Assembly (NCBI RefSeq): GCF_035594765.1
Contig: NC_085844.1
Span: 188,310,107 to 188,374,106, forward strand
Direction of reading: 5' to 3'
Length of the DNA: 64,000 bases
Source: Anolis carolinensis
Lineage: Eukaryota
The notes beneath the pieces were generated by a model. That model was not told the DNA's origin, ran no database searches, and was given only the letters and a program-made list of their open reading frames with translations. Each line of letters starts with the position of its first letter. Position 1 is the stretch's first letter. The translations under genes and the position numbers were made by a program. Positions 1 through 64,000 of this stretch are shown here, one piece after another.

Positions 1-2360
1 GAGGGAAAGTTCTGTATCTGAAGCCAAAGAAAATTTTGAAGATCAGAATAAACCAGCTTTGACTGTCCTATGCAGCCAGTTAAAAAAAAATCAGAACAAG
101 GTCAGTGACATTCCTCTGAAATCTTCCTTTCTAAATCAGGGGAAATCCAGATAGAGAAGAAAAGGCCAGAGCTATCCAACCAGGATACCTCATGGTTGCA
201 CAGTTTGATCACAGAGATGGATGCATCCATAAGATTTTTTTTCAAGGGAAACAGACCTATTAACTCTGTGAAACACAACTTCCTAAGAAAGACAATTCCT
301 CATATATTTCAACTTCTGGTAGAATTCAGGCCACATCACATCTTCCAGGGAACAGGTGGTAGATTTTTCGGAATGTTACATTAAAGCCATTATATACAAT
401 CCAACCTTGTGTGTGTTTATCAGCAGAGGTGAATTCTAGGAACTAGGTATCAAGTCACCTTGGCCATTGACCAATAGTTTTGACTGTTGGATTTGGAATT
501 GGAGTTCAATGCCTGCAAGCTCATAGGTTGATTGCCCTGTATTAAGTTTCACATGGCAGTGGTGGGCAAACTGTGCCCCTCCAATTATTGTTGGACTGCA
601 GAGTCTTTAATATCAAGCAGCAGAACTAATGCAGGAAGATGATAGCATTTGCAGCTTAACAACATCTACAGCCATGCATTTTCCATGCCGTATGGGATCA
701 GAATGTCTTATGTCTTTAAAAAAAGGAGGAAGGATTAAGCAGAAGTTCCAGAAAAGACCATATTCTCCAGCCAGAACTGTTTCCAGAAGATGTTTGGGAC
801 AGAATTGAACCTAAGTGTGGTACCTACCTACTCTGTGCCAAAACTTCCTTTTCTAAGTACCGGCTCTAAAAGCAGACTTTCTCTTCTACTGCCACTGTAG
901 GCTAGCGGATAGTTAATTCAGAGGGATACTATGACAAATTGAAATCCATGTCATTCATCAAGCAGCTTACAGAAATCAGCTTAAGCCATGTGAAGAAACA
1001 GCAACTAGCTAAAATCTAGAGAAGATTCAAGTTGGGGAGTAAATACTATAGTTCTGCTTAGAAGGTGAGTGATACTAATCTCTCGTGTGTAGTTATCAGT
1101 GGCTAAAAACTCAGTGGCACACAGTACTTTCCCTAATATGTTGCCATATTTTTGTCTAGAAAAGGTGTATGGTGGTGATGGTTCACAGTTCTTCAAAATG
1201 TTTGCTTCAGTACAAAACTGGGAAGCTGACACATGCACAGTTGGAGTTCCTGCCTGTGTTATCTGAAAACCAGCTAGCCATTTGCAGACATGCAGTCCTC
1301 TTCCACCTGCTTTTTCTATAAAAACAAAGAACACGGTTAGATTTAAGATACAAAGGGATGAGGTATATAGGGGGGAAAATCCATGGCAACGAGCATCCTC
1401 CAGTACTCTCAGGCCTGCCAGAGAAATTCACAGGATGTTGATGGAGACCTTGAGATATTATATCTGCGATATTGCTCTTTTAAATTGCAGTGTCAGAGCT
1501 GGCACTAGTGCAAAGTGCACATTGAATCACATGTAACCTGATAGTGGGTGGATTTGATGTAGAATCAGTTTTAGCTGTGTGCTTTTTTCTAATGTTAATA
1601 ACATTATGTTATTTATCAGAGCACAACTGAAACAATTTTGCTTTTCTTTAAAGCCCTCCCTTTCTGCTGCCGTTTCAGGAAATGTGCACAAACATGTTTA
1701 GAAAGACAGACAGGACAATCTGTTGCCAAGAGAATTTGGCTGATGCTTCCTGCTTTATTGCTCTGATCTATCAGAGTATTAAATGACAAGAGAAGTAGCC
1801 TAACATAGGAACTAATGGTTTATGAACCAGCCTATTGCCCGTGTTACCTTTACATCTATATATATAAAAGAGTGATGGCATCACGGCAATTCACAAAACA
1901 ACAAAAGTACAGGCCCCCCAACCTCAAAATTTGACAACACAACCCATCATCCACGCCTCAAGGTTGATACAACAAAAAGAAAAGAAAAATAAAGTCCTAA
2001 TTAGAGGGAGAGCAATAATAGTTTTTATCCAATTGCTGCCAGTTTAGAGGGCTAATCTCTGCCCACTTGGTTGCCTAGCAATCAAGGGACAGCCAGGTTT
2101 CAGTTAGGGGACAGGCGGATGTAGGCCTCAGGCTTCTTCCACAGATTATCTAATTTGCACTGGATTATATGGCAGTGTAGACTCAAGGCCCTTCCACACA
2201 GCTATATAACCCATTTAGAATCTTATATTATCTGCTTTGCACTGGATTATCTTGACTCCGCACTACCATATAATCCACTTCAGTGTGCATTTTATCCAGC
2301 TGTGAAGAAGGGGCCTCAGATAATCCAGTTCTGAGCAGATAATTTAAGATTAGAAATATA

Positions 2361-3020
2361 CAGTAGAGTCTCACTTATCCAACGTAAACAGGCTGGCAGG
2401 ATAAGTGAATATGTTGGATAATAAGAAGAGATTCAGGAAAAGCCAATTAAACATCAAATTAAGTAATCGTTATACAAATTAAGCACCAAAACATCATATT
2501 ATACAACAAATTTGACAGAAAAAGTAGTTCCATGCGCAGTAATGCTATGTAGTATTTACAGTAGAGTCTCACTTATCCAACACTCGATTATCCAACGTTC
2601 TGGATTATCCAACGCATTTTTGTAGTCAATGCTTTCAATATATCGTGATATTTTGGTGCTAAATTCATAAATACAGTAATTACTATATAGCATTACTGTG
2701 TACTGAACTACTTTTTCTGACAAATTTGTTGTCTAACATGATGTTTTGGTGCTTAATTTGTAAAATCATAACTTAATTTGATGTTTAATAGGGTTATCCT
2801 TAATCCCTCCTTATTATCCAACATATTCGCTTATCCAACGTTCTGCTGGCCCGTTTATGTTGGATAAGTGAGACTCTACTGTACTGTATTTACAAATTTA
2901 CCACTAAAATATCTCAATGAATTTAAAACACTGACTACAAAAACATTGATTATGAAAAGGCAGACTGCGTTGGATAATCCAGAACATTGTATAAGCAAAT
3001 ATTGGATAAGTGAGATTCTT
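2361..3020. mobile_element. Tc1/mariner-type MITE with a second copy (2559-2881) nested in it in inverted orientation
   Basis: TIRs CAGTAGAGTCTCACTTATCCAA / TTGGATAAGTGAGACTCTACTG with TA flanks. An uninterrupted copy of the same family is at 27418-27740. Confidence 0.8.
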
Positions 3021-3450
3021 CTTTAATATGAAATAATTACTGGGATAGAATAATGCAGAACAATATAATCTCTAAAACCAGGACAGTAAATAAACAGGGG
3101 AATTCCACACAGGAAACAATCAGGGCCAGCTAACACCTCCCAACAAAGTATTCCCATCATCAAAGTCTGGCAAATCCTGTTTTCTCAGGGCCACAGACAG
3201 TAGAAGCACATAAAATATCGCAAACAACACCACTCTGAAAACAAGGGAATTCCAGACAGGAAACAATCAGGGCCAGCTAACACCTCCCAACAAAAAATTC
3301 ACTCAGGGAGGAAACAGCCAGGCTTTAAAGCTGCAAGGCCATTACATCCTAATCATTTTTCCTAATTGCAGCATTCATACTTGCCTCCAACAAACAAACA
3401 AAAAAACCAATCAGAAATATTGTATATTCACAACCTTTAGGAAATAATAT

Positions 3451-3780
3451 CCCCTGATGGCGCAGCATGTTAAAGCACTGAGCTGCTGAACTTCTGGACC
3501 GAAAGGCCACAGGTTTGAATTGGGGGAGCGGAGAGAGCCCCCACTGTTAGCTCCAGCTTCTGCCAACCCAGAAGTTCGAAAACATGCAAATGTGAGTGCA
3601 TCAATAGGTACTGCTCCGGCAGGAAGGTAACACCGCTCCATGTAGTCATCCCACATGACCTTGGAGGAGTCTACGGACAACGCCGGCTCTTCGGCTTAGA
3701 AATGGAGATGAGCACCAACCCCCAGAGTAAGACACGACTGGACTTAATGTCTGGGGAAAACCTTGACCCTTGACCTTAAC
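3451..3780 (+). mobile_element. Sauria-type SINE
   Basis: tRNA-like head followed by the body GGCTCTTCGGCTTAGAAATGGAGATGAGCACCAACCCCCA and an ACCTT-type tail. Near-identical body at 54704-55030. Boundaries approximate. Confidence 0.75.
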
Positions 3781-4398
3781 TACCACCAATTCCTCAAGAC
3801 TTTATTTCCCATACCACCAGACTTCGCCACAGCAACGCGTGGCCGGGCACAGCTAGTCCAGAGTATAAAATGAATAACATTGTCACACTGTTGTTGTGTG
3901 CCTTCCAAGTTCCTTCCCAGGTATGGTGACCTTAAGGCAAACCTATAGCAAGAGCATCTGGGGCTGAAAATGTGTCTCACCCAAGGTCACTCAGTGGGCT
4001 TCCATAGCCAAATGGGAAATCAAATGCTGGTTTTCAGAATTGTTGCCCAATGCTCAAACCATACCACCATGCTAGTTTATGTAACATATTACCCTATGCA
4101 GTGGTATGACAACACTGATAGCAAGATGCTCAGTTACTTCAGATGAAACAAGTGGATGGAAGATGTCTTTGGAAAAACAGCAGGGGTAGCCAACAGAGAC
4201 AAACATGTGAAAAAGAGACTGTGGGTGTATGTATGCTGGATATTAAAAGAACTGCTTCGTCTCCCTGAAAAAACATACCTCCATGCTTCATTCATCTTCA
4301 TTATTTTTTTATTCTAGTTCAGTATCACCATCCCCATTTCCTCCTCTCCCTCAGCACTGTTATCATCATCAAGTATACTCAGAGCTCTTTCAGTGTTG

Positions 4399-4956
4399 TT
4401 ATCCATCCAGAAGTGCTTGTGGTTCAGTCTGAGTTGCTTGTTCCCTCCTATTTGCAGCTACAGGGACTTGGCTGGGATGCTTCTCTTGCTGTGGAAACTC
4501 ACTTGTAATCTCAGCCTCAGTTTCCTTGGGATTCAGAATATCCCTGGCTAACTCTTCAATGTTTTTCAAACTCAATAAGCCAAGGCTTTTGTAGTAGTCA
4601 TTCACGACTCTTTCAAGAACTTTTATGGCATCAGAGGTTCTGAAGTGGTTCTCCAGGACTTGGGAGAGCTGGTACCACACAGAATGGGCCTGGGCAAAGG
4701 TGGGTTTTGAGGGCTCATTCAGAGGCGTTAGCTGAGGTTTTTTAATGGCAAGATAGAGGACGGATTCTGGGCCAATAGAATAATCTGACAATCTGTGGTC
4801 CTCATCTAGCACTTTGCCCTGAAACAACAAAGTGGTCTGATCCTCAGGGACCTTCAGTTCTTCTGAAACCAGGCTTTTCAACAGAGAGATGCTCTCGTGA
4901 CCGGATACCTGGAGGCAGCACTGCTGTCCTAGCAGCCTCTTCACCTTGAGCTGCAT
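4399..4956 (-). CDS. UBL4B: Intronless ubiquitin-like protein 4 (UBL4B-like, ~185 aa): N-terminal Ubl domain plus C-terminal Get5/TUGS-like helices
   Basis: MQLKVKRLLGQQCCLQV...LLFQGKVLDEDHRLSDYSIGPES matches the UBL4A Ubl domain. VWYQLSQVLENHF...LSLKNIEELARDILNP matches the UBL4 C-terminus. Single exon, next to STRIP1/AHCYL1 as mammalian UBL4B is. The ORF track extends to 5067, but homology starts at ATG 4956. Confidence 0.8.
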   Translation of the reverse strand: MQLKVKRLLGQQCCLQVSGHESISLLKSLVSEELKVPEDQTTLLFQGKVLDEDHRLSDYSIGPESVLYLAIKKPQLTPLNEPSKPTFAQAHSVWYQLSQVLENHFRTSDAIKVLERVVNDYYKSLGLLSLKNIEELARDILNPKETEAEITSEFPQQEKHPSQVPVAANRREQATQTEPQALLDG

Positions 4957-5455
4957 GGTTTTGCTTGAAGGGCAAGAAAGATAATCCCTGGTCATATAGA
5001 GGATAGTCAACCCTACAGGTAGGACACAAAGAAAGGAATTCATTGGTTGACTTTTTGCTGATGTCACAATTCTATCAGGGTCCAGTGTCTGATAAATATT
5101 CCCTCTGTCTAAACTTTACCCACAGAACTAGTAATTACAACATGGTTATCCCATTTTTGTTCTATTGTTTCAGGTCACCAGAGGAGACCCCCTAACTCTA
5201 CAAAAGTGGCTGACACGTAACCACCAGAAGTCCATGGTTTAAGAGTCAACACACTGTCTGTACTCCTAAACACTTAATATTAGGGAGAAAGTACAGTAAA
5301 ATTCCTGTGTTAACTACTTCCCCATAGCTGCCTGCTGCTTCATCTGCTCATTATCCCATGAAGTCTGATTCCTCTTAGCATTCATTTCTTGCCTCTAATT
5401 CATGTTCAAAATGGTAATGTCAAGTTCTTTTTGAATGGGAAATATCTTTTTGTAT

Positions 5456-6168
5456 TTATTTATTTCATGTCAAAAGCATTGCATAACAAATACATTTTAA
5501 AATGATGAAAAAAAGGAAATCACAATCACAAATAGTTTTAGACCAAAAACGGGCAACAGCAACCGCATTGTCTGTAGCTTTAAACAACTCCTCCTCCGTG
5601 CATGAGGCAGGACATTGTGGGCAAGCATACATATGCGGAGTTGTTTGTTCTGCTCCACAGTCACACAAGGTGGAGGATTCCTCCAGGTAGTGCCACCTTG
5701 CCAAGTTGTCTTTAGATCTGCCCACTCCACTTCTGAGTCTGTTCAGGGACTTCCAAGTTGCCCATTCTTGGTTTGCCCCTGGAGGAAGAGCCTCATGGGG
5801 GGCCATCCAGTTAGAATTGCCAGGTTTAGCTGCCCAGAGGGACACCCTTGCTGTTGCTGGAGGAACATCAAGAGGAGTGGTGGTTCTCATGAAGCCCTTC
5901 CTTGATTTGAGTCTGGTGGGAGGAGGCTGATAGTCATGCAGTGGGTGGCTTTCACAGTGTTCAACCTTATTTCTCTCACCGTTAGCAGCAACTTCCCGTC
6001 GCACGTCAGGAGGGGCAATGCCAGCTAACTTGTAGAGTTTATCAACAGGTGTAGGTTTAAGGCATCCCGTGATTATTCTGCATGTTTCGTTTAGTGCTAT
6101 GTCCACCTGCTTCGCATGGGCAGACTTTTGCCAGACAGGACAGGCGTACTCAGCAGTTGAGAAATTGG
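5456..6168 (-). mobile_element. 5'-truncated non-LTR retrotransposon (Vingi/Ingi-like), 3' end of RT ORF
   Basis: ORF 5465-6211 has YACPVW...RIITGCLKPTP...LNRLRSGVG...CDCGAEQTTPHMYACPQC (post-RT region with C-terminal CCHC). Short (TAAA)n tail. Flanking duplication ATCTTTTTGTAT at 5444-5455 and 6169-6180. Confidence 0.75.
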
Positions 6169-8110
6169 ATCTTTTTGTATGGGAAATATATTTGATAACG
6201 ACATTATACAAATATTTCAGGTGAGGGCAAAAGTAGCTATTCCAAATCTGAGAAGTGCCTGCATTCTCGTTTTTTGGGACTACACTTCATAACAATCTAG
6301 AGCTCATTGGACTGAAGTCAAACATCACCAAAAAAACTGCTCTACAATCGGAGCAGAAGCATTCTTAGTATGGGGAGCCTTAAGAAAACATATTGGAAAT
6401 ACAGGATGAAAAAAAAGCATGCAAAGTAGTCATGCAGTGAACGCAGAAATATAATGAAATAAGAAGTATGGAAATAGATTTTTGCAACTGAAGAATTCTT
6501 CCAGATTGTACATAGGTGTGCCATTTCTCATTTCAAACCACCAAGGGACAACAGAGTCTCTTGTATAGACAAGGGAATGGCTGTAACAACGATCAGGATA
6601 TAATGTTAGGTTCATTTTCCCATTTATCTGTGTTACAATTTTTCTGCTGTTTATTTCAGAGGGCTGCTTTATGCCTCAACTAATGAACATTAGTAACATT
6701 GCAATGAGCTAATTCCTCTATACTTCTCAGAGCCAAGATACATGTGTACAAACAATGTAAAACAGGTAGCACAAGAATTCATGAGGGATAGATCAGCCAT
6801 TTACCTGAACAAACAAAATGCTGACTGTTGTTTCATTTAATCAGCCATAGCAATGGAGGCTGAGATTTTCTTTTAAAAGTTTAACCAATGATAAAATGTC
6901 CTGTAAAACAGCATTTTAGATAGTTTACTATACCATTGTTTTAGCTCAGTTACCCTGAGTATAAACAAATGTAATTACAGAATCAAAGCACGCTGGTAGA
7001 TAAGTGATTGCTGTAATTAGCTACTCAAATTGCCAGCAGAAAATATGTCTCGAAACCTGAGCTTGTAGATAATGAGGAGGAAAGAGTATTGCAGGCGGGA
7101 ATGAGAAGCCTTTCCCCATAAAAAATTAAGATACTGCAGTAGAATACATATTTTTAAATGGTCCTTGGGAACACAAACCTAGTAATTGTATATACATGTA
7201 ATGTGTGAGTGTATCATTGAAATTGACATATTTTAAAAGAGTAAGTTGTGCCTGGATAGAAGCTATATTCCCTAGAAAGACATCAGGGCTCCCGTAGAAA
7301 AATGAGTTGTTATATTTGTCATAATTTGACTTTGTAAAAGGATGAAAAAGTAAGTTGGTAGAAAAGTTAAAAAGAACACGCAGAAGTCCCTGCCCCATGG
7401 GAATTTTTCTAAAGGCATTTTTTTTACTCTTGCTGACCCAAAGAGGAGCTTTATAGACTTTATAATGTTCCTGGCATATCAAAAGGGGCAAATTAACCTG
7501 AAGTACCTATTACTGCATAGGATCAAGTGGGCAGACTTTTCATACACCTCCCAAAGCAAACTCCAATTGCATGTTACATTTGATGTCGTATTGTATATTC
7601 CACTTGAAAGACAATAGTAATTTCTTCCAGTTGCAGAGTTGCTACCATTTTCCACTTGATTTTAGAGAAAAACAAGGTTAGGTAGACAATCCTTTCATTG
7701 TAGATTGAAGACAGAAGGGTGATCTGGCAAAGACATTTCTAGTGAGCACTCCCCCACTAGAAAAATCCCATATTATTTCTCAGTGCAAAAACCAGACTAA
7801 CTTGTTTTCAGTCAATCAGGAGTCCAGTAGACTGAAAGTGGTTTCTTTCATTCACTTGTGTAAACATAATTTAGACTTTGCTTCATGCAAGGGATTTTGA
7901 AGAAGGATGTTATGAAAAATGCAGTTCTCCATGGTCCCTTGGGGAGCAAACATTTGCCCATACCCCTCTTGATCAGTTCTAGTAGTGAGTTCTGGGGCCC
8001 TCCTCTTCAAATGTAAAGGGAGACAGATCTATCAGTTGGGACTGTCAAGGAGGAGAGGACACCAACCCACAGGTTGGTGATGTCTTGTCAGGAAGAAGCA
8101 TGGGAAAGCT

Positions 8111-8351
8111 CATGCTCAGTGGATGGATGAGCTCTTTTCCCAGATGGCCCATGGCAAACTTGTTATGTGCTCTCTCCAGCCCCAGGTTGTCAATTCCCTG
8201 CCTTCTTTTGAGAGACTATGTGTACATGGGAGGTGGGCAAGACAAATGAAAAGGCTTGGAGGAGTGTTTGGGTACAAGGTAATGCCTGCAGAGCACAAGT
8301 GTTGGAGAACTTTTTGTCAATGGTTCTGTAATAGGATTTTAGGGACATCCA
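8111..8351 (+). repeat. Copy 1 of a ~241-bp direct repeat
   Basis: CATGCTCAGTGGATG...GATTTTAGGGACA is co-linear with 10360-10600, differing by scattered substitutions. Confidence 0.9.
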
Positions 8352-9297
8352 CACAGTTCAACAAGAACAATGGTCTGAATGAAAACTTAGGCTGTTACAA
8401 ATATGGTAAAATGTGCTTGAGACATACAGTCTTATTTTAACCCTAATATAGTGCATGTAAAGCCCTTCTTCTCTATGCTAGAGAAAAAGCATGAACAATC
8501 CAAAACAAAGAACCATTTGTGGACAATAATTCTCAGGAAAGTCAGCTACTGCTCACATCAAGAAAATATCTCCCTGCCTTAAAGTTTGTCTTATTCTTCC
8601 TATTAATCTTGACTCTCCAACTCACTTCCAGGAAACAAAATCTGTGACACCCCAGTAAACCTGTTTCCATTCTTAGTAGAAATAGACCATTCATCTTCCT
8701 GTCAAAGGTCCCAATTTTCATCAGGTAAATAGAGCCTGGATTTCTTTCCACTAAATGCTCAAAAATTTCAGGATTCATATAAAACACACAATATCAAATG
8801 TCAGGCATTTTGCTATTTTTAATGTTTGTTCACTGTTTTACATGACTGCTTGCTTCTTTTACATGATCATGCCACCGTCACATTGTTCACAATGAAGAAA
8901 TAGAAGGAGTCTCGCTCTCTCGGTATGTACACCTTTTTAAAAGCTTGAATTCCCACTTATGGATGGATAAAAATCTGGGGATTAGGCTGCCCGATCAGAC
9001 TAACTGTACTTGTTCTACTAAACTTGATCCTAATTCTAGGTTAGAGAAGGTATGCCTCTGTTTTTACTGGTCTTTGCTGAAGAGATTCTCTGCAATTGAG
9101 AATCAGTGACTGAAATGGAAGGTTCGGTTGCCGCTGTAAGGGAGAGAGCAGCCAGCTCAATTCAAGTATTGCCAAAAGGGAATTCTGAACTTATAGAAAG
9201 AATGAAAACCTTTCACAAGGAACCTCTGAAGAAAACGGTAAGTGCAAAAAAACAAAACAAAAAACACAAAAATACAAAAGACAAAACAAAAAAGGAT

Positions 9298-9470
9298 TGT
9301 GTGTATGGCCATGTTCCATAAGTATTGTCTCCTGACGTTCGCCCACATCTATGGCAGGCATCCTGAGAGGTTGTGGGCAAAACGTCAGGACAGAATACTT
9401 CAGAAACATGGCCATAGAGCTCAGAAAGCACACAACCCTGCGATTCCAGCCATGAAAGCCTTCGACAACA
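9298..9470. mobile_element. Penelope pseudo-LTR fragments in inverted arrangement
   Basis: Same motifs as 38240-40350 (GTATGGCCATGTTCC..., ...GCCATGAAAGCCTTCGACAACACA). Hammerhead core is degenerate. Confidence 0.7.
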
Positions 9471-10359
9471 CATTGAATAAAAAAGAATGCAGAGGAAGAA
9501 CAAAAACTTCAGGTCCCTCCAGCAGTTCCTCTTGTGGCCCTAACCAAGGAAATAAAAACTGACATCTCTGAAAAGAAAACAGAGGTAGTCCATGGCTGGT
9601 GTGTGGTCCATGGAATAGTACTTTACTGACCATCATTTATTTGGTTTCCTTTGCTGCTCTGTGATGGCATGGGCTATGTCAGGTGGTGGGGGCAAACAGC
9701 AGTGGTGACAAGCAGCAGCAAGTGGCTGCATCAGGCAGGACAAGTGGTGGGGACTGGCAGGTGATGGCAAGAGGGAGCGGCAGGAACAGGTAGCAGGTAG
9801 TAGCAAGCTGGGGCGACGGGCAGGGAGAAGCGGCAGCAACGGGTAGGAGGCAAGCGGGGTCAACAAGCAAGCAGGAAGCCAGCAGCAGTAGGTGGGTGGA
9901 GGCAAGCAGCAGCTGGAACAACTGGCAGTAAATGGCAGGCAGGGCAAGCGTGGGCTGCAGGCAGGAAGCAGTGGCAGGGGTGGGCGGGGAAAAGCGGTGG
10001 CAGCACCTAGCAGGCTGCACCAACACCTTGTGCAGACCACATGGCCTAGTTTATGTCCAGGATGGGAAAAACCATGTCCCTTTTCATCTACCTGTAACAA
10101 ACATCTCTGTTCTTGAAGATTCATCAAACAACTACATCTATGAGGACTGTGTGCTGAGAAATCAAGAAAAGTCAGAGAAACGTCTCACATACCAACTGAC
10201 ACAAGGAAATCATTCTATGCTTGCAAGATTGCTATAAATAATATGACCCCTCATCTAGAGAGCACAGCTTAGCCTTAACTCCTTGTAACCAACACCTCCA
10301 GAGAGAAGAGAAAGACAACAGAAATTAGAAAAATCTACCAGCCCCAAAAAGACGAAGCG

Positions 10360-10600
10360 CATGCTCAGTGGATGTATGAGCTCTTTTCCCAGATGGCCCA
10401 TGGCAAACTTGCTATGTGTTCTCTCTAGCCCCAGGCTGTCAATTCCCTGGCTTCTTTTGAGAGACGATGTGTACATGGAAGTTGGGCAAGACAAATGAAA
10501 AGGCTTGGAGGAGTGTTTGAGTACAAGGTAATGCCTGCGGAGCACAAGTGCTGGAGAACTTTTTGTCAATGGTTCTGCAATAGGATTTTAGGGACACCCA
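10360..10600 (+). repeat. Copy 2 of a ~241-bp direct repeat
   Basis: Co-linear with 8111-8351. Confidence 0.9.
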
Positions 10601-12013
10601 GTCCTAAAAATATTTACTCAAAAGCTCCCAATAATTTCAGTAAGATTTAGTTCCATGTAAGTTGTCATACGATTTCAGACTAAGGATGTAACCAGATTAC
10701 AAAGCAGACAGATGGAAAATGCCATCATACTGCTGGATTTAATGCTAAGGTTCATGCACTTCTGTTTTAACATTCAAGACACACTGCAAATCTCTTGAGG
10801 AAGAGAAATCACCCACTTGACAAACATATCAATGTATTGCCTATTTCAAGTAGATGGCTTCGCTTCCACCATATTCACAGTTCAGTTTTGCAAGACCATT
10901 AGAGGCATGGTTCTTGCAAAACAAGGCGGCAAACCTGGCCTTGGATTATGCTATTTCAGATTTTCATAGGGTTGCTTGGGGTAGTAGAGACAAAATCCAA
11001 ACGTATGAACTTCTTTGTGAGAACAGTAACATCAAAAATAAGGATGTTTGAGTTTGCTACATTGACTGGGAAAGAACAAATACTGTAGGCAGGTGGAATA
11101 AGGAAACTACCCTACCATATGGACTTACACTAAAAATTGCTTTACATGGTCTTGCGCAAAATGATGAAACGCGAGCATGCTGATAAAAGCGAGAACTTCG
11201 CTTTATCATATGCAAATATGAAAGATTGCTTAATGAAAAGAAACAGATATTACTAAATTATGCCAGTTATTATCTGGAATTATTCTTAGACACAATTTGG
11301 CTTTACCAGCAAACAAAATGGGCCAACATTTCTGGATGAAGTTGCCTGATCACTTCCCCAAGAGAGGACAAGCCAACTGCAAAGCTTTCATTGCCAACTA
11401 GCTGATGGGAATTCTGGTAATGCTGAAAACAAAAAAAGAACGTTTTGCCTTCTCAATGTTGTCACAACATGCACTAGATGGACTTCAGAGATCTCTTTCC
11501 TGTGACAGATTGAGGATTGGTATACCAAGATATTTCCCACCTTCTACTAATACCTTCATGAAGCTTCTTTTTCCTAGAAGCTAACAGAAAAGGGGCAGCA
11601 TTCTGTCTCTCTGAGACATAGATGGGAGCAGAGCAGAAAAAGATGGCATTGTAGTTTGAAAGAGACAAGCTAGTCAAGTCCAGTGAACAGCGATCTGAAT
11701 AGCCATCAGTGCCGACACTGATATTGTCCAGATATCTCCAAGTGAACAACTTTGGATCCATTGAGCATGTTCCAAACCACCCAAGAACCCCCAAAGATTT
11801 AACACCTTCTAAGACATCCAGGAACCATGGAAAGTCATATGACTAAGTCACTGAAAGCAGTAAAATTTATGCTGCCACATGGATAAGAAACGAACGGCAG
11901 ATTACAAGCCATATGAAAACCAGTTTATCTTCTCTATGTTTGGGCTGACCGAAGCACGAGAGCTCTCATTCCTGGGCACATGGACTAGCCCTGAGTCTCT
12001 GAAGATTTCCCTC

Positions 12014-15000
12014 TCATTGCAGCAATTCCTCCCAGCAGATGGGTCTAGAAAAAACTTCCCTTTCCAGCCACAAGTCATAATTCATTTGGAAATCTTCAGG
12101 TAGCTCAACACGTTGGCCCAGAACGCTCTGCAAACAGTTATCCACTGGCAGAAAATCTGGGTTGTTATGTGTGCGATCATAGCGTCGAGAATTGAAGCGC
12201 TCTATGCTGGCACGCAGTGCACATTCTTCAGCCTGGAAGTCCCATGGACGAGCATCCAAGTCTGCAGAAGAGAGGAAGCAAGCAATCAACCAACGCAGCC
12301 AAGGCCCATACATCCCACTGTATTAAAAAATACTACAAGGAACATGTTCCTATGCAACCTCCTGTATGTTGTGAGCAGATAAAAACTCCTTCCTGTTGGA
12401 AAGATCCTCAGTATTAGATGAGGATCAGGAATAATTTTATATCAAATAAATACCAAGACTGGCCATAACGGCAACACTACTGAAAGTCATGGGATTGTGA
12501 CTGTTACAGAAAAATATATATATTTCCAGAGTTGCTTTTCAGTTAACAATACAAGTTATACAACTGAAATGTACAGGGAAATGCAGACTTTTCGTCATAT
12601 TTATAATAATAATACTTTATTTATAACCTGCTCTATCTCCTCAAGGGGACTCAGGGTGGTTTGTGACAGGTGAAAATTCACGAATAACCACAGATCAAGG
12701 TTAGGGGAGAAGAGGAGCCTCGGAACATACCATTGCCATAAGCCCAGTCATCATTCAGCCGATGCCGCACCTTCTGATAGATTGCGGACATTGTTTTCAT
12801 ATTGCTCTTTCTCCACTGTCGCCCCAGATACTTTGTCTGCACCTTGAGAAGCTTCAGAACATAGAGCTGCATCATGGCCTGCTTCACTTTAAGGGCTCGT
12901 TTCAGAATGGGAGCTGACTTGAATACTACTAGCATCTGAGAAGGCAAGGTAATAGAAGTTCAATTGCTTCATTACCAACAATTTGCTCAAGATTTAAATG
13001 CTCAGTAAAGACATATTAGTGTTAGGAACAAGATACACAGAAATTTAACCCTACAGAGGTGCTTCTACTCACCATAGTTCTTGAGTGTTTCCATTTAGTT
13101 AATTTATTCAATATCCTTAGTAGATTAATGCAGGAAAAAAGGTTCCGCCAGCAAAACTGATTGTTATCTCCAGCCTCCTAGAGGACAAAGAAGCCAAAGA
13201 AAGTATTCTAGAACATGGCCATACAGCCCAGAAAACATACAACAACCCTGTGATCCCAGCCATGAAAGCCTTCAACAACACAAAGACATCTCTATTTCCT
13301 CTGTTTGTCCATCTCTTTTAGGATGAACGATGGAGGGAGCTTAGCTCACCAGACTCTCTGCAGTCAGCTCAGGCAGCTCATGCACCACACAGTATGGATA
13401 ATCCAAAACAGAGATGCTGAAAGACATAAAATATCCCAGAAACTTCAGAACAGATGATCCATCTGGCCAATTATACTATCTCTTAAGAGTTGCTGACAGG
13501 AGTCTTGTTCAAACATGTAAGAAAATGATTGTGACAATTCACATCTTGGCTTTTTAGCTTGAGATACTTATTTGCACATCTTTCCATATCCACTCTAAAT
13601 ATCCAATATCTAAAGATCCAATATCTAGCAAAAGAAATAAATCAACGAACTACTTAATGAAGTTTTGCAAAACCTTATTTCAAATTCTATCAAAGAAGTC
13701 TAGTGGCATTACATGGCCTTAGAAGGGCATGTGAATAGTGACTCAACATGGGTTGTTCAGATAACATATTTTTATCAAACTAGAAATGGCGTTGCTAGAA
13801 ATTAAGTTTCCTCGGCAAACCTTCCACATTCAATTTCAGTGAGTGACTAGACAATCCCAAAGGTCCCAAAGATAAAAATGTATTTGGATATTTCAGAACA
13901 CAAGTATGGCAGTGATAGTCCCACTTACCTATTTTTGGCTGTAATATATGACATAATATTTTGATTGAAGAATTTCAATATAAGGGGAATGCAATTGGCA
14001 AACACCAGGTGTTGGGCCATGTATTCAAACTAATGCAGGGGACAGAAACAAGAGGGTTTATGAAGCAAAAATGCAAAGTTATTGTCAATATTCTCCCTTC
14101 TCCACACCTTCCAATGCTGTTAATTCATGGAAGCTCATGCATACCTGATAGACATGATTTAACTTAAAGTGTTTGAGCAACAGCAGCAAAACAGCAGAAA
14201 TGGCCTTTACGATTATCTCTTTGTGCCTGTTGACGTCAACTCCCAGCTTCATACTCTGCAACACAGTTGTTCTGGAAGCCAAAAAAGTAATATTAACTTG
14301 ATATGCCTTCACCCTTAGACTTACTGAATAGTTAATTTTATATCCTGCCTCCCAATACAGCATTCAAGGTGGCTATGGACACTTCAGTGCATTTTTAACT
14401 GAACCAGCATTTTATTACTGTTACTACTGCTGCTACTTCTTCTTCAGTTTATATCCCCCCCTGTCAAGGACAGAACGCCACAAGGTTCAAGATAACAGAG
14501 TTTATTGGATTACAGAACTCAAAAATGCCCGTAAAATACAAGGGCCAGGCAGTATTAGCCTTTAGGAGTAAAAAGAGGCAAGGAAAAACGTTCAAAAGAT
14601 AAACCGGATTAAACCGGAGTTTAATCCGGGTAAAAACAAACTGCTTGCTTCAGCCTGGGGATAAACAAAACAAAAGCCGAGGAACAAAAGATACAAAAGA
14701 ATGCAACTAATTGGCAGCAGATTCCTCTCTGCTGCCAACACTGTGCTTAGAGTAACTTGCGTTGCTCCCACACACACAGCAGACAGGATTTCCAACACGA
14801 ACAGATCAGCCAAGGATTGTAGCAGTAGAGTAGACCCAGTTCGTCTCAGCACAGGAAAAAACACCAGTCTTCAGGAAAGCGTCCCACACAGATCCCAAGC
14901 GTTCGTCCAGATTACCTTGCCCAACGCAATTTGCAATTGCTCCCAAGCCCCATTTTATGCCAGTTACAAATCCTCATCACTGTCAGCTGTCCTCCTTAAC

Positions 15001-18000
15001 CCGGGCGTTTCCTCATCACTTTCCTCATCAGAGCTGGAACACCTCTGACTACGCCCCACAGCATCTCCAGCTGTGGATCCCGTCCCATCCCTCCAGCTAA
15101 GCCATGGGTCTAATCCTGAAGGTCCCCATTCATCTTCTATCCCATCATGACCAGTGGCACCCAATTCCTCCCTTACCCGAGCCCAATCCATCTCATCCTC
15201 CTCCGAGCTAACCAGCCCCTCCTCCATTCTCTCCGTAAACCCCTCAAAAGACTCTTCGTCAGATGGTGCTGCAAAAATGTCTCGCAGTCTTTTTCTTTCT
15301 CGCTCCTCGAGAGTATCTGACTCTCGAGGAGTCTTACGCCCACGTCTGTCAGTAACAGAGCCATGAGGCTCAATCATAACACTATCCCCTCTCACAAAGG
15401 CCTCCTCCCCCGATGGCGGAGAAGTGGCAGTGATACCCTCCGCTATAGCACCACGACGACTAGAGGTATCTAGTTTCAACAGCGAACGATGAAAGACTGG
15501 ATGGACCTTTAAACTAGACGGTAAACGCAAACGAAACGCAACGGAAGAAATCTTTTTAACGATAGGAAAGGGACCCAAATATCGCGGCGCAAACTTTCCC
15601 CCAGCCTGTTTAATATGTTTGGAAGATAACCACACCAAATCCCCTTCTTCCAACTCCTCCCCTGCCTGCCTGTGGCAGTCAGCCTGAGTCTTTTGCGTTG
15701 CCTTAGCTTCCAACAGTAAGCGACGGGCAACATCATGCAATGCAGCCATTTCCGAAGAGCGGTACACAGGGTCCGAAGAGACCACATTGGTCGACGGCGC
15801 CACACCTCCCCGTGGGTGAAAACCATAAGTTAGCTCAAATGGCGTATGCTGACTAGACGTGTGCACCGCATTATTATAAGCGAATTCCGCCACCGGTAAC
15901 CACTTCACCCAAGCCGTGGGTTGATCTAAACAAAAACAACGCAAATACTGCTCTAAGAGCCCATTAACCCGTTCCGACTGTCCATCCGTCTGCGGATGAA
16001 AGGCTGAAGAAACGTTTAACTTAGTCCCTAAGCACTCATGGAAATGTTTCCAAAAGCGTGACACAAATTGCGGAGCCCTATCTGAAATAATCACCTCAGG
16101 TGCTCCGTGCAAACGATAGATGTGCTTAGTAAATAGTAAGGCCAACGTAGGGGCCGCCGGAATGGTTGAACAAGGAATAAAATGAGCCAGTTTGCTAAAT
16201 AAATCCACCACCACCCAAATACAAGTATAACCCCCAGACTTAGGCAAATCTGAAATAAAATCCATGGAAATGATTTGCCATGGCCTCTCCGAAACAGGTA
16301 GAGACGACAGCAACCCTCTAGGGCGCCCAACAGGCGTCTTACTCTGCTGGCAAACAGCGCAGCTGTCACAAAAGCGCAGAATGTCTTGCCGCATCTTTGG
16401 CCACCAGTAGCTCCTGGTGATAAGCTGTACGGTCTTGAACCTGCCAAAGTGCCCAGCCATGGGTTCGTCATGGTGGGCTCTAATCACCTCCAACCTGAGG
16501 GCCCCCACTGGTACGTAGACCTGCCCCCTGCGTACCAATACTCCGTCTTGATCTTGTAGATGCGGCAGTATTGTACGGTTACCTGCTGATAGCAGCATCA
16601 GTTGCTCCTGAGTCCACACATCATCCCTCTGAGCCTCAAGGATCTGGTCATGTAACCCAAGCTCATTATCTACAACACATAGAGAGGCAGTAGGCAAGAT
16701 GGTCTGACATACTACCTGCTCATTGGTCTTAAACTCCGGCTTGCGGGATAAAGCATCGTCCGCAAGTTTGCCTTCCCCTCCACGAACTGCACCTTGAAGT
16801 TAAACCTGGAGAAAAACAAAGTCCATCGGATTTGACGCTGGTTTAACTTCTTTGCTGTTTGTAAGTGCTCTAAATTCTTGTGATCAGATCTGACCACGAT
16901 CTGGTGCCGTGCCCCTTCAAGCCAGTGCCGCCACACCTCAAACGCCACCTTAATCGCCAACAACTCCTTCTCCCATATGGTATAGTTCTGCTCGAAGGGT
17001 GTTAGTTGCCGCGAGTAAAATCCACAGGGACGCAAGGTCCCTGAGGAATCCTTCTGAGACAATACAGCCCCCAACGCGTAGCTAGAAGCGTCCGCTTCTA
17101 CCACGAACGGTTTGTCAACATCAGGATGTGTTAGTATGTTGTCCGATTGAAAACTAGACTTAAGTTGTAGAAACGCATCGTGAGCTTCCCGCCCCCACAC
17201 AAATGGCTGTTTCTTACGCAGGAGCTGCGTCAAAGGTACCGTGAGCTTTGCAAAATTCGGAATAAACTCCCGGTAGTAATTAGCGAAACCTAAGAACCTT
17301 TGTACATCCTTCTTAGTCTTTAGCTCCTGCCATGAGTTAACGGCGTCGACCTTATGTGGATCCATTTTAAGTTCCCTACCTGACACTACATGACCTAGGA
17401 ACTCCACTTCAGGCACATGAAAAACGCACTTGGAAGCCTTGGCGAAAAGCCCATTAGCCCGCAGACGGTGCAGAACCTGCTTGACATGTTGACGATGTTC
17501 TTTCTCGTCCTTAGAAAAAATCAAGATATCATCCAAATAAATCACTAAAAATTGGTCAATTAGGTCCCTGAACACATCGTTCATGAACCTCTGGAAGACC
17601 GCAGGAGCGTTGCAAAGTCCGAAAGGCATGACTCGGAACTCGTGGCATCCGAAACACGTGTTAAATGCCGTCTTCCATTCATCCCCTTCCCGTATACGGA
17701 TTAAGTTATATGCCCCCCGCAGGTCAAGCTTGGTAAAAACCTTAGCCCCTTGCACCCTTGATAATAGTTCCGAGATTAAAGGTAGCGGGTACCTATCCCG
17801 AATGGTGTATTTGTTTAGGATCCGATAGTCGCAGACCAGCCTAAGTTCCCCAGTCTTTTTGGCTACAAAGAATACTGGTGCCGCAGTTGGGGAGCTAGAT
17901 GGGCGAATAAACCCCTTGGCTAAATTTTCATCTAGAAACTCCCTCAAAGCTTGCCTTTCCGGTACAGTCAAGGCATACAGCCTTCCTGCTGGCAATTTCG

Positions 18001-21000
18001 CACCTTCTGCTAACTTGATGGCGCAATCATATGGCCTGTGCGGTGGTAATTTGTCCGCTTCTCTTTTACAAAATACATCAGAGAACTCCCCATACTCAGC
18101 AGGCACTCCCTCCATATCAGATTGAGTAACATTCAGAGTGCAACAATCCTGCCTCTTTAAGGTCACTTTACGTGTCGACCAATCTACTTGTGGGTTTACT
18201 ACAGCTAGCCAATCCATCCCCAGGATCACATCATATCTAGGCAAGCTCGTAATATCCCACACAAACGTTCCCGTTACTCCCTGCACCTCCCACATTACTG
18301 CTGAGGTTTCATGGTTAACCACCCCAGTCTCCAGCAGTCTCCCATCTGCTCCTTCCACCCACACGTCGCATGCCTTGCGCACTCTAGGAATGCCATGCTT
18401 CTTAGCAAACTCAATATCTACATAAGAGACCGTAGCCCCTGAGTCCAGCAGTGCCAAAGTAGAAACAAGTTCCCTTCCCCCAACAGATAATGTAATGGGT
18501 ACGAAAACATGCTTCCTCCCCTCAGTTGACTGCTTGAGGAGCCCTAGTGCGTTGGACTCACGTCGCACTAGGGCTGGCCTTTTCCCGAAAGCTGAGAAGG
18601 TTTCACATTACAGTTTTTGGCAAAATGCCCCGCATTCCCACAGTACAAACACAACCCCAGCTGCCTCCTACGGCTCTTTTCCTCTGTAGACAGCTTTTTA
18701 AAGACCCCAAGCTCCATAGGCTCTTCCCCCATCACCACAGGTGCCCTGGTAATATGCATGGGTGGCGCACACATTGCTTTCGAGTGTTTACGAGCCTCGA
18801 ACCTTGCGTCTAAACGCAGCACCTTAGCTACTAAGGCGTCCCAATTTTCAGCCGGCTCCAAGCGTGCTAATTCATCCTGGAGCATATCACTTAACCCGGC
18901 AGTAAATAAAAGCATGAATGCATTTTCCCCCCAATCCAGCTGGTGGCGATACAAGTTAAACTTATTTAAGTAATCCAAAACAGTCCCCTTTCCCTGTTTC
19001 AACCGATACAGAGCCCACCCAGCATTCTCCGTGCGGAGAGGATCCCCAAAAGTGTCAGTTAATAACTTTTTGAAATTATTCAAATTGTCCTTGACTGGGT
19101 CATTTCCCAAAATTAAATTAGTGGCCCATTGTCCTGCGGGACCGGTCAACAAACTCAAAATAAATGCCACCTTGCTAGTGTCTGTAGGAAAAGCATGAGC
19201 ACTGAGCTGGGAAAAATAAAGCTCCACTTGTGCCAAAAAGGTTGGCAACTTGCACCTGGTTCCGTCAAAGCGTTCAGGAGTCAAAACATGTCCTTTCACA
19301 GCATGAGCTGCTTGGCTGACGGTAAAAGCCGTTTGTAATTGGTCAAATTTGGCCCTTAACTCCTCCATCGTCTTCCTGATGGGTTTATTGCTGCAATAAA
19401 CTTTTTATGGCGTTGGGCAATCTGTCAAGGACAGAACGCCACAAGGTTCAAGATAACAGAGTTTATTGGATTACAGAACTCAAAAATGCCCGTAAAATAC
19501 AAGGGCCAGGCAGTATTAGCCTTTAGGAGTAAAAAGAGGCAAGGAAAAACGTTCAAAAGATAAACCGGATTAAACCGGAGTTTAATCCGGGTAAAAACAA
19601 ACTGCTTGCTTCAGCCTGGGGATAAACAAAACAAAAGCCGAGGAACAAAAGATACAAAAGAATGCAACTAATTGGCAGCAGATTCCTCTCTGCTGCCAAC
19701 ACTGTGCTTAGAGTAACTTGCGTTGCTCCCACACACACAGCAGACAGGATTTCCAACACGAACAGATCAGCCAAGGATTGTAGCAGTAGAGCAGACCCAG
19801 TTCGTCTCAGCACAGGAAAAAACACCAGTCTTCAGGAAAGCGTCCCACACAGATCCCAAGCGTTCGTCCAGATTACCTTGCCCAACGCAATTTGCAATTG
19901 CTCCCAAGCCCCATTTTATGCCAGTTACAAATCCTCATCACTGTCAGCTGTCCTCCTTAACCCGGGCGTTTCCTCATCACTTTCCTCATCAGAGCTGGAA
20001 CACCTCTGACTACGCCCCACAGCATCTCCAGCTGTGGATCCCGTCCCATCCCTCCAGCTAAGCCATGGGTCTAATCCTGAAGGTCCCCATTCATCTTCTA
20101 TCCCATCATGACCAGTGGCACCCAATTCCTCCCTTACCCGAGTCCAATCCATCTCATCCTCCTCCGAGCTAACCAGCCCCTCCTCCATTCTCTCCGTAAA
20201 CCCCTCAAAAGACTCTTCGTCAGATGGTGCTGCAAAAATGTCTCGCAGTCTTTTTCTTTCTCGCTCCTCGAGAGTATCTGACTCTCGAGGAGTCTTACGC
20301 CCACGTCTGTCAGTAACAGAGCCATGAGGCTCAATCATAACACCCCCCTTCCCAGTCTGGTGGCTTACAAACATTCAAATAAATACTGCTAACCAAGTAC
20401 ATTGTACAAAAGTCAAATATTTAATTCAACCAAAAATTAAAGCAAACCACTAGAAGAACTACAACAAATATAAACACTTGTTTATTAAAAGATAGCAGTG
20501 AGAGTGCCAGTCCTTTTTATTCTATTCTTTTTATGTGGTATAATATAATCTTCCTCTAGTAAACTCATTTAACCGATTCATATGGATTATTTTTGTTATT
20601 GTATTCATGGCTGAAGTGTGTTTTAGTTGTTTTGTAACCTGCTTCAAATTTATTTATAAAGAAATGGAGGGGTATAAAATACACACACAATGTTTATTCA
20701 ACACTTAGAGACAGTCACATAAAATCTATTCATTGCTTTCTCTGTTCATTAACTAAATATATTAAATTCCGCAATAATGAAACTCACGGCATCTCCTCTG
20801 GCAAAACATCTGCTAAGATGTTAATGGAATCAGTCTTGGCTTTGGAGGTGGGTGCTGCAGCCAGCAAAATTTTCAGCAAGGCAATCTGTGAATCAAAGTT
20901 TACTTTAATGAGGGGAGAAGACAGCCAAAGTACCCAAATATTGCAGAAGAAATAGGGTATTTAGACAGAAATAATACATCAAAGGATGATTTTTAAAATA

Positions 21001-24000
21001 CACTTGCAAAGAACTAAAGTCTCCATGATCAAGAAAATTGATAATTTCACCATAGCTGGAAAGAAAGATAAGAGGCAACATGACCAAGAAAATGGAATAA
21101 TAAAAAAGAGATGGGAATGGACCTTCGGGGTGATTATACAGTGAAAGAAACTGCAACTTACCATATACTGTGGCAGGCTGGGAAGTAGACCTTGGTACAA
21201 GATTTCTGAAGGAACTTGCTCAACTTCTTCTTCTCCCTAGTAACACAAGTAGATTTTTATAACAATTTTCCAGTCTAAAGTGCAAGCTAAGCTGACATAA
21301 CTAATTTTGATCACATAAGGCAAAACCTCATTTCATCTCAGAAGATCTTGCAGAGACAGACAACTGCTGCACGTCGTGCCACAGAAAGAGTTGTACCAAG
21401 ACTGTCTCTTTGTACCCTCTCTTCCATGTTTCTGTAGGGTCCCTCCCACAACCCTACAGACTGTGAGTCCTGATTACAAATGGGGTTCCCTTAGCTCAAT
21501 GTTGGGGTTCCGAAAAATTTGTCAACACTAAAAGGTTTCTGAAGATCACTTAGTGGCTGTTTTATCTATTTTCACAAATCTCTTGTGCAGTGTTTACAGT
21601 GGACTCTGCAGAAGAAGCTTCAACTGCACTTCATAAATAGGAGACCCAGCCTGTTTAGCAAGCATTAGGCATCCTGATTTGTTATCAGCAAATGTTGATT
21701 TTTATACTTATTCTATATACCTACATACCTGGGGTCATGTAAAATATTTTAGGCCAAAAGGGGTCCCAAGTGGAAAAGTTTAAGAAACCCTGTAATAGAG
21801 CAACAGGAGGCTGTAACAGGAAGGAGGAATAAATCCCCTTTCTACAACTTCTACTAAGAGCTTCCCATTTTATTTTTTTATTAATTGGTTGAATGTCTAT
21901 CACAAAATGGGATTCAAGGTGGCTTATAGAAAATTCCGAAACTGACTGCGCAGGCACAGGAAATATCGTCTGTGCGATTTCGCAGACACCACGAAGAAAA
22001 TGGTAGAAACGCGTAGGACATGCATACGAAAAGTAAAGTTTGCAGACAACAGGGGTGCAAGCGACTGCCACCCAAATTCAAGAATAGAGATTGAGACACT
22101 TCATAAAGATGCTTTTGTCCCTCTGCTAGTTCCCTCTTCACTGTGCATTTTTCCCTTAATACTTACACCTGACAATGGGGAACGTAAATACTCCTCTTCC
22201 ATTTGTACTTGAATTTCTGCAATAGATGTATATTTGTGCTAAAAAGAAAGATATTTTTAAAAAGTCAACCACACCATATTAACCAATACAATAGATTTCA
22301 ATATATTACGATATATTTCCCAACTGAAAACTTATTAGCCTGGGAAATCACTAAATGAAATAGACAGAAAACACATGAGTGAGATGTCTCCACATAAATA
22401 AATTCAAATGTTCACAAAGTGAGAACTCACCAACTTCAGAGTTTTGATACTCTCATGAATAGGCCTGGGCAATCCTACTACTGTGTTGGTGTCACTAGAG
22501 GGAAAAAGTAAAACAAGGCAATCTGTGATATAATGATGTAACAAAATATTTAAAAAAGCTGTATTAATAAAACTGAATTAAAGGCCAGTCAAACTGACTG
22601 AAAAATTCTGACTGCAATCTGCTAGTTGCAAGCTACAAGCCTCTAAATAACTAGGAGTAAGACCTACTGGGAACAATCAGACTGTCTTCTGAGTAAACAT
22701 ACACAGGAATAGGTTACCCAAAAAAAAGTGTCACTTTTCTTGTAACTTAAAAGTTTCTTCCACATGTTAAACCAAGAAAAAATATTTTACTGTAAGTAAA
22801 GCAAATGCATGTACAGCTGTCTAACTCACCTTCCCAAGGTGTAGCCAATGAATTTGCTCCGACTAGATTCCAGAAACATCTCAATGTCTTTCTCCCTGCA
22901 GAAAAGAGGCAAGAAAAACATTCAAAGCTTTTTTAGGGCTCTGTCTCATGAGAACCTGTCAGGAACCATGGGCACCACATCTGGTCAAATGCAAAGTAGG
23001 TCTGACAGTGCTGGAAATGGATGGAGGCAACCTCTCTACTCATATAGTAGTAGCCAGACTCTTGGGGGGAAAAAACTCTGTTTATGATAACAGAAGGGTT
23101 TTCCCTAGACTAGCTGCAACGTATTATTAATCCTTTTACATCCAAGTTGTGCTTTGTTCCCACAGAAATTAGATTGGAAGAAACTATACATTTCGGTTCA
23201 ATGGGTGAGGGGGGAGGTGACAATATGTAGGGAGGGTTGATCCTGTCAGGGGTTCTGTGCAGTCATACAATTCCTGTTAGAGCAGAAGGGACTCTATTAG
23301 CTCCAGTTAAGAAGCCAAATACCATCAGATAGTTGTAATGGTCTTCTCCAGTCACAAGAACATGCAAAAAAGTTGTTCTTTCCAAAAGGAAGATTTTTTC
23401 CTTTAGTTGCAGCAGCATTATAAACACAAGTCCTCCAGTCCTACAACACTGCATCCACACCAACCCTTAAAAACTAATACAAGGCTACTGCATCCTATAT
23501 AATATAGTCTCAGCACTAGCCACCACACTGCAATTAAAATGACACTGTGGTGAAGCCTGAGACACTCATCCTGTTATCACTTAAAAGAAATGCTGTGGAA
23601 CTTACATATCCTGACAGATCTTTACCACCTCCACCCGTACTTCCAAAATCACCACCACATTACAGCCAGGGAATACTTCCCACAAATGACAAACTGAAGG
23701 TTTCTTCTAAAATGTAATTTGATGGGGTGAATCAAATAAAAGTAGGACATGGGCCAGAGGGGGAGGCTTCATAGAAAGATCTGGTCTGTAGATTCTCTAT
23801 TTATGCTTTAGGGAAGCTCTTCACTATTGTTGCTGTATTTCATTCACCCTATTTGCACTGTATTTTATAAATAAGAAGAATACTAACCAAGACTCTTTTC
23901 ATCCCAGAAATTCCAAATCTTCACACTGTGTTGATTAGCACTCTAGCTACATTCAAGGAGAGGGAGAAACCCCAATTTATTCTGTATCATGTCCCAACTC

Positions 24001-27000
24001 TCACAGTTACTATATCGACATAAAAAAACCAGAGGACATTTTTATTACTGCCATTTCCTGCAAATATCTATTAAAGAACTAGCCAAGCCATGTATTTTCC
24101 AAGGTGCTTCTAAAACAGTGGTTCTCAACCTGGGGTCCCCAGATGTTTTTGGTCTACAACTTCCAGAAATCTCAGCTGGTTTACCAGCTGTTAGGATTTC
24201 TGGGAGTTGAAGGCCAAATACATCTGGGGACCCCAAGTTGAGAACTACTGTTCTAAAACAACAATCCAGTCTAATTGCTTACCTAACCTTTGGAGCCCAA
24301 GGCAAACCTTTGGGGCAAGTCAGCCTGTCAGTAGGAGGATGTTGGACTGGAGGGGGCATCACTTCATCTCTTTCAAGAGGAAATGTCTCCCCTTCAAGAC
24401 TATTATCATCATCATTCTCTTCTTCCTCTTCACGTGAGTCATCAGCTTTGTATGGATCTCTCTCATTGAAGGCATCTAGGTTATCTTGTTTAATAAGAGC
24501 CTGGAAGGACAAATAAGCAGTGAAAGGGAGCTGAGATTTCCTGCTTCTTAGCGAGGGGTTGGACTGGATGGCCCATGAGGTCTCTTCCAACTCTACTATT
24601 CTATGATTCTATGATTCTTTCTTGTCAAGCACAAATCTTCCAAAATATGAGTGAAGGATACTTAGAAATTAGAAGAACAGGCTCAGTGAATCAAAGATCC
24701 AATATTATTTCAAGAAAGAAATGCACTTCTGATTTCCACCTTGACAAATGAGTATTCTAGCAGAACGTGAGCTTTGAGTTACAAGCTCAAAGCTCTTCAT
24801 CCTAATATAGTTTCCAAAGTTGCTAAGTCACTACTGTAAAATGGAAATCTTGGAAAATCTCATCAAGCTAATGAACAAGATAGAATTTAAACTAGATAGC
24901 TAGGCTTCAGTTGGTCATATACAGCATTCCTTAAGGATAACCTTCAGTTCAGCTTGTTTTTTTGGAGTCATTTCCTCAGCATCAGGATACACAAATAACA
25001 GAGATGTAAGCAATCTTTGGGTTAGAACTTGCCTAGCCGTTTTTGGTCCCCTTTCAAGAACGGATTTTTTTCTCCAAGACCTTCCTTTGTTCTCAAACTC
25101 ACCTTGTGTTCTCTCCGCCCCCGTTTCTGCTGCTGTTCTATCAGATCAGAAGCAGAGGCTGGAGGAGAGGCAGCTCGCATGTTGCGAATTACTTTTATGC
25201 TGTCCTCAGGAAGTGGAGGGAGACCTAGCATCTCCCGTTTCTCTGCCTTCATATCTTGAAGTTCCTCAAATCCTCCAAGAGTACACTACACAAGAAGAGA
25301 AAGCCAGATTAGTCCCTTACATTAACCCTTTGATAATTCAAAGTGAAAAATTGATTGGCTACTGATTTTTTAAAGTACAGTATCAGGAATGGAAAATTAG
25401 CTGCTGTCACAAATATACCCAAGATTCCTAAGAGAATCATTTCTGAATGTAGGATGGCACAGTGCAAGCAAAGAATTCTCACATTTTAAGAATGGTTCAG
25501 TGTTGCTATTATGCCCCGTTTTCATGATTAACATTTTAAAAATAATGAAGTATACTTATGAAACTTAGAAGATCGTATTTGTAGTAGTGAAATTCTCTTA
25601 ACATGCCCTGCTTTTAAAACATGCTCAGAGATGTTTACATGAGGCTTTCAGCTAATTTCATATCTAGGAAGTGATAAGATTAGCTTGAACTAAGTGACAT
25701 TTTCTCTCAAGGTGTGCAGTGAGCTGATTTATGATACTGTACTCTTGATTTCATTACCAAACCACTAGAGAAATGTCAAAGCAACTTATATGGTTGGGAT
25801 GTTTGGCAAAAAGGCAAGTACGCCACATTGTGCTGAACAAAAAGGGAATCATTCAAAGAACTGGAGATACTTTTGGAGTCTTTTGGCTACATGATCTCTG
25901 ATGTTTAATTAAGTTGATATACCATAGTCATTATCTTAAAATGGCCAATTAGTAACCTCATAGCATCCATTTTTTACAGCACTGTCGGAAAATCATGTTT
26001 TGGAAACTTCATGCAGAAATACATTAAAAAAATACACTGACCAGAATAAGCCCAACAAATTACAAAGCAGGCATTCTTAATTTTTATTGGTATATACTTA
26101 TTCATGTATAATAGCCTCTTACCAGAACAGTTTTCCACAGGAGAAGCAACACCTTCTTCATAGGGAAGTGAGGGGCATGGCCACTGCAGAATTTCGTCAC
26201 CATTCCAAAGAGCATCACAGAAAATGGTTCACTGTTATACAGAGGTGCCCCTGAAAGGCAATTTATTGGTAACAGCCATGTTATATGCAGAGATATATTC
26301 CCTGCAGTAGTGAATTCACTTGTTTTCAAACTATCTGCCATTATGCTGTGTACAACTATGACTTTCTCTTCTCCCACACCTTTACAATTTTTACCTCAGA
26401 TAGGGGCTAACCTCATATTTACGACTGTAATGAAGTGTGAATTTTTGGTTTACAGATGTCATGTTTAGTTACTCTGCACTCAAGAGTTGGTTGCCATGGA
26501 GAAGTGGGCGGAGCCAACTAGCGTTTCGATGGAGAAGTGCAGGTTTAAAAAAGAAGCAGTTAGTCTGTGCCCTGATGAGGTACAGTGAAGACTGATCCTT
26601 GTTGAAGGGATCAGAGAGACTCAAATGCTTATTTTTGAGTCAGTTTAAAATAGGTTTGGTGACTTATTTTAAGGTAGTCTGTTTCCTGATAAGGAACAGA
26701 TAATGTGTGATTGTAATTCACAGGGTGACTGCAGTTTAGAGCAGCAGAGAAAGAAGTGACATTTTAAGGAATTTGAAACACCTCATTCTAGCTTTGCAAC
26801 TGTTAATCAAAGTGCCTCTAAAGAGAAAGTTACTGTAACCATGACATTTTGTGCCTGAATAAACATGTTATTGTTCTTTTAAACATCTCAGCTTCTGTCA
26901 CATATATATTACCATCAAGAGTAAACAAGAAGAAGGAAGAAAAACAAAATTTAAAAGGTCTCCTCTCTGAGTAGCTAGTGTCTACATCAGGGGTCCCCAA

Positions 27001-30000
27001 ACTTTTTAAGCAGAGGGCCGGTCCACAATCCTTCAGACTGTTGAAGGGCCAAATTATCATTTGAAAAAAAAAAAACCTGAACAAATTCCTATGCATACTG
27101 CACATGTCTTATTTGTAGTGCAAAAACAACAACGAAAGAACAATACAATATTTAAAAATGAAAACAATTTTAATCAACATAAACCTATTAGGATTTCAAT
27201 GGAAAGTGTGGGCCTGCTACTGGCCAATGAGATAGTCAAGTTAATTAGGATTGTTGTTGTTGTGTGACTTCAAGTCATGTCAGACTTTGGCCGAGCCTAA
27301 GTCTAAAATTAATTATTTATTTACTACATTTATATCTCACCCTTCTCAGAGCAGCTGTATGTACATACAATATATTATATTATTAGCATAACATAATATT
27401 AGCATTATATATTACTACAGTAGAGTCTCACTTATCCAACATAAAAGGGTCGGCAGAATGATGGATAAGTGAATATGTTGGATAATAAGGAAGCATTAAG
27501 GAAAAGCCTATTGAACATCAAATTAGGTTAAGATTTTACAAATTATGCACCAAAACATCATGTTCTACAACAAATTTGACAGAAAAAGTAGTTCATTACG
27601 CAGTAATGCTATGTAGTAATTACTGTATTTACGAATTTAGCACCAAAATATCACGATGTATTGAAAACATGGACTACAAAAATGCGTTGGATAATCCAGA
27701 ACGTTGGATTAGCGAGTTTTGGATAAGTGAGACTCTACTGTATATTGAACTATATATACTATTATATAATATGTAATATATAACATATAATTAATATTAT
27801 TGTATGATATTACTATTAGTATTATATTGTATAACATAAGATTATTATCAATATTATATGTATATACAATATATTATATTATTAAAACTGATATAAAAAT
27901 ATTATATTATAAAACTGAGGGCGGGGGCCAGGTAAATGACCTTGGAGGGCCGCATCTGGCCCCCGGGCCTTAGTTTGGGGACCCCTGGTCTACATCTTGC
28001 CATAGTGGTGGCAAGCATTGATAATCTGGTGGCCGCATTATAAACATCTTTACATTTGGTGGCAGCGTTTAAATAAAAACATCCTTATAATTTGGAGGCA
28101 GCGGTTATATAATAATAATATATAATATAAATATATAACATAATATATAATAATTAATAAAAACCACATCTCCACAACGATGGTTGTATGCAATTAGATC
28201 AAAGGCAGAACACTTCTTTTCCAAGCTGACTGATATTTATTTAGTCATAGGAGTTATCAAGCAGCTCCTAGATGGGCAACAAAAGAACACATACCTAGTT
28301 CTGCTCTGAAAGTCTGCCTCATTGTCTTCCATTCAGGCTTGTCTCCTTCACATTCCTGACGGACAGTTTCTACAATAAGGTACATAATATTCAGCAGCAC
28401 CCTGCAAATTAATTGGAAAAAAAACTATATAATTCAGCTTATTCAAAACTATTCTACAGAGATGCAAGTAAAATAAGCCATCCATTTAAGTATATAAATA
28501 GGGACTGAAGAAAATAACAGAAAAGAAAAAAAATCTGCTCAGTATATTTCAACTATCTTCCTCAGAGGTGGGAAAATGTTATGCATGGAGGAACAACAAA
28601 ACATATTTCATTGATAAAGGGTCAACAATTTCCTCCTATTCATAGTCCATTATTTCCAAAACCAACTGGGTTTTTTTAGACACTTGCAATTCTTCAGAAA
28701 AAAATGCACTCAGAACTCTGTCAATTAAAGATTGGATACAAGCATCTGTTTTGGAGAACTGGCCATTTTTCAGCTTCATTAATTCAGCTACAGTTGAGAT
28801 AACAGTTGTGTCCATGATCCACCAAGATACACATCAGTGTTTGCTACTTTATATTCAGTTTGTTTGACTTACTGATCTCTCTGACTGCCTCAATCAAGGA
28901 AATTTAAGACACAACACTACACCACAAGAAATCTACAAAGCTGAATGCTGTAAAAATCTGCTGATAGCAGAAAATACATGAAATGCAAAAGCTGTAGGGG
29001 AAAGAAAAGGCATCTTTGCAAACGTGACTGTTTCATAAGGAAATTTTACCTCATCAGCAACGTATTTTCTCACCTCAAGTCTGTGCTATCAGCTAAGGAG
29101 ATGGCAGGCTTCCTCACTGCACTGCTACAGGCAGCACTATTACTGGACAAAAAGAAGTAGAAAATATTGCTGAAATGTAACAATGTCAAACCAAAGAGAA
29201 CTACACTTCATAAGCTTGCTCAGAGAGCATTCCTTGTGTAAAGTAGTAGGTAGGTGACATCTCCAAAAGAAGAATGAAATCCTATCAATTGAATATCTTT
29301 ATGTCTTCAATAGGCATAAACAGACTAAATTGATATGTTTGTGGGAAAAAATACCGGGTTTCTTCAACTGTAAGACACCATCAATTGTAAGACACACCCT
29401 AATTTCACCACCACCAACAAAAATGTTTAACATACACCTAAGACACACCCCATTTTTTAGATAAGTTTATATAGGAAAAAGTACACCTTCTAACTGAAGA
29501 AATACAGTAGTCTGTTTCCTTGATGAAAGGCTGGGACATTCTATGCAAGAAATGAAATAAGAAAATCCTATCATCCAAGTATGAGGGTACAGAGGATAAA
29601 GGCCACTAACCCAAGGTTGACTGGATAACTGAGTGCACTTCTTCTATTACAGGGTAAAAATAGAAAAGACTCTTTCTTACCATATTATTAAAAATGTAAT
29701 ACTGATCTACTCTGAGCTACACAAAATCCTCCCAGAATGGCTGATCCTACTGCCAATTTTTAAATGAAATACACCAGGAGGACAACCAGTATAACTTAGA
29801 ATGAAAAGATTACATGAATACGTGTTTATTTGTAAGAAATCATTCCATTCTGTCACATTTTGCCTATGGTTCATCTTTCACCATTTAGCACTTATCATTG
29901 CAAGTTAAACATCAAGAATCAAAGGGTAAAATAAGGATCAAAATAATGGGATAGGGAAGTACTAGTTTGAGCAGATTGTTTGAGCCCAAGACAATTAATT

Positions 30001-33000
30001 TTTGTATTAGTCAAAGTTTGGCTCCTAGCTAATAAATTCACCAAAGTCATCCACATAAGTTATAAATTCTAAATAACTTGATTTTTCTTTAATTGGAAAA
30101 AGTTTAAAAATCTAAGTTACATATTTAATACGCAGATGAAAAGTATTAGCTGCAACACCTACTGACCTTTTTTGCAATGTAAAGAAAATATAATATTCTA
30201 TGAAATCAGATGAATGCTGGACAGACAACAAAATTAATCAAGCATCTGACTCGTATATTGTTATTACTTGTGAAAGACAATCAAACATCAGACTCATTAA
30301 ACGACCTGTTCAGAAATATATATTGTGGTGGGCCAGATAATAATGGAGCAGAATAGCTACATTCTTCCCAAAGGCCCGATTCTGCATTGACAATGAACTC
30401 ACTCTATTTCCATGTTCAAAAGTTCCACCAAAGCATTGAAAGTGCCAACTTCAAGCAAAAGAAATATGTTGTATCTCATCCAGGACTGAACTTCAGCTTC
30501 AGAGCTGCACTCATCAAATGTACCTACAATAACAAATACATATTACATTGCAAATTACAGAAATCACAGTGATCCCCATTTATTTTACAGATAAAATATG
30601 CTATTGTTCCAACCAGAACCAAGACATTTTGCCCAGGAAAAAGGGTATAAGATTTTCGAAGCTCAATAGATGATGACATCAGAATTTGAAAACAGCTGAC
30701 TAGAATTCCAGTCTCTCCAGGAATCCAGTCTTCAGAATTATATTGACTTACCACAGGATTGTAACACAAGGTTGATACAGGATTTTATATTTAAAGCCTG
30801 AGAATATGTGATCATACTAATAGTAAATATTTCCCACATGAACAGATATATCTGATACTCTTGTTACCCGACAATTTTACTACATAAAAAAAGATTGTGG
30901 TTTAGATTCAATTGCTAGTCCCAAATACAATCAAGGTAAGACAACTCTAACATAAATTCCATTCAATGCATTCTTCTCTAGTAAACTAGCATCTAGATTT
31001 AGAGAAATTCTAGTGACTAAAATAATATGAATTACAGTACTATTATGTTATCTAGTTATGATAACACTGTCCAACAATATTTTGGTGCTTCAAATGTTAG
31101 TCCTTTTTTGGTATATTTGACCTGCTGATTCCAAAAACAGTACCAGCTTTCCCCTTTAGTTTTTGAGTTACAAAACATATGCCATATACCAGTCTTTTAT
31201 CTGTTCACCCATAAAAATCATGATAATCATATCTAAGAAACTATAGCAGATGTGGTCTATCCAATGCAATTTTCTGAATCAGCACCCCAAATAATTCCAG
31301 GAACAGGCCTAAAAACCAAGACACGAAGAAATGTTATTGTTGTTGCTGGGCTGTGTAATCTATGTATGAACCATAGGCTGTGTAATCTATGTGCAAACCA
31401 TAGACACACTTAGTGACAACTGTATTTAATGTTCTTGCTTAGAAACACAGTTCAGGTTTATTCAAGAAAAAAGATGAATGATATATTCTATTTCATTACC
31501 AATTTCAGTCCCAAACAATTAAGAATAAAGATTCAATCATTTAACTGTCATGTTCAAGGGATAAAATATAATAGAGTAGGTATCATTGAATTAGTTCAGC
31601 TTTGTTAGCTTTAATGGCAGCTTCATGTTGCAGAGGGGAAGAGTTTTTAATTCCTGTCTTTTTAAAGAGATTTCAAGGAAGCATGTTAAATTACCATGTT
31701 GAAAAAAAATTCTACAAAGGCATTAAACAGACATTTGTTGACATTTCCTAACTGAGCACTTCCTACAAAAGTAACAAAAATGTACCTTGTGCGACATAAA
31801 GGATGGCTCGAGCCACCCTGAGCCTCTTCTCCCGCGCAGTGACCTCAAGGCCATCCAGAAGTCTCATAGCATGAGTACGGTGCTGGTTGGTGTCCAATTC
31901 TATCCATTTTTTATCAAGCACTGCAAAAGCAAACAGTTTGATGTGATGCTGCTTTCTGAAGAAAGGGATGGCATTATAAGACTGTCTAGTTTTTTACAGC
32001 ACAAAGCCAGTGAAGAGAAATCCATATGTTAGAAATATTGGAGCACCCAAACTTCCTGAATATATTCTATTGCGACCATACATTGATTTTTGTACCTTGC
32101 ATTTGGTGTATGTATTTTAAAATGGTGTATTTTTATCTGTGTATTTTACTGCATGTATTTTATGTTCATGTTTTGACTTTGTTGTACCCCAACTTGAGAC
32201 GTTAAGGGAGGCAAGTAAAAATTAATTTTATTATTGTTGCTGTTGTTGTGTTGCTGTTGTTGATATTATTTATGGGTAAGACCCACAATTTCTTTGCAAT
32301 ATGAATATATGAAGATAGTATCATAACACCAATCTGGTAACTGTTTCCATTCACAGTCTTTGCACGGTTAAATAACATGAACAAGGTGCAAGAACTGCCA
32401 AAAATACCCATAAAACCATGGGAAGGAGAGATGGGGAAATAGCAGGAAGTCCAGTTCTGGTTTCGAGTTTTTTCCTTAATGCTAAACAGTGCAGAGCAAT
32501 ACTGCAGACATTTAAAAAAAGGAATTTCCAATCCTAAAGACCTTTCTTCCTTTCAATAATCTTCCAAAAAATGAAGTTTTCACCTTTCCTTCAAAAGTTT
32601 TTGGTTCATAAATCAAATTAAAGCAGTCCATGATAATTTGGTGAAATTAAACTAGTCGAAGAAGAAAAAAACCATGTGATATTGAAACACCTAATATTTT
32701 GCTATTTAATTCCATTCCAAATAGAAAAAAATCTGACTACACTTTAGAACTGACACAGACCAGCCTCACAGTTTCATAGAAGAGAGATGACACATCATTC
32801 TTACCATGGAGCCTAAAATCCTCTTCAAAGCATTTTCTGTTGAGCTGGAATTCAGGCCCTTCGGTGTAACTATATAATTCTGTCCAGACAGAATAGTGAT
32901 TACCAGATGTTATATCGCTTAGAGCACAATTTAAAGAAGACAATGATTTGCTTAAACATCAACCTCATGCTTGGAGATAGTTTTGTAATTTAACAAATAC

Positions 33001-36000
33001 ATAGGCACAAGACAGCTTTTTAGATACAGAGACGCCAATCTGGATCCAACCTATTACACTAACTAAATTTGCAAAAACAACAGCATTTAACAAAAATGGA
33101 AACTATAATATAATGTTCAACAAGTGCCTTTTCCATTTTACAAAGATTTATGTATATACTTTCCTTATACAACATTCCTCAGAAAAATAAGAGAACAAAT
33201 ATAGAGCACAGGAGTGCCAATTTCAACAGTATCATTCTCCAAATATTTAATTTTTCTGAAATCTTAGTATCTATTACAAAGATTAATGAAGTGTTTCAGA
33301 AGAAAGTAAGAACAGCAACAACTTTAAGCCGGCTTCAATTTTACCTGACAGTTCAGCAGCCCATTTGTCTGTATCTGCATATTCAAATTCAAAGTCTGGT
33401 GATTCTGAGAAACCCTACAAAAAGTAAATTAAATTTGAGAGAAGGCAATGTAAATAAAAAAACACCCCTTTACAGGTAGAATCCTGCTGACTAAGGCAGG
33501 TTCAATATTAAACATTGCTTAACTTTCCACCCACAGCTTCATAGTTACCATGGTAACCTGTTCACTCTGAAATCTCCCACTCCCTCAAGCCTGCTTTGCC
33601 ACATTATGCAAGTGTCAATCTCCAGTCATTCTGAAAGTCACTGAATACATTTACACTGTAGATTTTTACGCAGTCTGAAGCCACTTAACCTGCCATTGGC
33701 TCTATGCTTTGGAATTATGGGACTTGTAGTTTGGTGAGGTACCGGCCCTCTTCGGCAGAGAAGGCTAAATACCTTCTAAACTACAACTCCCATGATTTCC
33801 ATAGCACTGAGCCAAGGCAGTTAAAGTGGTGTTTAACTGCACTAATTCTACAGTGCATATGCACCCTTAGACTGTCTACTTGGAAGTAAGGTACATCAAG
33901 TTCCAGGTCTATGCTCCTGAGTTAGATGAGAATGGGAGCAAAAGCTCCCATGAAGGAGGGGTAGATAGTTCAATCTCTTTCTCTCCCTCTCTTTATTCAT
34001 CTATCTATATACATACACATAGAGCATCCCCCCAAAAATGTATACACTCTTGCAATTGTGGAATTTTTCTTGGCATTTTTGTAATAAAAAGAATATACAC
34101 CTGTAACAGGATTAAAGATTTCACATGTAGAGAAGTGTCATAAAATTATAAAAGTCTGAATGAGGTTTGCAGCTCTGTGCTTTAACAATGGCAGCAGTGG
34201 GTGCATGGCTGGACAGACGAATTGCAATTTAAGATTAAATTCGTAATTCTAATTACATCTTTATTTGCATTTATTCCTCAATATTTACCTGTATGTGTAT
34301 ATGTGCCTTAAAATGGTCAATTGACTTATGGAGATAACATTAATTTTGCAAGTTTTGTTAGATGACGGAAAATCAATGGTGGGTTTGCCAGTTTCTTCTT
34401 CTGAAGCATAGTCTTCAGCACCTACTATTTTTTGGCGGTCTCCCACCCAGATACTAACCAGGAGTGCAACTGTACTATAAAATGAATGCAGTTTAACTCT
34501 ACGCTCTGCTACAGCATCATGTGAGCTGCAGTTTGACAAAGTCTTTAGCCTTCTCTTCAAAGAGCACTGGCACCTCACCAAATTATAAATTCCATAATCC
34601 CGTAATATTGAGCCAGGACAGTTGAAGTGGTGTCAAACTGCATGAATTCTACAGTCCAGATGCACTCATGGCTACTTTTCCAAGCCAAGATTTAAAGTTA
34701 AATGTTAAATCAGCGAGAATGAATGTACGCACCATCATCTCTTCAAACAAGGTTAACAGTGTTACGTGTGGCTGAACTAATAGCTGCAAGCTGAGTACAC
34801 TATGCAACACAATTTTTGTTCCTGGTTTATTATTTATTTATTTACCATATTTGTACCCTACCTTTCTCAACCCCAAGGGGGACTCAGAGGCGGCCTCACA
34901 TATCGACAATTATTCAATGCCATAAAAACATACAATTGGTAAATATATACATTAAAAACCAGAGAATTAAAACATCTAAAAACAGTTATATCAACTATTA
35001 AAATCTCATAATCCAAAGTTGTAATCCGGGGCCATTCCAATTGTCATTGCACAGATTCTATGTTCATTTATTTCAATGAAGCTTGTTTCCATAGTCATGT
35101 TTTAACTTTCTTTCTGAAGGCTAGAAGAGAAGGCGCTGATGGAATATCACTGGGGAGGGAGTTCCATAGCTGAGGGGCCACACTGAGAAGGCCCTGTCTC
35201 TCATCCACATAAACCGTGCCTGCAAAGGAGGTGGAACCGAGAGCAGGGCCTCCCCAGAAGATCTTAGCTGTAATGACAGGAAGGCTAACTTTTATTGAGT
35301 CATGTTAACCTTACCATCTGTCTTGTTGAGTAGCTTGCAAAAATTGTATTAGAGATGAATGTTTTAAAATATGTATACTTACCTCTGATTGTAAAATTGT
35401 TTTATAGTTTGTGTTTTATATATGTACATAGTTTTATATTGACTTTTACACAATGTTGTGAGCCGCTTTGGGTCCCGTTTTAGGGAGAAAAGTGGGATAT
35501 AAATAAAGATTTATTATAATATTATTATTATTATTATTATCTTAATCTCCGTGATGGTTCATAGCGTGGTTCATACATTCGGACTGGTAAGCTGGGCTGG
35601 AACCATTTAGGGCTTTATAGGCTAAAGCCAGAAATTTGAATTGTGCTCAGTAGCAGACTGGCAGCCAGTGGAGCTGGCAGCCGTAACAGGGGAGTTGTAT
35701 AAATGTTATTTCCTAATGGATTCTATCATAAAAACATGGAAAAAGTTTATTAAATTACAAAAAAAACCCTCTCCTTCTGGAGAGAAAAAGCGAGATATAA
35801 GCAAACATCATAAGAATAACTTTGTTTTTGCGGAACATCATGCAGCACATTTTGCTATAGTTTTTCAATGAATATCTAATGGGAATCTCAATCAATTCAA
35901 CATAGTTTGTGGCAGTCACAAAAACAAAGTTTCTGGGGTATTACAACTCTGTTTTTTTCGTGTCAGGAGCGACTTGAGAAACTGCAAGTCGCTTCTGGTG

Positions 36001-37968
36001 TGAGAGAATTGCATTTGCATACCTCCATATAATATCGAACTGGTCACTGACTGTAATAAAGTGAACCTGAACTTGAATATAATGACGTATCTTGCAGATG
36101 ACATTCGAGTCTAAACATGCAATTCATTTACGCTCCATACACTTTTTATACACATAGCCTGAAAGTAATTTTATACACAATATTTTAAAATGTTGTGTAT
36201 ATACTAAATCAGTGGTTCTCAACCTAGGGTCCTCAGATGTTTTTGGCCTTCAACTCCCAAAAATCCTAACAGCTAGTAAAATAGCTGGGATTTCTGGGAG
36301 TTGTAGGCCAAAAACATCTGGGGGCCCCAGGTGGAGAACCTCTGTACTAAATCATCAGAAGGCAAAGGTATCACCACTTTATCTACCCAATTTAAGAGTA
36401 TCTTGGATTTCAGAATCCCTGATGAAGAATAACTTGTACTCAGATCTATTTGAAAGATTGGGGAATAGCTCCTGGTTCAGTGATCTGAAACAGATATTGG
36501 GGCTCCCCACTGTATCTCTACCTGCATGCGATGTAGGATAATTCCAAGACTGTGACATCCTGATCGCAACTATTATGAATGACTGAATGACTTGCTACCG
36601 ATACTTTTCTGAGCCCAATTCAAGGTGCAAGTTATCACCTACAAAGCCCTAAACGGTTCGGGACTTGCTTATCTCCGTGATCGCCTCCTCCCCTATGAAC
36701 CCACACGGGCCCTAAGATCTTCCGGAGAGGCCCTTCTCTCACCCCCACCTCTGTCTCAAGCACGGTTGGTGGGGACGAGAGAGAGGGCCTTCTCGGTAGT
36801 GGCTCCCTGACTCTGGAACTCGCTCCCCAGGGAGATTAGACTGGCTCCTTCGTTGCCCACCTTCCGCCGGAGTCTAAAAATATGGATGTTTCAGTGCGCT
36901 TTTGAGTGAAGGGGCCACCAGCCACGTATCTTGTTTTCAAACTGTGCCGCACTTTAATATTGCCCCCCATTTTATAGGTTTTAGTGTTTCAACACAATTG
37001 GTTCCTTGTCCTCCCCCACCCGTCTCTCTTTTACTCATGGACTTTACTCAGAGTTTTGCACGAATCACTCTCTGTACATAGCAACTGATGTTTTCGTTTT
37101 AATAATGGTCATGTTATGTTGTTGTATAACTATGTTATTACAGTATATTGTGTTTTAAATTTATGGACTGTTTTCTTATGTAAGCCGCCCCGAGTCCCTT
37201 CGGGGAGATGGAGGCAGGGTATAAGAATAAAGTTATTATTATTATTACTACTACTATTATTATATGGGTCTCAGAGACATCACATGGCCCACAGGCACTT
37301 CTTACTGCATTCACCTGAATGCACAATTAAACAGGAAATAACACATTTAAACCAGAAACAGAAAACATGTCACATAGTGGTATCAAACGTGTCATTTCCT
37401 TCCTCTGAAGAAAGTACAGTACCTGGTACTCTTTGGCAGCCTCCCACCCAAGTACGAACCAGGGCTGCCCCTGCTTGGCTTCCCAGATGAGCCAGCATCT
37501 GGTACCATTTAGGCCAGGCATAGGCAAACTTGGGCCCACCTTCCAGGTGTTTTCGACTTCAACTCCCACCATTCCTAACAGCCTCAGTCCTTTTCCTCAG
37601 TTTAAGCAGGTGAGGGGGGAAAAGGAAGGGGCCTGAGGCTGTTAAGAATGGTGGGAGTTGTCTAAAACATCTGGAAGGAGGGCTTAAGTTTGCCCATGCC
37701 CATTTAGGCGTGCTCGCCACAGCTTCCGTTGGCTGACAATGGGCCTATGCCTAGAAAAGAATACACAAGGCCTGGCAGGTGAGGCGAGGCTCCTGGCCCC
37801 CTCCCCTCCCGGCCGACCGACCTCCGAGTCCTTCCGCTGGTTGCGGTTGGGTTCCCGACCCTTTCCTCCGGGCCCCGTCGGCGGTGTGGCCAGCCCCAGC
37901 GCCCCGCTCCGTTGTTTGTTATTGACAATGAGCAAGCCGCCCGGACCTCCGCCACCGCCCGGCTCCAT
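12014..37968 (-). CDS. STRIP1: Striatin-interacting protein 1 (FAM40A, STRIPAK subunit), 21 coding exons, 826 aa
   Basis: Exons, all GT-AG: 37822-37968, 33345-33414, 32805-32879, 31786-31920, 30403-30523, 29074-29142, 28295-28401, 26123-26250, 25103-25285, 24283-24500, 22830-22895, 22431-22494, 22167-22238, 21162-21236, 20788-20885, 14145-14271, 13929-14029, 13350-13416, 13073-13177, 12731-12935, 12014-12261. They sum to 2481 nt in frame. Peptides [40 protein letters not shown] and [17 protein letters not shown]...WEELLQ match vertebrate STRIP1. Confidence 0.97.
14462..15381 (-). repeat. 3' LTR (920 bp)
   Basis: Minus strand TGTTATGATTGAG...GTCCTTGACA. AATAAA at 14501-14506. Preceded by the PPT. 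Confidence 0.97.
14964..16760 (-). CDS. Pol C-terminal part: integrase (HHCC, DDE, GPF motif) fused in frame to an LTR-encoded acidic tail
   Basis: [11 protein letters not shown]...[49 protein letters not shown]. The frame continues through the PPT and U3 to SDEDL* at 14964. Confidence 0.93.
   Translation of the reverse strand, partial: DDALSRKPEFKTNEQVVCQTILPTASLCVVDNELGLHDQILEAQRDDVWTQEQLMLLSAGNRTILPHLQDQDGVLVRRGQVYVPVGALRLEVIRAHHDEPMAGHFGRFKTVQLITRSYWWPKMRQDILRFCDSCAVCQQSKTPVGRPRGLLSSLPVSERPWQIISMDFISDLPKSGGYTCIWVVVDLFSKLAHFIPCSTIPAAPTLALLFTKHIYRLHGAPEVIISDRAPQFVSRFWKHFHECLGTKLNVSSAFHPQTDGQSERVNGLLEQYLRCFCLDQPTAWVKWLPVAEFAYNNAVHTSSQHTPFELTYGFHPRGGVAPSTNVVSSDPVYRSSEMAALHDVARRLLLEAKATQKTQADCHRQAGEELEEGDLVWLSSKHIKQAGGKFAPRYLGPFPIVKKISSVAFRLRLPSSLKVHPVFHRSLLKLDTSSRRGAIAEGITATSPPSGEEAFVRGDSVMIEPHGSVTDRRGRKTPRESDTLEERERKRLRDIFAAPSDEESFEGFTERMEEGLVSSEEDEMDWARVREELGATGHDGIEDEWGPSGLDPWLSWRDGTGSTAGDAVGRSQRCSSSDEESDEETPGLRRTADSDEDL
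15382..15400 (-). other. Polypurine tract (GAGAGGGGATAG) abutting the 3' LTR
   Basis: The + strand reads CTATCCCCTCTC immediately after the LTR end at 15381. Confidence 0.85.
16712..18586 (-). CDS. Pol N-terminal part: aspartic protease, reverse transcriptase, RNase H; apparent 1-bp deletion near 16760
   Basis: ALLDSGAT (PR), [17 protein letters not shown] and YLDDILI (RT), [13 protein letters not shown] and EKELLAI (RH). The expected ADALSR motif is split across frames (TTG CGG AC GAT GCT TTA TCC CGC). Confidence 0.95.
   Translation of the reverse strand, partial: GKRPALVRRESNALGLLKQSTEGRKHVFVPITLSVGGRELVSTLALLDSGATVSYVDIEFAKKHGIPRVRKACDVWVEGADGRLLETGVVNHETSAVMWEVQGVTGTFVWDITSLPRYDVILGMDWLAVVNPQVDWSTRKVTLKRQDCCTLNVTQSDMEGVPAEYGEFSDVFCKREADKLPPHRPYDCAIKLAEGAKLPAGRLYALTVPERQALREFLDENLAKGFIRPSSSPTAAPVFFVAKKTGELRLVCDYRILNKYTIRDRYPLPLISELLSRVQGAKVFTKLDLRGAYNLIRIREGDEWKTAFNTCFGCHEFRVMPFGLCNAPAVFQRFMNDVFRDLIDQFLVIYLDDILIFSKDEKEHRQHVKQVLHRLRANGLFAKASKCVFHVPEVEFLGHVVSGRELKMDPHKVDAVNSWQELKTKKDVQRFLGFANYYREFIPNFAKLTVPLTQLLRKKQPFVWGREAHDAFLQLKSSFQSDNILTHPDVDKPFVVEADASSYALGAVLSQKDSSGTLRPCGFYSRQLTPFEQNYTIWEKELLAIKVAFEVWRHWLEGARHQIVVRSDHKNLEHLQTAKKLNQRQIRWTLFFSRFNFKVQFVEGKANLRTMLYPASRSLRPMSR
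18540..18586 (-). other. Programmed -1 ribosomal frameshift signal (G GGA AAA plus 12-bp stem-loop)
   Basis: Slippery heptamer at 18586-18580 is in the gag frame. Stem AGCCCTAGTGCG / CGCACTAGGGCT (18575-18564 / 18551-18540). The -1 frame reads [11 protein letters not shown] directly into the pol ORF. Confidence 0.85.
18568..19368 (-). CDS. Gag (266 aa; PEG10/RTL-like capsid plus CCHC zinc knuckle)
   Basis: [43 protein letters not shown]...DY...[20 protein letters not shown]. Confidence 0.95.
   Translation of the reverse strand: MEELRAKFDQLQTAFTVSQAAHAVKGHVLTPERFDGTRCKLPTFLAQVELYFSQLSAHAFPTDTSKVAFILSLLTGPAGQWATNLILGNDPVKDNLNNFKKLLTDTFGDPLRTENAGWALYRLKQGKGTVLDYLNKFNLYRHQLDWGENAFMLLFTAGLSDMLQDELARLEPAENWDALVAKVLRLDARFEARKHSKAMCAPPMHITRAPVVMGEEPMELGVFKKLSTEEKSRRRQLGLCLYCGNAGHFAKNCNVKPSQLSGKGQP
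19410..19420 (-). other. Primer-binding site of self-priming (Tf1/sushi) type
   Basis: TTGCCCAACGC lies 2 nt after the 5' LTR and has no TGG tRNA-type start. It is perfectly complementary to GCGTTGGGCAA inside the LTR (19888-19878), which lies ~25 nt downstream of a CATAAAA box. Confidence 0.8.
19423..20342 (-). repeat. 5' LTR (920 bp)
   Basis: Matches 14462-15381 except for two substitutions found by eye (~19792 and ~20143). Confidence 0.97.
19925..20338 (-). CDS. LTR U3-encoded acidic ORF (137 aa from the ATG at LTR nt 5), 5' LTR copy
   Basis: [19 protein letters not shown]...[17 protein letters not shown]...WRD...SDEDL*. Homologous peptide in the solo LTR at 57033-57501. This copy lies upstream of the inferred TSS, so expression is doubtful. 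Confidence 0.5.
   Translation of the reverse strand: MIEPHGSVTDRRGRKTPRESDTLEERERKRLRDIFAAPSDEESFEGFTERMEEGLVSSEEDEMDWTRVREELGATGHDGIEDEWGPSGLDPWLSWRDGTGSTAGDAVGRSQRCSSSDEESDEETPGLRRTADSDEDL
24116..24250. mobile_element. hAT-type MITE
   Basis: TIRs CAGTGGTTCTCAAC / GTTGAGAACTACTG and 8-bp TSD TTCTAAAA. Confidence 0.85.
24510..24618 (+). mobile_element. CR1 LINE 3' end fragment
   Basis: GGGGTTGGACTGGATGGCCC...TCTTCCAACTCT followed by an (ATTCTATG)n-type tail. Confidence 0.7.
26988..27987. mobile_element. Non-autonomous hAT element with a nested Tc1/mariner MITE (27418-27740)
   Basis: TIRs CAGGGGTCCCCAAACT / AGTTTGGGGACCCCTG and 8-bp TSD GTCTACAT. The inner MITE has CAGTAGAGTCTCACTTATCCAA TIRs and TA flanks. 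Confidence 0.9.
36210..36344. mobile_element. hAT-type MITE (same family as 24116-24250)
   Basis: CAGTGGTTCTC...GAGAACCTCTG with 8-bp TSD TACTAAAT. Confidence 0.85.
36595..37262 (+). mobile_element. L2-like LINE 3' fragment with (TAT/TAC)n tail
   Basis: Encodes [35 protein letters not shown]...RAFSVVAP, typical of the L2 ORF2 C-terminus. 3' UTR ends GTAAGCCGCCCCGAGTCCC...AATAAAGTTATTATT. Confidence 0.75.
37515..37701. mobile_element. hAT-type MITE in STRIP1 intron 1
   Basis: CAGGCATAGGCAAACTT / AAGTTTGCCCATGCC termini and 8-bp flanking repeat ATTTAGGC. Confidence 0.7.
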
Positions 37969-38200
37969 CACGACGACGCCGCCGCCAACGCCGGCAGCTC
38001 TCGCGAGACTTGGCAGGGCCTCAATCTTTCCGGAAACGCCGCCACCTTGAGAGTGGCGGATAGACTTAGTGACGGCAGCTCCCCGCGTAGGAGCCATGTT
38101 TCGAGTGGCAAGGCTATAAAGCTACATAGCACGGTGTTGTTAAAGCGAGCGCAGAGTCCAAAGGTTTCTCGCCAGCAGCCATTTTGCATGCCTTGAGGGA
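37700..38200 (-). promoter_or_regulatory. CpG-island promoter / exon 1 region of STRIP1 with a TCTCGCGAGA (BANP/ZBTB33-type) palindrome at 37999-38008
   Basis: The only strongly CpG-rich host segment in the window. It surrounds the start codon, and the perfect TCTCGCGAGA lies ~30 nt upstream of the ATG. Confidence 0.8.
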
Positions 38201-38293
38201 AGGCAAGCAATTGCCCCGATTACAAAGAATTCGGTTTGAGTGGGTTGCTGTGAGTGTTCCGGGCTGTATGGCCATGTTCCAGAAGCATTCCCT

Positions 38294-38334
38294 CCTGACG
38301 TTTCGTCCACATCTATGGCAGGCATCCTCAGGGG
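38294..38334 (-). ncRNA. Minimal type I hammerhead ribozyme motif (Penelope-associated)
   Basis: CCC-CUGAGGA-UGCCUGCCAUAGAUGUGGAC-GAAAC-GUC-AGG on the minus strand. Catalytic core intact; stems I and II each have one mismatch. Confidence 0.6.
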
Positions 38335-39220
38335 TTGTGAGGTATATTGGAAACTAGGCAAGTGGGTTAATATATCTGTGGAATGTCCAAGGTGGGAGAA
38401 AGAACTCGTCTGTTGGAGGCCAATTAATCACCCTGATTAGAATTGAAAAGCCTTACAGCTTCGAGGCCTGGCTGATTCCTGTCTGGGGGAGTCCTATGTC
38501 AGACTACACAGAGAAGCCACTGAAATCCACAAGCATGTGGACAATTTCAACAGAAAGGAGGAATGCATGAAAATGAACAAAATCTGGCTAAAAGTATTTT
38601 TAAAACTCTTAAAATCAGGACAGTCAATAAAGAACAACACTCTGAAAACACAGAAATTCAAGACAGGAAACAATCAGGGCTAACTAACACCTCCCAACAA
38701 AGGATCCCCCCAGGCAGTAAGCAGCCAGGCTTTGAAGCTGCAAGGCCATTCAATGCTAATCAAGATGGCCAATTGCAACGTTCACACATTCCTCAAACTG
38801 ACGAGTTCTTTCACCTGGACTCCACCCGCTTGCCTAGTTTCCAACAGCCCTCACAATCTCAGAAGATGCCTGCCATAGATGTGGGCGACTATCATGTCAG
38901 ACTACACAGAGAAGCCATTGAAATCCACAAGCATGTGGACAACTTCAACAGAAAGGAAGAAACCATGAAAATGAACAAAATCTGGCTACCAGTATTACAA
39001 AACTCCAAAATCAAATCAGTAGATGGGAACCAACACAATAACGACTTGACTGAACAAAGGATGCCCCCAGGCAAGGGACAAAACATTTCCAATGCCAATT
39101 AGGGTGATTAACTGAAACATTAATGCTGGCTCCCAGTGACAAAGAACTCTTGCCACACCTTGGACTATACACAGATATATATTCTTTCTTTTCCTTACTT
39201 AATTTATCCATACCTCACAA

Positions 39221-39261
39221 CCTCTGAGGATGCCTGCCATTGATGTGGGCGAAACGTCAGG
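39221..39261 (+). ncRNA. Minimal type I hammerhead ribozyme motif (Penelope-associated)
   Basis: CCU-CUGAGGA-U-GCCUGC(CAUUGAU)GUGGGC-GAA-ACGU-C^AGG: conserved core, stem II, palindromic ACGU stem III, stem I CCU/AGG. Confidence 0.75.
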
Positions 39262-42200
39262 AGAGAATACTTCTGGAACATGGCCACACAGCCCGAAAGA
39301 CATACAACAACCCAGGAGAGAATAGGTTGTTGTATGTTTTCCGGGCTGTATGGCCATGTTCTAGAAGTATTCTCTCAGAGGTTGTGAGGTATGGAGAAAC
39401 TAAGCAAGGAAGGTTTATATATCTGTGGAAAGTCCAGGGTGAGAGAAGAACTCTTTGTTAGTTGCAGTGTGAATGTTGTAGTTAATCACCTTAATTAGCA
39501 TTGAATCGCTTCATCTCCTGGCTTCTTCCTTCCTGGGGGCATCCTTCATTCAGAGTTGTTAGCTGCCCCTGGATTCCCATGTCTGAAACTCCGCTGTTTT
39601 CAGAGTGTTGCTTCTTATTTACAGTTTTGATTTTTGTGTTTTTTTAACACTGGTAGCCAGATTTTGTTCATTTTCATGGTTCCCTCTTTTCTGTTGAAGT
39701 TGTCCACATGCTTGTGGATTTCAATGGCTTCTCTGTGTAGTCTGACATGATAGTTGTTGGAGTAGTCGAGCATTTCTGTGTTCTCAAATAATATACTGTG
39801 TCCAGGTTGGTTCATCAAGTGCTCTGCTATGGCTGATTTCTCAGGTTGAGTTAGTCTGCAGTGCCTTTCATATTCTTTGACTCGTATTTGGGCGCTGCGT
39901 TTGGTAGTCCCTATGTAGACTTGTCCACAGCTGCATGGTAAACGGTAGACTCCTGCAGAGGTGAGAGGATCCCTCATTCTTCGCTGACCGTAGCATTTGT
40001 TGGATTTTCTTTGTGGGTCTGTAGATTGTTTGTAGGTTGTGCTCCTTCATCAGTTTGCCTATGCGGTCAGTGGTTCCCTTGATGTATGGTAAGAACACTT
40101 TTCCTCTGGGTGGATCTTTGTCTTTACTCTCCTGGCTTGCTCTTGGCCTTACAGCTCTTCTGATGTCCATGGTGGAGTATCCATTGGCCTGTAGAGCCCA
40201 GTTTAGGTGGTTTAGTTCACCTTGGAGGAGGTGAGGTTTGCAGATTCTTTGTGCACGGTCAGGAGAGAATGCTTTTGGAACGTGGCTATCCTGCTTGGAA
40301 AACTCACAGCAACCCAGTGATTCTGGCCATGAAAGCTTTCGACGACACAATTCAGTTTGACATCCCTTGCCATGGCTCAAAGCTTGGGTAGTTTTACAAG
40401 GTCTTTAGCCTTCTGTGCCAGAGAGTGCTGGAACCTCACCAAACTGCAAATTCCAGGATTCCATAAGTACTGTGTCAAACCGCATTCATTTTACATTGTA
40501 GATCTGGCATCCTCAAACTGCAGCCCTGCAGCTGCATGGACCTCCAAATCCCAGAATGCCTGACCATTGAACAAGCTGGCTAGGGCTTCTGGGATATGGA
40601 GGCCCAAACAGCCTGGTGTAGCTGCACCTTTGGAGTCAGGGTTGGATTCCCTCCTCTACCATATATATTCACTGGGTGATCTTGGGCAAATCACATTCTC
40701 TCAGCCTCTGAGGGCCCTTCCTGCCAGGCCCTACATCTCAAGATCTGATCCCAGATTTTCTGCTTTTACCTGGATTATGCGTTCCCACTGCCAGATAATC
40801 TGGGATAAACAGAAAACCTGGGATCAGATCCTGGGATATAGGGCCTGTCTGGAAGGGCCAACATCTTCTGAACAAATCTTGCTTTAAAAACACACCCAAT
40901 AAGAAACCTTAGGATTGTGTTGGTTAGAAACAACCTGAAGGTACCCAACAACTTATTTAACTGTTGACATTTCTCCCCCTTATGTCCTTATGCGTGTGGA
41001 AAAGTGAGAGGGCAGCAAGAGAAAAAAATTACAGGGTTGGACCCAGATACAGAAATCAACTCATTATGATCAGTTGGGTTGGAAATTTTACCTCTTCAAA
41101 CCAAGATGATTGACCTCGGTTCAAATGTCAGTTAACTTTAGAATAATGGAACAGTACCGCTATTTATTATGAGACTCCTGAAAAGTCCACAAATTGAGGT
41201 TCCACCAGTATACGTATATCTGATCTGATGCTCTTTTCCTGCATCCTCTTTGACAGATCATGGCAGGGTTCATTGACTTATTTGATCTCTACATTTTTTG
41301 GAGGGTTTCTGTTCATGGCTTCTTTCCATTCTTATGCTAAATCCCAAATTTAGCTAGCTCTTACATCCTATTCTGCATCTCAAGTCCAGTAATATCTATT
41401 CCACAGCCCAATAAAAAATACCTTGGCATCTTGGCTTTTAAGGCTATTGCTGTGGTTATTTGGGGTACTGATTTAGAAAATTGCATTGGATAGTTTCTTA
41501 GATACAGTTATGATTTTCAGTGGGAGAGCAGATAGCGACTGGTAGGTGCCATATGTTCTTTATCTCAAAAACTAGAGCTGAAGGGGGAAAACTGGTGCTA
41601 TTTTTGAAACTGGCAGGTCAAACATACCCAGAAACATGGCTAACATTTAAGGCACTAAAAGGTGTGTTGGCCAGTATCCTCCAATACTCTTGACATCTTT
41701 ACTGGCTCTTATTCTGTTTCTAAGACTGAACAGAAGTGACTCCAAGCTGCTTATGAGCTTGATGCTTGAAGGACTGTCTTCCTGGTTATACCCACCTGGA
41801 TCCTACATGTAGAGGTTTTTGTTCAGATAACTCCACAAGATGAGAAAACTGAGTGCTTTTTAGTAGTGTCCTAGTTACATAATGCCCTCTTAATGCAATA
41901 CTTTTGACACCCAATTCAACTGCTCTTTCGGTACCAGCGAGAGAGCTTTTAAATCTTGGTGCATTATCTTTTACCTTTCTTTCACTCTTTGTATTCTCTG
42001 CACTTGATCATTGTCCATCAATTTTCAGGCTGCATTGTAATTTCCGTAACATGCATTTTACTATTGTTGATTTTATCCCGTGTATTTAATCCTTTAAGTC
42101 ACCCTGAGAGCTTCCTATTACAGGGCAACCTTTTAAACGGATAAATGAAAATGGAAGTCCCTTTAATGTTTCAAATGAAAGATTAGCAAAAGCAGGCTCA

Positions 42201-42798
42201 CTTTCAGCTGAGGAAGCATGACTTGTGCATGACCCCATTGCATTTTCATTTAGGAAAGCTAAGTCTAAACACAATTTTGCATCCTATATTGTAAAATCCC
42301 CTATTAAGGATCCCATACATATTTAAGAGTATTGAAGCAATGTCCTGTCAATTACTTCCTCAGTTCAATATTAATAATGTAACTTGTTTTATTCAGTTTT
42401 AATTAGCTAGTAACATGCCTTGTAGTAAAAAGATAACTGTAATTGAAATTCCCCTTTTAAAACGTCAATTAGCAATGATGGTGGAAGAATGAATCCAGGG
42501 CTTTTCATAAGTTCTTTATGGTTAATATCCATTTTTTCTCAATCTCAAAAATATTTTCCTTCTTGGAAAAGCAAATCAGTATTATGCTGATCAATATGCC
42601 GGGTATCAATCAGTGTACTCAATTTATATATACCTTTTTACACTGTACATGCCTCTCCAAGAGAACAGTATAAAAACCAATATCTAACACTGAAACTGGC
42701 AGGGAGCTAGTCTGTTCTCCAGTTCCTTTGAAACTACTACTTCTAGCTATTCATCCAGAAGGGGAAAGAAATCAAAGCAAAGGTAATTTTCTAACCAT

Positions 42799-42827
42799 TT
42801 TATTTAGACTTTGCGTAATGATTTATT
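42799..42827 (-). terminator. Probable polyadenylation signals of AHCYL1 (two AATAAA on the minus strand)
   Basis: TTTATT at 42799-42804 and 42822-42827, about 2.2 kb downstream of the stop codon after a largely repeat-free 3' UTR. Confidence 0.5.
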
Positions 42828-45059
42828 GCTCATCTGCAAGAATTAATATTGCATTCATTAAAAATCATTCATATACAAAATAAACCTATCCCCACCTGGG
42901 CTGATGCTATAACATGCTCCCTCCAATCAAACTGAGGTGTTGCCAGGCATGAGAGTTTATTCCATGGCTTATACAGAGATGGAGCCCTTAGCTAAGTTAT
43001 CTATTGACACTGCAACACAGAGGCAGACAAATGGAATGAAGGTGTCTTCTTGAGCGTCACAGAGGAGTCTTGTAGATTCGCTCGCATTGGCCAAGCCAAT
43101 TCTAGGATAAAAACGTGTAATAACGGAATTGAGAAACAAGAGGAGGACTGAGATACAAAAAGGAAAGAACTGAATCTATTAGGGCTGGCCAAATCTAAAA
43201 TCAGATTCTGGGGAATGGGATGGATACAAGTTGAAAAGGCCAAGGGAGATCCTGAATTCAAGTCTGTCAATAGCCAGCACCATTTTGCAAGGCCGGTTGA
43301 AACCAAACACCCACCTGGTACAAAAGATACTACAGGACGGTCATTTAGGGGCAGAGAGTAAGCATGGCGGTTGTGCTAAGCTCAGGCTCCTCATCACAGG
43401 TCATTTATTTTTCTCAGTGAAGGATAACAACCTACATCACAGAATAATGGGACAGATTTCATGAAGATGGAATAAGGAATGTCATATTCTGTATTTACAT
43501 CATGTCTTCTGCAAAGATTACATGAAAGGCAGAAAGTTCAAGGTTGGTCATGTATTCACGATGATTCACAGTAGTTTCTGGCTTGTTCTTACTTCCCCTC
43601 AAGACTTCAGCACAATACTGAGTTTGCAATACTCAGACCAAGGCAATATTTGCCTGAACTGTCATTTTTAACTTAACATTTCCCTCCCTCATCGATGCTG
43701 AAGCCTTCCCTCATTTTCATGGCACTAAAATATAAACTGGGCTGCACTGTAATCTCACAAGAGAGATAGTATGCAAATTTGACATGCCAGCCTAACAGAA
43801 CTGAGATCATTAAAACAACAGAGCACTTAAAACAGCAGTGCCAATGGGATGGGATTCCACCTTCAATTTTCATTTGCTACAAATGGAGCCTGAAGATGGA
43901 AGAGTTTTACATAAATAACTAATTCTTTATAGGATCAGAGAAGTTAAGCTACTATTATCATCCAAGCATCTCCTGTATTGTGCAAATAAAGGAATAAAGT
44001 ACAAGAGATTATTCAGCTCAAAATGTTGATCTGCTTCATAGTGGCCCCTAGGAATTCTGCAATACATTAACTGAAATTTTCTGTTTTAAAAATTCTCCAG
44101 ACTAGAATCAAAAGGAATTCTCATCAACTGCATTTTAAATAAGGTATTGGGCTGTCTTGATTGGAAGAAGAAGAGGAAGAAGAAAGCCTAAAATCCACAG
44201 AGTGATGAAGATAGTGGATAGGCAATATCCAGTTCAATTCATATTAGCACCCTAGCAACTCATAAGAGAAGATGAAATCTATCTAGCCTTATTTCAGTGT
44301 GGGAAATCATGAAGGCCTTAAAATGTTCTTGGACTAAACATTCCAGTAGTTCTAGCTAGAGGTGAGGAATGCTGGGAATTTTAGTGCAACAACATTTGGA
44401 GAGCTGCATGACTCAAACTCTGGCTTAGTGAAGCCAAGCATGCAGCAACATGTTTCATTAGAAAAAATGGATAATAAATAATATTTAAGATTGCCCCGCT
44501 GAAATCAGTAGGACTTTTCTGAATGCAATACTATTAAAATCAGGGTTTAGGCATTTGCTGCATATACACCTATAATTTAGCCACAAGGTATCAACTCTCT
44601 CTGCAGGAAAAGGAGCATTGATCTGGCAGCTAATGAACTGGGGCTCATTAAGGCAATTTAGAATTTGCAGATAATTCCACAGAAAAAAAATAGTATTCTT
44701 AATATTTTGCAGATCAATCAACTGCAACTAAGGTGCCCTGGAAAATATTAAATTAAAATTTAAAATCACCACAGGAAATGAAAGCCTCACATCACCAAAG
44801 GGAATCCACTCCGTTGTAGCAGAGCTAAGGAGCTGAAACCATAGTAAAGCAATGGTGATGCGGCTGGGAAATCCCAGGTTGTCTGCAAGGTCAGACAAAA
44901 AGACTGAGAAATATTAAAAGAATGAGAGCAGACAATAAAATCACATGAATAAAAGAAAAAAATACATTTTAGAACTAACACAAAATATGTTCTTTAAAAA
45001 TATTCTTGCTAAAGCTCTTGTGTAGATTATGTGATCTGGTCCTTCAGCATTATGGTCCA

Positions 45060-62650
<17,591 letters not shown>

Positions 62651-64000
62651 CTATGGACAAAAGGAATAAGATAACACAGATGTTTATACTGCTTTATCAT
62701 TTTCTTAACAGATTTGCTTCTCCAGAACACTAAAGACAAACAAATGAGCACCTTTTCAAAAAATTAGGCCACATACTAGATGCTATGCCAAAATACATGC
62801 TAATTAGTTAACTCCCCCCCCCCCCCCCACCACCACCATATACATGGATTCTGCATCTACTGACTGAGCCATCCATGGCTTGAAAACATTTTTTTAAATT
62901 CCTAAAAGCAAACAGACACCATTTTACTATGCTATTGTTCAGAATGAGACTTGAGCATGTATGTATTTTGATATCCACTGGGCATCCTGGGCCCAAAGCC
63001 CAGCAGATACGAAGGGCCCACTGTTTTTCCATAAAACTCCTTTTTTCAGAAATTCAAAGAATCTTCAGTAGTCTAAGGCTGAATCTACACGAGGGCTGTA
63101 TCCTAGCTCTATGTGCCAGTTTGACCCCTTTATTGCCACACACATCTTGGAAAGCCATATTATATAGTCACATTGGTACAAGGAGATGTTTCTACTATGT
63201 ACCCGTATTTACTCGAGTCTAAGGTGCCATTGATTCTAAAGTGCATCTCAATTTTCAAAACCCTGAAAACAAAACAAAAAAAAAGGATTTTCTGACTAAT
63301 ATAATGCGCAGCAGCAAAAGGTACACTCTTTGTAATATGGCCATTACAATTGCTGCCTGCTAAGCATTCCTCCTTTAAAACCAATTGTATTGGAATATCA
63401 AGACATTCAGCAATGGAAAAGTAACCTTGGGATGCATCTATGCTGTGGAATGAATCCACTTTGACTGTCTTGATTCAATGCTATGGGGTCATAGAGGCTG
63501 TAGTTTTACAAGGTCTTTAGCCTTTTCTACTAAAGAACGCTGATGCCTCAGCAAACTACAAATCCCAGGATTACATAGCATTGAGCTATGACAATTAAAT
63601 TACAGATGACATCCCTCAAATAGAAGCTCCACGTGCAGTCCCTGAAGAGGCTTCCCCTGTTGCTTTGGCTCAGCACTAAAATTACCCTATTACGTGAATC
63701 TAATGAGCACTCTAATTTTGGTAAGGTAATTTAGCCAAAAAAGGTGAGTGTTAGATTTGTGTAAATACAGTATAAGTGTTCACCATATTGGCTTATATCC
63801 AATTAGATGACGACCGTGACAGCAACTGTAATGGGTTTATTAGTTTCTGACAGCCCACCTACACTCCATTGAATTGGATGCATATCCGAGGGGATACCTC
63901 AGCCCTCAATATGTTCCTTTCACCACCTCCAATTTATCCAAATGACAATGGCATCTTCCCAAGAGTTTACAGCACTGCAGTCTTAACAGCACTCTTATGC

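What the first reader, a model, noticed from the sequence alone, without database searches (positions are those of the whole stretch)
14964..15480. Integrase reads into the LTR and ends in a LEDGF/TND-binding-motif mimic: candidate new integration-targeting module
Seen: after the GPF and HPVFH motifs, where sushi/chromovirus integrases normally carry a chromodomain, this integrase has none. Its frame instead runs through the PPT and the whole U3 of the 3' LTR (137 codons) and stops just before the TATA-like box. The tail has a basic NLS-like patch (RRGRK...RKR), then [18 protein letters not shown] (DIF...FEGF at 15281-15237), and several CK2-type acidic serine runs ([21 protein letters not shown]). 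Known: helix + acidic linker + FxGF is the IBD-binding / TND-interacting motif that CDCA7L/JPO2, MLL1, PogZ and IWS1 use to bind LEDGF/p75 and related TFIIS-N-terminal domains. As I recall them, the CDCA7L motifs read DIFNAPSDDEEFVGF and LRRIF...EDFAGFT, very close to this peptide. C-terminal integrase tethers are established for Ty5-Sir4, Ty1-AC40 and MLV-BET, and HIV IN uses LEDGF through a different interface. Inference: this family replaced chromodomain targeting with mimicry of a host motif to tether integration to transcribed gene bodies. Both insertions in this window are in introns of housekeeping genes, which fits but is only n=2.
Basis: partly seen in the sequence, partly recalled or inferred. 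Interest (0 to 1): 0.95.

Follow-up and report, generated by a model that had tools for sequence, protein, structure and literature searches.

The report
Lizard Gypsy integrase tail mimics LEDGF-binding motif
A young Gypsy-type jumping gene of the green anole encodes the last 138 residues of its integrase inside its own LTR. This selected, disordered tail carries a peptide matching the motif host proteins use to dock on the chromatin reader LEDGF, so it may aim insertions at active genes as HIV does; binding is untested.

Summary
A Ty3/gypsy element lies on the minus strand, with 920-bp LTRs at 14462-15381 and 19423-20342 that differ at 2 bases. Its integrase frame runs through the polypurine tract and 138 codons into the 3' LTR. 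It stops 4 bases before a CATAAAA box.

- **No chromodomain:** Pfam finds none, although almost all relatives carry one.
- **Real coding sequence:** dN/dS is 0.16-0.28 in the integrase frame only. The fusion is open in a second genomic copy and in a diverged subfamily.
- **Motif anatomy:** AlphaFold2 predicts a disordered tail with one helix ([14 protein letters not shown]). An acidic 8-residue linker and FEGF follow. This is the published anatomy of the LEDGF/HRP2-binding motif.
- **Closest solved match:** of 177,635 PDB sequences, the only hit is the LEDGF IBD-JPO2 motif 1 chimera 6EMO (E=1.6, weak on its own).
- **New here:** wall-lizard (Podarcis) Gypsy integrases carry one or two similar FxGF motifs just after a retained or decayed chromodomain.
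- **Precedent:** an LTR-encoded targeting tail is already known in plant CRM elements.

Binding to LEDGF and a bias toward genes remain untested. This scan already reported the same anole family on other DNA. No paper describing it was found.

The parts
14462..15381 (-). 3' LTR (920 bp, TG..CA)
   Evidence: Direct repeat with 19423-20342, 2 differences
19423..20342 (-). 5' LTR
   Evidence: flanked by a G-run target duplication
14964..16697 (-). Integrase ORF including the LTR-encoded tail and TAA stop (577 codons)
   Evidence: Pfam Integrase_H2C2, rve, SH3_Tf2-1, no Chromo
15382..15393 (-). Polypurine tract GAGAGGGGATAG, read in frame as part of the integrase
14967..15380 (-). 138 codons of integrase tail encoded inside the LTR U3
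   Evidence: dN/dS 0.16-0.28 in this frame only. AF2 predicts it mostly disordered
15282..15347 (-). Basic patch RRGRK..x12..RKRLR, bipartite-NLS-like; its basic residues are invariant across families
   Evidence: Alignment A2 invariant columns; the NLS reading is inference
15237..15311 (-). TIM/IBM-like module: predicted helix [14 protein letters not shown] (15311-15270), linker APSDEES (15269-15249), FEGF (15248-15237)
   Evidence: Anatomy per PMC9987994 and D/ExExFxGF per PMC8022399
15165..15185 (-). Second predicted short helix (WARVREE) within the conserved MDWxRVRE block
   Evidence: function unknown
15192..15209 (-). Acidic serine run SSEEDE (CK2-type by sequence)
   Evidence: S, E, D and M are invariant here
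15009..15038 (-). Acidic serine run [10 protein letters not shown]
   Evidence: SSSDE is conserved in family B
14953..14959 (-). TATA-like CATAAAA, 4 bases after the stop codon
   Evidence: promoter role is inferred, no start site mapped
16760..16790 (-). Break of the pol reading frame between RNase H and integrase in this copy
   Evidence: The L002 copy reads straight through here
16712..18568 (-). Protease-RT-RNase H ORF
18568..19368 (-). gag ORF
57026..57501 (+). U3 coding part of a diverged second-family LTR (solo or truncated). It keeps [24 protein letters not shown] (FEGF 57168-57179), EDEM, MDW, W-rich block, SSSDE and EEDL-stop. One frame break lies near 57300

Best explanation
The element is a recently active member of a squamate chromovirus-type Ty3/gypsy lineage. 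Its integrase has lost the chromodomain. [quoted passage not shown]

The tail carries a short linear motif built like the LEDGF/HRP2 IBD-binding motif (an FxGF-type TND-interacting motif). It has an amphipathic helix ending in a Phe anchor, an 8-residue acidic and phosphorylatable linker, and FEGF. Just upstream of, and running into, the helix lies a bipartite-NLS-like basic patch.

The proposed mechanism is as follows. The motif docks the integrase-cDNA complex on the TFIIS-N-terminal-type domain of LEDGF/PSIP1 or HRP2. The PWWP domains of those proteins read H3K36me2/3 nucleosomes. Insertions would therefore be biased toward transcribed gene bodies. Lentiviruses reach the same tether through a different, folded interface.

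**Shown:** the anatomy, the coding status, purifying selection, conservation and recurrence of the motif, and the match to JPO2 motif 1.

**Inferred:** binding, CK2 regulation, nuclear import and target-site bias.
For: 1. **The ORF really enters the LTR** and has no chromodomain.
2. **It is coding sequence under selection.** The window copy differs from a second genomic copy at 28 bases, split 5/5/18 by codon position, with dN/dS 0.16. Against subfamily C there are 87 differences (26/13/48), with dN/dS 0.28. The second copy against C gives 0.20. Excess of synonymous changes has p between 1e-5 and 2e-8. The sense +1/+2 frames and two of the three antisense frames give values from 0.85 up to more than 4.
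3. **The fusion is open elsewhere.** In L002 one ORF of 897 codons runs RT-RNase H-integrase-tail. It is also open in UniProt model P0002, whose integrase core is 93% identical but whose tail is only about 60% identical.
4. **Invariant residues cluster in the motif.** Across 8 tails, including the very diverged family B, invariant residues cluster in RRGxKT, RKRxR, P.D...FEGF and S.ED.M.
5. **Predicted structure fits.** AF2 gives a disordered tail with a helix exactly at [14 protein letters not shown] (pLDDT 74-79), followed by non-helical [11 protein letters not shown]. This fits the published motif anatomy and the D/ExExFxGF consensus.
6. **PDB match.** The only PDB hit of the tail is the LEDGF IBD-JPO2 motif 1 chimera 6EMO. 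A profile built from 14 lizard motif segments again ranks it first, at E=0.11.
7. **Recurrence.** Podarcis integrases P0024, P0127 and P0128 have a Pfam Chromo domain followed by two such motifs. P0018, P0023 and P0122 have one motif after a decayed chromodomain. Apart from an RT-derived FLGF in one chimeric gene model, none of 103 other relatives' tails (about 11,500 residues) has F.GF.
8. **Low chance expectation.** The full F-x8/9-F.GF layout arises in 6.5e-5 of shuffles.
Against: - No binding data exist, and no structure prediction with LEDGF or HRP2 could be run here.
- The PDB match is short and not significant by itself (E=1.6, or 0.11 with the profile). Other solved LEDGF partners (JPO2 motif 2, POGZ, IWS1, MLL1 chimeras) were not retrieved.
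- The Podarcis motifs alone retrieve no LEDGF entry.
- The helix is strongly basic (RERKRLR), unlike JPO2 motif 1, and it would approach a domain surface that has a basic patch.
- Purifying selection covers the whole tail, not only the motif, so other tail functions are equally selected.
- U3 also has to act as a promoter, which adds DNA-level constraint.
- The integrase tree does not resolve whether the Anolis and Podarcis motifs share one origin.
- Insertion bias toward genes was not tested.
Confidence: 0.55

Rival explanations
1. The tail is a selected functional extension of the integrase, but the FxGF peptide serves another partner or role. Candidates are a different TND (IWS1, TFIIS, Elongin A, PPP1R10, MED26), nuclear import through the basic patch, or control of integrase activity or stability by an acidic phosphorylated tail. 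LEDGF/HRP2 tethering would not be its function.
For: - Selection covers the whole tail. There are further conserved blocks of unknown role: MDWxRVRE, a Trp-rich block and the acidic C-terminal end.
- The invariant basic residues look like a bipartite NLS.
- The match to 6EMO is weak statistically.
Against: - FxGF is reported as needed by, and characteristic of, LEDGF/HRP2 partners, while other TNDs use the helix alone (PMC9987994).
- All three Phe residues of the tail sit at motif positions, with the same 8-residue spacing as JPO2 motif 1.
- FxGF recurs in three diverged lizard lineages but not in the tails of 103 other relatives.
Confidence: 0.25
2. The peptide is a passenger: a fragment captured from host CDCA7L/JPO2 mRNA, or a chance look-alike in an acidic low-complexity tail. 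The ORF would then be kept mainly because U3 DNA is constrained as a promoter.
For: - 12 of 16 residues from DIF to GF are identical to JPO2 motif 1, which could reflect capture.
- U3 must carry regulatory DNA.
- The tail as a whole is found only in Anolis among 1.84 billion representative proteins.
Against: - DNA-level constraint would not concentrate changes at third codon positions of one frame.
- The motif is the best-conserved block in family B, whose LTR is otherwise barely alignable at the DNA level.
- Similar motifs in Podarcis argue against a recent one-off capture.
- No similarity to CDCA7L beyond the motif reached E 0.001.
- Capture would explain the origin of the peptide but would not exclude function.
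Confidence: 0.12
3. The LTR ORF is not part of the mature integrase. It might be removed by protease processing, or expressed separately as an accessory protein in the way nef or sag occupy retroviral U3.
For: - The protease cleavage sites are unknown.
- An ATG (Met2 of the tail) opens the same frame at the LTR start, and gene callers pick it up as a 137-residue ORF (P0005).
Against: - No stop separates the integrase from the tail in any of three independent sources.
- U3 of the 5' LTR lies upstream of the element's own promoter, so a separate product has no obvious transcript.
- In Podarcis the motifs follow the chromodomain within the same chain.
Confidence: 0.08

Closest known systems
JPO2/CDCA7L IBD-binding motif 1 (PDB 6EMO) and the IBM / FxGF-type TIM class (MLL1, POGZ, IWS1, MED1, ASK, DPF3a)
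   Same: - A helix with a Phe anchor, an 8-residue acidic Ser-containing linker and FxGF, all in a disordered region.
- The D/ExExFxGF consensus is met.
- 12 of 16 residues from DIF to GF are identical to JPO2 motif 1.
   Different: - It is carried by a retrotransposon integrase, not a cellular transcription regulator.
- The helix is very basic and overlaps an NLS-like patch.
- Binding is untested.
Lentiviral integrase-LEDGF/p75 tethering (HIV-1)
   Same: The proposed outcome is the same: an integrase coupled to the LEDGF/HRP2 IBD, and through PWWP to H3K36me3 gene bodies.
   Different: HIV uses the folded catalytic-core dimer interface. Here a disordered C-terminal linear motif would copy the cellular ligands.
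Plant centromeric CRM group A chromoviruses (CR motif; PMC3059260)
   Same: These are chromovirus-type elements in which the chromodomain position is taken by another putative targeting motif. [quoted passage not shown]
   Different: - The motif, the partner (unknown for CR) and the target (centromeres) are different.
- The hosts are plants, not squamates.
- No sequence comparison with the CR motif was made here.
C-terminal integrase tethers: Ty1 IN-AC40 (bipartite NLS/targeting domain, PMC7459421), Ty5 IN-Sir4, MLV IN-BET ET domain, chromodomain-H3K9me
   Same: A short C-terminal integrase module binds a host chromatin or transcription factor and sets insertion sites. In Ty1 it overlaps a bipartite NLS, as may be the case here.
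   Different: - The proposed partner and chromatin target are different.
- Those cases are shown experimentally. This one is inferred from sequence and evolution.
Podarcis muralis Gypsy integrases P0024/P0128 and P0018/P0023/P0122; Logan contig protein P0127
   Same: They belong to the same squamate integrase clade. They carry FxGF with an upstream aromatic helix-like segment and an acidic or Ser/Thr linker in the integrase tail.
   Different: - The chromodomain is retained (Pfam Chromo in P0024, P0127 and P0128) or decayed.
- One family has two motifs in tandem.
- Integrase identity to the anole family is only about 45%.
- Whether these tails are LTR-encoded is unknown.

Membership tests
LEDGF/HRP2 IBD-binding motif (FxGF-type TND-interacting motif) | FxGF core | tested here: met
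   FEGF at tail residues 45-48 (15248-15237). It is invariant in 8 tails and in 14 lizard segments
LEDGF/HRP2 IBD-binding motif (FxGF-type TND-interacting motif) | Acidic residues before the core: D/E-x-E-x-F-x-G-F (PMC8022399) | tested here: met
   D-E-E-S-F-E-G-F in this copy. Subfamilies have D at -2 ([16 protein letters not shown]), a conservative change
LEDGF/HRP2 IBD-binding motif (FxGF-type TND-interacting motif) | Upstream alpha-helix with a conserved Phe or aliphatic anchor, joined by an acidic linker of 8-16 residues (PMC9987994) | tested here: met
   AF2 helix [14 protein letters not shown] (pLDDT 74-79) ending at F36. The 8-residue linker has the same spacing as JPO2 motif 1. Family B has Leu at the anchor
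LEDGF/HRP2 IBD-binding motif (FxGF-type TND-interacting motif) | Lies in an intrinsically disordered region | tested here: met
   Tail mean pLDDT 56, with no fold apart from two short helices. No Pfam domain
LEDGF/HRP2 IBD-binding motif (FxGF-type TND-interacting motif) | CK2-phosphorylatable Ser/Thr in the linker | tested here: inconclusive
   S40 (S-D-E-E) fits S-x-x-E/D by sequence and is Ser or Thr in all subfamilies. Phosphorylation itself cannot be tested here
LEDGF/HRP2 IBD-binding motif (FxGF-type TND-interacting motif) | Physical, FxGF-dependent binding to the IBD/TND | not testable with these tools
   No LEDGF or HRP2 sequence could be obtained, so no complex prediction was run
Chromovirus (chromodomain-bearing Ty3/gypsy) | Chromodomain at the integrase C-terminus | tested here: not met
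   No PF00385 at E<=0.01. Only a possible remnant of the first strand (GEEAFV against GEEEFEV) lies just before the polypurine tract
Chromovirus (chromodomain-bearing Ty3/gypsy) | Integrase core groups with chromodomain-bearing elements | tested here: met
   Nearest non-family relatives (<=48% identity overall, up to 51% over the integrase core) almost all carry PF00385. The element sits in a squamate clade with chromodomain-bearing Anolis, Podarcis and snake elements
CRM group A-type architecture (targeting motif encoded in the 3' LTR) | [quoted passage not shown] | tested here: met
   138 codons lie inside the LTR. Precedent in PMC3059260
CRM group A-type architecture (targeting motif encoded in the 3' LTR) | CR motif sequence | not tested
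The hosts and clades differ, so membership is not claimed

The most novel reading that the evidence does not exclude
A clade of squamate chromovirus-type retrotransposons has evolved, within the integrase tail, a linear-motif mimic of cellular LEDGF/HRP2 ligands. In some lineages this mimic has taken over from the chromodomain.

Podarcis and Anolis would then preserve the stages: chromodomain plus two motifs, decayed chromodomain plus one motif, and no chromodomain with an LTR-encoded motif.

This would be the first LTR retrotransposon shown to use the H3K36me3-reader tether that lentiviruses use. It would reach that tether by convergent evolution through a different interface.
Probability: 0.45. 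Interest if true: 0.9.

Novelty: new variant of a known kind. Interest (0 to 1): 0.8.

Why it matters
How LTR retrotransposons of vertebrates choose insertion sites is largely unknown. Whether any of them uses LEDGF as lentiviruses do is an open question. A 2023 fly study states that there are no data for such an interaction (PMC10018349).

This family gives a concrete, peptide-sized hypothesis that can be tested without the element itself. It offers a natural series from chromodomain to linear motif across lizard lineages. It is also a second, independent case, after plant CRM elements, of a targeting module encoded in U3, where coding and promoter functions overlap.

If the hypothesis is true, it shows host-motif mimicry by a transposon and convergence with HIV on the same chromatin tether. 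It would also help explain the genic distribution of young Gypsy insertions in anole genomes.

Tried and rejected
- **Tail-only protein searches:** the word-index search and the full HMMER search against 1.84 billion representatives found only Anolis carolinensis proteins. One additional hit, the giant repeat protein P0007, is spurious. No CDCA7L orthologue reached E 0.001, so similarity to the host protein does not extend beyond the motif.
- **PDB searches with Podarcis motif regions:** these gave no LEDGF entry, only a weak papillomavirus E1 match, or nothing at all.
- **Profile search of the PDB:** it retrieved 6EMO but no other IBD-partner chimera.
- **DNA for the Podarcis proteins and for P0002:** not on record. 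I therefore could not ask whether their tails are LTR-encoded, nor compute their dN/dS.
- **Gene context of the window insertion:** the UBL4B-like ORF is not on record. The 'intron of a housekeeping gene' claim is unchecked.
- **RNA evidence:** no run on record as RNA holds the stretch. Only Logan contigs of uncertain kind were available. They show a high-copy family but no transcript ends.
- **Complex prediction:** not run. No LEDGF or HRP2 IBD sequence could be obtained from the session's own results, and the reference option covers microbes and phages only.
- **Literature:** I found no paper linking an LTR-retrotransposon integrase to FxGF or TND-interacting motifs.
- **Single or double origin of the motif:** the integrase tree leaves this open.
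- **BET ET-domain-type motif in RKRLRDIF:** considered by eye and rejected, because the alternating hydrophobic/basic pattern is absent.

Full report
**What is there.**

The finding lies in a Ty3/gypsy LTR retrotransposon on the minus strand. Scan notes name the genome as green anole, and the protein hits are all Anolis carolinensis.

- The LTRs are 920 bp: 15381..14462 at the 3' end and 20342..19423 at the 5' end. They run TG..CA and differ at 2 positions (15182 and 14831).
- The flanks are runs of G, consistent with a 5-6 bp target duplication. It is therefore a young insertion.
- Three ORFs make up the interior:
  - gag at 19368-18568
  - protease-RT-RNase H at 18568-16712
  - integrase at 16697-14964
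- Pfam gives Retrotrans_gag; RVP, RVT_1 and RT_RNaseH; and Integrase_H2C2, rve and SH3_Tf2-1 respectively.
- In this copy the pol frame breaks between RNase H and integrase, near 16760-16790. A second genomic copy reads straight through that point.

After GPFPIV and HPVFH, the integrase frame passes the polypurine tract (15393-15382). It then continues for 138 codons inside the LTR (15380-14967). The TAA stop lies at 14966-14964, and a CATAAAA box follows at 14959-14953.

No chromodomain is detected. Outside the family, the nearest integrases are at most 48% identical overall (up to 51% over the integrase core) and nearly all carry PF00385. The residues just before the polypurine tract (GEEAFV) align with the first strand of relatives' chromodomains (GEEEFEV). 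This is a weak hint that the LTR boundary now sits where a chromodomain once began.

That U3 ends right at the stop codon is inferred from the TATA-like box only. No start site could be mapped.

**The tail is real coding sequence.**

I compared the LTR-encoded 414 bases between three sequences: the window copy, a second full copy found by chance in locus L002 (NCBI GCA_035594765.1), and a diverged subfamily LTR in the same locus.

| Comparison | Differences | By codon position (1/2/3) | dN/dS |
|---|---|---|---|
| Window copy vs second copy | 28 | 5/5/18 | 0.16 |
| Window copy vs subfamily C | 87 | 26/13/48 | 0.28 |
| Second copy vs subfamily C | 79 | 23/9/47 | 0.20 |

- The excess of synonymous changes has binomial p between 1e-5 and 2e-8.
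- The two other sense frames give values of 0.85 to 1.9, and two of the three antisense frames give 1.4 to 4.3.
- The antisense frame that shares wobble positions gives 0.3-0.4, as expected.
- Variants among the many genomic copies seen in public contigs also fall mostly on third positions, 8 of the 13 listed.

The integrase-tail fusion is uninterrupted in two further sources. In the L002 copy one ORF of 897 codons runs from RT to the tail's end. In UniProt model P0002 the integrase core is 93% identical but the tail is only about 60% identical.

A much more diverged LTR in this window (57026-57501, + strand) is barely alignable outside U3. It still encodes the following blocks, although with one frame break:
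- RRGRKT
- RKRIREIL
- [10 protein letters not shown]
- EDEM
- MDW
- a Trp-rich block
- SSSDE
- EEDL-stop

**Anatomy of the motif.**

Across eight tails the invariant residues cluster in RRGxKT.RE.D, RKR.R, P.D...FEGF and S.ED.M.

AlphaFold2 predicts a mostly disordered tail (mean pLDDT 56). It contains one confident helix, [14 protein letters not shown] (pLDDT 74-79), followed by non-helical APSDEES and FEGF. There is a second short helix at WARVREE.

Published descriptions define the class as follows:
- A TND-interacting motif has an obligate helix with F/V/L/I anchors and an acidic, often phosphorylated, linker of 8-16 residues.
- An FxGF element follows. All known LEDGF and HRP2 partners have it and need it (PMC9987994).
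- The core consensus is D/E-x-E-x-F-x-G-F (PMC8022399).

The anole peptide meets each sequence feature. Its spacing equals that of JPO2 motif 1.

A phmmer search of the tail against all 177,635 distinct PDB sequences returned a single hit, the LEDGF IBD-JPO2 motif 1 chimera 6EMO. Tail residues 30-49 aligned to KEVADIFNAPSDDEEFVGFR at E=1.6. A profile built from 14 lizard motif segments again ranked 6EMO first, at E=0.11.

These E-values are weak, as expected for 16-20 residues, so the match is a pointer and not proof. Shuffling the tail gives any F.GF in 0.46% of trials and the full F-x8/9-F.GF layout in 0.0065%. The tail's only three Phe residues are exactly the three motif positions.

**Recurrence outside Anolis (new relative to the earlier scan notes).**

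Among 126 relatives collected, F.GF in the post-SH3 tail occurs only in lizard elements.

- **Anole family:** one motif, no chromodomain.
- **Podarcis muralis P0024 and P0128, and Logan-contig protein P0127:** a Pfam Chromo domain is followed by two tandem motifs of the types RFWEEQF-TTDEEE-F.GF and WEAVF-STDDDSSS-FRGF.
- **Podarcis P0018, P0023 and P0122:** a chromodomain-like stretch that Pfam no longer detects is followed by DWLFTPTLSASTFQGF and acidic residues.

Apart from an RT-derived FLGF in one chimeric gene model, none of 103 other relatives' tails (about 11,500 residues) has the motif.

In an integrase tree all these lizard lineages fall in one squamate clade. The Podarcis clade and the anole family are each fully supported. 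Their mutual order relative to chromodomain-only anole and snake elements is unresolved. One origin with losses, or two origins, both remain possible.

The second Podarcis motif (VFAPTEEEDSSFRGF) resembles the anole one ([14 protein letters not shown]) closely enough to suggest shared ancestry. This is inference. The Podarcis segments on their own do not retrieve LEDGF entries from the PDB.

**Most likely mechanism.**

- **Shown:** a selected, disordered integrase tail encoded in U3, carrying a conserved linear motif of the LEDGF/HRP2-ligand type.
- **Inferred:**
  - The motif docks the integration complex on the IBD/TND of LEDGF or HRP2. Their PWWP domains read H3K36me2/3, which would bias insertion to transcribed gene bodies.
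  - CK2 phosphorylation of the linker Ser, and perhaps of the other acidic Ser runs, may tune affinity as in cellular partners.
  - The invariant RRGRK-x12-RKRLR patch may be a bipartite nuclear localisation signal overlapping the helix. This would recall Ty1, where the integrase NLS doubles as the AC40-binding targeting domain (PMC7459421).

My probability that the peptide binds LEDGF or HRP2 in an FxGF-dependent way is about 0.55. My probability that this measurably steers insertions is somewhat lower.

**Comparison with what is known.**

The concept of a C-terminal integrase tether is established: Ty5-Sir4, Ty1-AC40, MLV-BET, chromodomains and HIV-LEDGF.

The architecture also has a precedent. 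[quoted passage not shown]

What I could not find in the literature is any LTR retrotransposon integrase with an FxGF / TND-interacting motif. A 2023 Drosophila study explicitly notes that there are no data for a LEDGF-LTR integrase interaction (PMC10018349). I therefore class it as a new variant of a known kind.

The same anole family was already reported by this scan from other windows (s1-528306, s1-528310, s1-535982, s1-545975). My independent checks agree with those notes. The Podarcis series and the CRM precedent do not appear in the notes that my searches returned.

**Limits.**

- No LEDGF or HRP2 sequence could be obtained, so no complex prediction was run.
- Gene context and insertion bias were not testable here.
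- RNA evidence was unavailable.
Breaks are only located, not resolved.

Noticed in passing
window 19360-19422 (minus strand, just inside the 5' LTR): The bases after the 5' LTR (GATTGCCCAACGCC...) are not an obvious tRNA-type primer-binding site. Another first-reader note (s1-554227) proposes Tf1-type self-priming. I did not test it.
   Followed up: no
P0004 (UniProt H9GE36_ANOCA, glucosidase II alpha subunit model): This host gene model contains about 50 residues identical to the LTR tail (ELGATGHDG...SSSDEE). A family LTR therefore lies inside the GANAB gene and has been taken as an exon, either by annotation error or by real exonisation.
   Followed up: no
L002:8523-9440 and L002:9591-15600: A subfamily-C LTR and a full family-A copy lie only about 150 bp apart in opposite orientation on anole chromosome record CM069369.1. 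This could be chance or a local insertion hotspot.
   Followed up: no
window 14881-15216: In public contig sets, summed depth over the C-terminal half of the tail plus the TATA region is about 10-fold higher than over the rest of the LTR in two runs, and about 3-fold higher in another. This segment may be shared with other, more numerous elements or derivatives.
   Followed up: no
window 14967-15236 (tail downstream of FEGF): Further conserved blocks of unknown role are kept even in the diverged family B: S.EDEM, the MDWxRVRE helix, a Trp-rich W..GLD..W..WRD block, SSSDE and the terminal S(D/E)EDL-stop. They may be additional linear motifs.
   Followed up: partly
window 15182: One of the two LTR differences is a non-synonymous change private to this 3' LTR (Ala where the 5' LTR and all other copies have Thr). 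It probably arose as a mutation after insertion.
   Followed up: yes
The exact product is not on record in the contig index.
   Followed up: no
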